From a virus: a DNA stretch of 64,000 nucleotides. Shown here piece by piece: positions 1 through 64,000 of the stretch. The stretch is from positions 1 through 64,000 of the IMG/VR virus record IMGVR_UViG_3300048836_000098. The stretch is one strand, 5' to 3'. Below the pieces are notes generated by a model that saw nothing but the letters and a program-made list of their open reading frames with translations, made no database searches and was not told the DNA's origin. The position numbers and the translations under genes are program-made. Position 1 is the first letter of the stretch; every line of letters begins with the position of its first letter.

Positions 1-656
1 GTCGGGCTATGTATTGACCGTGACGGTGCAAAAGTGTTCCGCATGACGCAAGCCGACATTGACAAACTTGTGAAGCGTTTACCCGCATACATGCAAGCAG
101 AAACGATAAAGGTATAAGGGGGTTTAATTATGAATCACTATGTAGAATGCCGCAGCCGCAAACTTGAAAATGAAATATTTGTTACTAGGTTTTCAGGGTT
201 TAATGGACTTTCTCGCGATATTGCGCAAGAAGTTTTTGAGCGCGAATGCAAAAACGGTCACGATGCAGTATATCTTTGCAAACTTTCTCGCGGGTGTGAT
301 GTGACAATTAAAGCATGGTACAAGGAGGCAACCGCATGACCAATATTATCAACCGTCTCTCAATCGCGCTGTATCTAGCTATGAACCATAAGAAAGCGAG
401 GAAGTTTGCATGAAAGACCTTTATGAAATGACAAAGCAGGAACTCGTTGAGAAGGTTATGGCGTTTGACAGCCGTGAAACTCTAAAGCGCGCAAAAAGTC
501 AAAGCAAAGCGGTGCTTATTAATTGGATTGAGATGTACCGGAAATATAACGCGCTCTCTTGCAAGAACTGCATTAAGCGAGGGAAAACTTGCCCTTGGGA
601 CGGATCATATCAGCACAAGGACGCGAACGGAAACGAGATCGGAATCTGCAACGCTT

Positions 657-1013
657 ATGAGTGAAAAGGAGATTAGCATGACCGATAACCCCGCAACCGT
701 CATAACAGAAGAACCGACAACCGACAAGAAACCATTTGTACTGCGAGAAGGCACTAGCGGGAACGGCATAACTATAACGTTTCGCATATCTCCGGCACAG
801 CTTGAACGCCTTATGAGAATCTATGCTATGAGGGGCAGAAAGAGCCGGAGCGCGGTTATACGCCTATTGCTGAACCTCGGCATTGAAGCGTATGAAGCTA
901 ACCCGAAGTTTCAAAAGCAACTCGCGCAGTTATCCGACAAGGAACAGAAAGCAGAAGCAAAACGGAACAACGAACTCCGCTCGGAGATTTTAGGAAGATT
1001 GAAAGGGGTATGA
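657..1013 (+). CDS. Ribbon-helix-helix (CopG/Arc-like) DNA-binding protein
   Basis: ITFRISPAQLERLMRIY...SRSAVIRLLL pattern (beta strand plus two helices). Probable start is the ATG at 657 or 678, not 528. Confidence 0.6.
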   Translation: MSEKEISMTDNPATVITEEPTTDKKPFVLREGTSGNGITITFRISPAQLERLMRIYAMRGRKSRSAVIRLLLNLGIEAYEANPKFQKQLAQLSDKEQKAEAKRNNELRSEILGRLKGV

Positions 1014-1338
1014 ACCTAAAGTCATTATCAGCTAAAGCCCGTTCGTTTGGGCGGGCTTCATGGTGCTAATGGCATCAAATTAAGCAGGAGGAAATTATCA
1101 TGGAATCAAAGCAATACACAGTCGTTGAGGCGTGCAACAACGGAGATATATTCAAGACCAATTTCGAATACCTTTCGGACGCTAACAAATTCGCTTTTAA
1201 CTGCTGGGAAAACCTGACCAACGACGAGAAGAAGAACTGGCACATTTACGTCGGAATAGTTTATTCTTACGAAGATGGCGGCATGGATATCGATATTCCC
1301 AACGGTGCGTTCGACTTTCACGAAACGAGGGCAAAATA

Positions 1339-1566
1339 ATGCAGATGCGTGAAATTCACCCCGAAATATTGAAAGCTATGAAGGAGCGCTACAAGGCCGG
1401 AACTCGCGTTAAGCTGAATTACATGAACGATGTTATCTCTAGCGTTCCTGATGGAACTTTGGGGACGGTGGTATGCGTGGACGATGTTGGAACTATTCAC
1501 GTAAACTGGGATAACGGACGGACGCTCGGTGTCGTTTACAGGGAGGATTCATGTTCGATAATTTAA
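1339..1566 (+). CDS. DUF4314-like small phage protein
   Basis: GTRVKLxxMxD...GTLGTVxxVDDxGTIHVxWDNGxxLGV pattern. Confidence 0.7.
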   Translation: MQMREIHPEILKAMKERYKAGTRVKLNYMNDVISSVPDGTLGTVVCVDDVGTIHVNWDNGRTLGVVYREDSCSII

Positions 1567-1629
1567 CCCGCCTGATGATGGTTCGATGGTGACGAGCCGA
1601 AACTCCCTTATGGGGTCGCGGGAAACCGT
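1567..1629 (+). ncRNA. Hammerhead ribozyme (type I, loop II-3' tail pseudoknot)
   Basis: Stem I CCCGC(1567-71)/GCGGG(1618-22); core CTGATGA(1572-78); stem II GGTTCG/CGAGCC; GAAA(1599-1602); stem III CTCC/GGGG; GTC cleavage triplet (1615-17); loop II ATGGT can pair with ACCGT (1625-29). Intergenic. Confidence 0.85.
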
Positions 1630-1868
1630 AAAATAAAAAACGGAGGAAAGATACCATGTTGAACAGCAAAAGCAAGAACGACCGTATGAACCGCGCAGGA
1701 GCGCAGAAACCGACGAATTACCGCAAGGCATACAACGGCATTGTCAAGCAGTATGAAACGCCGACAGCCGCGCCGAAGATGGTCAGAACGCGCTTATACT
1801 CGGCGGCAAGCATTGACGTATGAATTACTCGTTTTCGCCCATCTCGGTCAATCCTGAACACATTTCTG

Positions 1869-1897
1869 TTGATTGATTTGGTTGTTTGTGGTATAAT
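1869..1897 (+). promoter_or_regulatory. sigma-A promoter with extended -10
   Basis: TTGATT-17 nt-TATAAT with TGTGG immediately before the -10; upstream of the gene run that contains the RAMP gene. Confidence 0.7.
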
Positions 1898-2734
1898 GTG
1901 AACGATATGAAAGGATGGTGTGATTTATGATCGAAATCGTTAAACAGCAGGAGCTAGACATGCGCGAAGGAACTGATTGCGCGTTCTGGGAAACAGTGGT
2001 CATGACGAGGTTTATGGACTTCATCGTGGTAGAAAAGTATAGGCGTTCGTCTGGTTGGTTCGGCACGGAAATCGATATCAGGCTTCGGGCGTGGTTCAAG
2101 GACGGCGAAGAAGCGAGAGCCGATAAGTGGTATGAGTTGCTTTGCGCAGGAGAAGAATATTGCCTCGAAGATAAGATGCGAGAGGCGTTTGATTCCGAAC
2201 AGGAGGTACAATGATCGCTATATTTGTCTTGCTCGCAGGATTTGCGATGGTGTGTTTTGCATGACAGGAAAGGATAAACCAGTATGACTATTGACAATAT
2301 CGTTATTTCGTTCGCATGCTTTGCTCTCGCAGTGCTCAATGTTTTTGTTTCGGAGTTATCTCACATCGACGGAAAGCGCGTGATCGAATCGATGTTAATG
2401 GGCGACGCTCTGATGTTTGCTTTTCTTGGAGCGTTTGCGCTGATTCCATGTTGAGGACGGTTGAATTTTCAGATTCTAAGGACTTCGCAGAACGAATGAT
2501 GAAAGATTTAGCGGATCGCAAAAAGGCTTATGACCGTTTGGATCGCGACCTTGCTTTCGATCATCATCGGAGACAGCAAAAGAAATTGCGTCGTTATGGC
2601 GCGTACAGATGGAGGTAAACATGAAACTCGAAGATAGGCGCATGGGCGCAATCGTTGCAATCGTCATCATGTGCGTTATGGCGGCGGTTTGTCTGGTGAT
2701 GTTTATCAAGGAACTATTTTAAGGAGGAAACAAA

Positions 2735-3088
2735 ATGAAATCAATCTATAATGCCAGAATCAAAAGCACGTCTCTCGGCACGGAGGATCACGGAATATTG
2801 ACGTTCTACTTGCACCTCGAATGGAACGGCGGTGGATGTGGTTTCGGCGGGTACGCGCTTGACGAATATGACAAGGCAATGGACAAGCGGATTGCTACAG
2901 CTCGTGGGTTGCAATGTATTCAAGAAGTCATGCGCGTGGTTGGCGTTAGCTCATGGGAGTCGCTTGCGGGTAAATATATCCGCGTTGAGCAAGACGATTC
3001 AGAATATACAATTCACAAAATCGGCAATCTGATGGAAGATAATTGGATCGACCTTAAAACATTCTGGAAATCGGATAAGGAGGGTTAA
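2735..3088 (+). CDS. Phage hypothetical protein immediately upstream of the RAMP gene
   Basis: Strong RBS (AAGGAGG); 117 aa with GCGFGGY motif; 4 nt gap to the next ATG. Confidence 0.7.
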   Translation: MKSIYNARIKSTSLGTEDHGILTFYLHLEWNGGGCGFGGYALDEYDKAMDKRIATARGLQCIQEVMRVVGVSSWESLAGKYIRVEQDDSEYTIHKIGNLMEDNWIDLKTFWKSDKEG

Positions 3089-3092
3089 TTTT

Positions 3093-3716
3093 ATGAAATC
3101 AATCAAAGCACGAATCACATTCACAGAAGAAGTTCTCGGAACATGCGCGGGTGATCCTAGAATCCATGAAGAGTTCATTGCATCAAAAGCCCCGAACGCT
3201 CTGAATATGGAAGAAGAAGTTGCCGCGCTCGGTGTAGATGAAGTTGTCAAGAACGGCATGACGGTATTCCCGCGAGACAATCAAGACCGACCGTTTCTCT
3301 ACGACTACCAGATCAAAGGTTTCTTTAAGGACGCATGTTCGATGTTGTCAAGATGCTCCAGCAAGGACGCGAACGGCAAAAAACAGGCGGTCAACGAATC
3401 GTCCAAGATCACGGCATTCAAAAAGGTGATCGACGGTATGATTTTCGTAACACCAAGACAGATTCCGTTCGTGTTCGATGGTGCTGTTGGGAACTGCCAG
3501 CGACCACTCAGAGCGCAGACGGCACAGGGTGAGCGAATCGCCCTTGCAAACAGCGAAACCATTCCTGCGGGCGCGTACATTGACGTTGAGATCGTTCTGT
3601 TGAATGAAGCGTATGAATCGGCTGTCATGGAATGGCTGGACTACGGCAAATGGCGCGGCATTGGTCAGTGGCGAAATTCCGGCAAGGGCGCGTTTACTTA
3701 CGAATTGCTGAAATAG
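3093..3716 (+). CDS. Stand-alone Cas7/RAMP-superfamily protein (Vipr-like), putative RNA-binding effector
   Basis: 207 aa. N-terminal beta strand ARITFTEEVLG; PFLYDYQIKGFFKDAC resembles the RAMP P-x-I-x-x-S-x-x-KG-x-x-R helix motif; C-terminal glycine-rich loop GKWRGIGQWRNSGKGAF followed by a final strand. No other cas gene in the window. Confidence 0.8.
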   Translation: MKSIKARITFTEEVLGTCAGDPRIHEEFIASKAPNALNMEEEVAALGVDEVVKNGMTVFPRDNQDRPFLYDYQIKGFFKDACSMLSRCSSKDANGKKQAVNESSKITAFKKVIDGMIFVTPRQIPFVFDGAVGNCQRPLRAQTAQGERIALANSETIPAGAYIDVEIVLLNEAYESAVMEWLDYGKWRGIGQWRNSGKGAFTYELLK

Positions 3717-4140
3717 TTGCGACGGCAAATCCTTGCATCGTGAGCAACAGCACAGCAAGGAACTGAATATCTCCGCAAAGGCATTTGAATAGCGATACAA
3801 GGCAACGGCACTGTACGGACGAGCAGGGACTGCACGGCAATGGAAGAGTTCGGAAGGGCAGAGTTAGCAAAGGCAACGCTTAGAATCGAGAGGCGATGGA
3901 GTAGCAAGCCGAAGAGAAGCGCAGCAAAGGCAAGGCGTTGAAACGGATAGCAAAGGCAAGGCACCGTCTAGCACAGCGAGAGCGAGGCATGGCGGAGCGT
4001 AGCAACAGCATGGCAATGATTGGAGAAGCGGAGTTCGCAACGGATTAGCCAAGCATTGAGTCGCAAAGCAACAGAGAGGCATAGACCAGAATTGAATCGC
4101 AACAGCATAGCTTGTCTAGGCATGCATAGCCATGGCACAG
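3717..4140 (+). repeat. Degenerate 5-nt-periodic array (NG[C/A]-NN) punctuated by 6-nt GCRAnR units; candidate guide-RNA array
   Basis: Anchors at 3719,3744,3775,3802,3837,3867,3893,3924,3950,3976,4002,4037,4068,4099,4129. Between anchors a G falls about every 5 nt, e.g. gcaaag-gcaag-gcacc-gtcta-gcaca|gcgaga-gcgag-gcatg-gcgga-gcgta. Begins 2 nt after the RAMP stop. Confidence 0.85.
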
Positions 4141-4145
4141 ACCTC

Positions 4146-4174
4146 TTGACAACCTCGCGCACTTGCTATATTCT
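4146..4174 (+). promoter_or_regulatory. sigma-A promoter bounding the 3' end of the array
   Basis: TTGACA (4146-51), then TGcTATATT / TATTCT at 15-17 nt spacing. Confidence 0.55.
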
Positions 4175-4181
4175 TTTATTT

Positions 4182-4279
4182 GGGACGCAAACCATTCACG
4201 GTGGCGCGATCCAAGTGAATACGGCTCGTCCCCTCAAAGTCCGCAACGGTGTGCCGTGAACACACCCGAAGCGGATTTT
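4182..4279 (+). ncRNA. Candidate two-hairpin structured RNA or leader
   Basis: GGGACG/CGTCCC, ATTCAC/GTGAAT and TGG/CCA nested; second hairpin AAAGTCCGC/GCGGATTTT plus GGTGTG/CACACC ending in a T run. Confidence 0.5.
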
Positions 4280-4362
4280 CTTGTTGAGAAAAGTATATAT
4301 TATTTTGATTTTGCTATTTACAAGCACTTCCAAGTATGTTATAGTAAGTATAGGAGAACGAA

Positions 4363-4536
4363 ATGAAGATTCCGAAAGCGGCAATCGCATTAAATCGTAG
4401 TACAAAGACAATCCGCACTTGGATTAAGAGCGGTATTCTTCATGCTACAAAGTTGGGAAGAGATTGGGAAATCTCCGAAGAAGAAGTTGACCGGATTAAG
4501 CGCGACGGTCTGGAACTCAAACGGCAAGATGAATAA
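4363..4536 (+). CDS. HTH_17/excisionase-like DNA-binding protein (57 aa, not in ORF track)
   Basis: RBS AGGAG; MKIPKAAIALNRSTKTIRTWIKSGILHATKLGRDWEISEEEVDRI. Confidence 0.75.
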   Translation: MKIPKAAIALNRSTKTIRTWIKSGILHATKLGRDWEISEEEVDRIKRDGLELKRQDE

Positions 4537-4545
4537 GGAGATTAT

Positions 4546-5358
4546 ATGAATACTGATATTCAAATTTTTAACAACGAACAATTTGGGAACGTTCGGGTTA
4601 TTGATCTAGGCGGTGAACCGTGGTTTGTTGCCAAAGACGTTTGCGAGGCGTTCAATGACACAAACCACATCAGAAGCGTTGGCCGGATCGATGATTCCGA
4701 TAAATGCGTGATTCAGGTTATTGACAACCTCGGAAGAACACAGAGCGCAACAGCGGTAAATGAGTCTGGATTATACTTGCTATTGTTCGGAATGCAACCG
4801 CAAAAGGCAAACAATAGTGGGGTGTCCGATGCGTACCCCATCGAGGTTCAGAAAAGAATCGATAGGTTGCGAGATTTTAAGCGGTGGATTACTCACGATG
4901 TTCTTCCATCTATTCGCAAGCACGGCATGTACGCAAAGGACGAACTACTCGACAATCCCGACCTGCTGATTGAGGTTGCAACCAAGCTAAAGCAGGAACG
5001 CGACGCTAGACTTTCCCTCGAAGCAGAGAACGCCGCTATGCTTCCAAAGGCAGATTTCTACGACGCGGTAATCGAAAGTTCCGACACCATCGAAATGGCA
5101 ACCGTCGCAAAGATTCTGAATGTTGGGATCGGTCGCAATAGACTGTTTGAAATTCTACGTGAACAAAAGATTCTTAGGGATGATAACACCCCATTGCAGA
5201 ATTACGTCGATCTTGGTTGGTTCAAGTGCGTCGAGAGCAAATACACTAAACCAGACGGCGGAACATTCATCAACGTCAAGACCGTCGTTTATCAAAAAGG
5301 TATCGATGGAATATTAAAGTTGCTTAAAGATAAATATAATTTGAAACCGATTGTTTGA
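4546..5358 (+). CDS. Phage antirepressor (BRO-N plus KilAC/ANT)
   Basis: IQIFNNEQFGNVRVI..EPWFVAKDVC; FKRWITHDVLPSIRKHGMY; PKADFYD..IGRNRLFEILR. Confidence 0.92.
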   Translation: MNTDIQIFNNEQFGNVRVIDLGGEPWFVAKDVCEAFNDTNHIRSVGRIDDSDKCVIQVIDNLGRTQSATAVNESGLYLLLFGMQPQKANNSGVSDAYPIEVQKRIDRLRDFKRWITHDVLPSIRKHGMYAKDELLDNPDLLIEVATKLKQERDARLSLEAENAAMLPKADFYDAVIESSDTIEMATVAKILNVGIGRNRLFEILREQKILRDDNTPLQNYVDLGWFKCVESKYTKPDGGTFINVKTVVYQKGIDGILKLLKDKYNLKPIV

Positions 5359-5372
5359 GTAGGGGTATCTAT

Positions 5373-5942
5373 ATGTCTGAAAGAAAACCCATATCAAAGA
5401 AATTGCGCTTTGAGATATTCAAGCGCGATGGATTTACTTGCCAGTATTGCGGAAAGATGTCGCCTGACGTTGTGCTAGAGGTTGATCACATTAAGCCAGT
5501 TGCAAGCGGTGGCAAAAACGACATGCTCAACCTTGTTACGGCGTGTTTGTCATGCAATCGCGGTAAGGGTGCAACCGAATTAAAAGACGAATCAATGGTG
5601 ATTAAGCAACAGAAGCAGCTTACCGAAGCAAACGAAAGACGGTTGCAGTTGCAAATGATGCTTGAATGGAAAGCGGAACTTGCTCGTCTTGTTGAGGATC
5701 AAGTGGATTATATCTGTGGCGTTTTCTTTAGTACCTATAAGCACGTATTGCAGGATCACGAGAGGCAGAATATAAAGTCACTAATAAATCGGTTTGGATT
5801 TAACGATGTTTGCGAGGCTGTTGACATTTCAATATTGAAATACAATTATTATTATTACGCACTTGAAAAACTTGGCGGCGTTTGCTATAACCGTAAAAAC
5901 GGAATAAGGAGTGTTAAACATGGCAATCAAACGAATCGTTAG
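5373..5942 (+). CDS. HNH endonuclease-domain protein
   Basis: RDGFTCQYCG...LEVDHIKP...NLVTACLSCNRGKG. Confidence 0.88.
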   Translation: MSERKPISKKLRFEIFKRDGFTCQYCGKMSPDVVLEVDHIKPVASGGKNDMLNLVTACLSCNRGKGATELKDESMVIKQQKQLTEANERRLQLQMMLEWKAELARLVEDQVDYICGVFFSTYKHVLQDHERQNIKSLINRFGFNDVCEAVDISILKYNYYYYALEKLGGVCYNRKNGIRSVKHGNQTNR

Positions 5943-6738
5943 TACAGAATTTTGGACGGATAAGAAGGTTGTTGAGCAATTCACGCCAGAGGATAAGCTA
6001 TTTTTCCTTTATCTTTTGACAAATCCTCACACTACGCAGCTTGGAATTTATCCGTTTATACCTAAGATCGCGGCGTTTGAAATTGGATATAGCAAAGATA
6101 CCGTGTTGAACCTTATCGAAAGATTTGAGAAATATGGCTTAATTAGATATTCAAACGTCAGCAGTGAGATTGCCGTTAAAAATTATCTAAAGCATTCAAT
6201 CGTCAAGGGCGGCACTCCCGTTTACGATCTTTTAGTCAAGGAGTCGAATCTGGTTAAAGATAAGTCATTGCTTAGATTTGTATTGTCTGCCAATAACGAT
6301 AGTTTGAATGATACAGTTCGTAAGTTTATCTCTGATACGGAAAAAGACAATGATAACGAAAAAGATAATGACAATGACAATGAGGATTCGTACCACGAAT
6401 CGTATGACGAATCGTTAAGCGATAATAACAATAATGACGATTTCGACGTTTTCTGGAAAGCGTACCCTGTTAAAAAAAGCAAGCAAGATGCAAGAAAAGC
6501 GTTTGATGCTTTAGGTAAAAAAAAGGATTCTCCAACAATCGAACGGCTAGTAGCATCGGTTGAGACGCATAAAAAATCCATTAGCTGGCAAAAAGACGGA
6601 GGACAGTTTATCCCACACCCTGCGACCTATTTGCGAAAAGGAATGTACGATGACGAATTAAGCGCGTCGGCTGGATCGACAAATCAAATTACATCAGGAT
6701 TTTTTACAAACATAGCAAAGGAGCTTGGAGAGAAATGA
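5920..6738 (+). CDS. Phage replication initiator
   Basis: RIVSTEFWTD..PEDKLFFLYLLTNPHT N-terminus; FDVFWKAYPVKKSK...FIPHPATYL C-terminal domain; D/N-rich linker. Confidence 0.85.
   Translation: MAIKRIVSTEFWTDKKVVEQFTPEDKLFFLYLLTNPHTTQLGIYPFIPKIAAFEIGYSKDTVLNLIERFEKYGLIRYSNVSSEIAVKNYLKHSIVKGGTPVYDLLVKESNLVKDKSLLRFVLSANNDSLNDTVRKFISDTEKDNDNEKDNDNDNEDSYHESYDESLSDNNNNDDFDVFWKAYPVKKSKQDARKAFDALGKKKDSPTIERLVASVETHKKSISWQKDGGQFIPHPATYLRKGMYDDELSASAGSTNQITSGFFTNIAKELGEK
6340..6440 (+). repeat. Probable replication origin repeats within the initiator gene
   Basis: GAAAAAGAYAATGAYAA tandem repeats; GATTCGT-acc-ACGAATC inverted repeat; ACGAATCGT direct repeats (6395, 6407). Confidence 0.5.
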
Positions 6739-7127
6739 ACACCGAAGAATTATGCCAGATTTTTGAGAAATTGGCGAGTCTTTATCCGAACGATAGAACT
6801 TTTACGAGATCAAAAGAAGACATAACTGCAACTATAGTCCTTTGGCAAGAAGCACTTGTTGACGTGACTTTCGACTGCGCCACTAGGTTTCTAACGGATC
6901 ACGTTCGCAGAAGTCAGTATATGCCAGCCGTTTGTGACTTCTATCAATTCCACAAACAAGAACTTATCGACAAGCGCATGCGGATCGAATCAACGCAGGA
7001 GAGCTACATCAACGACGGAAGAAACGTATTGCTTGAAACCGCGAGGATGATGTACGAGCAAGGGCTGATCACGAACCCGTTCAAGAAGAAAGCGGCAGAA
7101 CAGAAAGTGGAGGAGGAAAAGGAATGA
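6735..7127 (+). CDS. Helicase loader/inhibitor-like protein (G39P-like)
   Basis: Position after the initiator; LASLYPN...LWQEALVD...SQYMPAVCDF pattern. Confidence 0.55.
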   Translation: MNTEELCQIFEKLASLYPNDRTFTRSKEDITATIVLWQEALVDVTFDCATRFLTDHVRRSQYMPAVCDFYQFHKQELIDKRMRIESTQESYINDGRNVLLETARMMYEQGLITNPFKKKAAEQKVEEEKE

Positions 7128-7639
7128 TTTGGTTTATTATTGGGATCGCAGTTGCAATTTGGTTGACCGTTCGTTCGTGGGTAGATAACTTCTGGTTTGA
7201 GACGGTCATCGGACACATCATCGGAAACATCGGTCAATTGGTAATGTGCTTACTATGCGCGTTGATTGTGTGCGTGATAAGCAGTTTTATCGCAACAGAT
7301 TCCGTTGAGGATTTCACCAAGAAAGAAACGTCGCAAGAGATTTACGCCTTGTCGGATAATATCGGAAGCGAAGGATCGTTCTTTCTTGGAACTGGTCAGG
7401 TCGGTAGCGATATCTCGTACTACTATGTTGTAGATTCTGAAAACGGCAAGCACATTGAATCTGTTAAGCGCGAAAACGCATACGTCAAATACGGAGACGA
7501 ACATACGGTAACCATCGTTTCTTACGAGTTTGAAAATAAAGCATTGCACTGGATCGCGTTCTCAACCAAAGAAAATGACTATATATTTCGCGTTCCAGAG
7601 GGGACAATTACAAGCTCATTCCAGATCGACTTGAATTAA
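7124..7639 (+). CDS. Membrane-anchored phage protein
   Basis: Two N-terminal hydrophobic segments; GSFFLGTG motif. Confidence 0.6.
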   Translation: MIWFIIGIAVAIWLTVRSWVDNFWFETVIGHIIGNIGQLVMCLLCALIVCVISSFIATDSVEDFTKKETSQEIYALSDNIGSEGSFFLGTGQVGSDISYYYVVDSENGKHIESVKRENAYVKYGDEHTVTIVSYEFENKALHWIAFSTKENDYIFRVPEGTITSSFQIDLN

Positions 7640-8773
7640 GGAGGAAAACAAAATGCTTGACAACGATACCTTACTACGCCTATTCAAGTGCTTCCCAAAC
7701 TCGTTCTTGAATTCGCAGTTGGAGTTTATAGCGGATTTGAAATCGAACACATACTTTCAGCTATCGGATTGCGAAACGGAATTTCAGGTCAAGAAGAAAG
7801 TCATCCAGCGGTTGAGCAGAGCGGCTTTTAAGTCAGAGCCGTATCAGACGATGATTGCGAACGAACGTTTTCATAAGCGCATTGCAAGAGGCATAAACGA
7901 CTTTCTTGACACTGATTGGGATTGCGACGATTTTGAGATCATCTACACCAAACTCGGAAATGGTTGCAACGATAATTTGTGCGAGGCGTTTATCAACAGC
8001 GGGTACGAATTGGATGTTTTGAAAGGAGAAAAGGTATGAACGGAAATAATGTTTACGATTCGGACGATTGCGAGTTTCAGAAACAGGTGTCAGATTTGTT
8101 GGTTGGGAAAGCCATCGTCAAGGTTGAATCGTTTGGTGACGCAGATGCAGAGCTGACGTTAAGCGATGGAACGGTTCTATTCGCTGAAGGAAACACGGGT
8201 TGTGGTGGGTGTAACAACGGATGGTATGAACTCAAAGAACTGAACGGATGCGAAAATGCCATCACGCGTGTTGAAGCAAGTGACGATGGCGAAACGTACA
8301 ACCTATTCGTGTATGCCGAAAACAAGAAAATCACGTGCCTGTCCTACGAAGGGTACGACAACGGATACTACGGAACGGGATACACAATCGCGGTACGTCC
8401 GAAAAAGGAGGAACCCACATGTGCGCAGGACTGACCACCGAACAACTAGCCATCATCGGTCTATACGCATTTGCAACGGTTGCCGCAGTAATCATGCTTG
8501 TTGTGACGCTTACTGTGATTAAGGCTATTTTGAGGATTGGAGGACATGACGGTGGGCGGATTTCTCGATTCGATTCGCATAAAAGCAGGACTCCCGCAAA
8601 AAACCATTGACGATACGGGAATCTGCCAGACATGCGGAAGTCTGTGCGCGGTCACCGAAACACTGATCGGATGTGAGGCGCACGACAAACTAATCATTCC
8701 AGAATTTCCGCCGTATTCAAATCCAAAGTTCAAGTGCGGAGATTGGAAACCGAATAAAAGAGCGGAGGTATAA

Positions 8774-10399
8774 ATGCCATACGACGATTTTGAGAGCATG
8801 CTCTACGAAGAAGTTCCTGAAAAGCCTATCCCGCCACAACCGCAGGAGAAGCCCGTAGAGCGATTTAAGAGTGAAGACGCACAAACTGACGCTCGCGACG
8901 AGATTCCGGTTCCAGACGAGCCTCCTGCCGCCAGACGGTACGAACCAATGCAGTTGGAATCTCCAAGACGCATTGAACCCGAAGAAATCCTGACGTTGCC
9001 CCATAGCGGAGACGCTGAACGTTCGGTTCTTGGTTCGATGCTGATTGACACAGACGCTTGCGAACTGGCTTGCATACTACTGTCGGAGGAAGATTTCTAC
9101 GTTCCCGCAAATGCGAAAGTATTCAAAGCGATTAAAGACCTCGTATCGAAAAACAAAGCGGTTGATCTTGTCACGGTAACAGAGGTTCTTGAACATCGCG
9201 GAGAAATTGATTTAGTCGGCGGAATACTCTATCTGACCGATCTTGTTACGTTTGTCCCTACGGCGGCGAACGTCAAGCACTACATCGACATTGTGAAAGG
9301 TCACAGCAATCGACGAAGCGCGATTAAGGCAAGCAATGAAGTTATACGCGATGCAATGGGCGGCGGGACTGAATACGTCAAGATTGCGCAAGCATCCGTT
9401 GAGGAAATCGAATCGAGCCGAATAAATGAAGTCGAGCGAGTTGGAATGAGAGCGATGCAAGCCGCAATCGAAATGGGTGACGCAAAAGCCGCTGACTTCT
9501 CGACTGGATTTCCAGAGGTAGATAAACTGCTCAAGGGTGGGTTCCGTCGCGGCGAGGTCGTAGTCGTTGGAGCAAGACCATCGCAGGGAAAGAGCAGTTT
9601 CGCAATGAACATCACGGATAGCTTTCTAGAAAAGAATCACGTCGTGTACATCCAGACAATGGACGATAGCGAGGTTGCGTTCCTGCAAAGGCTTGAAACC
9701 AAGATGTCACTTGTGAGCGGTTCGGAAATCGAGCGGTTTAAGTCAAGCACTATGGGTCAGTCGTTTTGCCTAGCGTTTATGGCGGCAGCAGAAAACTTAC
9801 AGAATAAGCCGCTCTACATTGACGACTCGCCATCGGTGACAGTCGAGTACATCAAGGCAAAGTGCAAGGCGATTAAGCGAATTGAAGGAACGATTGATCT
9901 GGTGGTCGTGGATTACATCGGTCAGATTGATACGAGTGGAACACAATCGGGCAAGCGCAGAGCGGGATCAAGAGCAGAAGAAGTCGCGCAAGTCAGTAGC
10001 AAGCTAAAGATTCTAGCGAAAGAACTGGATTGCGTCGTGATGGTAATCGTGCAGTTCAATCGGTCAATCGACAGCAGACAGGATAAGCGACCGAACATGT
10101 CCGATCTCAAAGAGTCTGGTGGAATCGAAGCGGACGCGAATATTATCATTTGTCCGAGTCTGCCGTACAAGGACGATCCGAGCCGCGATCCATCGGAAAC
10201 TGTGTTCTACGTCTTGAAGTCAAAGGGAAGTCAAACAGGGAGCATCGAAACAATCAAGTGGGACGGAGAACACTATCTGTTTTACGAGGGCGAGCATCCT
10301 AGAAACGCAAGGTTCAAGCGGAACAAGCCAAGCGAGAACGGTTTTATAGATGTGCCGACAGAAGAAATACCGGAAGAATTTACAGAAGAGAAGGAGTGA
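8774..10399 (+). CDS. dnaB: Replicative DNA helicase
   Basis: LPHSxDAERSVLGS N-domain; Walker A GARPSQGKS; VVVDYIG; RPNMSDLKESGGIEADA. Confidence 0.95.
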   Translation: MPYDDFESMLYEEVPEKPIPPQPQEKPVERFKSEDAQTDARDEIPVPDEPPAARRYEPMQLESPRRIEPEEILTLPHSGDAERSVLGSMLIDTDACELACILLSEEDFYVPANAKVFKAIKDLVSKNKAVDLVTVTEVLEHRGEIDLVGGILYLTDLVTFVPTAANVKHYIDIVKGHSNRRSAIKASNEVIRDAMGGGTEYVKIAQASVEEIESSRINEVERVGMRAMQAAIEMGDAKAADFSTGFPEVDKLLKGGFRRGEVVVVGARPSQGKSSFAMNITDSFLEKNHVVYIQTMDDSEVAFLQRLETKMSLVSGSEIERFKSSTMGQSFCLAFMAAAENLQNKPLYIDDSPSVTVEYIKAKCKAIKRIEGTIDLVVVDYIGQIDTSGTQSGKRRAGSRAEEVAQVSSKLKILAKELDCVVMVIVQFNRSIDSRQDKRPNMSDLKESGGIEADANIIICPSLPYKDDPSRDPSETVFYVLKSKGSQTGSIETIKWDGEHYLFYEGEHPRNARFKRNKPSENGFIDVPTEEIPEEFTEEKE

Positions 10400-10576
10400 T
10401 TTTTATGCGAATCGTGGTTTACTACAGCAACGGAAACAACGAAGAATTTTACGGAGATTTGTCAATTTCGAAGGAATCGATCTTGTGCATTACGCCACAG
10501 TGCGGAAGGGGATCACCGACATTCGTTCCACTAACTAGCATACTGAAATATACTATTGACAGGTAGGAGGAAAGAA

Positions 10577-11044
10577 ATGGAATTTCAGTTTAGGGGTTTT
10601 TGCGAGAGCAGGTTCGGAACGGAAACGATTTGCGTAGACGGAAAGAATATTGTCGGAGACTGGTTCTACGGTTACTATCAGGGCAACAACACAATAGTCG
10701 GATGCGTGGATGTTTTTACAAATAAGATGGCTAAAAGAAAAGTTGTTCCGCAGACCGTTGGAATGTCATTCGAGCAAACGGACAAGAACGGTGGATTAAT
10801 CCACGTCGGTGACATCATCGAACTGGTAACCGAGGACGGCGAGAAGATCACAATCGAGTGCAAATTCGGCACTGTTCAACGCCAAATCTACGAGAATCTT
10901 GTGGAGATCACGGGGTTCTACTTTGAGCGGTCAAACGACGGACGCAAGACGTTTCCAATCGTAAATAACTACCTCGGCAAGCACGACACAGAGATTTGGG
11001 AAGTCATCGGCACGATCTTCGACGTGAAGGAGGAAGAGAAGTGA
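10577..11044 (+). CDS. YopX-family protein
   Basis: FRG..W.YG; QTVGM..TDKNG..I..GDI; EVIGTIFD. Confidence 0.8.
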   Translation: MEFQFRGFCESRFGTETICVDGKNIVGDWFYGYYQGNNTIVGCVDVFTNKMAKRKVVPQTVGMSFEQTDKNGGLIHVGDIIELVTEDGEKITIECKFGTVQRQIYENLVEITGFYFERSNDGRKTFPIVNNYLGKHDTEIWEVIGTIFDVKEEEK

Positions 11045-11211
11045 TTGAACAACGCGGAGAATGGAAGTACGCATTGATCTGCGACGAGTGCGGTCACGAG
11101 GTTAAGTACTTCAATACATTTGACGAAGCCGTTGAGTACAAAAAAGAAAACGGTTGGAAAAGCAAGAAGGTTGACGGCGAGTGGGTGAATGTTTGCCCCG
11201 ATTGTCAGTGA
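11041..11211 (+). CDS. Small Zn-ribbon protein (paralog of 18699-18881)
   Basis: LICDEC...AVEYKKENGWK...CPDC. Confidence 0.65.
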   Translation: MIEQRGEWKYALICDECGHEVKYFNTFDEAVEYKKENGWKSKKVDGEWVNVCPDCQ

Positions 11212-11600
11212 GGAAGCAAATGACTAACCTAGAATCCCTACTAGAAGAATTTGCCAACACGCGAATCAAGTCTGCGTTCTACAAATATCCTAAAAGGATG
11301 ATTTTTATCGGTGATTTTGAAGGAGAAGTGCTGACGCGAAAAGAAGCAATAGAAAAGGAAATTAACTGGTTGAAGGAGCAAAGGAAAGCATGAGAGAGAA
11401 CCTATTCGAGCACATCGAAAGAACGAGCAACGCACCTTACATGGACTTCATACACTCAACGCCCGAACAGCTTGCTGAAAAACTCCTGAAAGCATCATGC
11501 TCATACTGCGTCTACGGTCAAAATGGTTGCCTAGACTGCGAAAACAAGAGCGGAGCGCTTTGCAAGGACGGCATTTTATCCTATTTGCTCGGAAAGACTC

Positions 11601-11629
11601 TTGACTAGACTGGTATTGTGTGGTATAAT
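11601..11629 (+). promoter_or_regulatory. sigma-A promoter of the recombinase
   Basis: TTGACT-17-TATAAT with TGTGG extended -10. Confidence 0.8.
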
Positions 11630-11693
11630 CTGCACATAACATTTAGAGAGAAAAAGAAGTCTTGGTATATTTTGAGCAGAAGGAGATTCGCGT

Positions 11694-12626
11694 ATGCTAA
11701 AAGATGAAATCCTGTCGCAGTTAGACCGATTCGCGTCATATCTTGCAGAGGTTGAGGGTAAGCCTTTGACCACTATTAACGCATATGTCGGTGACATTCG
11801 GCAGCTTGCGACTATGTTTTCTGAAATGCCGGAAATCGCGGAGAAGTCAGTGACAGCCATCCGAAAGCCAGACGCGAACGCATACGCGAAGAAAATGGCA
11901 GACAGCGGAATGAAAGCATCTACTCGCGCAAGGAAAGTCAAAGCGGCTCGGTGCTTCTTCCGTTGGCTCTGCGAAGATGCAGAAGTCGTTTCGGAGTCCG
12001 TATCAAATGCGTTCAAGTCACTGAAATCGCCAAAGATTCCGCAGACACAGCCGTCGATCATAACGAAAGACGAGCGAGACGATTTGCTATCCGTGGTCAG
12101 AACTGGTGTATCAATGAATGAAAAGGCGCATTTGCGCGACGTTGCGATCATGTATCTATTTCTCGGTTCTGGAATCCGCCGTGACGAGTTGTGCAATATC
12201 GAGATGAAAGACGTTGACTTAAAAGAGCGTTGCGTGCTGATTCACGGAAAAGGCAACAAAGAACGCTACTGCTACTTTTCGGAGGGTGTTGCGGGAATCC
12301 TATCCGAGTACATCGGTCATCATCGGAAATCGCTTAAATGCCACGCAGAAAGCACCATGCTATTCTTGTCGCAACAGTCCGAACGAATCAGCTTGAGAGC
12401 AATCAACAACATCGTGGACAAATACCTAGAAGCATCGAACCTAAAAGAACACGGAAGATCGGCTCACGGATTGAGAAAGTCTTTCGCAACAACGCTGTAC
12501 GAGAACACGCGGGATATTTACGTAGTAGCCGCACAACTTGGTCACAGCGGGTTGGGACAGATCAAACGATACGTAGGCGTAGGAAATGACGTAAGGCAGG
12601 CCGCCTGTGCGACGGTAGAATTGTGA
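11694..12626 (+). CDS. XerC/D-like tyrosine recombinase
   Basis: SGIRRDEL (R), GKGNKER (K), HGLRKSFAT (HxxR), LGHS, RY; SAM-like N-domain with no arm-binding extension. Confidence 0.92.
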   Translation: MLKDEILSQLDRFASYLAEVEGKPLTTINAYVGDIRQLATMFSEMPEIAEKSVTAIRKPDANAYAKKMADSGMKASTRARKVKAARCFFRWLCEDAEVVSESVSNAFKSLKSPKIPQTQPSIITKDERDDLLSVVRTGVSMNEKAHLRDVAIMYLFLGSGIRRDELCNIEMKDVDLKERCVLIHGKGNKERYCYFSEGVAGILSEYIGHHRKSLKCHAESTMLFLSQQSERISLRAINNIVDKYLEASNLKEHGRSAHGLRKSFATTLYENTRDIYVVAAQLGHSGLGQIKRYVGVGNDVRQAACATVEL

Positions 12627-12825
12627 GAATGGAATATTTATGACGAACTACGAACGGATTCAGATTGACAAGGCGTTTTGCGCATCGGTGCTTTTTAGAG
12701 CGGAAGAGGGAGCGTATGAGTTGTGGATTGCCGGAGAGTGGCGGGAAAGCCGAGGGTGCAACATGGAGTATGGGTTTGCTAAGGCGAAAGGGATTCCGGT
12801 TGAGTTTGTTGGCGGAGGTGATTGA

Positions 12826-13482
12826 ATGGCAAAACAGATAGCGTACAACATGGACTGCATGGAAGCCATGCGGGAGATGCCGGATAAAGCATTCGAGCTG
12901 GCGATTGTTGACCCGCCGTATGGGATAGAGCGATTTAAGCGCGGTGGCAGCGTGGTTAACCGGTACGGTGACGAAAATCGACAATGGAACAACATAAAGC
13001 CCGCCTCTGAATACTTTGAAGAACTTTTTCGGGTAAGCAAAAGCCAAATAATTTGGGGAGCAAACAACTTTAGCTTGCCGCCTTCTGAATACTTCATAAT
13101 TTGGGACAAGGTTAATCCGTTTGAATTTAGCTTTGCGATGTGTGAACAGGCGTGGACGAACATCAAAAAGCCTGCAAAGATTTTTACATATAATTCGCGG
13201 AGCGAAAGCGCAAGCCGTATTCATCCAACACAAAAACCCGTCAAGCTCTATGAGTGGCTTTTAACCAACTACGCCAAACAAGGCGACAAGATACTCGACA
13301 CGCATTTAGGTTCAGGCTCGTCACGCATAGCCGCATATAACCTCGGTTTTGACTTTGTGGGGTACGAGATAGATACAGACTATTTCAATGCACAGGAAGA
13401 GCGATTCCAGAAGCACACGGCGCAGATACGGTTGTTTGACCTTGCGCCAAAGCAAGAGATAGAACAACTAAAAATAATCTAA
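12826..13482 (+). CDS. DNA N6-adenine/N4-cytosine methyltransferase (beta class)
   Basis: VDPPY; HPTQKPV; LDTHLGSGS. Confidence 0.92.
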   Translation: MAKQIAYNMDCMEAMREMPDKAFELAIVDPPYGIERFKRGGSVVNRYGDENRQWNNIKPASEYFEELFRVSKSQIIWGANNFSLPPSEYFIIWDKVNPFEFSFAMCEQAWTNIKKPAKIFTYNSRSESASRIHPTQKPVKLYEWLLTNYAKQGDKILDTHLGSGSSRIAAYNLGFDFVGYEIDTDYFNAQEERFQKHTAQIRLFDLAPKQEIEQLKII

Positions 13483-13541
13483 AAGTCATAGGCAGCGCTT
13501 TAATTGCCGGCAGCCATTCTGACGAGAAAGGACTATGACGA

Positions 13542-14306
13542 ATGATTGAGCTAAACAGGATTTACAATGAGGATTGCTTAGAGGGGATGAAGCAAATACC
13601 GGATAAAAGTGTGGATATGATATTGTGTGATTTGCCATATGGAACAACGGCTTGTAAGTGGGATAGCGTGATACCGTTTGAGCCGTTGTGGGAACAGTAC
13701 AATAGGATTATCAAAGACAATGGGGCTATAGTTTTATTTGCAAGACAACCTTTTATGAGTGACTTAGTGTGTAGCAATAAAAAGCTTTTTAGATATGAAA
13801 TAATATGGGATAAAAAAACAAGTACAGATTTTGCTCAAGCTAATAATAAACCAATTACAGTACATGAGAATATTGCAGTTTTCTATAAAAAGAAACCAAA
13901 CTACCATAGAATAGACGATGAAGGATTTAAACCATACACAGACAAAAGAACTGTCAGACAAAGTAGTGAACTAGGAGCAAAAGGATGTGTAGTAAGAAAA
14001 CCTTTTGAGAACAAAACGACAAGAACACCTACGACAATCAGACAGCATTTTACTGATAATCGCAAAGGAAAGGGTAGTAGCTTGCATCCTACACAGAAGC
14101 CAGTAAGTTTGTGTGAATGGTTAATAAAAGCATATTCAGATGAAAACGATATAGTACTTGACAACTGCATGGGTTCCGGCACCACCGCAATCGCCTGTAT
14201 CAACACAGGGCGCAACTTCATAGGCTTTGAGTTGGACAAGCAGTACTGCGACATAGCCAACGAGCGCATACGGAAAGCCCTTGCCGAAAAGGAGGTGGGC
14301 GAGTGA
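13542..14306 (+). CDS. DNA N6/N4 methyltransferase (beta class)
   Basis: CDLPYG; HPTQKPV; LDNCMGSGTT. Confidence 0.92.
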   Translation: MIELNRIYNEDCLEGMKQIPDKSVDMILCDLPYGTTACKWDSVIPFEPLWEQYNRIIKDNGAIVLFARQPFMSDLVCSNKKLFRYEIIWDKKTSTDFAQANNKPITVHENIAVFYKKKPNYHRIDDEGFKPYTDKRTVRQSSELGAKGCVVRKPFENKTTRTPTTIRQHFTDNRKGKGSSLHPTQKPVSLCEWLIKAYSDENDIVLDNCMGSGTTAIACINTGRNFIGFELDKQYCDIANERIRKALAEKEVGE

Positions 14307-14697
14307 ACCACTTACTAAACATATGCAACATTAACGGCGCGGAGGTTGAGCCGGTCGGTGTGGTTACAAGGTATCATTTTAAGGAGGTACATAATGGCAA
14401 ATGAAATTCTCTACCAGTGCAGCAATTGCGGCAAGACCGAACGGACCCGCGCTATATTGGGCGTTCCAGACGGTATGTTCTACGCCGGTTATCGCGCTCA
14501 CGGAGATGTGCTATATTGCCCTGATTGCGTCAAAACGTGGAAAGAGCGAAACGGCGCGGAATATGACGAGCAATATAAAAACCCGCCTCACCTGTTCGCT
14601 ATGTGGTGGAATCAGCTTGTGGAGCGGCAAACGGAAGATAAGAGCAAGATAAAAAAGTATAAGACCGCTGCCAATGGTGATTACGTGGAGGCCGACC

Positions 14698-14886
14698 ATG
14701 CAGAATGAACTGAAACCGTGTCCGTTTTGCGGCGGTAAAGTAAAGCGCATAATCGGGTACAAAGGGTTGAATTTTTTCAAGTGCATCAAGTGTGGTGCCG
14801 TTATGAGTTTCGACAACGACTACTATAACACTCATAAAAACGAAGCGATTGAAGCTTATAACAGGAGGGTTTGTAATGCAGAATGA
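14698..14886 (+). CDS. Lar-like (restriction alleviation) Zn protein
   Basis: LKPCPFCGG...CIKCGA...AIEAYNRR. Confidence 0.75.
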   Translation: MQNELKPCPFCGGKVKRIIGYKGLNFFKCIKCGAVMSFDNDYYNTHKNEAIEAYNRRVCNAE

Positions 14887-15460
14887 ACTGACCGCCGAGC
14901 GGATTGAACTGGCTATAAAAGAAATAGCAGACGTAGGGATGTACGGGAGCCAAGTGCATCAAGAAACGATGGAAACCGCACTTGCCGCCCTCCGCACAGA
15001 GCAGGAACGGCAGTGGATAAGCGTTAAGGACAGGTTGCCGGATATGTGTGGATGCAAATGCCTTGTTGTTGGCGCGAACAGATTTGGGCAGGTAGATGTA
15101 TTTACGGCGTTTACTGGGTATATGGAGCGTGGAAAGTTGGAGTTTCATTCATGCGAGCCTACGCACGAAATTCCTGTTTGGACAGTTACACACTGGATGC
15201 CATTACCTGCACCGCCTGCTCCCGCCGCCGACGTTTCGGAGGTGGTGCATGGGGAGTGGTTGTATTTTGTTGGCGATTATGTGACCGCCGAGTGCAGTGT
15301 GTGCGGTGAATGCTACGACCCTTTAGACTACAACGATAAAGAGCATTTTGACATGTTCAAACAGCTATACAAATATTGCCCGAACTGCGGCGCGAAGATG
15401 GACGGCGATCATATCGGTGATGCCACCAAAATGATGGACGGCGAAAAGGAGGGCGTATGA
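14876..15460 (+). CDS. DUF551 plus Zn-ribbon composite protein
   Basis: WISVKDRLP...VTHWMPLPAPP; ADV..VVHGEW..CSVCG..YCPNCGAKMD. Confidence 0.75.
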   Translation: MQNELTAERIELAIKEIADVGMYGSQVHQETMETALAALRTEQERQWISVKDRLPDMCGCKCLVVGANRFGQVDVFTAFTGYMERGKLEFHSCEPTHEIPVWTVTHWMPLPAPPAPAADVSEVVHGEWLYFVGDYVTAECSVCGECYDPLDYNDKEHFDMFKQLYKYCPNCGAKMDGDHIGDATKMMDGEKEGV

Positions 15461-15726
15461 AAAGCATTCTAAAGCCATGCCCGTTTTGCGGGAGTTTGGA
15501 AATAGCAATCGGAAGCGACGAGGGAACTGTAACCAGACATAACACGGCGTTTGGTGATTTGACAAGAACCGTCCCATCCGCGAGATGGGCATATTGCTGC
15601 ACGTGTGGATGTTCGGCACCGAGCGTGAAGGTTAAAAATTATAAAGGATGGTACGACGAGAAAGAGCAGACGGACGCATTTGAAAGAGCGATTGATGCGT
15701 GGAACGGGAGGGAACCACATGAGTGA
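15457..15726 (+). CDS. Second Lar-like Zn protein
   Basis: LKPCPFCG...CCTCG...AIDAWNGR. Confidence 0.7.
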   Translation: MKSILKPCPFCGSLEIAIGSDEGTVTRHNTAFGDLTRTVPSARWAYCCTCGCSAPSVKVKNYKGWYDEKEQTDAFERAIDAWNGREPHE

Positions 15727-16083
15727 GCCGACCACGGGCGAGATCGTGCGGGCGTTGCGGGTTTGCGAAGTTGGGCGTTGTATCGATTGCAACCTTGACG
15801 AAAAGTACCCGTGCGAAAACCTCAAAACTTGTGCCGCCGACCACCTCGAAAGCCAAGAGCAGACCATCGCCGCTCTGACCGCCCGCGCAGAGCAAGCCGA
15901 GGCGAGAGAAAAGGCGATCATTGAGAGCTTGAGAGACAGATGCGAATTTTGCATTGGATACGAGCTGGAAGAAAGCGATGATCCGTGCAACACCTGTTAC
16001 AACGCGAGGACTTTTGAGCCTGATGATATCCCGCGAACAAAGAACTGGACGTATCGCGGACAGCCGCAGGACGGAGAGGGGAA

Positions 16084-16701
16084 ATGAAAATACTCGTAGC
16101 GTGTGAAGAATCACAAGCAGTCACAATCGAATTGCGACGTTTAGGTCACGAAGCGTATTCGTGCGACATTGAGCCGTGTTCTGGTGGTCATCCCGAATGG
16201 CATCTGCAACAGGACGTTCTGCCGCTCTTGCGTGAAAAATGGGATATGATTATTGCTTTTCCACCGTGTACGTATTTGAGCAACGCTGGAGCAAAGCATC
16301 TTTTTCGCGGTGGTGTACTTAACCACGATAGATACGAAAAAGGTATTGAAGCAAAAGAGTTTTTTCTCAAACTATTAAACGCGAACTGCGAACGGATAGC
16401 GATTGAAAATCCGATAGCAAGTAAGATTTTCGAAATGCCGAAAGAATCGCAGACCGTCCAGCCGTATTGGTTCGGTGATCCGTGGAGCAAGAAAACAAGG
16501 CTGTGGTTGCGTGGGTTGCCGTTATTGAAACCAACAAACATGGTTGAGCCGCAAAGCGAATGCCACTCTGCTGGAACGTGGTTTATGAGAGGTGGAAAAG
16601 AACGACAGAAGAACAGGGCAAAAACTCCGCACGGATTAGCGGTTGCAATGGCAGAACAGTGGGCGGGACGAAACACAGAGCAGGACGGAGGCGCAGAATA
16701 A
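16084..16701 (+). CDS. Minimal C5-cytosine methyltransferase-like protein
   Basis: KILVACEES; AYSCDI; catalytic-type FPPCTY; IENP; QPYWFG..KKTRLW. Confidence 0.7.
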   Translation: MKILVACEESQAVTIELRRLGHEAYSCDIEPCSGGHPEWHLQQDVLPLLREKWDMIIAFPPCTYLSNAGAKHLFRGGVLNHDRYEKGIEAKEFFLKLLNANCERIAIENPIASKIFEMPKESQTVQPYWFGDPWSKKTRLWLRGLPLLKPTNMVEPQSECHSAGTWFMRGGKERQKNRAKTPHGLAVAMAEQWAGRNTEQDGGAE

Positions 16702-16874
16702 TGGGCAAGCAAACAACGATCACTTGCGATAAGTGCGGGAAGAATCTAGCAGGAGAAACGTATACGGTGATCTCAATATCAACCGTAAAGGACGGAAAGA
16801 TCGTGAAGCAGCCATCCGTCTGGTTATGCACCAGATGCTGGCTAAAAACAGGATTGATAGGAGGCGCGGAATGA
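16701..16874 (+). CDS. Small Zn-finger protein (copy 1)
   Basis: MGKQTTITCDKCGKNL...WLCTRCW. Confidence 0.65.
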   Translation: MGKQTTITCDKCGKNLAGETYTVISISTVKDGKIVKQPSVWLCTRCWLKTGLIGGAE

Positions 16875-17249
16875 GCGACAAAAAACGGCGCGATATAACG
16901 CTGGGCGAGATGCAGGATGAGTGCAGTTTTCGCGGACATAATTGCGAAACGATTGGCGGCGATAAGTGCAAGTTTTTTGAGTTGTGCGCAACCATGCAAA
17001 CGATAGACAAGGGCTGTCTAACACCGATCATGTGGAACCTCACCGATCCACCGCGATTCAACGATGCGCAGATGGCGTTCCTTAAAGGGTGCTACGAAAT
17101 AGGAATCGTTGGAATAATGAGAAGCGGAGACGGATCGAGAACGCATTTTTTTACAAAATTCGAAACTATCGGATGGCTAAAGAATTCGGAAATTCCGTTG
17201 AAAATCGGCGAAACGCTCGACCTCGCGGAGCTGCTTGGAAAGGAAGCCA

Positions 17250-18356
17250 ATGCAAAATAACAAAACAAAACCTCGCGTAATTGCGCTTGGAATCTGCAAG
17301 AACGAAGAAAAGAATCTGATTCGTTGGTTTTTTAACGTAAAGGAAATTGCTGACGATGTTTATCTGCTCGACACAGGATCGACGGATAGCACGTTCTGGG
17401 CGGCAACAAAGCTAGGAGCGCACGTTTATAACTACAAGCCGGAATCAAAAGACGAAGTGTTCTCATTTGCAAGAGCAAGAAATCAAGCGTTGAAACTAAT
17501 CCCGCATAACGCCGACTGGGTGATTTTTACGGACATTGACGAAGTTTTCGCGGAGGAAAGCATTAAAGTAATCAAGGCGATCACGCGAAGCCAGAAGGTC
17601 ATTGACGAGCGACCCGATCTCGACGGTTTGATGTGTGAGCTTCGGAATATCAGCGACAGCGGAGAAACGATCCTTGTGTCTCGAAACTGCAATCCGAGAA
17701 TCCTTAGATGGCGCGGAGAAGGTACGTTTTCATTCGTTGGCGACTTGCATGAGCAGATTGTCATCGCGGGGAAAGATAAGCAGAATTTGATGATTACCGA
17801 TCCAGTGGTCATTTTGAATCACGACGGTTACTCGAAGTCTGCGCTTGCTGACGGAACAAAAGGAAAGCGGAATGCGGAAATCGCGCTGAAATTGCTTGAA
17901 AAGAACCCGAACGATTTGCGAATTGCAGAGCACTATGCCGAGGCGCTTTATATGTCGGGAGATATTCAGAACGCGATTGAAACAAGAGAGTCGCGTTTGA
18001 ACGAGATTCTTGCAAGCCCCGATAAGGAATTAAGCGTTCGGATGCTTCGTTCTTTAATTCAGGCACAACAGGTCAACGGCGAGAACAACGATAAGTATCT
18101 TGGCTACTATCTGCTTGCAAAGGCAAAATATCCAGAAGTGCCTGATTGGGATTATCTGCTTGGTCTTTGGGCGAACAATCGGAGTTTCTACATGACCGCG
18201 CAAGTGTGTATGCAATCGGCATTGAGCCTGTTACCCGCATACGAACACGCAGACGGATATGTCGGGGAAACGATGGTATCGAGAAAGACGGCAGAAGAAG
18301 TGCTTGCGTTCTGGGCGGACTATGCGGTTAAAGAAAGGGAGAAAAATAATGGATGA
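17250..18356 (+). CDS. GT2 glycosyltransferase with helical/TPR-like C-terminus (copy 1)
   Basis: ICKNEE; LLDTGSTDST; FSFARARN; DIDE; FVGDLHEQ; LNHDGY. Confidence 0.9.
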   Translation: MQNNKTKPRVIALGICKNEEKNLIRWFFNVKEIADDVYLLDTGSTDSTFWAATKLGAHVYNYKPESKDEVFSFARARNQALKLIPHNADWVIFTDIDEVFAEESIKVIKAITRSQKVIDERPDLDGLMCELRNISDSGETILVSRNCNPRILRWRGEGTFSFVGDLHEQIVIAGKDKQNLMITDPVVILNHDGYSKSALADGTKGKRNAEIALKLLEKNPNDLRIAEHYAEALYMSGDIQNAIETRESRLNEILASPDKELSVRMLRSLIQAQQVNGENNDKYLGYYLLAKAKYPEVPDWDYLLGLWANNRSFYMTAQVCMQSALSLLPAYEHADGYVGETMVSRKTAEEVLAFWADYAVKEREKNNG

Positions 18357-18517
18357 ACTTAAATTGTCTTTTGAAGAAATGATCTCGCGGCTTGATACGG
18401 CTTGCGGGATGCTGATTGTCGCTTCGATTGGAAATCGAGAAGTGAGAGAAGCAAAAGAACTTGTTATGTCGGTGTCCTTATCGCTTGGCGAGTGGGGACA
18501 GGATTTGGAGCAGTAAA

Positions 18518-18712
18518 ATGGGTAAGCAGACAATCATAACGTGCGACAAATGCGGGAAGAACCTGTTCGGCGGAAACTATACCGTAATATCGGTATCGTC
18601 CGTTGCTAATGGTAAGATTGTAAAGCAACCTTCGTTCTGGCTGTGCCAGATGTGCTGGATGAAAACTGGACTAATCGGAACGTGTTCGGAGGGAAATAAT
18701 GGCGATAATTGA
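18518..18712 (+). CDS. Small Zn-finger protein (copy 2)
   Basis: MGKQTIITCDKCGKNL...WLCQMCW, closely similar to 16701-16874. Confidence 0.65.
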   Translation: MGKQTIITCDKCGKNLFGGNYTVISVSSVANGKIVKQPSFWLCQMCWMKTGLIGTCSEGNNGDN

Positions 18713-18881
18713 GAATAGCGGCGACGACTTCACGTTGATTTGCGACGAGTGCGAACGGAAAGTAAAGGGATTTGACGCATTCATGGATGCCGTAGATTAC
18801 AAGAAGGAGAACGGTTGGAAGTGCAAGAACGAGAGCGGAGAGTGGATTGACCGTTGTCCGAACTGCGCGGAGTGTCACTAA
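18699..18881 (+). CDS. Small Zn-ribbon protein (paralog of 11041-11211)
   Basis: LICDEC...AVDYKKENGWK...CPNC. Confidence 0.65.
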   Translation: MAIIENSGDDFTLICDECERKVKGFDAFMDAVDYKKENGWKCKNESGEWIDRCPNCAECH

Positions 18882-19978
18882 TGGAAAACAAGCAGAAAGA
18901 TAAACCTTTCATCACAGCTCTGGCAATTTGCAAAAACGAGGGCAAAAGCATTCGTCGGTGGGTAGAGAATGTTCGGAAGTTCGCGGACGATGTAACGATT
19001 GTTGATACTGGTTCAACCGATGATAGCGTTGAAATTGCGCACGATGCGGGAGCGACTGTGGTATTCAATCCCATTCCAGAATCGACGTTCTCTTTTGCAG
19101 ATGCGCGAAATATCGCTCTGAAATACGCACGGTTAGAAACCAACTGGCTCATGTTCACCGACATTGACGAGATCATAGACGAAGATTCTATTCCGAAAAT
19201 GCTTGAAGCGATTGAGTGGATTGACTATCAGACGAAGCCAGAAGAATGCAATGCGATTCAAGTCGTGCTCCGAAATAGAAACGACGATGGATCAATCAAG
19301 ACAGTATCGAAGAACATCAATCCGCGCATTATCCGAATTGACAACATCGATAACTATTGGTTTGAAGGAGCGTTGCACGAACAGCTTATCAGAAAGCCCA
19401 TCGTCGGCGTGAATCAGATCAAGATGTTTGTACCGCGAAAACCGATCTACATTGACCACTACGGCTATACGCGAGAAGCAATGCAACGAACGGGAAAGAT
19501 TAAGAACCGCATTAGACTTGCAGAGAGCCTTTGTGAAGCGAATCCGAATAGTCTTAGGCATAAGGAATGGCTTGCAAGCGCACTCGCGTTAGACGGTCAG
19601 TCAGAAGCCGCAGACAAGATCAGGACGGATGCAAAGCGGCAGTTGGTTCAAGAAGTAGACGTTGATCGCCAGTTATCTGCGCAGATGTTCCGAAACATGA
19701 TGGTTGGGCGATTCACTGGGAAGCAAGACTACGACGGTTTCGTTGCGCTCTACGTGATGGCTACGAATCTACTGCCAGAATATCCAGACTTCGATTATCT
19801 GTATGGATGCTTGTGCGACGAGGACGGTCTTGGTTCTGCGGCTCATGCTTTAATGGCGGCGGCAGATATCAAGTACAATGCAGAGAACTCAACAGTCGGA
19901 GAAACGGCGTATAACCAAGAAAACGCGAGAAGGATTATCCAGAAGTGGAGCAAAGGGGGAATGGATAAAAATGAGTAA
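18881..19978 (+). CDS. GT2 glycosyltransferase with helical/TPR-like C-terminus (copy 2)
   Basis: ICKNEG; IVDTGSTDDS; FSFADARN; DIDE; FEGALHEQ; IDHYGY. Confidence 0.9.
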   Translation: MENKQKDKPFITALAICKNEGKSIRRWVENVRKFADDVTIVDTGSTDDSVEIAHDAGATVVFNPIPESTFSFADARNIALKYARLETNWLMFTDIDEIIDEDSIPKMLEAIEWIDYQTKPEECNAIQVVLRNRNDDGSIKTVSKNINPRIIRIDNIDNYWFEGALHEQLIRKPIVGVNQIKMFVPRKPIYIDHYGYTREAMQRTGKIKNRIRLAESLCEANPNSLRHKEWLASALALDGQSEAADKIRTDAKRQLVQEVDVDRQLSAQMFRNMMVGRFTGKQDYDGFVALYVMATNLLPEYPDFDYLYGCLCDEDGLGSAAHALMAAADIKYNAENSTVGETAYNQENARRIIQKWSKGGMDKNE

Positions 19979-20326
19979 GCCATGCGCTACGTGCAAATTC
20001 ATGCTGTCGAAAGCCGAGTACAAGAAAAACAAGTTCTACTACTTCTGCGAGAACGAGCATTATATCGGTTGCAAGAAACTGGAAAAGTACAACGACAAAC
20101 TATATCGGAAACGAACATTTGAGCAAGGAACGAAAGTCATTGATACGCCAGAGAAGTTAAGCGAAGTTCAGTTCGTTTGGATTTGGGGTAAGCCAGTCCA
20201 CGTAGCAGTTATTATCTCCATGCAGTATCGGTTCGTAGCAGAGATATTGAGAAGCGGTCAGTTGCGAGAAGCGGTTAGAAAAGCGATTCCGTTCGCAAGT
20301 AATCAAGACAATCCCGCCGAAAAAGA

Positions 20327-20355
20327 TTGACCGTTGCGGTACGTTGTGGTATAAT
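20327..20355 (+). promoter_or_regulatory. sigma-A promoter for the recombination operon
   Basis: TTGACC-17-TATAAT with TGTGG extended -10. Confidence 0.8.
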
Positions 20356-21568
20356 TGAAACAGGAATTGAGGTGAGAATATGGAAACAAACGAATCGACA
20401 ATCAACTATCAAGCAAGTAAACTCATATGCCCGATAAGGCAACCTATTGCGGGAGTAAGCCGTGCTTATTGCGACGGAACTTGTTGCGCGTTATTCTGCT
20501 TAGACGGAGATTCAGGTCAGTGTGCGTTCAAGAAGCTGGCGGAGTCGGTAGATGTTCTAGGTAAGATTGCGAACGTCGAGATTCCGTTCAGCGAAGAATC
20601 GATTGAGATGCCGGAAGAACCGTGGGACGAGGACGAAGACGGCGTATTTTGAAAGGAGCAACAAATGAAATATTACAATCTGGTTTTTGTTAAGCATCAG
20701 CCGTTCGGCAAGACGTTCCTGTTTCAGTTGCCGATGAACATTTCCGTCCAGAGCAAAGACGTTGGAAAAGAAGTGCTGTGCGAAACGAAGCGCGGCGAAC
20801 AGGCGGGAATGCTTGCGTCGGAGAACTTCATCGTTCACGAACGAGCGGCGAAAGCGATTAGTGCGGGTTGCGGTGGTTACTGGCCTGTCGCGAATGTGCT
20901 TGGAATCACAAAGAAGGTTACTACGACTGTGACGGAACGGTTCAACAATGATGCAACAAAGATTGTCGAAGAAATGACATTGATAAACGAGGACGGAACC
21001 ACAAGCGTGAAGTCGTTTGATGTGAGCAAGTCTACAGACGTGAACGAACTTCCATTTAGTCAAGAAAGGGGTAGAGCGTGAAGATTTACATGTGCTACGA
21101 TGACACAGACGAATACAACCCGGATTTTCTAGCGGCGTTTACGGAAAAAGAGAACGCAGATAAATACAAAAAGATGCGCGACGCAAACGCTTGGAAAACA
21201 GACATCGAAATTATCGAAACCAGTGACGGGTGCGACATCTTGCCGTCGATAAGCATTTTCGGGAGAGTGGTTGTGCGCGGAGATGATAGCAAACTGGTTG
21301 TGTATGCGTCTCCAACCAATACCATCGACTCGAAAGCCCAAATCGCAAAGACTGATCGTGTAAGAATAGACGAATGCGCGAACGGTGACTTCATATTTGA
21401 GTATAGGAAGATTATCGTTAACCCTAACCCGGAGAAAGACAACGAGTTTACGTACAAGGATGTTGTGAAGCGATACGCGACCCGCATCCACGATCTTTGG
21501 TTGGCAGGTGTTCCGTGGTCGGAAATCAAGAAACAGATTGCGGAAGAAGTGAGTGAGGAGGAAAACAA

Positions 21569-23524
21569 GTGAAACAATTCATCATCAAAAGCGCGATCAT
21601 CGACAACTTCAAGTGCTTTTCGGAGCAGAAGGAAATCGAGTTTGGCGCAAAGACAACTTACATCAGCGGGGACAACGAAACGGGGAAGAGCAGTCTGGCA
21701 GACGCGATTGCTTATTGTTTGACAGGCAAAACGAGCGAGGGAGAATCGAATTTCACTATCGTTCCTATCGGAAAAGAGAAGGATGGAATATCGCCATCTG
21801 TTACGCTTGAATGCCTTGTAAAAGAGGACGGTAAGCCAGATAAGCCCGTGACGCTGTTCAGAACGTATAAGGCGGGTTATAATCGCGAGCGCGTGTTTAC
21901 TGGCGAGTATGCTACCGAGTGCGCTATCAACGGAACGCCTTGCACCGTAAAAGCGTTTGACCAGTGGATCGAAGGAAACATTTGCAAGCAGGACGTTTAT
22001 AAGCTACTGACCACGGTTCGGTATTTCACAGAAGGAATCGCAAGCAAGCCGGGTAACGCCGATTGGCAACAGCGCAGGGCACTTCTTCTTGGATTACTCG
22101 ATTCTGAATCGCTTCCGTCCGATATTGTTCTCGCGGAATCGCAGGGAGAGCAGTTCACAGACTTGAAAGCCGCATTGCCGCGATACGAAACGGCTTCCGC
22201 ATACCTTGACTACCTAAAACGGCAGGACGCAGAACTTACGAAGCGAATCGCTGATTTTCCTGTCAAAGTGAACCAACAGCAGTCGAATATGCGGAATTTA
22301 CCGAACACTGTCGCGCCTGATTCTATCGAGAAAGCGATTGCAGATAGCACGGATGCTATCAAAAAGCTCGAGGAAGAAAACGCGGCATTCCGTCAGAAGA
22401 ATAAGGAATCCGTAGCGGCTAAGAAGTTGCAGAAATTGCAAGAACTGAATCAGCAGAAGGAACAAGTTGTCAAGGATTTCCGAACAAGTGAAAACGGATG
22501 GAGAGAGTCGGTTCGAATAGCGCAATTGAGCGTGGCGCAAGCCAAGTCGAAGGCGAGAGACGTTGAAGACTCGCTTGCGTTTATGCGGAATCAGAAACTC
22601 GCGCAGGAATCAAGCGATATTGAAACGACTTGCGAGTATTGTGGAAACGACTTGAAGCCAGAGAATGTCGAGGCGTTGCGCACAAGAAAGTCAGAGGCAT
22701 TGAAGGAAACCATCGACGGAATCGCACTGCGTGAAAAAGCAAAGATTCAGGTTGATGCAGAATTGCTTGCCGCGCAGGAAGCGTTGGAAAACGTCGATAA
22801 GGAGAAACCAGAACTCGACCAACCCGCAATCGACAAAATCGACGCATCAATCACGAAGCTACAGCAGGAAATCGCGGGATTCGATGTGAACGCGAACATG
22901 CCTGACTACGCAGGACGCAAAGCGGAACTCGAAGAAGAACTTGGGCGCAACCAGCAGATCGCTCGAATCTTGGTTCTGAACGAAGAATGCGAAGCGAAGA
23001 TTGTTGAACTTGAACAGCAGAACGCAAAAGATGCCGCGCTCAAATCGACGCTACAACAGAAGATCGATAGCGTTGGTGAGTTCATCAAAATGAAATGCGA
23101 AGTCGCGCAGGAAGCCGTTCAGAAGCACTTTGAAGGAACTGGATTGTCGTTCGACCTATTCCGTTTCATCAAGAGCACTGGCGAGGTCAAAGAGTGTTGC
23201 AACATTCTGCTCAACGGTACGCCGTATAACGATCTTTCCTACAGCACCAAGTATATCGCATCGCTGTATATCGTTGAAGCGTTCCAGAGGGCATACGGAG
23301 TTTCGCTACCGATCATTTCGGACAACACGGAGAGCATCGATTACGAAGGTTACGCGCAGAGCGCAAATGCGGAATCGCAGACGATCTTAATGTTCCGCGT
23401 CGAAGAAAACTGTCCGAAGTGCGGTGGTCATTCTGGTCGCAGATCGTTGAACGGTCGTTGGACTTGCCAGAAATGCGGAAACATGTGGAGAAAGAGCGTC
23501 CTGATTTCTGACTATGCAGAGTAA
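21569..23524 (+). CDS. SbcC/Rad50-like coiled-coil ATPase
   Basis: IDNFKCF; Walker A GDNETGKS; long coiled coil with CEYC hook; degenerate LSYS signature and IISDN Walker B; extra C-terminal Zn ribbon. Confidence 0.85.
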   Translation: MKQFIIKSAIIDNFKCFSEQKEIEFGAKTTYISGDNETGKSSLADAIAYCLTGKTSEGESNFTIVPIGKEKDGISPSVTLECLVKEDGKPDKPVTLFRTYKAGYNRERVFTGEYATECAINGTPCTVKAFDQWIEGNICKQDVYKLLTTVRYFTEGIASKPGNADWQQRRALLLGLLDSESLPSDIVLAESQGEQFTDLKAALPRYETASAYLDYLKRQDAELTKRIADFPVKVNQQQSNMRNLPNTVAPDSIEKAIADSTDAIKKLEEENAAFRQKNKESVAAKKLQKLQELNQQKEQVVKDFRTSENGWRESVRIAQLSVAQAKSKARDVEDSLAFMRNQKLAQESSDIETTCEYCGNDLKPENVEALRTRKSEALKETIDGIALREKAKIQVDAELLAAQEALENVDKEKPELDQPAIDKIDASITKLQQEIAGFDVNANMPDYAGRKAELEEELGRNQQIARILVLNEECEAKIVELEQQNAKDAALKSTLQQKIDSVGEFIKMKCEVAQEAVQKHFEGTGLSFDLFRFIKSTGEVKECCNILLNGTPYNDLSYSTKYIASLYIVEAFQRAYGVSLPIISDNTESIDYEGYAQSANAESQTILMFRVEENCPKCGGHSGRRSLNGRWTCQKCGNMWRKSVLISDYAE

Positions 23525-23962
23525 CGAAATCCAGAAAGCGATTGTCAACGAAGAACTGCGAATCCAAGACATAAAGCGGGAAGAACGATTACTGACCGAC
23601 ATGCGCTATCTTCCATACGGAATGATTGAGCAAATCAGAGCGAACCATCACAAGCTAATACGCGAAAGCGAACAAGCGATAAAAGACTTATTTAAGCTGA
23701 AAGGAAAGAACTAGGATGTATAAACCAGAGAAAGAGCAGATTTATCAGAACACGGCGAACATGCTGTCTGCGGCAAGCAGTTTCCGAGAGATCACGCTTC
23801 CGTTGAGCGAAGTCGCGATTCAGTTTGCGGAGTTGCTGAACGAAGTCAAGAAGAACAAGCCAAAGAACGGGGCAACCGAGGAAGCCGCGACGGAAGAAAA
23901 GTCAACCAATAAGGGCGGACGAAAGCCGAAAGCGACGGCGTAACAGCCGAAGGGAGAACCAA

Positions 23963-24157
23963 ATGAACATTGGAAGAAACTACGAAGATTCCGATTACGT
24001 ATCTACAGGAGTGGCGGGTCAGATGCTTGGAATATCCAGACGCACCGTTGTAAAGCGGATCGAGGACGGATCAATTAAGGCGCATCGTCCGGGAAGAGAA
24101 TGGCGCGTGTCAAAAACGGAAATTCAACGAATCAAAGAAGGTCGGCTATCCGACTAG
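23963..24157 (+). CDS. HTH_17/excisionase-like protein
   Basis: STGVAGQMLGISRRTVVKRIEDGSIKAHRPGREWRV. Confidence 0.8.
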   Translation: MNIGRNYEDSDYVSTGVAGQMLGISRRTVVKRIEDGSIKAHRPGREWRVSKTEIQRIKEGRLSD

Positions 24158-24173
24158 CTGAAAGGAAATAAGA

Positions 24174-25016
24174 ATGGAACAGAAGCAGAACACGGCACTA
24201 GCGATGCTGAAAAACACTACAGAGGGTCTTGCAATCAAGATCAATCAGCTTGTCGAAAAGAAGGAACTCATGCTCCCGCCGAACTATGCAGTCGGAAACG
24301 CAATTCAGGAAGCGCAACTGATTCTCGCGGACAAGCCCGACATTATCGAGAAGTGTACGCAAGCATCCATCTACAAGAGCATCAAGTCAATGGCTATCAT
24401 GGGTCTATCGCCGTCTACAGAGAAGCAGCAAGTGTACTTTGTCGGGTTCGGCAACCAGTGTACTTTGATGATTTCTTACTACGGCTACGTGGCTATCGCA
24501 AAGCGCATTGATACGACCATTGAGGATATTATCGCGCATCCGATTAAGAAGGACGAGGAATTCGACTTCGAGATTCGGACAGAGGATGGCTACTACAACA
24601 TTCTGAAACACAAACCGTCTCTGGCAAGCATGGCGCAGAAGGAGTGTATCGGAGCATACGCAACCATCGTCTATAACGACGGAAAACCGCCTAAGAGCTT
24701 GGTTGTGTCTTGGGAAGAAATCGAACAGGCGTGGAAAATGTCAAAGACGCGACCGTTTGGAGAAGATGGCAAGACGCTTCAAAAGGGTTCGACGCACTAC
24801 AAGTTCTTCAACGACATGGTGCGAAAGACTGTCACGGCGAAGATCGCTAAACCGATTATCCGAACGGCAGACGATAAGTATCTGTTCGGGCAGACGGTGA
24901 AAGCAGTTGATCTCGATAACGAAACAGCACAGGCTGACGCGGCAATCGCAGAAGCAGTTGTTTCGGAAGCAACGGGCGAGATCATCGACACGGACTACGA
25001 GATTGCGGAAGAATAA
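24174..25016 (+). CDS. recT: RecT-family single-strand annealing protein
   Basis: LPPNY..NA; CTQASI..MAIMGLSP..QVYFV.FGN; IGAYATI; MVRKTV. Confidence 0.88.
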   Translation: MEQKQNTALAMLKNTTEGLAIKINQLVEKKELMLPPNYAVGNAIQEAQLILADKPDIIEKCTQASIYKSIKSMAIMGLSPSTEKQQVYFVGFGNQCTLMISYYGYVAIAKRIDTTIEDIIAHPIKKDEEFDFEIRTEDGYYNILKHKPSLASMAQKECIGAYATIVYNDGKPPKSLVVSWEEIEQAWKMSKTRPFGEDGKTLQKGSTHYKFFNDMVRKTVTAKIAKPIIRTADDKYLFGQTVKAVDLDNETAQADAAIAEAVVSEATGEIIDTDYEIAEE

Positions 25017-25027
25017 GAACTAGAAAA

Positions 25028-25126
25028 TACTGCGGTGGAGGAATACGTAGACTCTATAGTGATCTGTAGTGCTTGCCTATGCAAATGGAAGTAGCACATG
25101 TTGGGTGGAAATCCCAACCCGCAGTA
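25028..25126 (+). ncRNA. tRNA-like RNA with non-canonical anticodon arm
   Basis: Closing stem TACTGCGG/CCGCAGTA; D-arm-like TGGAGGAATACGTAGACTC; CTATAG-TGAT-CTGTAG hairpin (4-nt loop); GTGCT/AGCAC arm; T-arm-like TTGGG-TGGAAAT-CCCAA. Intergenic between recT and the MBL gene. Confidence 0.65.
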
Positions 25127-25137
25127 AAGGAGTAATA

Positions 25138-25989
25138 GTGAACATAATCTTTTCATCGACAGGTAGCGACGGAAACTGTACCGCAATAGAGAACGAGAAC
25201 AAAGAACTTATAATGGTCGATTGCGGACTTCCTATAAAGCAGATCGATAAAGCAATAGGATATAGAGTTTCGTCAGTTTGCGCTTGCCTATGCACACATA
25301 AGCATTTCGACCATTCGGCAAGCCATAAGGATGTAACATTGAAATCTATCCCGCTATACGCCCCCGACACAGAGCCGCTTACAGGCGATTCTAGCGCGTT
25401 TCAGAAGCGGTACTACAAAACGGTCGAGCACGGTAAAACATACGCCATCAGGGGCAGGATAAGCGGCAAGATCGAGTTCCTTGCAACGCCGTTTCGATTA
25501 GTCCATTGTAACGCGGCAGACGGTAGCGATTGTCCGTGCGTTGGTTACTTGATTTCAGATGCGAAGCGTGGTGGAGATAAGATTCTGCTTGCGACTGATA
25601 CGGCATACTTCGGAATGGTTGTTCAAGACATGGAAGGTGGGCGCATACAGGGGCATCGATTCCCGCCGTGTTCTCACTATCTAGTCGAGAGCAATTACAT
25701 TCACTTGGAAGACGGAATCGATACGCTCAAAGGGGCAGAACTATCAGTTGAAATGCGCAGGGTGAATTCTCATATGTCGGCGCAAACGGCAAGCGCGTTC
25801 ATCGGTCGGCAGGATTTATCGAAATGCAGAGAGATTTACCTGATTCACGTATCGCATTCGGCAACGGATTCTGATATAATCGAAATGGTACGGATGTTCA
25901 AAGACGAGATAGCGAAGAACGAAACTGCGAAAGATAGCAAGAAGGAGATCAAGATTTATGTCAAAGGACAAGTTTACCAAGCCGAGTAA
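25138..25989 (+). CDS. MBL-fold hydrolase/nuclease
   Basis: STGSDGNC; MVDCG; THKHFDH; LATDT; VESNY; SHMS; LIHVS. Probable start is the GTG at 25138 after RBS AAAGGAG. Confidence 0.88.
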   Translation: MNIIFSSTGSDGNCTAIENENKELIMVDCGLPIKQIDKAIGYRVSSVCACLCTHKHFDHSASHKDVTLKSIPLYAPDTEPLTGDSSAFQKRYYKTVEHGKTYAIRGRISGKIEFLATPFRLVHCNAADGSDCPCVGYLISDAKRGGDKILLATDTAYFGMVVQDMEGGRIQGHRFPPCSHYLVESNYIHLEDGIDTLKGAELSVEMRRVNSHMSAQTASAFIGRQDLSKCREIYLIHVSHSATDSDIIEMVRMFKDEIAKNETAKDSKKEIKIYVKGQVYQAE

Positions 25990-26391
25990 TAGTGGGATGC
26001 AAGAGGGCGACAAGCCGAGGTTCGATTCAGTTCAGGATGTATTGAAAAACGCCAACCGTCAGCAACGCCGCGCATACGAACGCAAGACCAAAGGAATGAC
26101 TGACGCAGAAAAAGCGGAACTTGATAAGCGCATTGTAGAAGGAAACGTCACGAACGGAATCACAAAGGCGTGGAACAGAGCAATTTCGCTTGCGACCATT
26201 CGCGGAATCGACTTCTTCACAGAGAAAGTATTCACGGACTACGTGTCTAAGATTGACGAGCATGGAATCAGCAACAAAGAGCGTGACAAGCGAATTGAAG
26301 CGTTCCTGTCTGATATGCGACTTGGATATGCGAACTTAACGGCAAGGCGCGAACGAGAAGCACAAGCTGTTGAAAAAGAGGAAGTTACGGA

Positions 26392-26844
26392 ATGAACGGA
26401 CTTAACGTATCAGTATTCGACGGTTATATGCCACGCGACCCTGTTCCGTTTGAAATGAAAAACGGCAGAAAAGGCGTAGTGTTTAATCTGATTTGGTCGA
26501 GAGACTACGGAAATATCCACGAACTTTGCGATCTGTCCGTAGCGTGTTATCAAGAGGGCAGAGCAGAAGCGGTTATCAAATACTGCAAGAAGGGTTCTCG
26601 CGTTCAAGTGGAAGGGTATCTCGTTTCGATGCCGAAGAAGTCCAAGAGCGGGGATGAGTATAAAGAAACGCAGTTGAAAGCGGATAAGATTTATTTCATC
26701 TCTAGCAAGGAAGACAACTCTGGCAAGAGCGAAACAAAGAAGCCAGCCGCAAAAAAGACCGCGAAGAAAACGCCGACTGACGGAAGTGCAACGGCGGATG
26801 ATGTTCAATATTTTGATCCTGAAACGGGAGAGATTAGGGGGTAG
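26392..26844 (+). CDS. ssb: Single-stranded DNA-binding protein (divergent)
   Basis: G...RDP; AE...KYCKKGSRVQVEGYL; acidic tail. Confidence 0.75.
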   Translation: MNGLNVSVFDGYMPRDPVPFEMKNGRKGVVFNLIWSRDYGNIHELCDLSVACYQEGRAEAVIKYCKKGSRVQVEGYLVSMPKKSKSGDEYKETQLKADKIYFISSKEDNSGKSETKKPAAKKTAKKTPTDGSATADDVQYFDPETGEIRG

Positions 26845-27190
26845 ACGAATGAGATACTTGGACTTGCCAACGAGGGATGTTGTTACAAAGCTATCCTCTT
26901 ACGCATTCGCGAGATCGGGTGTAGACGCTTCTGTTTTTAAGTTCTACACAGGAACAGAGCAAGTATATCAATTCGTCACGAATCAGATTGCAAAGGCAAG
27001 GGAACAAAACGCAGATAACGAGAAATTCAGAAACGCGGCTTTAGAAATTCTACAAAAAGAAATCGAGTTCGACTTACCGAAGCTCGATATTTGCGAAGAT
27101 GATTTTGTTGACGAGAATTGCAGACGGTCTGACGATAAGGCGTTCTGGTTGAGCGCGATTGAGCGGCTCGCAATCTTGAACCTCGTAAAA

Positions 27191-30100
27191 CTATCTGCCG
27201 AGATAATTGATGGTTGAGAAGTCTCCGCTACGTATATAAGTCCTTTGAATATTGCTGATCGCCTTCGTAGTGACTTGTTGGGTAGAGAAGTTGACCCCTG
27301 TTACCACGCTAAAACTTGTCGTTCCGCTGGAAAGCAAATAGGCTGTATTTTCATCCAAAGAGGTGCAGACTGAACGAGAACGCCACGAAGCCGAATACGG
27401 TTGCACGATAAATGAGTTTTGAACAATCAATTCCCTGACATACAGAACATTTGCTTGCGCAGTAGACGCATTAAGCCAACCGCTGATATAGGTTCCGATC
27501 GCATCGATCTTTACATAGTCAGCCTTAATCGAAGCGACAGATGCCGCCGCCGCGTTTGCCGTAACTGTAACAGAAGCGACTCTTCCGTCAACCTCGGCAA
27601 GCAACGTAGCGGAAGCAAAGTTGGCGTAAGCCTCTGCTCTTAATCCAGCCACACTAGACGAGACTAACGTACCAGTCTCGTCTTTTGTGTAATATCCCGC
27701 GAGAAGCGATAGCCTAGCGAAGTTTGCGTTTGTCCATGCTTCAAGACCCGCTCTAGCGGTAGATATTTTTCCATCGAGGTCTACGTAGTTGTGTTCAACG
27801 ATTGCGGTTAAGTTCGCTTCTTGCTCGTTCAGATCAACATAAACTTGTCCGATAGACTGGCGAGTTTCCCCTGCAAATGTTCTTAAATATTCCGCTTCAA
27901 ATCCAATAGTAGCGCGAACGTCATCAAATTCTTGAAAGAACCTTGCGTTAGAGATAATCTGTTCTTCCAAAGCGTCAGCAAGCGTACCACCGCCACCGCC
28001 GCCGCCACCTCCACGACGACCAGAGCTAGAGCCAGAACCAACGGAAATATCATCCGCACTGATTCTGCCTTTCGCATCGAACGCTGGCATTTCATCGGTT
28101 TTCTTGTAGATTAGCTTAAATATGTCGCGCACGTTGGCGTGAATATCACCGACCTCTAATGTTGTGTGGTTCAGCGGATTCCAAACGTCATACTCCCAAT
28201 TCACGATGCGTAGCAGTTCGCTTGTTTCTTCGCCTTTTTCGGAATCGACGTAGTATGCTTTTACAACAGAGTTCAGATCGAATACGTCAAACTCATAGCC
28301 GCCAATCTGTCTGCGATCAACAACTTTGTTCTCATATTTGACCGTCTTGCGCGGACGGCAGACCTTGCTTACTTCGCGTCTAGCCCAATTAAGAAGCTGT
28401 AGCATCCCGCCATCATCGAGAGTATCATATATGTTCGGTTGTTCTGCGTAGCCCTCATAAATCGTGTCAGTGTACGAGAAATCATCAACGTAGCGTTTGC
28501 CGCCGTTGACAAGAGAGATATTCAACTTATCTGCGCCTAAAGGATATAGCCTAGTAATCATATCTGCATTCCATATAACGCTAGGCATGCTCGTAATATT
28601 CTTGCCGCGCTTAATCGTAAATCCGTTCCACGTATTGAAGTCAGAACCTTCTTTGTCCTCGTCTCGATAGTGGATAACCTTGTGGAGACTGTCGAAAACT
28701 ATCACGCCGCCGTACAGTTCTTGGATTGATTCGATGTTCGAGAAAACATCCTTGGCATCCGTTTCAGCGTTAAATACACCCATCTCGTTTCCACTTACAA
28801 AGTGCGCAGTAGCACCCGCCGAGATCGACCCGCCGAGATTCAGAATCGTGATATCAAGGTTGCCATCACCATTTGTAGCGATACCGACAATACGTGCGCT
28901 CACGGGCGCGTCAGACCATCCAGAAGCGTCGTAGATAGAAATACTATAGCCTTGCTCCCAAGTGCTCGCGTAGGCGAAGCCAGCGTCCGTAGAAGGCACT
29001 GTGAACTTAGTTTCCAACGCCGCGCCGGAATTGCTGAACGCAACAACGCAATCATTCGAGATCGCTCCGCCGCTATTTGCGAACTTGACCGTGATCCTGC
29101 TGTCAGTCGCGTTGAAATACGAAACGGCGATAGAATCGGGAGCGTTCTCCCATTGCGGAACAGAATCGAGCGTAGAAATGTCAGCAATATAAAGCGTGTT
29201 ACCGACAGCCCAATTCAGAGCGCGTCTAAAAGAACTATCCGTATTCTGCGCGAGGTCAAACACCCAACTGTCGCTAGAAGCCTTATACGTGCCGTAGAGA
29301 GCAGTGAAGTCACGAACAGCCGTTGCACAGACAGCATCGACTTGCGACGTATTGAAATCGGCGTGAATCATGTCGCACGTTCCAAGCATCCAACCAGTAT
29401 CGCGAATCACAGACCACAAAGCGTAACCAGCAGAGCCACGCGGCATTAGAACGTCGCGCTCGTCCATCACAACGGAATCTTCGTACTGAACGCTGTTGAT
29501 TGATAGCTTATATTTATTGTTCGACTTCGGGAGAATCATCACAGTGTGATCATCGATAGATTCAAGACCCGCACCGAACAGAGCGGTTGCGCCAGAAGCG
29601 ATAGTCCCGCCGTAGTTATAGAATGTGATTATAATCGAATCTTCTGTCTTGGTGATCGAAACTGGATTGATATATTTCACCGCGCTTAACCACGTATCAG
29701 ACGGTTCAAGGATATAGATCGTATCGGTAACGTCCCACAACAGAGCCTTTGCAAAGTTCTCGTCAGAGGAAGCGATAACAACCGTAGCAAGCACTGCAAC
29801 CTTATTCGTTCTGTCATACTCCGCGCATTCAGTCGTAGCCGTTGCCTTGCTCTTGCTGTAGGTCATTACGTTATGCGCTTGGACGTATTTTTTTTTGAGC
29901 GTGTATTGTTCCTCTACAAGCGTTACAGTGGCGATACGAGCATCTTCGCCTTCAACGCCATAAACGATAGCATCGTCAGTCAGAGCCGTATAGACGCGAC
30001 CATTAACGTGATAGCGATTCTCTGGATTCTTAATCAGTTGGAACTTTTCGGAAGAAACGAGCATCTTAAACGTGAACGAGCTTTCGCCATTCTGCACCAG

Positions 30101-30253
30101 CTTCACGGTCGGCTCAACCATTATCTCACGACGTTCATCATCCGAAACAACCGCCGTAGGATGTTTAGGCGTGGGAATCGGATTGCCAAAGGAAGCGATT
30201 AAAACGCCCGTCTTAGAGTAGACTTCAATTTCAGTTCGCTTCGGATTAGCCAT
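27191..30253 (-). CDS. Tail spike/Tal-like (prophage tail endopeptidase family) protein
   Basis: NGESSFTF N-terminus; GKNITS...ITRLYPLG..LNI..VNGGKRYV; C-terminal coiled coil. Confidence 0.8.
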   Translation of the reverse strand: MANPKRTEIEVYSKTGVLIASFGNPIPTPKHPTAVVSDDERREIMVEPTVKLVQNGESSFTFKMLVSSEKFQLIKNPENRYHVNGRVYTALTDDAIVYGVEGEDARIATVTLVEEQYTLKKKYVQAHNVMTYSKSKATATTECAEYDRTNKVAVLATVVIASSDENFAKALLWDVTDTIYILEPSDTWLSAVKYINPVSITKTEDSIIITFYNYGGTIASGATALFGAGLESIDDHTVMILPKSNNKYKLSINSVQYEDSVVMDERDVLMPRGSAGYALWSVIRDTGWMLGTCDMIHADFNTSQVDAVCATAVRDFTALYGTYKASSDSWVFDLAQNTDSSFRRALNWAVGNTLYIADISTLDSVPQWENAPDSIAVSYFNATDSRITVKFANSGGAISNDCVVAFSNSGAALETKFTVPSTDAGFAYASTWEQGYSISIYDASGWSDAPVSARIVGIATNGDGNLDITILNLGGSISAGATAHFVSGNEMGVFNAETDAKDVFSNIESIQELYGGVIVFDSLHKVIHYRDEDKEGSDFNTWNGFTIKRGKNITSMPSVIWNADMITRLYPLGADKLNISLVNGGKRYVDDFSYTDTIYEGYAEQPNIYDTLDDGGMLQLLNWARREVSKVCRPRKTVKYENKVVDRRQIGGYEFDVFDLNSVVKAYYVDSEKGEETSELLRIVNWEYDVWNPLNHTTLEVGDIHANVRDIFKLIYKKTDEMPAFDAKGRISADDISVGSGSSSGRRGGGGGGGGGTLADALEEQIISNARFFQEFDDVRATIGFEAEYLRTFAGETRQSIGQVYVDLNEQEANLTAIVEHNYVDLDGKISTARAGLEAWTNANFARLSLLAGYYTKDETGTLVSSSVAGLRAEAYANFASATLLAEVDGRVASVTVTANAAAASVASIKADYVKIDAIGTYISGWLNASTAQANVLYVRELIVQNSFIVQPYSASWRSRSVCTSLDENTAYLLSSGTTSFSVVTGVNFSTQQVTTKAISNIQRTYIRSGDFSTINYLGR

Positions 30254-30274
30254 TCTTATTTATCTCCAATCGTC

Positions 30275-31585
30275 TTACCAGAGGAATCTGTCGAACCAAG
30301 TGGTCGCAATATGCGCTTCCGTGCAGTCATTCGCCGTGATAATGATAGTTCCGCCAACAGGAATCTTCACGAACTCGCCGCTTAGATATTGACGAACGTT
30401 TGTTTTGTTGCCGAAAGAATCTTCAAGGTAGCAGACTTCCTTTCCGTGGTCGATATACAGATAGTTTCCTGCGGGAACAGTTCCAGTCCACAGAATATCA
30501 ATATCGCCCATAGCGAACTCTGGATTCTCACATTCACCAGAAATTCGATTGATAACACCTACGGGAGCCATGCCAGCGTTCTGGATTAAGCCGCTACCAT
30601 TCACTTGCTTCTCAAATCGGTTATAGCCGTAGGCGGAAGCAGTCAGCGGGATAATCGCACGAACGAAACTTGGCCCTTCTTCAACCGCCAGTTCGCCGTC
30701 ATACTTAACGTCAAACGATACGCCCGTTCTCGCAAACGTGAGCGTCTTGGATTCATCTTTCGTAGCATCAAGTATCAACGTAATCTGCCGAACCAATGCG
30801 TCCTTCTCTGCTTGCGTCAAGTCATCATCCGACCACGCTACAACTTTGAATTGACGATTGCGATAGCGAGTGTGTTCCAGCGTTTCTCCGCTGACTCCTG
30901 CAATCTGAATTTCGTCTGACTCTGCTTCTGGTGCGCGAGGGATAACCGACTGCGACCAGTCCATCATCAATCCAAAAGGCATAATCCAATCGAACGCGGC
31001 ATCAAGATCGCCTTCTCCGACTTGCGCAGGATCGCCAATAATATAATCAGCGATAGCAGTCTTGGGGTCAGTATCGGAAGCATAAGCCGTATCGCGAATC
31101 GCAATAACCGCCTTGATAAATTCAGCAAGATCAGACAATCCAAACGAATCAATCGTGCGAATCAATGCGCGAACAGATGTGATCTCGTTAAGTTTTACCG
31201 ATTCCGTTGCTTGCAATAGCGTCGCCAACCTAGAAACGCTGTCAAGCATCTTGAATCGGTCTGTTACCATCAGGGAACAAATCATCGCAGAAACCGCATC
31301 AGTGATCCTTAGAGCGTCAGCAACGCGGAATAGAGCATAACTTCTAATCTGGTCTTGCGCGAATTCGAGTTCATCCGTCAACATATAGCGCGTCGAAAGC
31401 ATGATGGCATCCGACAAGCGCGGTGTTTCATAAATAACCGATATAGCCAAAAGGCGAGTGACAGCATCACCCGCATTAAAGAAGTCGTTCAATCTGAAAG
31501 TAATGACGTAGGTGGCACTGTTGTAAAGAGCGCCACCCGCGTTCGCTTTCTTATTGTAGAATACTCCGCTATTGTAGTTTGCCAT
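30275..31585 (-). CDS. Distal tail (Dit)-like protein with N-terminal extension
   Basis: IAGVSGE...R.F.V; IQNAG.APV..I.I; position directly before Tal. Confidence 0.6.
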   Translation of the reverse strand: MANYNSGVFYNKKANAGGALYNSATYVITFRLNDFFNAGDAVTRLLAISVIYETPRLSDAIMLSTRYMLTDELEFAQDQIRSYALFRVADALRITDAVSAMICSLMVTDRFKMLDSVSRLATLLQATESVKLNEITSVRALIRTIDSFGLSDLAEFIKAVIAIRDTAYASDTDPKTAIADYIIGDPAQVGEGDLDAAFDWIMPFGLMMDWSQSVIPRAPEAESDEIQIAGVSGETLEHTRYRNRQFKVVAWSDDDLTQAEKDALVRQITLILDATKDESKTLTFARTGVSFDVKYDGELAVEEGPSFVRAIIPLTASAYGYNRFEKQVNGSGLIQNAGMAPVGVINRISGECENPEFAMGDIDILWTGTVPAGNYLYIDHGKEVCYLEDSFGNKTNVRQYLSGEFVKIPVGGTIIITANDCTEAHIATTWFDRFLW

Positions 31586-31614
31586 GTCATTCCCCTTTGT
31601 TGGGTCGGTAGGCG

Positions 31615-31983
31615 TTAGTTCTTCTTTTCTTTAACCGTTTCAACGATTCCTTCAACCAGTGTGGCGGCGGCAATCGTGTACTTGCCTTGCTCAATATCAA
31701 GTTTCTCGCAGATGCCCTCTAAGATTATGCGGACGATTGCGGGGTCAACATTGAAGTTTAGTTTGCCGAACAGCGTAAGAACATAGTTGCGCTTTTCCTC
31801 GCCAGACAGGTCGGATAGATACTTTTCAGCACCATACACGAACAGCGGAAGAATAAACTTGGTCAGGAACGTTGCAATCGTCGGATTCTTCTTCGCCACC
31901 CACGGAAGAACGAACAGGAAAATCACCACGAGAATGAGTTCAATTAGAACTCCAATTACGCCGGAAATATCAATCGTGAACAT
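31615..31983 (-). CDS. Holin (LL-H-like)
   Basis: N-terminal TM segment; V..AE......GEEKR..V pattern. Confidence 0.7.
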   Translation of the reverse strand: MFTIDISGVIGVLIELILVVIFLFVLPWVAKKNPTIATFLTKFILPLFVYGAEKYLSDLSGEEKRNYVLTLFGKLNFNVDPAIVRIILEGICEKLDIEQGKYTIAAATLVEGIVETVKEKKN

Positions 31984-32013
31984 CTTAAATTCCTCCTACT
32001 TCTTACTGTGTAT

Positions 32014-32042
32014 ATTATATATTATTGTTCGTAGATAGTCAA
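32014..32042 (-). promoter_or_regulatory. sigma-A promoter with AT box
   Basis: Minus strand TTGACT-17-TATAAT within ATATATAATATA. Confidence 0.7.
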
Positions 32043-32044
32043 TC

Positions 32045-32470
32045 CTAGCCTTTCGCTTCGTCATCGTTAGAATCCGTAGTGGTCGTAGTTGTCTTTCCCG
32101 TAACGCTTGTTACGACGGTCGCGACGGTGCTTGCGATCTTCTGGATTATTCCATCCTTATCCTTACCGAGTCCGTTCTTGTTTAGACTGTCCTTCTCCTT
32201 GTAGGAAGTGATGCAGTATGCAATAATCGTTCCAAACAGCCCCGTAATCAAAGCCACGGTTACGGCAGAAGGAAAAGCGGGAGTAACGCCTTTTTCATAA
32301 ATAATGTGCTCCCAAATAAGAAATCCAACTACGGTAGGGTACATCACAATCAGGATGATCTTCTTGAACTCGTCAACCATTCGGGAAAGAAACGCAGAAC
32401 GCTTCTCGCGTCTGGCGCACTTCAATGCTTCAATCTCTTCTTTGGTTAGTCCTGCTTTTCTTATAAACAT
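32045..32470 (-). CDS. Two-TM membrane protein, holin-like
   Basis: Two hydrophobic helices; directly after the endolysin. Confidence 0.55.
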   Translation of the reverse strand: MFIRKAGLTKEEIEALKCARREKRSAFLSRMVDEFKKIILIVMYPTVVGFLIWEHIIYEKGVTPAFPSAVTVALITGLFGTIIAYCITSYKEKDSLNKNGLGKDKDGIIQKIASTVATVVTSVTGKTTTTTTDSNDDEAKG

Positions 32471-32473
32471 AAG

Positions 32474-33472
32474 CTACTCCTTGACTAGTTTCGCATTGTT
32501 CGGCAGTTCGTTCGATACGAATCCGTTTCCGTTCGGACATATCACGCCGTACCAACCAGTATTTTTGTCCATGCCAGTAAACGGAAGTCGCTCATTCTTT
32601 GCCGTATAAATTATATCGCCCGAAAGTCCTGCGGGGAATCGCACGTTGACTTTTCCTGTTATCTGCACATAAGCAGACGTAGGAGCGTTTTCCGAACCAT
32701 CTTCGAGAACGAGCGAGGTCAAATCCTTTTTGCTCGATATAAATGCTGTCATACCCTCGAATTCGATCATATACCACTTTGCGCCTGCACTGTCCGTTCC
32801 GAGATATGGATAGCGTTCGCCTTTGTGCGCATCGCCAATGTCATCGTATTGCGTTCCGCTTCCATTACGGATATTGACCTTATTGCCAAGCACGAGAACG
32901 TAGGGCGGTTTTACGATGGAAACTGGAACGGCTGGTTCGCTTTCAGTATTAGCAAACTTGCCATCGCTTATCACGATTGCCACATGCTTTCCTGCGGTCA
33001 GATATAAGCAGCCTTTCTTGGCATAGTCAGCACTCTCGCGCCATTCTGGTTCTCTATGCGCGATAAACTTCCCAGTTGCAAGAAATACCTTCTCCATGTT
33101 GTGCGTAGAGACGTTGGCGACTTTCAGACCAGCGAGATAATACACCGCACGAGCAAGGCTTGAACAGTCGAACTCGGAATCTTCCGCTCTGGATACATCT
33201 CCACCCGCAGAAAGAATTGCTTGCAATCCAGTTGCCCTATCCGTCTTGTCGTAACCAAAAGAATCATCAGCGGCAATCTTAATAGCGAAGTCAACAGCGC
33301 GAGCGGCTAAAGCGGAATCGGTGCATTCAAGAACAACGCCCCATCCGCCATCGCGGTTATACCAATTCTGTACGCGAATCTCTCTGCCCGTTTGATCTCC
33401 CGCTTGTCCGCCATATCCACCGCCGTTTTCGTCTCCAACGGCATGCACAATCTTAACTGCCATTTCAATCAC
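32474..33472 (-). CDS. Endolysin (NlpC/P60-CHAP-like peptidase plus two SH3b)
   Basis: DENG..GGQAGDQTG.E; FDCSS (Cys); GKHVAI (His); VNIR.G.GT and VNVR SH3b repeats. Confidence 0.88.
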   Translation of the reverse strand: MIEMAVKIVHAVGDENGGGYGGQAGDQTGREIRVQNWYNRDGGWGVVLECTDSALAARAVDFAIKIAADDSFGYDKTDRATGLQAILSAGGDVSRAEDSEFDCSSLARAVYYLAGLKVANVSTHNMEKVFLATGKFIAHREPEWRESADYAKKGCLYLTAGKHVAIVISDGKFANTESEPAVPVSIVKPPYVLVLGNKVNIRNGSGTQYDDIGDAHKGERYPYLGTDSAGAKWYMIEFEGMTAFISSKKDLTSLVLEDGSENAPTSAYVQITGKVNVRFPAGLSGDIIYTAKNERLPFTGMDKNTGWYGVICPNGNGFVSNELPNNAKLVKE

Positions 33473-33768
33473 TCCTTAGTCAAGTATCGAACAGGAATAC
33501 CCCAAACGTCACAATGACTTATCTCTTGACGAACGCCTTTGCTGACCTTCGATGCCACAATCATCTTATCGCACTCGGAAAGCAAATCAAGACAAATACG
33601 CATATCGTTTTCTTCGCCAAGTTCACCATATTTCAAGTGCGAGAACGCAAGAAGCGGACAGATGTACGTGTTATCGGGGTCTGCCATTTGCAGATCATGC
33701 GTGATCTTCGCCGCTTTTGCGATATTGGATTCATCATTCGAGTAAACATGCGCAACATAAACGAGCAT
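33469..33768 (-). CDS. DUF4406/nucleoside deoxyribosyltransferase-like protein
   Basis: VYVAHVY; CLDLLSECD; SKGVRQEI...GIPV. Confidence 0.7.
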   Translation of the reverse strand: MLVYVAHVYSNDESNIAKAAKITHDLQMADPDNTYICPLLAFSHLKYGELGEENDMRICLDLLSECDKMIVASKVSKGVRQEISHCDVWGIPVRYLTKE

Positions 33769-33779
33769 TTTGTTGTCTC

Positions 33780-35090
33780 CTAAATAATACTTCCGTACCA
33801 CATTTCGCGCAGGCCGTTTTCTTCGCTCCATACAAACGATACGACAGACTTTAACCCGCTCACGTAGCCTTGCTGATGCTCCCAATAAGAAGCGTTGCAG
33901 ATGGTCGGTAGGTAGCGGACAATGATTCCGCCAATATCTTCTGTCTGATTAACGTCGCGCTTCGCCTCAACGGTTTTTGTCGTGTGAAAGTGTCCTGCGT
34001 GTATCTCTGCGAATAGGCTCATGCCGTATTCTTTTCTCGCACGATGCTGTAGCCAACTAGCCATGTTCTTAGCTGGCATATCTCCGTGAGTGAATCCAAT
34101 CAGCGTAATACCGACGAGCCTGAATTTCTGCGGGTCTGACGCAGTATCAAACGTCACGTTGGCATCTTTTCTGAATGCCATTGCAACCGCCTTCATCAAC
34201 GCATACCCAATTAGTCTGTCGTGGTTTCCGCTGATATATATAACTTCTGTAGGCGCAATGTTCCCAAGCATTGTGATGGAATCAACGAGCATGTCTAGGA
34301 CTGTATCGTAGACCTTTTCCATTCTACCGTCCGCCTGCTGAAAAGTTCCATTGGTAGTCTCTTGTTTGTTGTTATCAAAGTGGAGAATGTCACCAAGCGT
34401 TACGAACATAATCTTTTTGAACTTGCGTCCCTTACAACGTTCGGCTATATCAAGCATGCATCTATTGAAATAGTCTCGCGCTATCGAAAGATCGTAGTCC
34501 TTTCCGGTTTCTACTCGCCAAGAAAGCAAGCCCGCGTGGAGGTCAGGCAAGTCAATCTCCAACACTTCTCCGTTCGGGTCGTACTGCAACGCGCTAGTGA
34601 CTGGCTTTTCGTTGGTAAACGTTTTAGTTTCAAAGTACGAATTAAGTTCGTCAATAAGAACCTTTTGTTCGCTAGGCTTCACCGTCAACTTCGACTGCCA
34701 CAAGGCAATCTTTTCTCCGCCCTTGACTTGCGACTGCCATACGTTTGAAGTAAAAACAACAACTTTCCACTCTGCTGGATTTAGGTTGTGCGCTTGCATA
34801 ACGATTTCAGGAGTAAGCTGTTCGCCAAGAAGCAACTCAATTATCTCGTCAAAGACGATCTCGCCTGTCTCTCGATATGTGGTCTTGCAGGGTTGTTGGT
34901 CTGCGGGAACTTCATGCGCCGTCTTATACCTATCGGTGTGCCTTACTCGTCCCCTGATAATCTCCTTGATAGAAGATTCGTGCATGTCTTTTGGGAAATG
35001 GCTTCTAAGCCGCTTAACTATCTCTGGATATCCGATTCTTTCATCAAAGACCATTCTTACTGCGTCATCTAGCCAAATGGGTTTATCCAT
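33780..35090 (-). CDS. Calcineurin-like metallophosphoesterase
   Basis: DLHAG; LGDILH; SGNHD; THGD; GHFH. Confidence 0.88.
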   Translation of the reverse strand: MDKPIWLDDAVRMVFDERIGYPEIVKRLRSHFPKDMHESSIKEIIRGRVRHTDRYKTAHEVPADQQPCKTTYRETGEIVFDEIIELLLGEQLTPEIVMQAHNLNPAEWKVVVFTSNVWQSQVKGGEKIALWQSKLTVKPSEQKVLIDELNSYFETKTFTNEKPVTSALQYDPNGEVLEIDLPDLHAGLLSWRVETGKDYDLSIARDYFNRCMLDIAERCKGRKFKKIMFVTLGDILHFDNNKQETTNGTFQQADGRMEKVYDTVLDMLVDSITMLGNIAPTEVIYISGNHDRLIGYALMKAVAMAFRKDANVTFDTASDPQKFRLVGITLIGFTHGDMPAKNMASWLQHRARKEYGMSLFAEIHAGHFHTTKTVEAKRDVNQTEDIGGIIVRYLPTICNASYWEHQQGYVSGLKSVVSFVWSEENGLREMWYGSII

Positions 35091-35120
35091 TGTTCCTCCT
35101 GAATGTTTCAAAGTTCAATT

Positions 35121-35918
35121 TTATCTGTGGTTTCGGATGACCACAATACCTGAACCACCGCCGCCGCCCCAGTGAGCGCTTGCATAGCCACCCTTAGCAC
35201 CTCCGCCGCCACCGCCTGTGTTTGCAGCAGCAGAATAGCCGTTGCCCTCGTCAACAGCGCCGTTCGCACCACCGCCAGCACCGCCATATCCATTTGGGCT
35301 TCCAGAGCCCAAGTCACCCTTTTTAGCGCCGCCACCTCCGCCTGCATATAGCGTAGCACCAGCTTCGCCAAACTCTCTTGTTGTAGTGCCTTGGCCAGTT
35401 CCTCCGGGTCTTGTATCGCTGCTTCCTCCAGCGCTGCCGTCTGAACCGCCATTTCCGGGAGCATTGGATGCATTGTACCCTGCCGCGCCACCGCCACAAC
35501 CGCCATTGCCACCCCATCTATTATCCGTAAGCCCTTGCGCACCAGAAGCACTATATCCAAATGCGCTTGATGCGCCTCCCGCCAAAGCGCTGCCTCCACC
35601 AGCGCCAACAATTATTGAATATGCTTGATTTGCGTTTAAAACGATATTGCGCCAAGTTCCGGTGTAACCGCCGCCGCCGCCAGCACCAGACACATAGGAG
35701 TTATCTGCTGTGTTGCCGCCACCACCGCCACCGCCAACAAGGAAAATATCCACCGCTATTCTTTTCTTAGGCGTGAATGTGCCGGACGTTAGGAACTTTA
35801 AGCGAAAGTTGTGATTACCGTCATCTACCCATGTGTATGTTCCGGTGTAGGTGAAATCATCTTCGGTGAATCCAGTTTGGAGCGATCCTGCAATACAAGC
35901 CATCATTAAGTGTCTCAT
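35121..35918 (-). CDS. Glycine-rich tail-fibre tip/adhesin-like protein
   Basis: VGGGGGGG, GAGGGGGY, ANTGGGGGG, GGSGIVVIR motifs; follows the fibre gene. Confidence 0.75.
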   Translation of the reverse strand: MRHLMMACIAGSLQTGFTEDDFTYTGTYTWVDDGNHNFRLKFLTSGTFTPKKRIAVDIFLVGGGGGGGNTADNSYVSGAGGGGGYTGTWRNIVLNANQAYSIIVGAGGGSALAGGASSAFGYSASGAQGLTDNRWGGNGGCGGGAAGYNASNAPGNGGSDGSAGGSSDTRPGGTGQGTTTREFGEAGATLYAGGGGGAKKGDLGSGSPNGYGGAGGGANGAVDEGNGYSAAANTGGGGGGAKGGYASAHWGGGGGSGIVVIRNHR

Positions 35919-37585
35919 GCTCCCGTGTTCCCCACGATTTCAATAAGATTGCTAGAAATCTTTCGCCAATAAACAACACCGTACTGCTCTGCTACTTTCA
36001 TTCTGCTTCCAGCGGATTGGAAGGACACGCCATCGCTTCCCGCTATAGTAAGCGTTCCAGTGCCAGCTCGTTTAATGAATCCGAGCGAACCATCAGCATA
36101 GCCGCCAACGGCTTGCGTAGCGAATGTTATAGTTTTGTCGGATGCACTTGTCATAACGACCATCTTGCGATTGTCCGAGGAAAGCATTGTGTAGTTATCT
36201 GTTTGGTCGTTAATCACGAGTGTAGAACTTTCAGCGCCAATGTCAGCAGGGGTCAGCGCGTCGCTCCCGCCAGTTGCGTGAGTTGATTTATGCGTGATTG
36301 CGGCGAAAACCAATCCAAGCGCCGTCTTAATCGCAGACCACAGAACAAACTTGGTTCTCGCGCCCGCCGTTGCGGAAGCGTCATTCAAAACAAGACAATC
36401 GCCATCAGCGATAGCATCGATTTCGGAAACGGCTTCCACGACCGTGCGCGTAACATCAGCACCATCAGCCACGTTTATAATCGTTCTTACGTTCGCCGCA
36501 GAAAGATCAGACGGCGCGGCGGCATCGCCACTTGCATTGCCCTTGATCGTTCCGTTCGCCATGTTAGCCAGTTTCGCGTTCGTGACTGCGCTTGCGACCA
36601 AATCATCCGTACTTCCTTGCTGAACCCAAGTATAATCGCTTCCAGCAATAGCCGTGCATCTAAACACGTTGCCAGAGGAAGTATTGACGTAGCGTTGACC
36701 AACAGTTCCGACAGTAGCCGAAGAAGGGTCGCCAGAGCCGCTTAGAAACGGCTTGCCAGTTATTTGAGCCTGTAGCTTACCAAGAGCGCCAAGAACCGTG
36801 TCCGTCGCTGTAATGACCGCTGACGTAGCCACATCGATTCCGGTTAGAACAACAGCGCGAACCTTAGCAGTTAATTCCTGCCAGTCTTTTCTTCCACCGT
36901 AGTAATACAAATCAGACGCAGACGTTGCTCCATGCGCAACGATAGTCGCTTGCTTCGCGCTTAATAGGTTGTCCGCTTCCGTCTTGGTGTAGTAGGTTGA
37001 AAGATCAACCGTCTTATAGATATCTTTCCATGCGGAACCAGTCGAGTCCCACATATAGATACTATCAACAGTTCCGCCGATAACAGCAAAGTCTCCGTCA
37101 GAACCAGTCGGATGCGCCGATTCAAGAGCACCAACCGTAGAGTAGTAACCTTTGATTTTTCCAGTGATTCCTTGAATTGTGGTGATGTTGTCTTTGACGG
37201 TTTCGATCTCGGTGCTTGCGTTTGCGATTCTCGTTGCGGAAACAGTAACAGTATCGCTACTCGTCAGAACAGAAGAAACGTCAAAGATAATCGCTCCGCC
37301 AACATAGTCAATCGTGAAGCCCGCACCAGCAGGAGTAATTACACTTCCGTTCTTTTTGATAACAGGCGCAGGACTAGAGAGCCACAAACGTTTTCCGTTC
37401 GCAACTTGGTAGATTCTGTATCGGTCGCTCTCGCTGATACTTACTTCTGGCATTGCGGTGTCCGTGATGGTTTCCGTAGTCAGATTAAGAATCGTTGAGA
37501 TTACATTAAGACCCTCTGATAAACCCGCCAGAAACGGGCTTACGACCTCTGTGGAGCCTGGGTCAAATTGCGGAATGCTTGCCAT
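35915..37585 (-). CDS. Tail fibre / receptor-binding protein
   Basis: DLSTYYTKTE, ATDTVLGALGKLQAQI, HATGGSDALTPADIGA fibre motifs. Confidence 0.8.
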   Translation of the reverse strand: MASIPQFDPGSTEVVSPFLAGLSEGLNVISTILNLTTETITDTAMPEVSISESDRYRIYQVANGKRLWLSSPAPVIKKNGSVITPAGAGFTIDYVGGAIIFDVSSVLTSSDTVTVSATRIANASTEIETVKDNITTIQGITGKIKGYYSTVGALESAHPTGSDGDFAVIGGTVDSIYMWDSTGSAWKDIYKTVDLSTYYTKTEADNLLSAKQATIVAHGATSASDLYYYGGRKDWQELTAKVRAVVLTGIDVATSAVITATDTVLGALGKLQAQITGKPFLSGSGDPSSATVGTVGQRYVNTSSGNVFRCTAIAGSDYTWVQQGSTDDLVASAVTNAKLANMANGTIKGNASGDAAAPSDLSAANVRTIINVADGADVTRTVVEAVSEIDAIADGDCLVLNDASATAGARTKFVLWSAIKTALGLVFAAITHKSTHATGGSDALTPADIGAESSTLVINDQTDNYTMLSSDNRKMVVMTSASDKTITFATQAVGGYADGSLGFIKRAGTGTLTIAGSDGVSFQSAGSRMKVAEQYGVVYWRKISSNLIEIVGNTGA

Positions 37586-37617
37586 GCTAGTTCCTCCGTT
37601 CCTGCGCCTGTTTCATG

Positions 37618-38247
37618 TTAGACCGAAGTCAGTGAGATTGTAAGCTGTAACGTCCAAGTGCCTGTCGTTTTCGTGCCAAGCGAAGCAACCTTGCGATTCA
37701 TCGCGATTGCACCTGCGCCAGAACCGTTCGTGATAGCTGCTTCGTTCCATGCGAAGTTCGCAGTAGAATCATCAAACGACGCTCTGAAAACGATTGTGCG
37801 TCCGCTTACCGTCGGATAGCCGCTATCCATCGCCGAGAAAGCCTTGTTCACGGTAGCGATAACGCCAGTCTGACTTGCCGCTTCTGCCGTGGAATCCGAC
37901 CCGACATAAATCTTTGCGTTTGCCGCAGAGAATGCCGTAGCACCAGATACGCCGCCGATCAGCTTCAGCATTTCGTTCGCGCCAGTATCAAGGATGATAT
38001 TCTGAACATCAGAACACACCTCGTAGGGTTGCTCGCCAATCGCAAGAACGCTCTCCATCGTCTTAGACTTGAACTTCTCAACGCGCCAGTGAACTTCCCA
38101 TGCAACATGCTCGGAGAACGCAAGCGCACGGTTCAGCATAGAGCGCATCTTCTTCAATTGCTCTTTCTTCTCGTCGGTTAAATTCTCCGGATTCTGTGCG
38201 GCTTTTTCGAGCATCATCGAAATTGCCTTGTATGCCATGCTTTCCAT
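37618..38247 (-). CDS. Minor tail/baseplate protein
   Basis: ANFAWNE..I.N...MNRKV..LGTK..GTWTL pattern typical of fibre-attachment domains. Confidence 0.55.
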   Translation of the reverse strand: MESMAYKAISMMLEKAAQNPENLTDEKKEQLKKMRSMLNRALAFSEHVAWEVHWRVEKFKSKTMESVLAIGEQPYEVCSDVQNIILDTGANEMLKLIGGVSGATAFSAANAKIYVGSDSTAEAASQTGVIATVNKAFSAMDSGYPTVSGRTIVFRASFDDSTANFAWNEAAITNGSGAGAIAMNRKVASLGTKTTGTWTLQLTISLTSV

Positions 38248-38321
38248 TTTTTATACCGTCTCCCTTTCGTTCTGTTCTGATTATATATCATATATTATTG
38301 AAACGCAAGTGGTTGTTGTGG

Positions 38322-41300
38322 TTATAAAAACCATCTGGCAAGCGGGTCTGTTTGATTTCTCCCTGCGCCTCTCAATGTGATAAAGTTGTTCTGCGAGTTA
38401 CTCGTAGTGCTTGACGCGCCTGTTGCACCATTGATTCCAGACAGACCGCCGAACGACGCAACGTTTCCAAGCTTAGCCAGAACGCCATCAAGTGTCGTTG
38501 ACAAGTCTCCCAAGTCCTCTATCATTGGGTTAATAAGATTGTTCCTCCAAGCTTCAGTTGTCAGCGGCGCGTAGGTGTTTACGGCATTAAGCATCGAGAT
38601 TCCTGCCGTGTCTGCCGCTCCCGCCATCTGTTGTTCGATTACAACGCCAGTGTCGGTAGCGTTCTGAACAACTGCTTCAAACGCCGTGCTGAACGCATCC
38701 TCAACCGCTTTCTTCGCGGATTCCATGTCAAGATTATTGAACTCCCACTTTGCGAGGATTTCATCGAGCGCAGTTCCCAGCGCGTTCACGGTGTCGCTCC
38801 ACTGCTTCTCAACCTCTTGGCTTGCATCATCTTCGGCGTTGAACTCAGGGTTCACGCGCAACAGGATTCCAAGCCCCCGTCTATCCAGTTCAAGCAACTC
38901 GCTCTCGCTCGTAGCCTGCCCGAGTAAGCCGTTGATATACTCGTTAATCTCGTCGGCCGAAAGCGTCCTGCCATCGTCCAGAACCATGCTGTAGTGAATC
39001 GCCCAATCGTCGCCATTCTGGTCTTTGAACGCATCCCACTGCGTCTTTATTCCAGCAAGCTTGTCAGAGAAATCAACGTCGCTCGTATACTGCGAAGCGT
39101 CGAACATCTCGTAGAACTTCTTGATCTTTTCGGGAAGATTCTCATTGTCCATTTCGAGCAGAGCGTTGATTAAAACGTCTTTGTTCTGTTCGAGAACGGA
39201 TGCTTCATCAGCCATCACTTGACCGATTCCGCCCCCTCCGCCGCCTCCGCCTCCCGCGCTACGCAATGCTTCAATCTGCGCGTCGATAGCTTCAACCATC
39301 GCGTCTTTCCATTCTTCAATAGCCGCGATTTGGTCATCCATGTTCCAGTCTTGAAGCTGTTCCTGCCAATCGCTATCCAGTTCGGCAAGTTTCTTTTCGG
39401 ACTCGTATTCATCCGCCCTAGCATCTGCACCAGAACGAGATTGAGCACGGCGAACATCAGCCAATGCCTCCGAACGGTTCGCAAGATAATCATCACGCTT
39501 GCGCTTTCGGTCTTCCGCATCGGACATTTTTTTCAGCGCGTCGATTCTTGCTTTGGCTTCGTCCTCGATTGCTTTCTTACGCGCTTCGAGAATCTTGATC
39601 TGCGGGTCTTCACCGCCGCCACCGCCACCACCAGAAGTCTTTTGTGTTCCAGTAGCCGTACCACTGAACGAAGCAAGCGTGGCAATGGTAGACCCAGCCG
39701 CCGCACGAAGATTGTACATCGCCGCAGAAGCCGTGAGAATTTGGTTTGCCATTGCGATAGCCTTAGAACCTGTAGTGTTCTGCACGTAGCCCAGTTCGTA
39801 GAGTTTTTGAGCAAGCGTTTCGACGCTATATCCGCTAGAATACGCAGAGGCGATCAGCCCTTGCAGTCCCGCCGCCGCGCTCCCACTGGAACCCGCAACC
39901 TTTCCTGCCGCATCATACGCTTCATCGTTCGCATACGCGCTAAACTCCGCCGCAATCGCGGACGCATATTCAGCTTCTTTAAGTGCAAGGTTCGTTTCAA
40001 TCAGTTTCAACTTCGACTCAATGAGCGCATCCGTCGCACTCTGGTTCATCGAAATTCCATTAGAAGAAACGTCTAGCAACGCAATATATTCGGGTTCAAG
40101 TTCCATAAGCTGTTGAAGCATGTCAACGCTCATAATGCCAGTCTCATTATATTCATCGATAATCGACTGCAATGTAGAAACTGATCCTTGTGCGCTGTCC
40201 ATGTCTTCCGTAATGCCTTTAATAGCCGCGCTGATCTCTTCCAGAGACTTCGTGTAAACGCCCTGTACTTGCGCACCTTCGGAAAGAGCGTCGTTATAGG
40301 TGTACGCAGCTTTAGCTACCGTATCGAACTCTGGATAAAGCAGGAGCATTTCAGCGCGCATTGCGGCGGCGTATTCAGCCGTTACTCGACCTTGAGTAGC
40401 CGCTTGGTCTAAGATATTAATATAGTTATCAAACTCTGCTTGCGTATCAATCAAGCCTTTTGCTTTTTCTGCATTCGCGTCGAGAAAGGCTTGACCCGCC
40501 GCTAGGTCTTCCTCTGCCTTTTTAGCCGCATCGACTTTGGCTTGATATTCAGCTATCTTCGCGTTCACTGCCGCTAGAGCATCTACGCCATCTTCGCCCA
40601 TCGCCCCGAACTCAGCCGCCCATTCTTCAAGTTTGTCAATCGCCGCTTGAGCGCCTTGTTCTTTGGCTAACTTATCGATAGCAGATGTGGTATCTTCTCC
40701 GCCTGCTATGCCCTTCGGAAGATTCCATACTTCGGATAATGTAAACGGTTTTGGCGTGTTCAAATCCTTATTCGCCGCATCCGCCGCTGCCTGCAAATCT
40801 TGCAAGTTCTTCTTCGCATTCTCTACTTGCGCTTCTCTTAACTTGGCAATGTTCTCGTCAACCTTTCCATTGACCAAATCCCATCCTTCTGCCTGATCTC
40901 CAAGAATAGCAACGATATCCTCGTGTATTTTTTTAGCAGAAGCAAGCGCGGTTTCGTCGCCCGACTTGAATCCAGCAGAGTTCGCCAGTTCTTCGTACTT
41001 ATTGATTAGCGAATTGAGCGATTCGGTTTCTTTTCTTGCCGCATCACCCGCGTCCAATAGCTTTTGGCGGTTCGCTTCTGCCGCCGCGTTTACTCCGTTG
41101 ATTGCACCGATAAGCAACGATAGCGCGGTCACAACGAGTCCAATCCATCCAAACGCCGCCTGTAAGCCTGTAACGGCAACCTTCGCCGCATTAGCACCAG
41201 TAACAGCCGTTTTGAACGCTTGTCCCCACCCCGTTATCATTTCGGAAATCTGTTGAGCCTTAATCATCGTAAGGATTCCGAGAAGTGCAAACAGAGAAAC

Positions 41301-42719
41301 TTTTAATCCGCCAGTGTTTCCGATCAGCTTTGCCATCCCGATTGCCGCGTCCGATATGAATTTAAGAAACTCTAAGAATCCCGCATCGCCAAACTCAACT
41401 GCGAGTTGCTTCCAAGACGCGCTAAGCTGATTCGATATAGCGGTCAGCGTTGCCATGTACTTTTCGTTTTCAGTGACCGAATAACCCTCTGCATCGGTCA
41501 TGTTGCGAACGGCTTCTGCGGCGGTATCGAGATTGTCGAGTACGACAATGAACGCATTCTTTCTATACGCGCCTGCCGTCGAATATATTGATTGAATTTC
41601 TTTTCCGTTTGCTCTTTCTGTTTCAACTAACTTCTGGTATTCTTCGCTGTCCGCAAGAAACCGATCGGTGGCTTCTTCGTCTGTCGCCATAAACTCAGCA
41701 AAAGCAACGTTGCCGCCCTTAATCTTTTGCGCCAATTCAGACCACAGCTCAAGAACAGGACGCATATTTCCTTCTGCATCCTCTGGGTCAATGCCCATTT
41801 CTCTCATAACGTTTAGCGACTTTGTTTTTGTGGTATAGGTAATAAGCGAACTAATCGCCGTGCCTAAGTAGTCACCAGAACGTCCAGTTGCTTCACCAAG
41901 AGCCGTGATAGTACCAATCAATTCCTCTAGCGACATTCCGTACGTCTTAGCCGTGCTGCCCGCTCTCTGCATTGCCGCAACGATTGCTTCCGATGTAATT
42001 GCGTAATCGTCAGCGGTTTTATTGATCTTGTCGATCAGACCAACGTAGTCATCGGCTTCAAGATTCCATTGCGCCATAACAGCGATCAGACCTTGTGTAG
42101 CTTGCGTTACATCGAGTTCAGCCGTGTTCAAAGCAAGCATCGTTCCGCGAGTCAGCGTCAGAACATCATCCCAAGATTTACCTGTTTGCGCGAAAAGAGT
42201 AGCCGACTCCTGAACCTCTTCAAAAGTGCGACCGTATTCGTAAGCGATATCGTAGAGTGCGCCTGAAACATTAGACGAAGAAACGTCCTCGTTCAAGACA
42301 CGCTGTAAGCCTACGACTGCTGTTTCGGTTTCTTTGACCGTGCTAATTAGATTCTTGAATCCGTTGATAACTCCCTGAATCAGATAGAACGCGGCGAGCC
42401 AACGAGCCTTGTCGGATAACTTTTGGAGGAAGCCTTGCGCGTTCTTTCCACTTTCCTTGAACTTCTCGTCAAGTTCTCCGAGTTTTCCTTTCGCCGTATT
42501 AACGTCAGCTTCCACCGTCGAAACGATCGCGCTCTTTTTAGATGACTTCTTCGCTCCGTCCTTAGAACCAGAACCACCGGCAGAAAAGTTATTATTCCAT
42601 GCATCCTGCGCCGCTTTAGCCGATTCCTCAACAGTTGCTGGAATAGACTGCAACTGCGCTTGCATCTGCGTCAGATCGAATGCTAGTGAAGTTAGGTGCT
42701 TTGTTTCGGTGGTAGCCAT
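38322..42719 (-). CDS. Tape measure protein
   Basis: 1465 aa, Ala-rich helical; TP901-like core (FAQTGK...LNTAEL; TGRSG..LGT); follows the tail chaperones. Confidence 0.92.
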   Translation of the reverse strand: MATTETKHLTSLAFDLTQMQAQLQSIPATVEESAKAAQDAWNNNFSAGGSGSKDGAKKSSKKSAIVSTVEADVNTAKGKLGELDEKFKESGKNAQGFLQKLSDKARWLAAFYLIQGVINGFKNLISTVKETETAVVGLQRVLNEDVSSSNVSGALYDIAYEYGRTFEEVQESATLFAQTGKSWDDVLTLTRGTMLALNTAELDVTQATQGLIAVMAQWNLEADDYVGLIDKINKTADDYAITSEAIVAAMQRAGSTAKTYGMSLEELIGTITALGEATGRSGDYLGTAISSLITYTTKTKSLNVMREMGIDPEDAEGNMRPVLELWSELAQKIKGGNVAFAEFMATDEEATDRFLADSEEYQKLVETERANGKEIQSIYSTAGAYRKNAFIVVLDNLDTAAEAVRNMTDAEGYSVTENEKYMATLTAISNQLSASWKQLAVEFGDAGFLEFLKFISDAAIGMAKLIGNTGGLKVSLFALLGILTMIKAQQISEMITGWGQAFKTAVTGANAAKVAVTGLQAAFGWIGLVVTALSLLIGAINGVNAAAEANRQKLLDAGDAARKETESLNSLINKYEELANSAGFKSGDETALASAKKIHEDIVAILGDQAEGWDLVNGKVDENIAKLREAQVENAKKNLQDLQAAADAANKDLNTPKPFTLSEVWNLPKGIAGGEDTTSAIDKLAKEQGAQAAIDKLEEWAAEFGAMGEDGVDALAAVNAKIAEYQAKVDAAKKAEEDLAAGQAFLDANAEKAKGLIDTQAEFDNYINILDQAATQGRVTAEYAAAMRAEMLLLYPEFDTVAKAAYTYNDALSEGAQVQGVYTKSLEEISAAIKGITEDMDSAQGSVSTLQSIIDEYNETGIMSVDMLQQLMELEPEYIALLDVSSNGISMNQSATDALIESKLKLIETNLALKEAEYASAIAAEFSAYANDEAYDAAGKVAGSSGSAAAGLQGLIASAYSSGYSVETLAQKLYELGYVQNTTGSKAIAMANQILTASAAMYNLRAAAGSTIATLASFSGTATGTQKTSGGGGGGGEDPQIKILEARKKAIEDEAKARIDALKKMSDAEDRKRKRDDYLANRSEALADVRRAQSRSGADARADEYESEKKLAELDSDWQEQLQDWNMDDQIAAIEEWKDAMVEAIDAQIEALRSAGGGGGGGGGIGQVMADEASVLEQNKDVLINALLEMDNENLPEKIKKFYEMFDASQYTSDVDFSDKLAGIKTQWDAFKDQNGDDWAIHYSMVLDDGRTLSADEINEYINGLLGQATSESELLELDRRGLGILLRVNPEFNAEDDASQEVEKQWSDTVNALGTALDEILAKWEFNNLDMESAKKAVEDAFSTAFEAVVQNATDTGVVIEQQMAGAADTAGISMLNAVNTYAPLTTEAWRNNLINPMIEDLGDLSTTLDGVLAKLGNVASFGGLSGINGATGASSTTSNSQNNFITLRGAGRNQTDPLARWFL

Positions 42720-42735
42720 GCTGTCACGCTCCGTT

Positions 42736-43137
42736 CTATTCGGTGCTAGTCGGTATCTTGTACTTGTTCGGGTTAAACTGCGAGAAGTTGCTTAGGAAGT
42801 CTTTGTCGAGCGGTGTAGGCGGTGTCTCTGCGGCTTTTTTAGCCAATTCGCGTTCAGCCTTTAAGTCTCGCGGATATGCGCCCATGCTCAACTGCCCTTT
42901 AGCGTTCTTCTTGCGGCTGTCTTTATCTCCATCTTCTGGTACTCCAAGATTCTCGCATGCGCGTTTCACATATCGTCCATAGAGTTCTGTCAGATACGCT
43001 CTTGAACTTGTAAGGATTTCTTGCTTGTTCATCCCCGCATAATACCTCAACGCGGAAAAGAACTCTGCGTAATCAAGCGGCGTTGCATCAGCATCAGATT
43101 GTTGGGTCATGCCGCCGCCCTGCACAACCCGCTTCAA
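42736..43137 (-). CDS. Tail assembly chaperone GT extension (reached by -1 frameshift)
   Basis: Open in the -1 frame right after the slippery heptamer. Confidence 0.75.
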   Translation of the reverse strand: MKRVVQGGGMTQQSDADATPLDYAEFFSALRYYAGMNKQEILTSSRAYLTELYGRYVKRACENLGVPEDGDKDSRKKNAKGQLSMGAYPRDLKAERELAKKAAETPPTPLDKDFLSNFSQFNPNKYKIPTSTE

Positions 43138-43793
43138 AAACCCGATAGTTCGTGCAAATAGCAGATCATTCCTTCGATCTCACCCTTGTTCAGTCCGAAC
43201 TTGCGCTCAAGGTCATAGAAGCGAATCTTGCGTCCCTTATAAGTCACCTTGCGCTCAATCCACATTGCAAGAATCATCGCGTTCGGATTGTCGCAGTAGT
43301 AAAGATAATTGCGTTTGGTTCTCTTTATTCTCCAAACAGACGCATCCGTAATCGGCTTTCCCGTTGGAAATAAACGTTCGATGCTTCTTTTGTTCTGCCG
43401 CTCCATCTCTGCCAAACGTCTGTTTGAGAAGAAGAACTGTAGGAACTGCCCCGATTCTTTCTCGTTCAGCATCCGCTCTTTGCCATCTTCGCCCTTAATC
43501 GGCTTCGGAACAGGTGACATAGTGAGCGATTCTAGGTATTCATCTTCTTCACCAAGATAGATCGGCTTGACTTCAAACTTAAAACCATTCGCGAAGAACT
43601 TCCCGCGTTCAAGCATAATATCTTTCTTGAGTTCTTTTTCTTGCGCGTACAACTGCGCCACCGTCATTTCCGATTCTGCAACAGCCTTCTTTGAAGAAGG
43701 GGCGGTATACGTCTTACCGCTTACCGCCCCATTCGCGTTTTGGCTTGTTACAGCAGACGGCTTCTTGGTCAATGTCTGCTGGCTGTCGTTCAT
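43134..43793 (-). CDS. Tail assembly chaperone G
   Basis: Between major tail and tape measure genes; ends in a slippery site. Confidence 0.75.
   Translation of the reverse strand: MNDSQQTLTKKPSAVTSQNANGAVSGKTYTAPSSKKAVAESEMTVAQLYAQEKELKKDIMLERGKFFANGFKFEVKPIYLGEEDEYLESLTMSPVPKPIKGEDGKERMLNEKESGQFLQFFFSNRRLAEMERQNKRSIERLFPTGKPITDASVWRIKRTKRNYLYYCDNPNAMILAMWIERKVTYKGRKIRFYDLERKFGLNKGEIEGMICYLHELSGF
43137..43143 (-). promoter_or_regulatory. -1 ribosomal frameshift site G-GGT-TTT
   Basis: Minus strand TCG GGT TTT TGA; X XXY YYZ heptamer directly before the stop; the -1 frame reads TTG AAG CGG... Confidence 0.8.
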
Positions 43794-43812
43794 TCGTTTA
43801 TTCCTCTGTCAC

Positions 43813-44703
43813 TTAGACCGTTGCCGTGGAAAGAGCTTCGATGTATTCCTTATACACCTTGACACCCTTCGGAACAGGCGCGGAAGTGAAGTTGTAGGTC
43901 AGCGGGTTGTTGATCGACTTCTGCGTGGTCGTGTCCGTGATATCGCCGTCGTAGGTTGCCCGCTCGATAATGGTCGTGCGCGGGTAGACTTCCTCGGACT
44001 CTGCGCTCTTTGCGAAGCCAAAGACTTCAACGCGGAACATTGGGGTTGCAAGCTGCTCGTTGTTCTCGATCAGCATGCCGCCATACGGCATCACTTTGTG
44101 GAACACGCAACGAAGCGCGATATCCTCGTAGTCAGACGAGAACGACATAATCTTAGTGTCGGGGTCATACTCGAAGATACCAACTTCCAGAGTCGTTACG
44201 GACGCGCCGCCGTTCTCCAAGAAGTTACCGAAGCCATCCTGAACCATCAGGTCGTAATCGCCATCAGAGTCGGCTGCAGGAGTATCAACTACGCCGCCAG
44301 TCGTTCCGAACGCAACCTCATAGGTATAAGGCGCGGTGGTTCCGACTTTAACTGGGGTAATCGTGGTTTCCTGACGCGAAACGTTGGCGGTTGCACCAGC
44401 CGCGAGTTCGGTGACGGTACGGTTTGCCGCAAGAGCGTGGAAGCGCGGATCGTACACGTTCGACACAATCGCGACTTTGAACTGCGCACCAGTTGCGAAC
44501 GGCTTATCATTACCGTTGCCATTAGCAAGCGTCTCCATCGTTCTAGTTTCGGACGTTTGAGTGCTCTGCAAGAAATCTCGCTGAGTAGCAATAGCCTTCG
44601 ACTTGTCCGGCGTTCCATTTTTATCGAGCGGCGTGAGGATGACTACGCCCGCTTCATACGGTACGAAATCGCCCATAACGCTCGTTTGAGCCTGTCTAGC
44701 CAT
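43813..44703 (-). CDS. Major tail tube protein
   Basis: Synteny; Thr/Ala-rich beta protein; biased codon usage like the capsid gene. Confidence 0.75.
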   Translation of the reverse strand: MARQAQTSVMGDFVPYEAGVVILTPLDKNGTPDKSKAIATQRDFLQSTQTSETRTMETLANGNGNDKPFATGAQFKVAIVSNVYDPRFHALAANRTVTELAAGATANVSRQETTITPVKVGTTAPYTYEVAFGTTGGVVDTPAADSDGDYDLMVQDGFGNFLENGGASVTTLEVGIFEYDPDTKIMSFSSDYEDIALRCVFHKVMPYGGMLIENNEQLATPMFRVEVFGFAKSAESEEVYPRTTIIERATYDGDITDTTTQKSINNPLTYNFTSAPVPKGVKVYKEYIEALSTATV

Positions 44704-44773
44704 GTTATCCTTCCTTTCTTACTCCATTTAGGAGTTATCATGTTTATTGTGGTTTTATCTATATACCATCATC

Positions 44774-45205
44774 CTACTGGCTAATTGCTGTTCGGACTTT
44801 GTTATATACCGTTTCATATGCCATAAACCGCGTCGCTACTTGATACAGCGAGTTTACGGACGATAGAGCCATTGGCGGGTCTAAGAGTTCAAGTCTGTGC
44901 TTTCCTCCGACCACCTTGTTATGCAGGAGCGCGATTATCTGGTCAGCACCATTATCAACGCTTCCGCTCTTTGCGTTCGATGCCGACAAAAGAACTTCAT
45001 ACACGATACCGTGCGCGAGTTGATTCCCTGTCTTTTCGGGCTGAACGTTGTAGATAAAAATCTGTACCTTTGTCGGGTCAATCGTCGCATCACTGTTTTT
45101 GAAGTTAAACGTCTGTGCGGGATCGAATCCAAGCGTAAGCATAAGCGGGTCTGTCGTAAGAACCGTCTTAATAGTTGCTTTATCCTTGAACGGCGTAATT
45201 GCCAT
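44774..45205 (-). CDS. Tail terminator-like protein
   Basis: Size and position before the tail tube. Confidence 0.55.
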   Translation of the reverse strand: MAITPFKDKATIKTVLTTDPLMLTLGFDPAQTFNFKNSDATIDPTKVQIFIYNVQPEKTGNQLAHGIVYEVLLSASNAKSGSVDNGADQIIALLHNKVVGGKHRLELLDPPMALSSVNSLYQVATRFMAYETVYNKVRTAISQ

Positions 45206-45220
45206 GCTTAATACCTCTCG

Positions 45221-45811
45221 CTAAACTTCTACAAAGAACCGATCTATTCCGTCTATCCATTCTTGCATCTTCATCGCGATAACACGCTTCGCTCGACCTT
45301 CTGCTTGACACAGCCACGCTTCCGCGTTCTGAATCGCCATAGTAGGAGCTATCGGCGTTATCTTAGTTCGCGTTCCATCTTCGTTCGTGATGTACTTTCC
45401 TTCGATGTTTCTACCGCGATTTCGTCCACTCGATTCATGCGTCACGCCCCACGGGTCAATGTAACTTCCTTTGGGTCTGCCGACGATTGGCGTTCCGGGT
45501 CTTGCAGGGTTAAATTCTGCCGAAGCTTTATATTCGCTCCAATATGATCCAGCGCTCGTGTCCGCTAAACTGCCCGTTCCGTAACTGCTCAATATCGCAT
45601 CCGCATAGAATGCGACTTGCTGTTTGATAATCGAAGTTCCGACCAGTTCTGCCGCATTCAGTTCTGTTGCGGCTTGCCCTTCTGCTGATAATCCAGAACC
45701 GCTTCCTTGACCTCGCGTCTCATTGACGAACCATTGCATTATTTCTCCTGACGCGGCGGTAACGTGCTCAACGAGACTAATCATCGCCAAGTCGCTTCTA
45801 AACGTCAGCAT
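45221..45811 (-). CDS. Neck/tail completion protein
   Basis: Synteny; YGTG motif. Confidence 0.5.
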   Translation of the reverse strand: MLTFRSDLAMISLVEHVTAASGEIMQWFVNETRGQGSGSGLSAEGQAATELNAAELVGTSIIKQQVAFYADAILSSYGTGSLADTSAGSYWSEYKASAEFNPARPGTPIVGRPKGSYIDPWGVTHESSGRNRGRNIEGKYITNEDGTRTKITPIAPTMAIQNAEAWLCQAEGRAKRVIAMKMQEWIDGIDRFFVEV

Positions 45812-45812
45812 G

Positions 45813-46520
45813 TCAGCTTACCGCCTGTCCCCTAGTGTCAACGGACAACTGGCAAGCAATCGTTCCAGTGACAACGTTTCCCGCGCCAATATTCATCATC
45901 GAAGTATCAATGCTGTCTACGCGATACCGAATCTTTTTCAAGGCATTTACGCCTGTAGTCGGATTCATCTCGAAACCGTAGCGCAGAATGATGTTTGAGT
46001 TCGACAGCGTGTATCTAGCGGGGAACTTGGCAACGCAAATCGTCTTATCGGCGTTACCGTCCGTTGTCTGCTGTTGACGCTGTAGCGTTTCCGTCACGTA
46101 GGCATATACGCCCGATTGAACCACCGTTGCGCCCAATTCCGTATTGCCAGTGGTCGCATTCGTCGTTTCAACTAGCCTTGCAATGTCAATCACCTCTGTC
46201 GTTTCCATCGCAAAGATATTCGCAATCTTCGGCGTAGTCGGTTCTGGAATCACGGAAACAAGCATATACTTTCTAGTTGGAAACCTTGACCGAACAAAAT
46301 AGCTTCCTCTAAGCGCAATCGCTGTAGCCGCATCGGGAAACGTCATAACGCCATAGAATAGATACTCGCGCTCTGCTTGCATATACGAGGACTTCGTGTT
46401 CGGGACTGCTGACATCTTCTGCGCATACTGCGTTCCAGACGGAGACGTGATTACAACATCTTCCGCCATAGTCGGGTCTTGCAAAAGGTTGTAGAAGTCA
46501 GCACCCGCTTGCTCGTACAT
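45813..46520 (-). CDS. Head-closure-like protein
   Basis: Synteny only. Confidence 0.45.
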   Translation of the reverse strand: MYEQAGADFYNLLQDPTMAEDVVITSPSGTQYAQKMSAVPNTKSSYMQAEREYLFYGVMTFPDAATAIALRGSYFVRSRFPTRKYMLVSVIPEPTTPKIANIFAMETTEVIDIARLVETTNATTGNTELGATVVQSGVYAYVTETLQRQQQTTDGNADKTICVAKFPARYTLSNSNIILRYGFEMNPTTGVNALKKIRYRVDSIDTSMMNIGAGNVVTGTIACQLSVDTRGQAVS

Positions 46521-46521
46521 G

Positions 46522-46974
46522 TTAAATCCATCCAGTCTTGCGCGGCGTATGCGTCACTCGGAATCCCGCGAACGAACTTCCTGCAACGCCTGTAATCTCG
46601 GAAACCAATGTATCAATCACCGACTCAAACGATTCTCCCGCGACTTGCGCTTTCTCGTTGAACTCCATCTGCATAGTCGGAGTCTTTTGGCTCTTTCGCA
46701 CAAACTTCGACGCGATCTCACGGAAGTAAACGGCGGTCTGCAATACGATGCAACTCTCAAACAGAACAAAGTTCGCTTCGGACAGCGTTTCCCACCCAGT
46801 GATTCTCGCCTTAATCTTTCTCTCCGCAAGCGGGGCTTTTTCGGGGAAGTCCATAGACGCATTGGCAATATCCGTAGCACTCGAAAGCCCAAGCGCACCA
46901 CGCACTCGGTCGTAGAAATTCGCTATATCTGCGTAGCTTTCCCATTCGGGCGGATAAGACTGCTCCGTTGCCAT
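46522..46974 (-). CDS. Head-tail adaptor-like protein
   Basis: Synteny; start after RBS GGAGG; helical. Confidence 0.5.
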   Translation of the reverse strand: MATEQSYPPEWESYADIANFYDRVRGALGLSSATDIANASMDFPEKAPLAERKIKARITGWETLSEANFVLFESCIVLQTAVYFREIASKFVRKSQKTPTMQMEFNEKAQVAGESFESVIDTLVSEITGVAGSSFAGFRVTHTPRKTGWI

Positions 46975-47005
46975 CGAGACTTCCTCCATCATTCGAGAAT
47001 TACTA

Positions 47006-47040
47006 TATATAATATATAATCTTTTCAGTCTACTTGTCAA
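47006..47040 (-). promoter_or_regulatory. sigma-A promoter with AT box
   Basis: TTGACA-18-TATATT; 19-nt plus-strand tatataatatataatcttt is identical to 52479-52497. Confidence 0.7.
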
Positions 47041-47061
47041 GCATTACGTGGTTTTATGCGC

Positions 47062-47370
47062 AAAATAGGCACTGTCCAACCCGCTTTCAACAAACAAGTG
47101 GTAGTGCCTACTTTGAAAGATGCATAGCTCATGCCACGCATTTGCCAGACTTGCCCATAGTCCAGCATACAGGGGTGGTTAATCCCCCAAATCTAAACTC
47201 CAAGACCGCCATCGCGAATCATCAGTTCCATCGCACGATCTCGCGAACCATTCTTCTTGGTCAATCCTCTGTGATACTTCTGCGGCGTACCGTTCACAGC
47301 AACCGTCTTAGGCGCGCCTCGGCTCATTGACAGCCCTCTGGACGCGCTTTGTATACGAACGCCACTATTC
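47062..47370 (-). ncRNA. Candidate ~300-nt structured ncRNA
   Basis: Several stems: taggcact/agtgccta, gccagact/agtccagc, gggg/cccc, ccaaga/tcttgg enclosing tcgcga/tcgcga, gcgcgcc/gacgcgc enclosing ggct/agcc; no convincing ORF. Confidence 0.5.
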
Positions 47371-47394
47371 CTATTTCCGATGCTGATAATCACA

Positions 47395-47793
47395 CTAGAA
47401 GGCTCCCTGTGCTTGTAAAAACAATATAAGTCCGGCGATAAACATCACGATAACCCACCAATTTGTCTTGACAGTCTGCATCCAATCGATCTTGCCTTTT
47501 TCGTCAAGCTGACTGATAACCTTGCTCTGAACAGACGTTTTTTCTTTCAGACTTTTTATGCCATCCTCAACGTTACAAAGCCGACCGTCCAAGCGAACGA
47601 GCGTGACATTTAAGCTACTTAGAATTGTTGGCAAGTCCGTAAGGCTATCGAGCGTGGTTTCAACTTTAGTAATGCACTTTGAATGCTCTTTGACTTCGTT
47701 TTCGATTCCGTCCACGCGCTTTGTCATTCTATCCTCCACGCGGGTTATTACGCTTTCTAGCTCCACCCGCGTAACGAAATCCTGTTCGCTCAT
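47395..47793 (-). CDS. Coiled-coil protein with C-terminal TM (XhlA/holin-like)
   Basis: Heptad repeats, then WWVIVMFIAGLILFL. Confidence 0.6.
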   Translation of the reverse strand: MSEQDFVTRVELESVITRVEDRMTKRVDGIENEVKEHSKCITKVETTLDSLTDLPTILSSLNVTLVRLDGRLCNVEDGIKSLKEKTSVQSKVISQLDEKGKIDWMQTVKTNWWVIVMFIAGLILFLQAQGAF

Positions 47794-47830
47794 GCTGTCA
47801 GTTTCCTTTCGTTTCATCGAAAAAGACAAA

Positions 47831-47876
47831 TTATATATTATATATAAATCATACACAACATATAGAGCAATGTCAA
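47831..47876 (-). promoter_or_regulatory. sigma-A promoter with AT box
   Basis: TTGACA-17-TATGAT followed by TATATATAATATATAA. Confidence 0.7.
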
Positions 47877-47887
47877 CAATAAAGCAC

Positions 47888-47917
47888 AAAAAAAGAAGGG
47901 GACGAATCCCCTCCTTT
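47888..47917 (-). terminator. Intrinsic terminator after the major capsid gene
   Basis: AAAGGAGGGGA-TTCG-TCCCCTTCTTTTTTT. Confidence 0.88.
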
Positions 47918-47930
47918 ATTGTTGGGTTGG

Positions 47931-49025
47931 TTACGCGCTCTTGATGTAGCGCACCGCGTTCGCATTGAACTTCGCGAAGCCAGAAACATCGGAAATCGTT
48001 CCGAGCTTGGTCTGGTTGCGAATGTTCGCGTTGTACTCGCGGATCATCGAGCCGTTCTCGACGTACTTGTTCAGCGCCATGTCTTTGTTGAAGATAATGG
48101 CGGGGTTCTTGCTTCCGATCTGCGGAACGTCTGCCGTAATGAGCGTGACGCTTGCGGGGCTGATCTGCGGGGCGTTGAACCCGAAGCCCTTGAATGCGCC
48201 CTCAACGAGAGACGGATCATAGCGTAGGGTCAGAAGCGAGCGGAACATGTCTTTGCCGCAAATGACCGTAGTCGGCGCAAGGTTGGTCGCAAGGTAGAAC
48301 TCCACGCACATGCGCACAAATTCTGCGGCAGTAATCGTGTTCGCGGTTGCGCTCGCCCATCCAAGATCGACGGCTGGGTTGCTATTGCCGTCTCCGTTAA
48401 TCAGGACATAGGTCGCTTCGCTGAGTTCCTGCCCAGAAATGTCGCCCGCGATAGCGTCAAGAATCTTGCCCATTTCGTCCATACGCATTCTGCGCATAGC
48501 TTCATAGGAGATTTCAACGGCGCGACCGTGTTTGAACAGTTCTACGCTCTTTTCGCCAGTTTTGATCTTGGCGAGCGGGAGGTCTGCGCCTTCGCTTACG
48601 CGCTTGCGCTTCGTGGCATCCTTGTTCTCCGTGCTGAGAAGGTCGAGGGTAGCTGCTTTGAGAACGGTGCTGTCCACGCCAATCGGAGCGCCAGTGATAT
48701 ACTGGAGCACGTCCTGTGCGTAGATCGACTCATGCAGACGTTCGTCCATCCAAGCGGGGATAAGCCACTCGTTCGTATCGGTGTTAGTCGTGATCGTAGA
48801 ATCAAGAACCGTGCCGATCTTCGTAGACTTGCCAACACCAGCGTCGAGCAGAGCGATCTGAATAGCAGATTTCTTTGCCAGAGCGGGGTCAGCGTTTCTA
48901 CGGTCTACCAGAAGCTCCGCGTAATAGGACTCCAGAGCTTCGGAAGCAGTCATCTCGCCAGTGAACGACAAGTCCATTGCTTTGCCGCTAACGAGAATCT
49001 TGTCGAGAGTCTGTGTAGATTTCAT
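47931..49025 (-). CDS. Major capsid protein (HK97 fold)
   Basis: WLIP; VSEGADLP; KHGRAVEISYEA; LINGDGN; after protease and decoration genes. Confidence 0.9.
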   Translation of the reverse strand: MKSTQTLDKILVSGKAMDLSFTGEMTASEALESYYAELLVDRRNADPALAKKSAIQIALLDAGVGKSTKIGTVLDSTITTNTDTNEWLIPAWMDERLHESIYAQDVLQYITGAPIGVDSTVLKAATLDLLSTENKDATKRKRVSEGADLPLAKIKTGEKSVELFKHGRAVEISYEAMRRMRMDEMGKILDAIAGDISGQELSEATYVLINGDGNSNPAVDLGWASATANTITAAEFVRMCVEFYLATNLAPTTVICGKDMFRSLLTLRYDPSLVEGAFKGFGFNAPQISPASVTLITADVPQIGSKNPAIIFNKDMALNKYVENGSMIREYNANIRNQTKLGTISDVSGFAKFNANAVRYIKSA

Positions 49026-49055
49026 AGTCTTTTCCTTCCTTTCTTCCAGATTCCG

Positions 49056-49505
49056 TTAGTCGAGCCAGAGCGAAACTAGCGCGTTCGTGGTATCAACGGC
49101 AAGCGCGAAAGCGTTCGCACGTTTCACGGCGATTCCATTCGTGGTGTCAACCGCGACGTTCTGCAACTTCTGAATCTTGCCCGCGCCATCAACGGCAAGC
49201 AGATCGCCATAGCTGGTCGGTCTGTAAGTCGTGGTTGCAGACATGGCGACATCCTCAAACGAGCAACGCCGCTTTACGGTCGCGATCTTCCCGTCCGCCG
49301 TGAGATTGTCATACTTTTCTACGACTTCTACACGTCCGAGAATCGCATCCCCTGCGGAACCGAATCCGCAAGAGTAATCGCCATTCAGCGCAACAAAATC
49401 GCCAGCCTTAATGGTCGCGGCAGAAGTAGAGTCCACAAGGAACGTACCGCTGTCAACAAGCCCTTCGAAGCCGAGATCATACGCTTCTTTAATGCTAGAA
49501 TACAT
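49056..49505 (-). CDS. Head decoration/cement protein
   Basis: Position between scaffold and capsid; small beta-rich protein. Confidence 0.6.
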   Translation of the reverse strand: MYSSIKEAYDLGFEGLVDSGTFLVDSTSAATIKAGDFVALNGDYSCGFGSAGDAILGRVEVVEKYDNLTADGKIATVKRRCSFEDVAMSATTTYRPTSYGDLLAVDGAGKIQKLQNVAVDTTNGIAVKRANAFALAVDTTNALVSLWLD

Positions 49506-49552
49506 TGTTTTATCCTCTCTTTCCTAGAACTTAATTGTTCTGTGTTTGTTCA

Positions 49553-50899
49553 TTACAGCATGTCCTTCGGAGCAACGGCAGGACGTTTCACTTTTCCGTC
49601 TGCGTCGGTCGCTGGTACCGAAACTCGCTTTCCTGCTTTCAGGTCTGCTTTCGCCATCTCATTCCATTCGTCGGACTGCTCCTGAATGTCGGTCAGGTCG
49701 AACTGCCCCGCACTGAAAGTCTTGCGCCAACGGTCTTCGTTGAACTTTTCACCGTAAGCGCGAATGCCCTGTTTGATTGCATCCTCAATCGCATCGTCGC
49801 AGAGAGCCTTATACTTCTTGCCTGCAACTGCGAGTTCGAGAAGCTGGTCGTTCGTCACGGAAACGCCAAGGGCCGCTTTTACACGATCTTCTGCAACCGC
49901 AACTTCCTCTTTGACTTCGGCGGGTTTAGCTTCACCTGCGGGTTCTACTTCTTCGCCTTCCGGCTTTTCGGTTTCTTCCGCTTCGTCAGCTTCTTCCGCT
50001 TCTTCCGCTTCGTCGCTCTCTGCTTTCGCAGGAGTCTGTAACTTCGCGGATGCCGCTTCGACAATCGCTACGACCGATTCGGAGGAAACGCCAAACGCGG
50101 CAAAAGCCGCTTCGTCAATCCCAAACCGATCCATCAGTGCGCTATCGTACTTGAATCTGCTCATATCTCGTTTGTCCTCCTTCCTCGTATCGTCACTATC
50201 GGTTTCCTTTATAAAATCGACAGGTAACTTCTCTTTCAAGAAATCCACCGCGCCGTATTTTATCGTCTTTGCTGATGCCGCCACGCTTACTGATGCAATC
50301 ACTTCGTCGCAAAGTCCATAAGACAATGCTTCGTCTGCCGTGAGCCAAGTTTCGTCAGATAGCATCTGCTTCAACTCGTCCTCTGTCCCTGTAAAGTGGC
50401 GCATATAGTTGTTAATAAGCGTGATCTCCGCCTTATCAAGCATTTCCTTCGCTTTTTCAAGATCGTTCGCGTTGCCATATGCAAATGCCAATGGCTTGTG
50501 AAGCATGTAGAGCGAGTTGTCTGCCGCGTAGATTTTGTCCGCGACCATCGGAATATTACTTCCCATGCTTGCCGCGATGCCATCAATATATGCGTGAACC
50601 TTGCAATTAGTCTTTCTGCGGTAAGAATCGATTATGTTTTGTATCGCGTTACCCGCAAATACGTTTCCGCCGAGTGAGTTTACCCTTATGTTTAGTATTT
50701 TGATATCACCCATATCTTTGAGCGCGTCACGGATTCCGGCAGGGGTAACATCGCTGTCGTACCACTTATCGTCGGTAATATCTCCGTATATCCAAAGTTC
50801 ACCCTCGCTGGTGCCATTTGCCTTAGCGTGGATAAACTGGCAGATTTCTCTGTCGAACACTGGGTTCTTGCTCATAGCTTGCTTCGCCATTTTAAGCAC
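49553..50899 (-). CDS. ClpP-type prohead protease fused to scaffold
   Basis: IYGDI; VNSLGG; DGIAASMGS (Ser); MLHKP (His); ETWLTADEAL; acidic scaffold C-terminus. Confidence 0.9.
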   Translation of the reverse strand: MLKMAKQAMSKNPVFDREICQFIHAKANGTSEGELWIYGDITDDKWYDSDVTPAGIRDALKDMGDIKILNIRVNSLGGNVFAGNAIQNIIDSYRRKTNCKVHAYIDGIAASMGSNIPMVADKIYAADNSLYMLHKPLAFAYGNANDLEKAKEMLDKAEITLINNYMRHFTGTEDELKQMLSDETWLTADEALSYGLCDEVIASVSVAASAKTIKYGAVDFLKEKLPVDFIKETDSDDTRKEDKRDMSRFKYDSALMDRFGIDEAAFAAFGVSSESVVAIVEAASAKLQTPAKAESDEAEEAEEADEAEETEKPEGEEVEPAGEAKPAEVKEEVAVAEDRVKAALGVSVTNDQLLELAVAGKKYKALCDDAIEDAIKQGIRAYGEKFNEDRWRKTFSAGQFDLTDIQEQSDEWNEMAKADLKAGKRVSVPATDADGKVKRPAVAPKDML

Positions 50900-52441
50900 C
50901 TACCTTTTTCTGAATCTGCTTACGATACTATTCTTCTTCGCTGATGCAACTGGTCTGAACGGAGAAACGTTGTTCGTCGTATCGTCATCTTCGTCATCGT
51001 CAGAGCTTGCATTGCTTGTGCTCGTATCAGTCGTTGGAGCGACGGCCGACTTCTTCAAATACTCAAAGAATCCTGCGTCTGGCTTATCAGCCTTCTCAAC
51101 GCCCATCGTTTCCTGCGCGGCTCTATCATGGCTAATCCAACGATATTCTTCTGCGCGTCTGAACTTCTCCATCTTCTTGACTTCGGCGTTCAGCTTTTCA
51201 AGTTCGGTTGTCCAATCAATCGGCTTGTGAGAAACACGGCAGTAGACGTTGTAGCCATTCACACGCGCCCACATATTCAAAATCTGTTCAAGAATACGCT
51301 TAGAAGCGCGGCGCATACTGTCTACGGTTTCAGTGACAATCTTAAACTCAACAGTTCCTAGCGAGTAACTTCCAGAATCAAGCCTGTTCAGCAAGACGCT
51401 AGTTAAGTGAAACGAGTTTGCAATCAGCGGTTCAAGTGCTTCAAACCAACTGCGAAGGTCAATGCCGCTTCCGTTCTGTCCGCCAAGAATCTCGGTCTTA
51501 ACGCAGTCATAAGAAATAATATCGCTATCCTTTCCAATACTTCGCATCTGGCTTTCAATCGCATCAAACGTGCGGGATAAGAACTCTTCCGCCTTTGCAG
51601 ACGTTGCAGTATCTTCGGGCAACGCGCTTTCGAGCAAAGACTTTCGGTCAATCATGTGGTTGTATCGCGGATAGCCGATTCGGTTCAGAACCGTCAAGCT
51701 ATCATCAATCAGCTTATAATACTGCTCAACCGTTACAATCGCGCTCTCAAATGCAAGCGTACCATTCGGCATTCCGACTTTCGGCTGATAAGGCACAAAG
51801 AAGAAGTTTCCGTCATACAAGTCAACGCGCTTCGACGCTTGCGTATCAGTCTGGTAAATCGCGTATCTTCGCTCTGCTTCTAAGTATTCAAACTGGAAAT
51901 ACGCAGGGTCAACGATAACCACATCTTCAATGCTCTGTGCATCTTCTGCTACAACGACTTCGCAAGCCATTCCAGAACGCGTAAGAGCGGAAGTGTGCAA
52001 CTGGTCTAAGAAGGCATCAAGCCCTGCGGCGTTCGTCTTTCCGATAGCGGCACAATACTCACGTACTTCCGTATCGTACTTCTTGACAGGCGCACCAGTT
52101 CTCGCGTTAAACAGTTCAATATCAACACCCTGATTGGCAAGTCGCAGAAACACATTCAACGCTTGCGCACCATCAGGCGTTTTCTCAACAATCATTTCAA
52201 CGCATTTGTATTTGTCCTGCGTGTCGTGAAGCTGTTGTAGAAGGTCAATCGTCTTATGCCTATCGTTCGTTATATTCCGCGCTCCATAGGTCATTCCCGA
52301 CTTACGTCCGCGCTTAACAGGAGCGCCATCAGTGATCTTCGCAAAAACACCTTGAATGCTCTGAACAGCATTTTTAATCACGGCTCCAACTTTGAAACCG
52401 CGATTAACGCTTTTTTCTTCTGTATTTTTAGGTTTTGCCAC
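50900..52441 (-). CDS. Portal protein
   Basis: 513 aa between terminase and protease. Confidence 0.8.
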   Translation of the reverse strand: MAKPKNTEEKSVNRGFKVGAVIKNAVQSIQGVFAKITDGAPVKRGRKSGMTYGARNITNDRHKTIDLLQQLHDTQDKYKCVEMIVEKTPDGAQALNVFLRLANQGVDIELFNARTGAPVKKYDTEVREYCAAIGKTNAAGLDAFLDQLHTSALTRSGMACEVVVAEDAQSIEDVVIVDPAYFQFEYLEAERRYAIYQTDTQASKRVDLYDGNFFFVPYQPKVGMPNGTLAFESAIVTVEQYYKLIDDSLTVLNRIGYPRYNHMIDRKSLLESALPEDTATSAKAEEFLSRTFDAIESQMRSIGKDSDIISYDCVKTEILGGQNGSGIDLRSWFEALEPLIANSFHLTSVLLNRLDSGSYSLGTVEFKIVTETVDSMRRASKRILEQILNMWARVNGYNVYCRVSHKPIDWTTELEKLNAEVKKMEKFRRAEEYRWISHDRAAQETMGVEKADKPDAGFFEYLKKSAVAPTTDTSTSNASSDDDEDDDTTNNVSPFRPVASAKKNSIVSRFRKR

Positions 52442-52478
52442 CTTATCGCCTCCAAAAGCACGGAAACTGCGTTTCCTG

Positions 52479-52513
52479 TATATAATATATAATCTTTCGC
52501 GTCACAATGTCAA
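52479..52513 (-). promoter_or_regulatory. sigma-A promoter with AT box (portal operon)
   Basis: TTGACA-18-TATATT; shares 19 identical nt with 47006-47024. Confidence 0.7.
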
Positions 52514-52526
52514 GGATAAAAATATA

Positions 52527-53261
52527 TTATATATAATCTTGAACATTATCCGCTAATCGCTTATTGATAATATCTACGTACTTCGCTTCCTTCTCGATCA
52601 GAATGTAGCTCCGCTTAGTGTTCTGGCAAGCAACTCCCGTTGTTCCCGAACCCGCACAGTTATCTAAAACCGTATCTCCTTCGTTCGTGTAAGTCTTGAT
52701 AAGATACTCACATAAGGATACTGGCTTTTGGGTTGGGTGCAAAGAGCCGCGACGCACCTTGTCGAACGATAGTAACGTTGTTGGATATTTCTCTGTGTAC
52801 GTCTTTTGATTTAGCTTAGAAAGTCCAACTGTCCCTCCGCTCATTGACTGCGCCATTCCACCGCTTTTTATCGGAACGTCACGCGGTTGCATAATTGGGT
52901 GGTAAAAAGAATTACCGCTAATAAATACCGATATGCTTTCCGTTTGACGCATTGGTTGAATCCTTGCGTTGCACATTCCGCTCGGTATTTTCTTATCCCA
53001 TATCCAATCGTATTTGTAATCCTGCAAATTACTCAATCTCAACTTGCTTGAAAACGGTTCTTGTCCAAATAAAACTATCGCGCAGTTGTCCTTGATAATC
53101 CGCTTGTACTGTTCCCACAACGGATCAAACGGAATTATAACATCCCACTTGCAAGATAGAGAACCATACGGCAAGTCACACAAGATCATATCTACGCTCT
53201 TGTCGGGAATATCGCGCATTACTTCTAGGCAATCTCCGAGAATTACTACGTTTTTATCCAT
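52527..53261 (-). CDS. DNA N6/N4 methyltransferase (paralog of 13542-14306)
   Basis: IPDKSVDMILCDLPYG; HPTQKPVSLCE; LDNCAGSGTT. Confidence 0.92.
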   Translation of the reverse strand: MDKNVVILGDCLEVMRDIPDKSVDMILCDLPYGSLSCKWDVIIPFDPLWEQYKRIIKDNCAIVLFGQEPFSSKLRLSNLQDYKYDWIWDKKIPSGMCNARIQPMRQTESISVFISGNSFYHPIMQPRDVPIKSGGMAQSMSGGTVGLSKLNQKTYTEKYPTTLLSFDKVRRGSLHPTQKPVSLCEYLIKTYTNEGDTVLDNCAGSGTTGVACQNTKRSYILIEKEAKYVDIINKRLADNVQDYI

Positions 53262-53274
53262 ATCGATATGCCTT

Positions 53275-55005
53275 TCAACGCCTTGCGGACTTCACTGAAC
53301 TGATTCGATTCACAAACGGTATCTTCTGTTCTATCGCGGCATAATCGAAATAAGCGGCATACATCGCAGAAACGAAGTCATCATGCTCCATCTCTTGATT
53401 GCTGTACTGACCGTTCTTTTCCGTATAATCGCTCATTTGATACATAAGCGTCTGCGCATCTTCCGAACCATCAATCAAAACGTGAACGTCACTATTCTGA
53501 ACTGCTAACTCCAAAGACTGAACGTACTTCTGTTTGTTCTGTCCTTGTTCGTCTAGCGGAATCTCGCGAACGCCTAGTTTTAGCAGTTGCCCTTCAATCG
53601 CCGTGTGACCAGTTCTAAGCCATGCACAAGGAGCGTGATTGTAGAAGCTAGACCAATACGCAATAAACGCATACTGATCGTCGTAGTTCTTTCCGTACAT
53701 GTTGAACTGACGCACAATGTGGTTATCGTGCATATCTCGAATTACGATTGTCGGGTTATCTTCCGAAGAACCAGTTGCAGGGTCATAGCCGATTCGATAG
53801 TGATGCAGATTGCTAGGCTGTTGCCACTTTGCCGTATATTCGTTTCTGTCTGCTTCGGTTTTCAGTTCAAGCGTTTCATCAAAGATGTTTACGCAACACT
53901 TATCCTCGAAGTCTTTGAACACAGAACCATCACCCGCTAAGAAGTCAGCAAGGTAGTTCTGCCGATAGATTCGATCTCCTAGTTTCCTGCGCAGATCATT
54001 CTCATACGACATTTCGCCATACTTGGTCTTGATAATAGTCTTTGCGAGTTGTTCGTTTACAGGGTTCGCCGTCCACGGAAGTTGAATGCTATGCCAGTTG
54101 GAAGAATAGTTCGCGTGTTCCTTGCATCCCCAACAGAATACCGTATAGAACTGATTCTTGCCGATAGGAGTGCTATTGATAATCATCTTGCCGCAACCAT
54201 ACGGAGCACCGCCGCGATCTTTCGACAGACCACGTTGCGGAGAGTTCAAACGCGCCTCGATATTCGCTACAGCAACCAGAAGGTCTTTGATTCGAGCCGC
54301 TTCTGTAATCGTACAAAGGTCAACACCAGAACCAACCAACTGTTCAGGGTCATAAGCCGAACGAACTTCGATAACCCCGCCAAACACAGTTTCAATCACC
54401 ATGTTCGTATTATCGCAAGCCACAATCCAATCACGCGGGAACTGCTTCTTCAAGTCACGCCAGTTCTGTTTTGCAAGGCGTTCGCTAGGAGCAACAATCC
54501 ACCAAAGAACAGACGGAGCCATTTCAGGACGTTCAATATGCCGATTCTCATTCAAGCAATCCGTGAAGTATTCAATGCCAAGCACGTTTGCCGTGAAGTC
54601 TTTACCAGTACGGTTTCCCAACGCCCACACGCTAAAACGATGCGCTCTGAACTGTCTACGCGCTTCAACCTGCCACTCATAAAGATTCACAGGGAGAGTA
54701 GCAACAGTAACCTCGTTTTCAGACGAAGCACTCTTTAGCTTTGCTTCTTTGCGATTCGCTAATTTAGAACGGCAACTGTGGCATGTCTTGAAAGCTGAAT
54801 AGGAATTTCTATCCGCGTAATAATCTTGGTCAAAAACAGTACCGCACTTCTCGCACTTCTTCGTCGGTTCGCCATGCGCAATTTCTTCCTCGCCCGAATA
54901 GTCCCGCAGGATGCTATACATCTTCGGGGCTTCTCCGTTCGCCATATCGCGCTTTCGTGCTTCTTGTACGGCTCTTGCTTTAATTGTGTTACGTTTTTCT
55001 TCCAT
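53275..55005 (-). CDS. terL: Terminase large subunit
   Basis: Walker A GNRTGKD; WIVAPS; NSTP.GKN; RQNYLA.F; nuclease IGYDPA and HDDFVSA. Confidence 0.9.
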   Translation of the reverse strand: MEEKRNTIKARAVQEARKRDMANGEAPKMYSILRDYSGEEEIAHGEPTKKCEKCGTVFDQDYYADRNSYSAFKTCHSCRSKLANRKEAKLKSASSENEVTVATLPVNLYEWQVEARRQFRAHRFSVWALGNRTGKDFTANVLGIEYFTDCLNENRHIERPEMAPSVLWWIVAPSERLAKQNWRDLKKQFPRDWIVACDNTNMVIETVFGGVIEVRSAYDPEQLVGSGVDLCTITEAARIKDLLVAVANIEARLNSPQRGLSKDRGGAPYGCGKMIINSTPIGKNQFYTVFCWGCKEHANYSSNWHSIQLPWTANPVNEQLAKTIIKTKYGEMSYENDLRRKLGDRIYRQNYLADFLAGDGSVFKDFEDKCCVNIFDETLELKTEADRNEYTAKWQQPSNLHHYRIGYDPATGSSEDNPTIVIRDMHDNHIVRQFNMYGKNYDDQYAFIAYWSSFYNHAPCAWLRTGHTAIEGQLLKLGVREIPLDEQGQNKQKYVQSLELAVQNSDVHVLIDGSEDAQTLMYQMSDYTEKNGQYSNQEMEHDDFVSAMYAAYFDYAAIEQKIPFVNRISSVKSARR

Positions 55006-55096
55006 AAGCGAATAATATATTATATATTGTTTGTTGTCAAGATTTCAGAAGTATGCTACACAAGGTCTGTTTTCGCACCCTATCGAAAGTGAAATT

Positions 55097-55118
55097 AAAA
55101 GAGGGCTTGCGCCCCCTT
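55097..55118 (-). terminator. Probable intrinsic terminator
   Basis: AAGGGGGC-GCAA-GCCCTCTTTT. Confidence 0.6.
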
Positions 55119-55121
55119 GTT

Positions 55122-55613
55122 TCATTCGCTATCCACTTGTAGTCCCACTTGAACCGTTGTAGTGCTTCCTGAATTGTTCCCGAACCTTATTGCCAACGCC
55201 GCTCTTGCGCTCGTTCCAGAGCCGTCTACAGTGTCTAGTCGTGTAAGGCTCTGCAACTGCTTCCCTATCTTCTCATATGCTTCCGCAATAAACTTCAAGT
55301 CCATTGGCGTTTTAGCACTTTCAAGAATTACAAGCATTTTTTCTCTATTTCCGAGAAATTCCATTATAGTGTCCATGCTCTCGATTGCGTGGGTTGCTTG
55401 CTTGACCTTCTTGTTATCGATCATATTACGAACATAATCGCGCTTCTTTTCGAGAACTAGCTTCTGTTCCTGCTTCATAACTTTGGTTATTTCAGGAATA
55501 TCATCGATGTTTACAACAAGACCAAACTCGCCGTCATCCTCTTGGTCAACAACTTCAAGCTCTGTTTCTTCTGGTTCATCATCAAACATCGATTCAATCA
55601 TCTTCTGTGCCAT
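55122..55613 (-). CDS. Possible terminase small subunit
   Basis: Position before terL; helical; 163 aa. Confidence 0.4.
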   Translation of the reverse strand: MAQKMIESMFDDEPEETELEVVDQEDDGEFGLVVNIDDIPEITKVMKQEQKLVLEKKRDYVRNMIDNKKVKQATHAIESMDTIMEFLGNREKMLVILESAKTPMDLKFIAEAYEKIGKQLQSLTRLDTVDGSGTSARAALAIRFGNNSGSTTTVQVGLQVDSE

Positions 55614-56607
55614 CTAGCCTAGCCACCTTTCGGTTATACTCGTCTGCCGCTTTCAATCGCAATGCCTCTTCGTATGCTTCGGGATCGCGATATTTGAGCG
55701 GTGCTTTATTGTTCTGTGTCATAAGCGCGTTGTTGCAATATGCCGAAAACGTTATTCTGCCTTTGGTGATGTTGCGCGGGTCTGCATTGTATCTTCGGAT
55801 AATGTCTTGCGTCTTTGCGTACAGTTCTCCGTTGACAGTGATGTTTTTCTGTTGATCGGGCATATCCATTGAAACCTTAATCGCTTTGTCGAACTCGGTA
55901 ACGACCTTGTACTTTTCGACCTCTGCGACCTTCGGATGCGGGTTCTGCTGAATCAACGCTTCAAAAGCCATCATAACACCTTCGTTATGCTTTATGCCTT
56001 GAACGTCGCACCATGCCACAAATTGATTATACAACGCATTGCGCTCCACTTTCAACACATGCTTTTCATCGTCGTTCAAGTGAATCTCTGCATTACCGAA
56101 GATGACGAAGTCCTTGCGCGGCTCGCTTCCATTATACGGCAATCTATCAGGAAGAACAAGTTTCGTTCCGTTCTGCTTCGCTTCTCTAACAGCATCGCCA
56201 TACTCTTTCAGGACGCTTAACCGAATACCGAACGAAATTGCTCTGCGATACTTCTTTGTTCTTTCGCTTTTCCACTTCGTCTGAAAGCACTCAATCAAAT
56301 GCGCAATCGGAGCGAGTTTATCGTGCATCACGAATCGGTTCATACCCAAAGCGCAAATCTCGTCAGCGTGAATATTGTAGAACAGGTCAAACTCTCTTGA
56401 GCCATACTTGTTATAGAGGTTCAGAACGTTCGCATACGTTTCCTTGCGCATCTGCTCAATTCGTTCATCGCGCATTCGCCATTCAGGAAGTTCCTTATTC
56501 CGAAGCAGTTCTCCTATACCAATATGCGTTTCGCTTGGAACATATTCGTCATTTCTAGTCAAAAACGGAGCTTGGAAATTCGCCCCGCGCTTCCTTGCTC
56601 CGCTCAT
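55594..56607 (-). CDS. Hypothetical protein
   Basis: 337-aa ORF with RBS; no motif recognised. Confidence 0.6.
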   Translation of the reverse strand: MSGARKRGANFQAPFLTRNDEYVPSETHIGIGELLRNKELPEWRMRDERIEQMRKETYANVLNLYNKYGSREFDLFYNIHADEICALGMNRFVMHDKLAPIAHLIECFQTKWKSERTKKYRRAISFGIRLSVLKEYGDAVREAKQNGTKLVLPDRLPYNGSEPRKDFVIFGNAEIHLNDDEKHVLKVERNALYNQFVAWCDVQGIKHNEGVMMAFEALIQQNPHPKVAEVEKYKVVTEFDKAIKVSMDMPDQQKNITVNGELYAKTQDIIRRYNADPRNITKGRITFSAYCNNALMTQNNKAPLKYRDPEAYEEALRLKAADEYNRKVARLDGTEDD

Positions 56608-57135
56608 AGTCGATTCTCCTTGCTGTTGTGCTTATTCCGCAACGATCTCGTCACGATACGCAGTCAGGCACTCCCAACAAATCTTGCGGTCAGCAGAAGC
56701 CGTTCCAACCCCGCAGAGCAAGCACTTTCCGCCGTTCTTGAAGTTCCCCTTCTTGACAGGCGATCCAACGTAGGTAAACAGCGTCGAGATCATATCTTCC
56801 GCAGGAACCTTGTACTTGGCATCGGAACTTTCCGTCAACTGCTTCTTGCTCTTTTCCTTCTTCATCACTACAACAGCGGCATCATTTGCTACTACGGATT
56901 CTTCATTCGTCTGTTCCATTTCTATTTCCTCTTTTCTTTATTTTGTTTGGATTGCTTGTTTGATTCGCGCTGGCACGTCCGATTCCAACGCTTAGTCGTG
57001 GCTCTTACGGTTTTTGCCATCGCGCTCTTTTTGCACTTTGGGCACTCGTAAATCCACCCAATTATTATATCTGTCCCCTTGATAATTACATGCCATAATA
57101 GCGGATCAACTGTGCAATTCGGGCAACTAGATGGC

Positions 57136-57648
57136 TTAATTGTTTTCTTCATCATGTGCGCCACCGTTATACTTATCCCAATTCGCCTCGCAGAAACCTC
57201 GAACGCCCTGCGCCGGACTGTAATCTGGATAAATCTTGGCAAATTCTTCTTCCGCTTGCAAGAACGTCATCCCGCCGAACTGATGCCTTCCCGCCAGATA
57301 CAGCAAACCGATTCCCGCCGCTCTCGAATGCCCTTGATTACAGTGTACTAGAATCTGTTGCCCCAACGCAAGCTGCTCGTCGATAAATGCAAGAGCCGCA
57401 TCGATAATAACGGGGCTGATCCAATCGGGATTATCAACGTCTACAAGGTTCAGCATCAATCGGTTATCGCGTCTGGCAATCAGGTATTCAGGATTATCCT
57501 TCGAGCAGGCTCGACCAGTATAGCCAACCGCCGCTCTGTGATAAGGCTCTTTGCATGCGTGAATCGTAGACCATCCTTTGCGGAATTGAACGTCGTATTC
57601 GTAGTCGGTTTCGTTTCCGATGGATACGCTTGGTGTGATTTCGATCAT
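57136..57648 (-). CDS. Dual-specificity/PTP-like phosphatase
   Basis: HCx5R signature VHCNQGHSRA; upstream LVD general-acid loop. Confidence 0.85.
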   Translation of the reverse strand: MIEITPSVSIGNETDYEYDVQFRKGWSTIHACKEPYHRAAVGYTGRACSKDNPEYLIARRDNRLMLNLVDVDNPDWISPVIIDAALAFIDEQLALGQQILVHCNQGHSRAAGIGLLYLAGRHQFGGMTFLQAEEEFAKIYPDYSPAQGVRGFCEANWDKYNGGAHDEENN

Positions 57649-58325
57649 CCTGTTACTCCTTCGCTATTTCATTCGGGTTCTGCGACAACACGTTTCCGAT
57701 CCATTCGTCGGATTTCAGGTAAATCTTTTGAGTGTCATCCCATTGCCCACCCGCATCTTCCGTTTTGAATCTAAAGTAGTCTTTCTTCCTGCTTGTAATC
57801 TGTTCAGCCGTTGCGTTCGATTTCCACCAACGGCGAATCCATTCGCTCATATCGTCCATATCCGGCATAGCGACTACGTAGGAAACCTTGCGTTCATCCA
57901 ACAGTGCTTTGATTTCTAAATCCATCGGAAGCAGGATGTAGCGGAAGCGTCTTAGGTTCTTCGTTTCGATAATTCCATCGATGAATTTAGCCTTGTCTTT
58001 GCTTTCAACATCAGCGTCCATCGCAAACGACGAATTGCTTCCGGTCTTGTAATAAAACGAACGACCAATTCCCGAAAAACACAGGATAATGTCAGTGTTT
58101 GAATAGATCATATAATCCGTACTCCTTCGCTGTTTATAGTTCCTTCCGCGCGAACCATTTGTCCGTAGTATTCACTGTCATTTAAGAAGTTCGGAACGTA
58201 GATTATTGTCTCGTTAATTCCGACGTTCATTCCGCCACTATATTTAGGATTAATGCAAGCGGTCGTCTTGCAATATCCGAACTCTGTTTTATTATTGCAA
58301 TCCTTACCGCATCTTCCGCAATCCA

Positions 58326-58763
58326 TCATTCTCCACCCGCTTTCCATTGTTCGTAGTCATCAACAGTTGTAATAACTATCTCCACTCTAGGCGAAGTCTT
58401 ATCGTAATACACTCGGCTACCGTCATGCCCCGCTACAAATTCCCTTGAATCATCCTCTAAAATCCCATGCTTCACCAGAATATCATCGATAGCCGCAAGC
58501 AGGTTCAATCCGTCTACTCTCCGCTTCGTTTTCATGTAGAACGTGCAACAGATGTTCACTGGAAAGTCAATCGGCTTAGTCGGCTTCGGCTTTAAGAACC
58601 ACGCGCAATCCTTCTCGAACTGTAAATATTGCTTAGACTGTATCGGCAACATTCTCTCGCGTTTCTTGCATGTCGGACAAATCTTTCCGATACCGACCAT
58701 TTGAAGATGGTTTTTTTTTGAAACTCCGCAAATACCTATCGTGTATTTTATAACATCACGCAT
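58326..58763 (-). CDS. rusA: RusA-like Holliday junction resolvase
   Basis: SKKN; RVDGLNL..AIDDILV..GILEDD; PRVEI. Confidence 0.85.
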   Translation of the reverse strand: MRDVIKYTIGICGVSKKNHLQMVGIGKICPTCKKRERMLPIQSKQYLQFEKDCAWFLKPKPTKPIDFPVNICCTFYMKTKRRVDGLNLLAAIDDILVKHGILEDDSREFVAGHDGSRVYYDKTSPRVEIVITTVDDYEQWKAGGE

Positions 58764-59409
58764 CTGGTCTGCCCTCTTTTTCCCATTCGGATGCAAGACT
58801 TCCTTCTCGCGGGTAGTTGTACCAAATCATCGTCTTTCCAATATCGATACACTTGGGTCGCTTTCCGAAAATCTCGTTTGCGAATACTAAGTCCTCTCCC
58901 GCTTTTTGGTCGTTGAACCTTGTGTCGCCAATTACTTCTCGTTTGTACGACCTCGCCCAACACGAAGGGAATAATTTTCCGTCATTTGACCTAATTCCCA
59001 TCACTGCATCATTCATCACGAAATTAAACAGCACGACTTCCGCTTCTGCATATTCCTCAAACGCCTTGTGAATCAGCGAGAAGAAGTCAGGTCGAATCAA
59101 GTTGTCATCGCTATCGAGAAACACAATGTACTTTCCTAGCGCAATGTCAAGACCTTCGTTTCTAGCCAATCCTGCGCGTCCGTGGTTGCAAGTGATAATC
59201 TCTGTTCTATCCGAGTGAATCATATCGACATAATCATCAAGTACCGACTTCGTGTTGTCAGAGCAGTTATCACAGACGAAAACGTATTGCATCTTCAATC
59301 CCGAAACGTCCTGCATCGCCAACGTGTGCAATAAAGGCATAAGAAACCCTGCCGAATTATGGCAAGGCACTATCACTGTGAAGTCGTATACTCGATTTTT
59401 GTCGATCAT
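58756..59409 (-). CDS. GT2 glycosyltransferase (single domain)
   Basis: VIVPCHN; CDNCSDNT; ARNEGL..ALGKYIVFLDSDD; GED..F. Confidence 0.9.
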   Translation of the reverse strand: MIDKNRVYDFTVIVPCHNSAGFLMPLLHTLAMQDVSGLKMQYVFVCDNCSDNTKSVLDDYVDMIHSDRTEIITCNHGRAGLARNEGLDIALGKYIVFLDSDDNLIRPDFFSLIHKAFEEYAEAEVVLFNFVMNDAVMGIRSNDGKLFPSCWARSYKREVIGDTRFNDQKAGEDLVFANEIFGKRPKCIDIGKTMIWYNYPREGSLASEWEKEGRPDA

Positions 59410-60092
59410 GTAATTCCTCGTTTCGAGAAGTCGATATTCAGTCCTTCTTTTTCGTTTAGCGGGAACATATCGCTTGCGACCCACTTGCCACGCTTGATTC
59501 CCATCCAACGTCCGTCCTCATAACCAACGTCAATCATCTTACCGCCAGTGTTCAGGAAGAAGTCATACGCGGTCTGCTCTTTCGTCATTTCCCATTCCCA
59601 CGCATCTCCATCGAGAACGGATAGGCACTCGATTAAAGCAGTCCTGCGCCAGATAGACGGCATGCAAGAGAAGTTATAAATCTGACGCTTGTGCTGTAAT
59701 CCGAATCCGCTGATAACTCTGCCCTGATACGGCTCTGTGTAAACATGCCGATATTGAAGTTCTGAATTAAAACACGCGATATTTGGATAACTATTCAGAA
59801 GTTCAGTGCAATACTCGATTCTGCGCTCTGCAACCGTATTCCTGATAAAGTGGTCGTCGCAAAGGAACAGAACGAAGTCCTCTTTGACAGCTTGCAACGC
59901 TTGTCGCACTCGCTTCGTCCAGATAGGTTCATTCGACGTTGCCGCCGCGAATCCCGCAGGAGTCTTTGTTTCAGCAATCCAGTACGCCTTAGGATGATTC
60001 TGCCAGTATCGGTCTAACAACGTCAGAAACGGCTTCGCGCAGTCATCCGTATATGCGTCACAGGAAGTAACGACGATTGCGAGGTTTTCCAT
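59406..60092 (-). CDS. GT-A-fold glycosyltransferase-like protein
   Basis: IVVTSCDAY; W..R...AL...EDFVLFLCDDHF; PSIWRR; WEWE. Confidence 0.65.
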   Translation of the reverse strand: MENLAIVVTSCDAYTDDCAKPFLTLLDRYWQNHPKAYWIAETKTPAGFAAATSNEPIWTKRVRQALQAVKEDFVLFLCDDHFIRNTVAERRIEYCTELLNSYPNIACFNSELQYRHVYTEPYQGRVISGFGLQHKRQIYNFSCMPSIWRRTALIECLSVLDGDAWEWEMTKEQTAYDFFLNTGGKMIDVGYEDGRWMGIKRGKWVASDMFPLNEKEGLNIDFSKRGIT

Positions 60093-60266
60093 ATCAGTTT
60101 CCGCCTCCGCCAGACATGTGATCGCAGTTGTGCCAGTTCTGTTCGTTCTCTCCGCTCTTTGACAACGAAGGAACAACCGCTTGCAGAACATGCTTCTTCT
60201 TGAACGGTGCTTTCTCCGACATCGGAATCGCGTTCTTCATTTTCGGGATTCGTTTCTTTCTCATTG

Positions 60267-60476
60267 TTACTCCACTTCGAGAATTTCAGCGAGCTTTACA
60301 AGCACTTCCGGCATCGGATTCTTCGTTGTGTTGTTCTCGTAGCGCTGTTCGGCCGTGATGCTGATCCCGCAGTAACGAGCAATATCGGCTTGCGAAAGTG
60401 TCTTTCCGCTACCGTCCTTACGCTGAATCTCTTTGCGCCGCTGTGCGACATTGATTTCTTGTCCGTTGATAAGCAT
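60267..60476 (-). CDS. XRE-family HTH protein
   Basis: LSQADIARYCGIS....RYEN...NP...L.KLAEIL. Confidence 0.8.
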   Translation of the reverse strand: MLINGQEINVAQRRKEIQRKDGSGKTLSQADIARYCGISITAEQRYENNTTKNPMPEVLVKLAEILEVE

Positions 60477-60917
60477 TTAGTGTTATTCCTCTCTACGACG
60501 CACGATTGATCTTTCGGCTTTCACGCGCCATCTTTCTCTTGGTCTTTTTCTGATTGAACGCCTTTGCTCCGAAGCTACGATCCTGATTGATTCCCTCAAC
60601 CGTGATTGTCGCATCTACTCTTGCCGCTTCAATAAGCAACCGCTTGTGCCTTAAACTTTTCATTTCTTTCTACCTCCTTGATTTATGTCAGCCGTTGACC
60701 GACTCTTTACTTCTTGTCCGTGAATTTCTTTTCAAGATAATCGCAAGTCTTTCGGTTGTCGCAATCCAGAAATACAAACTTTTTATCTTTTCCCGCGTAA
60801 CCCGAAAGCGTTTCGGTTCTTACGACCGCTTCCATCTCGGAACATCCGACGCACTTTCCGCATAATTTGTTGTCAACCGAAACATACACCTGTTTTTCGT
60901 CCATTGGTATTACCCCC

Positions 60918-61316
60918 TTATTTCTTGTCCGTTGCAGATTTCGCTTCCGTGCTGAAATATGTGAATCTGCGCTTGCCGTTTCTGCATTCAAGATCAATCA
61001 GTTCGGGGTGATCTTGTTCCATCAGCATTGCTCCAAGAACGTTGAACGCCGCCGCAGACAGGTGATCTTCATCGTCCGCGCCGGACTGATACTTCGCCAG
61101 ATGCCTTACCGCACTGTCAACAAACGCCGAAACCGGAATGCCTTTCTGGTAATTCATGCGTCCATACTTCTTCGCACCATGTTCGTAATGCACAGACAGT
61201 CTAAGAATTGCTTTCCACGGCAAAGATATCATATCTCCTTTACCTTCGCACATATCTCGGACAGCACCAGTTCCGAACTCTCTGCGTTCACCGCTATCGT
61301 GTAAATCGCTACCCAT
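60918..61316 (-). CDS. dATP/dGTP diphosphohydrolase-like (DUF5664) protein
   Basis: FGTGAVRD..GKG; EHGAKKYG..NY.KG; SAVRHL; EDHLSAAAFN. Confidence 0.8.
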   Translation of the reverse strand: MGSDLHDSGERREFGTGAVRDMCEGKGDMISLPWKAILRLSVHYEHGAKKYGRMNYQKGIPVSAFVDSAVRHLAKYQSGADDEDHLSAAAFNVLGAMLMEQDHPELIDLECRNGKRRFTYFSTEAKSATDKK

Positions 61317-61340
61317 ACTTTCCTCCGTTAAGATTCTTTA

Positions 61341-61580
61341 AGTCTGTGGGCGAGGATTTGCACCTCGCATGGCAACACTCTGGACGTTGTCAGGAATTTG
61401 TCGTGTCCCGACTTTGGTGCGTCGACTCGAATGGTTACGATGCGCTAGTTGCCTACGCTCTGCGTCTACTATTGCTTAGTTGTTTGCTTGGATTTGTCTT
61501 TCGGGCGCACCTGCAAACGTTCAGCTTTACCGTATAGCGGCACGACACCGCCTAAACCGTCTATTCCGCCACCACAGACT
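61341..61580 (-). ncRNA. 240-nt RNA with tRNA-like termini and a large structured insert
   Basis: Terminal stem AGTCTGTGG/CCACAGACT; 5' TGGCGGAATAGACG; 3' ATGCGAGG-TGCAAAT-CCTCGC T-arm-like; internal TGTCGTG/CACGACA, CCCGA/TCGGG, GGTGCG/CGCACC. Confidence 0.65.
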
Positions 61581-61769
61581 CAACCTTCGGTTCTACTTTG
61601 GTAAGCACCGAAAACCAACCGTTGTCGTAGATGCAATGATTTTTTACGGAGCCTATCGCGCTGCACCCATCCACGGGTTCTTTTGTTTAACGTCGCTTGT
61701 AGTCCTCCCGACGTTGCTTGCTAACTCTTTTCTGGTGTCAGTTTGAAGCAATAAGTCAACCAATCACCG

Positions 61770-61845
61770 TGGCGAATGATCTTGGACTTGAACCAAGACG
61801 CTTCCGATTAACAGCCGGACGCTCTTCCGATTGAGCTAATCATTC
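61770..61845 (-). tRNA. tRNA-Asn(GTT)
   Basis: GAATGAT/ATCATTC acceptor; TCCGG-CTGTTAA-TCGGA anticodon arm; GGTTCAAGTCC; G discriminator plus CCA. Confidence 0.92.
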
Positions 61846-61980
61846 ACGTAGCTGAATGTTATCGAGTGCTAGTCATCACAGCCATTATTGACTCTATTAC
61901 ACCGTTCGATTGGCGGGGCTTCGTTCAGGACTTCCTAAAACCCATTCGAATATTCGGATTTCTCCGTGTCCACGCAGAAT

Positions 61981-62055
61981 TGGCAGCGGAAGTAGGTGTT
62001 GCTCCCACTCATAGACGGTTCAAAGCCGTCCTCGTTCCTGTTTCGACATTCCGCT
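61981..62055 (-). tRNA. tRNA-Gln(TTG), atypical D/T loops
   Basis: AGCGGAA/TTCCGCT acceptor; GACGG-CTTTGAA-CCGTC; T loop AGCAACA; GCCA end. Confidence 0.78.
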
Positions 62056-62372
62056 TTGCTTTCGCGGGAACATCGGACTTACACTACTACTTTGCGTCCA
62101 CAACGCATTTCATAACGCCGATGCTTAATCCCGCTAAGTTCATTTCCGAGATCGGGGTCTTACCGCTCGGAACGCCTCCTTGCCATTCGGCTAAATCGTC
62201 CACGGCGGGTACGGAGCACCGTGTTAGTCTGAATTTAATGTCTACAGATCGACCTCCCAAGAAACCAGTGCTATTCGAGGCGGCTAACTCCAGATCCGTC
62301 ATCGTCGCGCTTTCGTAGCCATCTTCCACGCGCTACCCTCCGGCTATTACACTGTTGATCTGTTTCTCGGTG

Positions 62373-62446
62373 TGGAGCGGATATTCGGTAACGATCCGAA
62401 CCTAACAGTTTGGAAAACTGCTGTGCTTCCAATACACCATATCCAC
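62373..62446 (-). tRNA. tRNA-Gly(TCC), atypical T loop
   Basis: GTGGATA/TATCCGC acceptor; GCAGT-TTTCCAA-ACTGT; T loop ATCGTTA; U discriminator plus CCA. Confidence 0.85.
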
Positions 62447-62464
62447 AAGCCTTTCACTGACGCT

Positions 62465-62494
62465 ATTATACCACAGTATTGTTGTTTGCGTCAA
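62465..62494 (-). promoter_or_regulatory. sigma-A promoter of the tRNA/ncRNA cluster
   Basis: TTGACG-18-TATAAT with TGTGG extended -10, about 19 nt before tRNA-Gly. Confidence 0.7.
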
Positions 62495-62837
62495 GAAGAT
62501 TCTTTCGCTTTCGTTCGAGAACATCATGCGCACCTTGCTCTGTGAACATAACGGCTTCATTGCGGCTTATGCTTGTCCGAACACCGTTTAGTCTCCGAAC
62601 AAATATTCGATCCGCGCTGACACCAATCACCTGCAATTCAGAAACATGCAAGTCCTCAACGATATAGATTGATTGACCGTATTTGAACTGTGGTTGCGTC
62701 TTTTCTTCTAGCTTGCCGACAATCTTCAAAACATCGCGCGTCGGCACAGGCTTCTTCTCACACGAATAGAATGCGTCGAGATAGTTGTCGTATGCGGTAT
62801 TGACCATTGTCTGAATTACGCTCATAGTGGTTGCCTC

Positions 62838-63437
62838 CTAGCTATCGCTGTCGAAGAATTCGCTGTATTTTTTTATAATATCGATTCTTCCGGTGTATCT
62901 GTCGTACTTGCTATTAACCTCTCCGATGCTAATTTGGCAGTTATGCGGTACGCGCGCGGACGGAATAACATAGAACCTATCGATGCTTTTGTCGCTATTA
63001 ACGCAGCATAGAAAGTATATATCGCAAGCGGGGAACTTCCTTTCGAGATTGAACGTATAGAAGTTCCCAGCATCCCCGATGTATTTTCTGCTTGCCTTTA
63101 CATTAATTTTTACTGATTTATTCACAAGCAGATCATACGGAAACTTACAAGGGGTATTCTCAACATAAAATCCTTGCTTTTCAAGCATATCTTTTACAAC
63201 GCCCTCGAACATCCATCCAAATAGCGTATCTGTCTCTTTCATCAAAACGCCTATCTTCTCTGCCCAGTATCTAAATCCGCCGTATTTTGATATGGCGTTT
63301 GACAACCTAAAGTCACCAGTAAAGTTCACGATTTCAGAATTAGATGGCATCCTATCTATACCGATTCCGCTGAGCACAGATTTAAGTTCATCCTCTATCT
63401 TGCTATCGTGCCATATTTTCGTCTTCTTCGCTTCCAC
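62838..63437 (-). CDS. Putative DNA-binding plus PD-(D/E)xK-like nuclease-fold protein
   Basis: RMPS..E...L.NAI.K.GG N-domain; PYDLLV....INVKAS. Confidence 0.45.
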   Translation of the reverse strand: MEAKKTKIWHDSKIEDELKSVLSGIGIDRMPSNSEIVNFTGDFRLSNAISKYGGFRYWAEKIGVLMKETDTLFGWMFEGVVKDMLEKQGFYVENTPCKFPYDLLVNKSVKINVKASRKYIGDAGNFYTFNLERKFPACDIYFLCCVNSDKSIDRFYVIPSARVPHNCQISIGEVNSKYDRYTGRIDIIKKYSEFFDSDS

Positions 63438-63446
63438 ATTAAATCC

Positions 63447-63845
63447 TCAAAACGGAATCGAATCCGCAGACACGTTCTCAAATCCGCTTGCGTCAATTCC
63501 GCTTTCGTCCGCATCGCTACGTTCTTCGCTCTTGGGTGATAAAAATTCAACTTCATCCGCCTGAACGTCGAGTGAAACCTTTGTCGTTCCATCCTTCGCG
63601 ACGTAGGTTCGCACCTGTAGCTCTCCGCGAACGTAACATTTTTTTCCCTTAGAAAGATATTTGGAGCAGATGTCAGCCAACCCCCGCCAAACATTTACAT
63701 TCATAAAGTCTGTAATCTTCTCTCCGTCTTTGTTCTTCTGTTTTCGATCTACAGCAACCGTGAACGACGCTACTTGAACTCCGTTCGGAGTGGTTTTTAG
63801 GTCTACATCCCTCGATAGGCGACCTGTAAAATGAATCGACTGCAT
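63447..63845 (-). CDS. ssb: Single-stranded DNA-binding protein
   Basis: GRLSRDVDLKTT; F.VAVDR; YLSKG; C-terminal DSIPF. Confidence 0.93.
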   Translation of the reverse strand: MQSIHFTGRLSRDVDLKTTPNGVQVASFTVAVDRKQKNKDGEKITDFMNVNVWRGLADICSKYLSKGKKCYVRGELQVRTYVAKDGTTKVSLDVQADEVEFLSPKSEERSDADESGIDASGFENVSADSIPF

Positions 63846-64000
63846 GCTATTTCCCCTCTACTTTCTTCGCATTGCGCTCCAACTGCTTGTCAGCCAAGCC
63901 AATAGTGTTCGTTGCGGCTTTGAGCTGTTTGTTCAGTGACTTGTTCAGTTCTACCAGCGCGGGATCAACGGACAGTGCTTTATCTGCCGCCAAGTGCATT

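What the first reader, a model, noticed from the sequence alone, without database searches (positions are those of the whole stretch)
3093..4140. Stand-alone Cas7/RAMP gene plus adjacent periodic RNA array: candidate minimal RNA-guided phage system
Seen in sequence: a 207-aa ORF with RAMP hallmarks (N-terminal strand ending LG, a YQIKGFFKDAC helix, C-terminal Gly-loop GKWRGIGQWRNSGKGAF), followed 2 nt later by about 420 nt of periodic non-coding sequence. No cas1/2/3/5/6/10 and no CRISPR repeat-spacer array appear in 64 kb. Established: Cas7-family RAMPs polymerise along guide RNA with a fixed nucleotide footprint per subunit. Inference: the protein oligomerises on the array transcript at one subunit per pentamer; conserved positions bind protein and variable positions form a gapped target code. 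With no nuclease in the locus, it would likely silence DNA or RNA of competing phages or host defence genes. From memory, and needing verification, this resembles the phage VIPR systems described with GGY-NN repeats. The grammar here is looser (NG[C/A]-NN) and has 6-nt punctuation, so it may be a distinct subtype.
Basis: partly seen in the sequence, partly recalled or inferred. Interest (0 to 1): 0.96.

Follow-up and report, generated by a model that had tools for sequence, protein, structure and literature searches.

The report
Gut-phage VIPR system, punctuated guide array
A small Cas7-like protein gene in this phage is followed by a 430-base array of five-base repeats, which makes it a divergent copy of the RNA-guided "VIPR" systems described in 2026 preprints: real and well formed, but a known kind.

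Summary
ORF 3093-3716 (207 aa) folds confidently (pLDDT 91) as a minimal single-RRM RAMP. Its best solved matches are all CRISPR Cas7/Csm3 proteins (Z 13.8). The next 427 nt are the only strongly 5-nt-periodic stretch in the window (lag-5 z = 6.1).

The pairing is conserved. All 80 viral loci with a relative have an array next to the gene. Among 79 genome loci, 66 have one directly downstream and about 11 more have one upstream. All 135 arrays that were called lie on the gene's strand.

VIPR systems (Vipr RAMP plus pentamer vrRNA) were published as bioRxiv preprints in 2026. I located the reference SUSP1 Vipr. It aligns to this family end to end by profile comparison (E 1e-5). Its G-loop reads G-x-G-D-W-R against G-x-G-Q-W-R here. 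The two proteins also share the same six nearest viral structures.

The repeat is relaxed to n-G-[C/A]-N-N, and only the G is constrained. About one unit in six is a hexamer, which gives a 26/31/36-nt super-period. I found no conserved accessory gene and no conserved 3' tail. No targets or RNA evidence could be obtained.

This scan has already filed the same punctuated gut-phage type on other DNA. Verdict: new member of a known kind, moderate interest.

The parts
3077..3084 (+). Ribosome-binding site (AAGGAGGG) of the vipr-like gene. It overlaps the end of the upstream 117-aa gene, so the two genes look co-transcribed.
   Evidence: Read directly from the sequence.
3093..3716 (+). vipr-like gene: a 207-aa minimal RAMP with a single RRM core, a thumb hairpin at residues 133-157 and a G-loop at residues 185-199 that contains G189-I-G-Q192-W193-R194-N195.
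   Evidence: AF2 model, pLDDT 91.4. Foldseek against PDB puts type VII Cas7 and Csm3 on top at E 1e-8. VIA-align gives Csm3 Z 13.8, and the top 30 hits are all CRISPR RAMPs. hhalign to SUSP1 Vipr gives E 9e-6. Invariant and near-invariant residues come from alignment A1.
3717..4143 (+). Candidate vrRNA array of about 80 units of n-G-[C/A]-N-N. It is purine-rich and predicted to be unstructured.
   Evidence: Autocorrelation and shuffles. PWM and segmentation. RNA fold z = +0.97 against shuffles. Homologous arrays lie beside the gene in related loci.
3923..4133 (+). Best-phased part of the array. Hexamers start at 3923, 3949, 3980, 4001, 4036, 4067, 4098 and 4128. Most read nGCAA[A/C] and are usually followed by a canonical GGCAn pentamer. 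They delimit super-units of 21-35 nt, mostly 26 or 31.
   Evidence: Viterbi path. Lag-26 z = 5.4 and lag-31 z = 4.7. The family-wide logo reads nGCAAa-GGCAn.
4146..4174 (+). Promoter-like site (TTGACA-17-TATTCT) immediately after the array.
   Evidence: Consensus scan, 10 of 12 matches. The region holds no more such sites than shuffles do. Function not shown.
4182..4285 (+). Two hairpins, the second followed by a U-run. This is probably the terminator of the vipr-array transcript and/or a leader of the next gene. It is not a conserved vrRNA tail.
   Evidence: Fold z = -2.2. No sequence similarity in 160 related loci.

Best explanation
This is a VIPR-type RNA-guided system of a gut phage.

**Proposed mechanism.** The 207-aa protein is a Vipr-like minimal RAMP. 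The array directly behind it is transcribed with the gene. By analogy with the solved SUSP1 complex, protein subunits polymerise along the RNA, one per five-base unit. Each subunit grips the constant G (and the C/A after it) and exposes the variable bases. Those bases pair in a gapped fashion with double-stranded DNA of a competing phage, satellite or prophage and block its transcription.

**What is particular to this family**
- Only one G per unit is fixed.
- Roughly every sixth unit carries one extra base, giving about 31-nt super-units.
- There is no conserved partner (vap) gene and no conserved structured tail.

**Shown here:** the fold, the relation to Vipr, the array grammar, and the conservation, strand and constraint pattern of the array.

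**Inferred:** transcription, filament assembly, DNA targeting and silencing.
For: **Fold.** The AF2 model has pLDDT 91.4. The best PDB matches are exclusively CRISPR RAMPs: type VII Cas7 at E 1.3e-8 and Csm3 9g9a_D at Z 13.8, rmsd 2.9 over 150 residues.

**Link to a bona fide Vipr.**
- I found the SUSP1 Vipr at KT454805 28474-29061(-). The residues published for it (H17, E71, M72, R138, C173, D177, W178, R179) are all in place.
- Its flanking intergenic DNA carries GGT-NN repeats.
- The family profile A1 aligns to it over 174 columns at E 9.1e-6, probability 83%. It aligns to a type II family profile at E 6.8e-5. In both, G-x-G-D-W-R lies over G-x-G-Q-W-R.
- A model of the SUSP1-type Vipr (pLDDT 94.2) has a 58%-identical member of this family as its second-best hit among viral structures (E 2.9e-8, TM 0.60).
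- The two models share the same six top BFVD hits.

**Array association.**
- All 80 IMG/VR loci have an adjacent array.
- 66 of 79 genome loci have one downstream and about 11 more have one upstream.
- All 135 called arrays are on the gene's strand.

**Constraint.** Between close relatives, the G at position 2 changes at 1.4% and every other position at 6-7%. Indels peak at 5/10/15/20 nt and at 26/31/36/41/62 nt.

**Protein and RNA agree.** In the hhalign alignment, the residues that read the first G in SUSP1 (H17, D177) are T17 and Q192 here. W178 and R179 are kept as W193 and R194. The first G is correspondingly degenerate in the array.

**Supporting context.** The array RNA is no more structured than shuffles. 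There is no Cas1, no Pfam RAMP and no CRISPR array in the record. The gene sits in a phage early/replication module with Ant, HNH and DnaB.
Against: - Sequence similarity to published Vipr is visible only by profile-profile comparison (probability 63-83%). HMMER finds nothing usable: 7-13 bits, and no match in either direction in a whole-record search.
- Canonical GGY is a minority (15 of 64 pentamers).
- There is no conserved tail and no vap gene.
- No target was found under any tested rule: target periods of 2 to 5 nt per repeat (0 to 3 skipped bases), contiguous NNN reading, and flexible offsets at hexamers. These were run against 2.3 Mb of related phage DNA with shuffled controls. Five exact or near-exact pattern scans of IMG/VR and of 301 genomes drawn from the family of a Faecalibacterium MAG also gave nothing beyond chance.
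- No RNA data exist for this phage.
- I could not see the papers' figures or tables, so I cannot confirm that this family is one of the seven published types.
Confidence: 0.8

Rival explanations
1. The protein and RNA form a RAMP-RNA filament with a job other than DNA silencing. It could be a decoy that soaks up or mimics host CRISPR components (an RNA/protein anti-CRISPR), or an RNA-targeting complex.
For: The closest solved folds are the RNA-targeting Csm3 and type VII Cas7. No DNA target was found. Neither a nuclease nor a DNA-binding partner is conserved beside the gene.
Against: The array bears no likeness to CRISPR repeats. The nearest characterised relative, SUSP1 Vipr, binds dsDNA and silences transcription. 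The G-loop W-R pair used there is conserved here.
Confidence: 0.08
2. The periodic tract works as DNA rather than RNA, for example as phased protein-binding or bent DNA near the replication module. The 31-nt super-period equals three helical turns of 10.3 bp.
For: The super-period is 26/31/36 nt. The locus lies in an early/replication region with Ant, HNH and DnaB.
Against: All 135 arrays lie on the coding strand of the RAMP gene, and in this window the array starts 2 nt after its stop codon. That fits a co-transcribed RNA. The sequence is strongly strand-asymmetric, with 64% purines. The partner protein has an RNA-binding RAMP fold. The array moves together with the gene between otherwise unrelated neighbourhoods.
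Confidence: 0.05
3. The locus is a decaying or inactive remnant of a VIPR system with no current function.
For: The repeat is degenerate, irregular 4- and 6-nt units occur, and no targets were found.
Against: The ORF is intact. The family is very large: at least 8000 clusters at 90% identity and 1680 at 50%. It has invariant G-loop and thumb residues. The phased G is under clear purifying selection, and the irregular units are themselves patterned and conserved across the family.
Confidence: 0.04

Closest known systems
VIPR systems as a class (Vipr RAMP plus vrRNA; seven types; bioRxiv 10.64898/2026.04.26.720920), especially the forms with relaxed repeats (YNNNG/NNNNG) and 'staggered' contiguous vrRNA arrays
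   Same: A minimal single-RRM RAMP with thumb and G-loop, encoded by a phage. There are no other cas genes and no CRISPR array. An adjacent same-strand array of pentanucleotide repeats alternates a fixed core with variable bases. In the paper's notation the repeat here, [C/A]-N-N-n-G, corresponds to YNNNG/NNNNG.
   Different: I could not verify from the text held that this protein family is among the 2,664 Vipr sequences or seven types. Position 3 is C/A rather than a pyrimidine. A conserved nGCAA[A/C]-GGCAn marker recurs every 26/31/36 nt. Whether that is what the paper calls staggered arrays is unknown, because the figure is not held.
Type II VIPR of Escherichia phage SUSP1 (KT454805, Vipr at 28474-29061; cryo-EM in bioRxiv 10.64898/2026.04.26.720927)
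   Same: Similar size (195 against 207 aa) and the same order of secondary-structure elements. End-to-end profile alignment at E about 1e-5. G-loop G-x-G-[D/Q]-W-R. Shared nearest structural neighbours. One array unit of 5 nt.
   Different: SUSP1 has strict GGY/NN repeats. Its vrRNAs are about 100 nt, with 9-16 repeats each, and end in a conserved structured tail. It carries a vap1 partner gene and has vrRNAs on both sides of the operon. Here only one G is fixed, the array is one continuous run of about 80 units with hexamer punctuation, and no tail or vap is conserved. The residues that read the first G (H17, D177) are T and Q.
Non-canonical VIPR-like arrays found by entropy periodicity (bioRxiv 10.64898/2026.10.21.760802: GAC/NN, CAC/NN, WGT/NN, TGH/NN)
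   Same: A period-5 array with a core that departs from GGY, next to a Vipr-like fold.
   Different: That paper describes those motifs as repeated 10 times per element. Here the run is about 80 units with a second-level period. The text does not list an n-G-M core.
Csm3 / Cas7 backbone subunits of type III and type VII CRISPR-Cas effectors
   Same: Same fold (Z up to 13.8), including the thumb and glycine loop that hold a guide RNA at a fixed footprint per subunit.
   Different: Sequence identity is only 9-18%. There is no Cas10, Cas5, Cas6 or Cas1 and no CRISPR array. The footprint implied by the array is 5 nt, not 6. The gene is phage-encoded and stands alone.

Membership tests
VIPR systems (class) | Protein is a minimal RAMP: one RRM core, a thumb and a glycine-rich loop, with no second RRM | tested here: met
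   AF2 model, pLDDT 91.4, shows beta1, helix 71-85, hairpin 133-157, helix 172-188, G-loop 185-199 and a last strand at 201-205. All top PDB matches are Cas7/Csm3/Cas5/Cas6.
VIPR systems (class) | Structural kinship with a characterised Vipr | tested here: met
   The model of the SUSP1-type Vipr finds a 58%-identical member of this family as hit 2 of BFVD (E 2.9e-8, TM 0.60). Both models share the same six top viral hits.
VIPR systems (class) | Sequence homology to characterised Vipr proteins | tested here: inconclusive
   hhalign gives E 9.1e-6 (probability 83%) and E 6.8e-5 (probability 63.5%), end to end, with the G-loop aligned. HMMER profile-to-sequence gives only 7-13 bits, and whole-record searches find nothing.
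VIPR systems (class) | Adjacent tandem pentanucleotide array with a fixed core alternating with variable bases (GGY/NN or the published relaxed forms NNNGG, YNNNG, NNNNG) | tested here: met
   PWM: n (A .25, C .14, G .34, T .28), G .94, C .61/A .32, then N, N. This is the relaxed form, and canonical GGY occurs in only 15 of 64 pentamers. Substitution rate is 1.4% at the G against 6-7% elsewhere. An array is present beside the gene in nearly all of 159 loci.
VIPR systems (class) | No other cas genes and no CRISPR array at the locus; viral or proviral context | tested here: met
   The record is a 73.7-kb virus record. No Cas1 or Pfam RAMP match. No CRISPR-like repeats. Atlas clusters of the family are 88-98% viral.
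VIPR systems (class) | The array is transcribed and the RNA co-purifies with the protein | not testable with these tools
   No RNA run holds this phage. Only indirect support exists: same strand in 135 of 135 arrays and a start 2 nt after the stop codon.
VIPR systems (class) | Variable bases match targets in competing mobile elements under the one-nucleotide-skip rule | tested here: inconclusive
   No excess over shuffled guides in 2.3 Mb of related phage DNA at target periods of 2-5 nt per repeat (0-3 skipped bases), with contiguous reading, or with flexible hexamer offsets. There were 0 exact hits in IMG/VR for four guide-derived patterns. In 301 genomes, one 3-mismatch hit was matched by one control hit. 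The true targets may simply not be in the data searched.
Type II VIPR (SUSP1 / P. fulva clade) | Discrete vrRNAs of 9-16 strict YNNGG repeats, each ending in a conserved structured tail | tested here: not met
   The array is a continuous run of about 80 units with no recurring tail. The element after the array (4182-4285) is not conserved in relatives.
Type II VIPR (SUSP1 / P. fulva clade) | A vap1 accessory gene in an operon with vipr | tested here: not met
   The genes flanking vipr in this window have no homologue in the 160 related loci, except for Ant, which turned up somewhere in 25 of them. The largest cluster of immediate neighbours covers 27 of 160.
Type III / VII CRISPR-Cas (Csm3/Cas7) | Part of a multi-subunit effector encoded with Cas10 or Cas14, Cas5 and Cas6 next to a CRISPR array | tested here: not met
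   No CRISPR array, Cas1 or further RAMP in the record. Neighbours are Ant, HTH, HNH and DnaB.

The most novel reading that the evidence does not exclude
This very abundant gut-phage family could be a VIPR subtype with its own code. Only a single G anchors each unit. One extra nucleotide occurs about once per six units, which is the number of Vipr subunits per helical turn in the published filament. Under this reading the ~31-nt super-unit would be the functional module. It would act either as a one-turn mini-guide cut at the conserved nGCAA[A/C]-GGCA marker or as a register correction that lets an 80-subunit filament form. The target-reading rule might then differ from the published one-nucleotide skip, which would explain why no targets were found. 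Indels of whole super-units (26/31/36/62 nt) show that the module is a unit of evolution.
Probability: 0.25. Interest if true: 0.6.

Novelty: new member of a known kind. Interest (0 to 1): 0.35.

Why it matters
VIPR is a newly described class of RNA-guided DNA recognition proposed to predate CRISPR. This locus belongs to a family that is very large in gut and rumen viromes: at least 8000 clusters at 90% identity and 1680 at 50%. It lies so far from the reference proteins that ordinary sequence searches do not connect them.

It offers a natural experiment on how the protein's grip on the RNA can change. The D-to-Q and H-to-T changes go with loss of the first G. It also shows a second-level punctuation of the guide array whose role is unknown.

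For annotation, the result gives thousands of 'hypothetical' phage proteins and their 'intergenic' neighbours a testable function. It does not by itself open a new question, because the class, relaxed repeats and contiguous arrays are already in print, and this scan has filed the same type before.

Tried and rejected
**Family and homology searches**
- Pfam and PHROGs gave no family for the protein.
- PDB sequence search gave only noise.
- Whole-record HMMER searches of SUSP1 with this family's profile, and of this phage with the type II profile, found nothing.

**Other RNA elements**
- Rfam found nothing in 1300-4500 even at E <= 1. This includes no hammerhead at 1567-1629.

**Target searches, all negative or at chance level**
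- 10-repeat windows at target periods of 2-5 nt per repeat (0-3 skipped bases) against shuffled guides.
- Three-letter contiguous reading. This gave 11 hits against 5.7 +/- 1.7 exact 15-mers. The hits were purine-rich and did not extend.
- Module chaining with offsets of -1 to +3 at hexamers (one search failed through a script bug).
- Four exact IMG/VR scans with long uninterrupted guides of relatives.
- One 12-repeat guide of this window with up to 3 mismatches in 301 genomes drawn from the family of a Faecalibacterium MAG. It gave one hit, and the reversed control also gave one.

**Weak hint only**
- N4N5 dinucleotide use correlates best with codon positions 1-2 (r = 0.38 against -0.07 and -0.47 for the other frames).

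**Expression and context**
- No RNA holder is listed for this stretch. All runs held under a tenth of its words, so I laid no reads.

**Readings rejected**
- A coding reading of the array is rejected. A 5-nt period is not a codon period, and the short ORFs over it lie on the opposite strand.

Full report
**What is there.** The window is the first 64 kb of a 73.7-kb linear virus record that CheckV estimates to be 58% complete. ORF 3093-3716 (+) encodes 207 aa behind a good ribosome-binding site. It matches no Pfam or PHROG family.

From 2 nt after its stop codon to about 4143 the sequence has a 5-nt period. Lag-5 identity is 0.405 against 0.271 +/- 0.022 in shuffles (z = 6.1). In sliding 100-nt windows this tract is the single outstanding periodic stretch of the 64 kb. 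The tract is purine-rich, with A 141, G 133, C 91 and T 59. As RNA it folds no better than shuffles (z = +0.97).

**The protein.** The family is very large. Members come overwhelmingly from viral contigs and gut or rumen MAGs.

With a 57-sequence alignment (A1) AlphaFold2 gives a confident model (pLDDT 91.4, pTM 0.84). Foldseek against the PDB returns only CRISPR RAMPs, with type VII Cas7 at E 1.3e-8 followed by Csm3. The Foldseek-independent scan gives Csm3 at Z 13.8, and every one of the top 30 hits is Cas7, Cas5 or Cas6. The fold has a single RRM, a long thumb hairpin (133-157) and a glycine loop (185-199). The invariant or near-invariant residues are L15, G16, G76, K79, R137, R140, R148, S154, Q192, W193, R194, N195 and G199.

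**Gene and array travel together.**
- In 80 IMG/VR loci encoding 60-66% identical proteins, every one has a periodic tract beside the gene. It usually starts at the stop codon, and in six loci it starts about 550-600 nt further on.
- In 79 loci from bacterial genome bins (48-68% identity), 66 have the tract directly downstream. About 11 more have it upstream.
- All 135 arrays that pass a model score are on the strand of the gene.
- Nothing else is conserved. The genes flanking vipr in this window have no homologue in the 160 loci, apart from Ant in 25 of them. The largest cluster of immediate neighbours covers 27 of 160.

The module is therefore the gene plus the array, without a fixed partner gene.

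**Array grammar.** Viterbi/EM training on 81 arrays gives this unit:

| Position | Composition |
|---|---|
| 1 | n: A .25, C .14, G .34, T .28 |
| 2 | G .94 |
| 3 | C .61, A .32 |
| 4 | N, A-biased (.53) |
| 5 | N |

- About 16% of units are hexamers.
- Pooled autocorrelation peaks at lag 31 (0.427, as high as lag 5), with shoulders at 26 and 36.
- Anchoring on hexamers gives the logo nGCAAa-GGCAn followed by four to six degenerate units.
- In this window there are 64 pentamers, 13 hexamers and 3 tetramers. Hexamers lie at 3923, 3949, 3980, 4001, 4036, 4067, 4098 and 4128 in the best-phased half.
- Between phages whose genes are at least 93-97% identical, the phased G changes at 1.4% and all other positions at 6-7%.
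- Indel lengths peak at 5, 10, 15 and 20 nt and at 26, 31, 36, 41 and 62 nt.

Both the pentamer and the super-unit are therefore units of evolution, and only the G is strongly constrained.

**Comparison with what is known.** The relevant preprints say the following:
- VIPR systems were reported in 2026. They consist of a Vipr RAMP plus vrRNAs of GGY/NN pentamers.
- A one-nucleotide-skip code reads double-stranded DNA.
- The outcome is silencing of competing phages and satellites.
- There are seven types, some with relaxed repeats (NNNGG, YNNNG, NNNNG), 'staggered' contiguous arrays or ribozyme-separated arrays.
- Cryo-EM shows one protomer per repeat in a filament of six subunits per turn.
- A later preprint recovers period-5 arrays with non-canonical cores.

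I located the reference protein in phage SUSP1 (KT454805, 28474-29061, minus strand). The eight published contact residues that I checked sit at the stated positions, and GGT-NN repeats with a tail fill the flanking intergenic DNA.

Three lines link that protein to this family:
- The profile of this family aligns to it over its whole length (E 9.1e-6, probability 83%). It also aligns to a profile of 34 type II relatives (E 6.8e-5, probability 63.5%). In both, G-V-G-D177-W178-R179 lies over G-I-G-Q192-W193-R194.
- A model of the SUSP1-type protein (pLDDT 94.2) has the same order of secondary-structure elements.
- When searched against all viral structure predictions, that model finds a member of this family as its second hit (E 2.9e-8, TM 0.60). 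Both models have the same six proteins on top.

Plain HMMER does not see the relation. This family may therefore have been missed or reached only late by the published PSI-BLAST. I could not check the paper's tables.

**How protein and RNA fit.** In SUSP1 the first G is read by H17 and D177, the second G by R138 and W178, and the pyrimidine by a pocket that includes R179. In the alignment, H17 and D177 correspond to T17 and Q192 here. W193 and R194 are kept. The array mirrors this: the first position is degenerate and the second is an almost invariant G. This is an inference from an alignment of modest confidence. The thumb arginine could not be placed.

**Mechanism.** The best reading is a VIPR system. 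Its array is co-transcribed with the gene, and the protein polymerises on it at one subunit per unit. The variable bases then address foreign DNA. Two things are unexplained:
- The role of the extra base about once in six units. This coincides with six subunits per filament turn, but also with three turns of B-DNA.
- Whether the array acts as one long guide or as 14 short ones.

**What I could not show.** No targets emerged from any search. No RNA data exist for this phage.

**Earlier notes of this scan.** The scan has already filed many VIPR loci. Three of them are the same punctuated gut-phage type on other DNA. My tests agree with those notes on the class and on the punctuation. I did not reproduce the suggestion that guides spell rival replication genes.

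**Verdict.** It is a divergent new member of a kind published in 2026. Interest is moderate. The residual novelty lies in the super-unit grammar and in the size of the family.

Noticed in passing
window 1567-1629: Another first-stage note calls this a hammerhead ribozyme. Rfam covariance models give no match in 1300-4500 even at E <= 1, and none at gathering score in the whole window. It lies 1.5 kb upstream of the array, not inside it, so it is not the 'ribozyme-interspersed array' form of VIPR.
   Followed up: partly
window 4146-4285: A promoter-like TTGACA-17-TATTCT is followed by two hairpins, the second with a U-run (fold z = -2.2). The element has no counterpart in 160 related loci, so it looks locus-specific (a terminator or leader) rather than part of the guide system.
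   Followed up: partly
window 2735-3088: The 117-aa gene that ends 5 nt before the vipr start matches PHROG 30930 (unknown function, E 6e-39). It is absent from all 160 related loci, so it is not a conserved accessory gene.
   Followed up: yes
window 4363-5942 and 8774-10399: The genes downstream are an HTH_17 excisionase-like regulator, a Bro-N/KilAC anti-repressor (Ant), an HNH endonuclease and, further on, a DnaB helicase. The locus therefore sits in the early/replication region.
   Followed up: partly
proteins P0193 (458 aa) and P0196 (432 aa), relatives from the representative search: Some relatives are twice as long and match the query in two stretches, which suggests tandem-duplicated or fused Vipr-like proteins.
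   Followed up: no
L091 and L092 (one 86-kb MAG contig, JAGCAN010000001.1): The same contig holds two identical copies of the gene and an 850-nt array 48 kb apart. This is probably a concatemeric assembly of a circular phage genome.
   Followed up: no
L094, L099, L111, L113, L114, L124, L131, L143, L156, L159: In these relatives the periodic array lies upstream of the gene instead of downstream. In L007, L019, L026, L028, L032 and L046 it starts about 550-600 nt after the gene.
   Followed up: partly
arrays of L003, L007, L011, L019, L032, L036: Identical runs of 4-5 units (for example GGCAC AGCTC GGAAT TGCTG) occur in arrays whose genes belong to different lineages (below 85% nt identity). 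This hints at exchange of array segments or shared popular guides.
   Followed up: partly
window 61770-61845 and 62373-62446: tRNA-Asn (GTT) and tRNA-Gly (TCC) genes lie on the minus strand.
   Followed up: no

What the first reader, a model, noticed from the sequence alone, without database searches (positions are those of the whole stretch)
3717..4140. Two-level grammar of the array: pentamers grouped into 14 units of about 6+5n nt
Anchors GC(A/G)AnR-G(C/A) start at 3719,3744,3775,3802,3837,3867,3893,3924,3950,3976,4002,4037,4068,4099,4129 (the last is a degenerate GCCATG). Spacings are 25,31,27,35,30,26,31,26,26,26,35,31,31,30, i.e. 26/31/36 within 1 nt. Between anchors a G recurs every 5 nt while the other positions vary and no two units are identical, e.g. 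gcaacg-gatta-gccaa-gcatt-gagtc-gcaaa|gcaaca-gagag-gcata-gacca-gaatt-gaatc. Conserved phase with high sequence diversity is not what simple slippage produces, and period 5 does not fit codon structure. Inference: each unit, or run of units, is a separate guide, and the 6-mer is a processing or register-reset mark.
Basis: partly seen in the sequence, partly recalled or inferred. Interest (0 to 1): 0.88.

Follow-up and report, generated by a model that had tools for sequence, protein, structure and literature searches.

The report
Phage VIPR guide-RNA array, punctuated
The five-base periodic stretch is real and is the guide-RNA array of a phage VIPR system, a CRISPR-related RNA-guided DNA-silencing system first described in 2026 preprints, so the kind is known; this copy shows a tidy two-level layout of short units whose processing and reading rule have not been tested.

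Summary
Observation confirmed. Window 3717-4140 parses into 83 words; 78 start with G, against at most 75% in shuffles. Lag-5 identity is 0.41 against about 0.21 background. The Fourier peak lies at 5.1-5.15 nt and is unique in the 64 kb.

The gene just upstream (3093-3716, 207 aa) folds as a single-domain RAMP/Cas7 protein. Its family profile aligns end to end with the characterised Vipr of Escherichia phage SUSP1.

In 80 of 80 related viral loci, and in most of 39 more distant loci, the gene is followed or preceded by a same-strand array. Those arrays share one grammar: a GCAAnG head, then four to seven G-[C/A]-n-n-n words, giving units of 26, 31, 36 or 41 nt. Units are gained, lost and swapped whole. 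Substitutions fall mostly on word positions 3-4.

This fits the relaxed repeats (YNNNG/NNNNG) and "staggered arrays" that the VIPR preprint (bioRxiv 10.64898/2026.04.26.720920) mentions but did not test.

My target searches did no better than shuffles, so the guide function rests on homology.

This scan has already noted VIPR about 158 times on other DNA. Verdict: new member of a known kind.

The parts
3079..3085 (+). Ribosome-binding site (GGAGGGT) of the vipr gene
   Evidence: Read directly in the sequence, 7 nt before the ATG at 3093.
3093..3716 (+). vipr gene: 207-aa single-RRM RAMP (Cas7-like) protein with a thumb hairpin (about residues 133-157) and a glycine-rich loop (G185-G199, GIGQWRNSGKG)
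   Evidence: ORF. No Pfam or PHROG family. AlphaFold2 pLDDT 89.3, pTM 0.83. Best Foldseek hits are type VII Cas7 and Csm3, probability 1.0. Family profile hits Cas7 of 8yhd at E 9.8e-6. hhalign against SUSP1 Vipr gives probability 83%, E 8.4e-6, 175 columns.
3717..4144 (+). vrRNA array: 83 words of consensus G-[C/A]-n-n-n in 14 units plus a degenerate end, starting one base after the vipr stop codon
   Evidence: The same kind of array flanks the gene in 80 of 80 viral loci and most of 39 further loci.
3719..3743 (+). Unit 1 (25 nt), head GCGACG
3744..3774 (+). Unit 2 (31 nt), head GCAACA
3775..3801 (+). Unit 3 (27 nt), head GCAAAG, contains a second 6-nt word
3802..3836 (+). Unit 4 (35 nt), head GCAACG, contains one 4-nt word
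3837..3866 (+). Unit 5 (30 nt), head GCAATG, last word 4 nt
3867..3892 (+). Unit 6 (26 nt), head GCAAAG
3893..3923 (+). Unit 7 (31 nt), head GCGATG
3924..3949 (+). Unit 8 (26 nt), head GCAAAG
3950..3975 (+). Unit 9 (26 nt), head GCAAAG
3976..4001 (+). Unit 10 (26 nt), head GCGAGA
4002..4036 (+). Unit 11 (35 nt), head GCAACA, last word 4 nt
4037..4067 (+). Unit 12 (31 nt), head GCAACG
4068..4098 (+). Unit 13 (31 nt), head GCAACA
4099..4128 (+). Unit 14 (30 nt), head GCAACA, decaying
4129..4144 (+). Degenerate terminal head GCCATG plus two words; end of the array

Best explanation
Window 3093-4144 is a minimal VIPR (Viral Interference Programmable Repeat) cassette of a phage that probably infects gut Clostridia. 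It consists of a vipr gene and, directly after its stop codon on the same strand, a multi-guide vrRNA array.

Inferred mechanism, by homology with the characterised SUSP1 system. The array is transcribed together with vipr. One Vipr protomer binds each 5-nt word. The protomer clamps the invariant G, and less strictly the following C/A, with its thumb and glycine-rich loop. This leaves the variable bases exposed to pair with DNA in a gapped register of three DNA bases per word. The bound filament then blocks transcription of a rival mobile element.

What is particular to this family:
- The repeat is relaxed from GGY/NN to G-[C/A]-N-N-N.
- There is no roughly 40-nt structured tail.
- The array is punctuated every 5 to 8 words (mode 6) by a conserved head, GCAAnG-GCAw. 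The head adds one base and so shifts the register.

I read each 26-41-nt unit as one short guide. It would load about one turn of the Vipr helix, which has six subunits per turn in the published RNA-bound structure. The head would be the nucleation or processing mark.

Shown here: the periodicity, the grammar, its conservation, the modular turnover of units, the RAMP fold and the profile homology to Vipr. Inferred: transcription, processing at the heads, filament loading, DNA targeting and the reading rule.
For: - Periodicity and grammar in the window.
- Protein fold: AlphaFold2 pLDDT 89 with the order beta1, helical insert, RRM helices, long beta-hairpin thumb, G-loop. Foldseek top hits are all Cas7/Csm3 backbone subunits at probability 1.0. 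The family profile hits type VII Cas7 at E 9.8e-6.
- Homology to a characterised Vipr: hhalign against the 195-aa SUSP1 Vipr (KT454805, 28474-29061, minus strand; its flanks hold the published GGY/NN vrRNAs). The result is probability 83%, E 8.4e-6, covering 4-203 against 1-192. G-loops align as GVGDWR..GRF against GxGQWRN.G.GRF.
- Gene-array linkage: in 80 of 80 IMG/VR loci the strongest lag-5 signal lies downstream of the gene, directly after it in 77; in L057, L059 and L060 it lies about 0.6-1 kb further down, and in L059 an inserted ORF separates gene and array. Most of 39 loci at 45-68% identity keep the array and the 26/31/36/41 anchor spacing. Some arrays lie upstream, on the same strand. 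No neighbouring gene travels with vipr.
- Unit profile: GCAAnG-GCAwn-GCrnn-(G-M-n-n-n)x2-5.
- Hypervariability: 349 distinct units in 61 arrays, 255 of them unique. Arrays are mosaics that differ by whole units. Substitutions between near-identical 31-nt units fall at word positions 1-5 as 40, 171, 209, 365 and 123.
- RNA structure: the array folds no better than shuffles, z +0.53, as expected for a single-stranded scaffold.
- Published VIPR biology: one protomer per repeat, six-subunit helical period, alternative repeats NNNGG/YNNNG/NNNNG, and staggered arrays at 1-nt overlapping positions.
Against: - No target was found. Every reading rule tried scored like word-order shuffles, both in 0.75 Mb of related loci and in six whole phage genomes.
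- The canonical GGY/NN consensus, the 9-16-repeat length and the structured 3' tail are absent.
- A unit read as NN per word carries only 10-16 specified bases. That is short for a guide.
- No accessory vap gene is conserved.
- The link to SUSP1 Vipr is a profile-to-single-sequence hit of moderate strength (83%).
- Expression and processing are unobserved.
Confidence: 0.85

Rival explanations
1. It is a VIPR array, but the units are not separate guides. The whole array, or long runs of it, loads one continuous Vipr filament. The extra base at each head only resets the register, for example once per helical turn, so the guide spans several units.
For: The modal unit of six words equals the six-subunit period of the published RNA-bound filament. 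No promoter, terminator or ribozyme separates the units. A single unit has low information content.
Against: Units are inserted, deleted and swapped individually between related arrays. That would break any target spanning several units. Windows of seven words that cross unit borders found no more matches than shuffles. Canonical 12-repeat vrRNAs need no register reset.
Confidence: 0.1
2. The array is not a guide. It is a protein-loading scaffold, sponge or autoregulatory 3' untranslated region. It titrates or stores the RAMP protein, as the trp leader's 5-nt-spaced triplets bind the TRAP ring, and has no sequence-specific DNA target.
For: The G phase is conserved while no target is detectable. 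The array sits on the protein's own mRNA.
Against: A scaffold gives no reason for rapid unit-by-unit turnover with change concentrated at word positions 3-4. The homologous SUSP1 system is shown to be programmable through exactly those positions.
Confidence: 0.04
3. It is a DNA-level element. The period of 5.15-5.2 bp is half a helical turn, so this could be a protein-wrapping or bent-DNA site such as a replication origin or packaging site, and not an RNA.
For: The period of 5.15 nt and unit lengths of 26, 31 and 36 nt are close to multiples of half of 10.4 bp. Replication genes lie 2 kb downstream.
Against: The element is strongly strand-asymmetric: 65% purine, with G phased and C not. It is always on the coding strand of vipr and abuts it whatever the neighbouring genes are. 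The extra base sits in a specific sequence word instead of being spread evenly.
Confidence: 0.01

Closest known systems
Type II VIPR of Escherichia phage SUSP1 and a Pseudomonas fulva prophage (bioRxiv 10.64898/2026.04.26.720920, .720927 and 10.64898/2026.10.15.759431)
   Same: Both are phage-borne. Both have a RAMP protein of about 20 kDa with an RRM core, thumb and G-loop (W-R conserved). Both have an adjacent same-strand non-coding array of 5-nt repeats with an invariant G and hypervariable inner positions. Neither has cas genes or CRISPR repeats.
   Different: - Repeat is G-[C/A]-N-N-N here, not GGY/NN.
- The two residues that read the first G in SUSP1 (H17, D177) align with T17 and Q192 here. 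This mapping is an inference.
- Units have 5-8 words, not 9-16.
- There is no roughly 40-nt pseudoknot tail, and no separate transcription signals for each guide.
- No conserved vap gene.
- The array is fused to the vipr stop codon.
'Staggered vrRNA arrays' and the relaxed repeats YNNNG/NNNNG listed for other VIPR types in the same preprint (fig. S18 legend and methods)
   Same: The legend describes guides that follow each other without spacers at positions overlapping by 1 nt. That fits the one-base register shift at each GCAAnG|G head. YNNNG matches [C/A]-N-N-N-G.
   Different: I could read only the legend and methods, not the figure or data tables. Identity with that architecture, and the type number, are therefore unverified. 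The preprint states that staggered arrays, unlike the ribozyme-spaced and single-guide forms, were not confirmed by RNA sequencing.
Class 1 CRISPR backbone subunits (Cas7 of type VII, Csm3 of type III)
   Same: They are the best structural matches. They bind RNA one subunit per short repeat length, with a thumb that flips bases.
   Different: Their period is 6 nt on a contiguous spacer. They use repeat-spacer arrays of 60-79 nt and need Cas5, Cas6 and large subunits. None of these is present here.
TRAP-trp leader RNA of Bacillus (11 G/UAG triplets spaced by 2-3 nt); named from general knowledge, not tested here
   Same: A protein oligomer reads a short fixed motif repeated about every 5 nt on single-stranded RNA.
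   Different: The fold is unrelated, the RNA is not programmable and it does not target DNA. This is an analogy only.

Membership tests
VIPR system | Small stand-alone RAMP protein (single RRM core, thumb hairpin, glycine-rich loop) | tested here: met
   AlphaFold2 pLDDT 89.3. Foldseek hits Cas7 and Csm3 at probability 1.0, TM about 0.55. Profile hit to Cas7 8yhd at E 9.8e-6.
VIPR system | Detectable homology to an experimentally characterised Vipr | tested here: met
   Family profile against SUSP1 Vipr by hhalign: probability 83%, E 8.4e-6, 175 aligned columns end to end, G-loop W-R and the C-terminal GRF strand aligned. The strength is moderate.
VIPR system | Adjacent same-strand non-coding array of tandem pentanucleotide repeats | tested here: met
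   for the window. for about 115 related loci.
VIPR system | Repeat consensus GGY/NN (YNNGG) | tested here: not met
   Word profile is G 0.93; C 0.58 / A 0.34; then weakly biased positions. G before the phased G occurs in only 11-45% of words. The preprint allows 'a related consensus' (NNNGG, YNNNG, NNNNG) for other types, and this array fits that.
VIPR system | Fixed scaffold positions with hypervariable inner positions between close relatives | tested here: met
   255 of 349 units are unique to one array. Substitutions concentrate at word positions 3-4 and spare position 1.
VIPR system | vrRNA of 9-16 repeats capped by a conserved structured 3' tail of about 40 nt (type II architecture) | tested here: not met
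   Units have 5-8 words and follow each other directly. In related loci the array runs into the next gene's ribosome-binding site. This feature defines type II, not VIPR as a whole.
VIPR system | Accessory vap gene next to vipr | tested here: not met
   None of 15 neighbouring window ORFs has a homologue next to vipr in the 80 viral loci. The only hit is an unlinked antirepressor-like match. The preprint names six vap families for seven types, so a vap-less type may exist.
VIPR system | vrRNA expressed and bound by Vipr; DNA recognised through the variable bases with one skipped base per repeat | not testable with these tools
   No RNA holder for this phage. Computational target searches were inconclusive.
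CRISPR-Cas class 1 | Repeat-spacer array (period about 60-79 nt) with a multi-subunit cas operon | tested here: not met
   Tandem Repeats Finder reports only one weak 15-nt repeat. There are no Rfam CRISPR repeat matches. Neighbours are HTH, antirepressor, HNH and DnaD-like genes.

The most novel reading that the evidence does not exclude
In this abundant gut-phage clade, each 26-41-nt unit would be cut at the GCAAnG|G head, possibly by Vipr itself in the way Cas6 cuts. The product would be a mini-guide that loads only one helical turn (5-8 protomers). It would read targets by a rule different from type II, for example all three variable bases pairing so that a word spells a whole codon. That would be the smallest natural programmable DNA binder, with its own biogenesis.
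Probability: 0.2. Interest if true: 0.6.

Novelty: new member of a known kind. Interest (0 to 1): 0.33.

Why it matters
VIPR is a months-old discovery, and only its type II form has been tested. This locus belongs to a very large clade. The members come mainly from phages and prophages of gut and rumen Clostridia.

The arrays of this clade show the cleanest version I could find of the untested "staggered" layout: short units, a conserved head, a one-base register shift and no tail. That makes it a good test bed for three questions: how such arrays are processed, how few repeats a functional guide needs, and whether the one-base-skip rule holds for relaxed repeats.

It does not add a new kind of system.

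Tried and rejected
- Rfam, permissive search on 2500-5000 and gathering thresholds on the whole window: no family covers the array.
- Nucleotide search of 2700-4600 against GenBank phages: no match. A protein search found only 4 unannotated faecal phage records.
- Target decoding, first database: 0.75 Mb made of 80 related loci plus the phage genome, arrays masked. I read word positions 34, 45, 23, 345 or 234 with 0-3 skipped bases, in windows of 4-7 words. Real counts equalled word-order shuffles. The apparent excess for '34 skip 2' came from a few units shared by many arrays. The period-5 rules only re-found unmasked arrays.
- Target decoding, second database: six complete related phage genomes fetched for the purpose, 485 distinct units. 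All 32 rule and window combinations gave z between -1.8 and +1.7.
- Two exact 18-mer scans of IMG/VR, reading units 4037 and 4002 as whole codons: 2 hits and 1 hit, about what I estimate for chance and with no convergence.
- Codon-likeness of the variable triplet: dinucleotide frequencies correlate with codon positions 1-2 and 2-3 (r 0.73 and 0.75). Stop triplets are not significantly depleted (69 observed, 81.6 expected), and the residual correlations do not favour frame 0. Inconclusive, so not used as evidence.
- Sequencing runs: no RNA holder is listed. The eight runs hold only small shares. Laid contigs cover mainly 4146-4300 and say nothing about array expression.
- Complex prediction of three Vipr copies: no verdict.
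- Coding potential was rejected. The plus strand has frequent stops. The 60-88-aa minus-strand ORFs across the array reflect its low T content, and a 5-nt period is incompatible with codons.

Full report
**1.

Window 3717-4140 has a lag-5 identity of 0.406, against 0.19-0.24 at neighbouring lags. The peak slides to lags 10/11, 15/16, 20/21, 26, 31 and 36. The true mean period is therefore about 5.15 nt. Power there is 8-13, against a maximum of 4.8 in 300 dinucleotide-preserving shuffles, while power at exactly 5.00 is nil. No other part of the 64-kb window comes close.

A trained word model parses the stretch into 83 words: 62 pentamers, 16 hexamers and 5 tetramers. 78 start with G, which is 94% against at most 75% for the best parse of shuffles. 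76 have C or A second.

Tandem Repeats Finder sees almost nothing, because only the phase is conserved and the sequence is not. The RNA folds no better than shuffles, z +0.53.

**2. The gene next door**

The array starts one base after the stop codon of a 207-aa ORF (3093-3716) that matches no Pfam or PHROG family. The ORF has a very large family.

Folded with 62 relatives, it gives a confident model: pLDDT 89.3, pTM 0.83. The order of elements is beta1, a less confident helical insert, the RRM helices, a long beta-hairpin at about 133-157, and a glycine-rich loop before the last strand. All top Foldseek hits are CRISPR backbone subunits (type VII Cas7, Csm3, type IV Cas7) at probability 1.0. 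The family profile reaches type VII Cas7 by sequence at E 9.8e-6.

**3. Gene and array travel together; nothing else does**

In 80 of 80 IMG/VR loci whose protein is about 65% identical, the strongest lag-5 signal of the 8.6-kb locus lies downstream of the gene, directly after it in 77 of them. In L057, L059 and L060 it lies about 0.6-1 kb further down, and in L059 an extra ORF is inserted between gene and array.

Most of 39 further loci at 45-68% identity keep the array. These come mostly from Oscillospiraceae and other Clostridia genomes assembled from gut and rumen metagenomes. In five of them the array lies upstream of the gene, still on its strand.

None of the window's other neighbouring ORFs is found next to vipr in the viral loci. 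In those loci the array runs straight into the next gene's ribosome-binding site, so it has no terminator or structured tail of its own.

**4. The two-level grammar is a family trait**

Pooling 61 distinct arrays, autocorrelation is highest at lag 31 (0.434, above lag 5 at 0.420), with further peaks at 26, 36 and 62. The hexamer is a specific word: G .97, C .95, A .69, A .91, n, G .92, followed by G. Distances between successive hexamers are 31 (265), 26 (125), 36 (109), 35 (51) and 41 (39).

The unit profile is GCAAnG-GCAwn-GCrnn, followed by two to five words G-[A/C]-n-n-n whose last three positions carry almost no information.

Units behave as modules:
- 349 distinct units occur in 61 arrays, and 255 are unique to one array.
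- Related arrays are mosaics that differ by insertion, loss or replacement of whole units.
- Between near-identical 31-nt units, substitutions fall at word positions 1-5 as 40, 171, 209, 365 and 123.

**5. What it is**

A literature search led to four 2026 preprints on VIPR systems. These are phage-borne systems in which a roughly 20-kDa RAMP protein, Vipr, polymerises on a vrRNA made of pentanucleotide repeats, one protomer per repeat. The RNA-bound filament is a right-handed helix with a six-subunit period. The GGY bases are sequestered and the two variable bases pair with DNA, skipping every third DNA base. The result is transcriptional silencing of rival phages and satellites.

The discovery paper also reports, for types it did not test:
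- relaxed repeats NNNGG, YNNNG and NNNNG;
- "staggered arrays", in which vrRNAs follow each other at positions overlapping by 1 nt;
- ribozyme-spaced arrays.

Staggered arrays were not confirmed by RNA sequencing. A fourth preprint recovers period-5 arrays with non-canonical motifs next to Vipr-like folds.

I located the SUSP1 locus in KT454805. It holds a 195-aa gene flanked by GGY/NN arrays. My family profile aligns with that protein end to end: hhalign probability 83%, E 8.4e-6.

In that alignment the G-loop W178-R179 of SUSP1 matches the nearly invariant W193-R194 here. The two residues reported to read the first G (H17, D177) align with T17 and Q192. This fits the loss of that G from the repeat, but it is an inference from one alignment. 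Arrays of this clade vary in how often that G is present, from 11% to 45%, with the same Q.

**6. Mechanism proposed**

By homology, the phased G corresponds to the second G of GGY, the C/A to Y, word positions 3-4 to the pairing NN, and position 5 to the relaxed first G. Each unit of 5-8 words, with a mode of six that equals one turn of the published filament, would be a short guide. The conserved head contains the only canonical GGC of the unit and adds one base, so it would mark where loading or cutting occurs.

All of this is inference. Neither transcription, nor processing, nor any target is shown.

**7. Targets: nothing found**

I decoded units under many rules and searched two databases against word-order shuffles: 0.75 Mb of related loci, and six complete related phage genomes. 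No rule stood out.

Two 18-mer 'whole codon' readings scanned against IMG/VR gave 2 hits and 1 hit, about what I estimate for chance. Codon-likeness of the variable triplet is suggestive by dinucleotide correlation, but stop triplets are not depleted.

These databases are small, and exact scans cannot test 10-16-base guides. The failure is therefore not evidence against guiding, but it leaves the function resting on homology.

**8. Verdict**

The feature is real, well organised and conserved. The kind of system is already described. Relaxed repeats and staggered arrays are mentioned in the preprint, and this scan has noted VIPR about 158 times on other genomes, including GY+NNN and 'punctuated' gut-phage forms.

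I file it as a new member of a known kind. Its remaining value is as a clean, abundant example of the untested staggered layout.

Noticed in passing
window 4146-4300: A sigma-70-like promoter (TTGACA, 17 nt, TATTCT; 4146-4174) and about 100 nt of hairpins directly behind the array. The stretch is about 94% conserved in wastewater and digester contigs whose upstream sequence is a different pentamer array. It is absent from the 80 related VIPR loci. It therefore looks like the leader of the downstream HTH/antirepressor genes and not a vrRNA tail.
   Followed up: partly
L059 4641-5168 (also L057, L060): A 175-aa ORF with no Pfam match is inserted between vipr and its array. It is followed by a duplicated stub of the vipr 3' end (..SGKGRFSYEILN, stop), after which the array starts. 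This looks like a mobile, possibly homing-endonuclease-type gene that targeted the end of vipr.
   Followed up: partly
window 1567-1629: The hammerhead ribozyme proposed by another first-stage note got no Rfam match, neither at gathering thresholds nor at E <= 1. It would matter because the VIPR preprint describes hammerhead-spaced vrRNA arrays, but there is no period-5 sequence near it.
   Followed up: partly
L082 about 2200-2330: In this distant relative the upstream array begins with four near-identical tandem units of about 31 nt (GGCAAAGGAAAGGCGCTGATGCGCAC..). This suggests recent unit duplication as a way in which arrays grow.
   Followed up: no
window 61773-61845 and 62376-62446 (minus strand): Two tRNA genes were found by Rfam at the far end of the phage window.
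   Followed up: no
window 5355-5942 and 5911-6738: An HNH endonuclease gene and a DnaD-like replication organiser gene lie about 1.2 kb and 1.8 kb downstream of the array. The VIPR cassette therefore sits in the early/replication region of the phage.
   Followed up: partly
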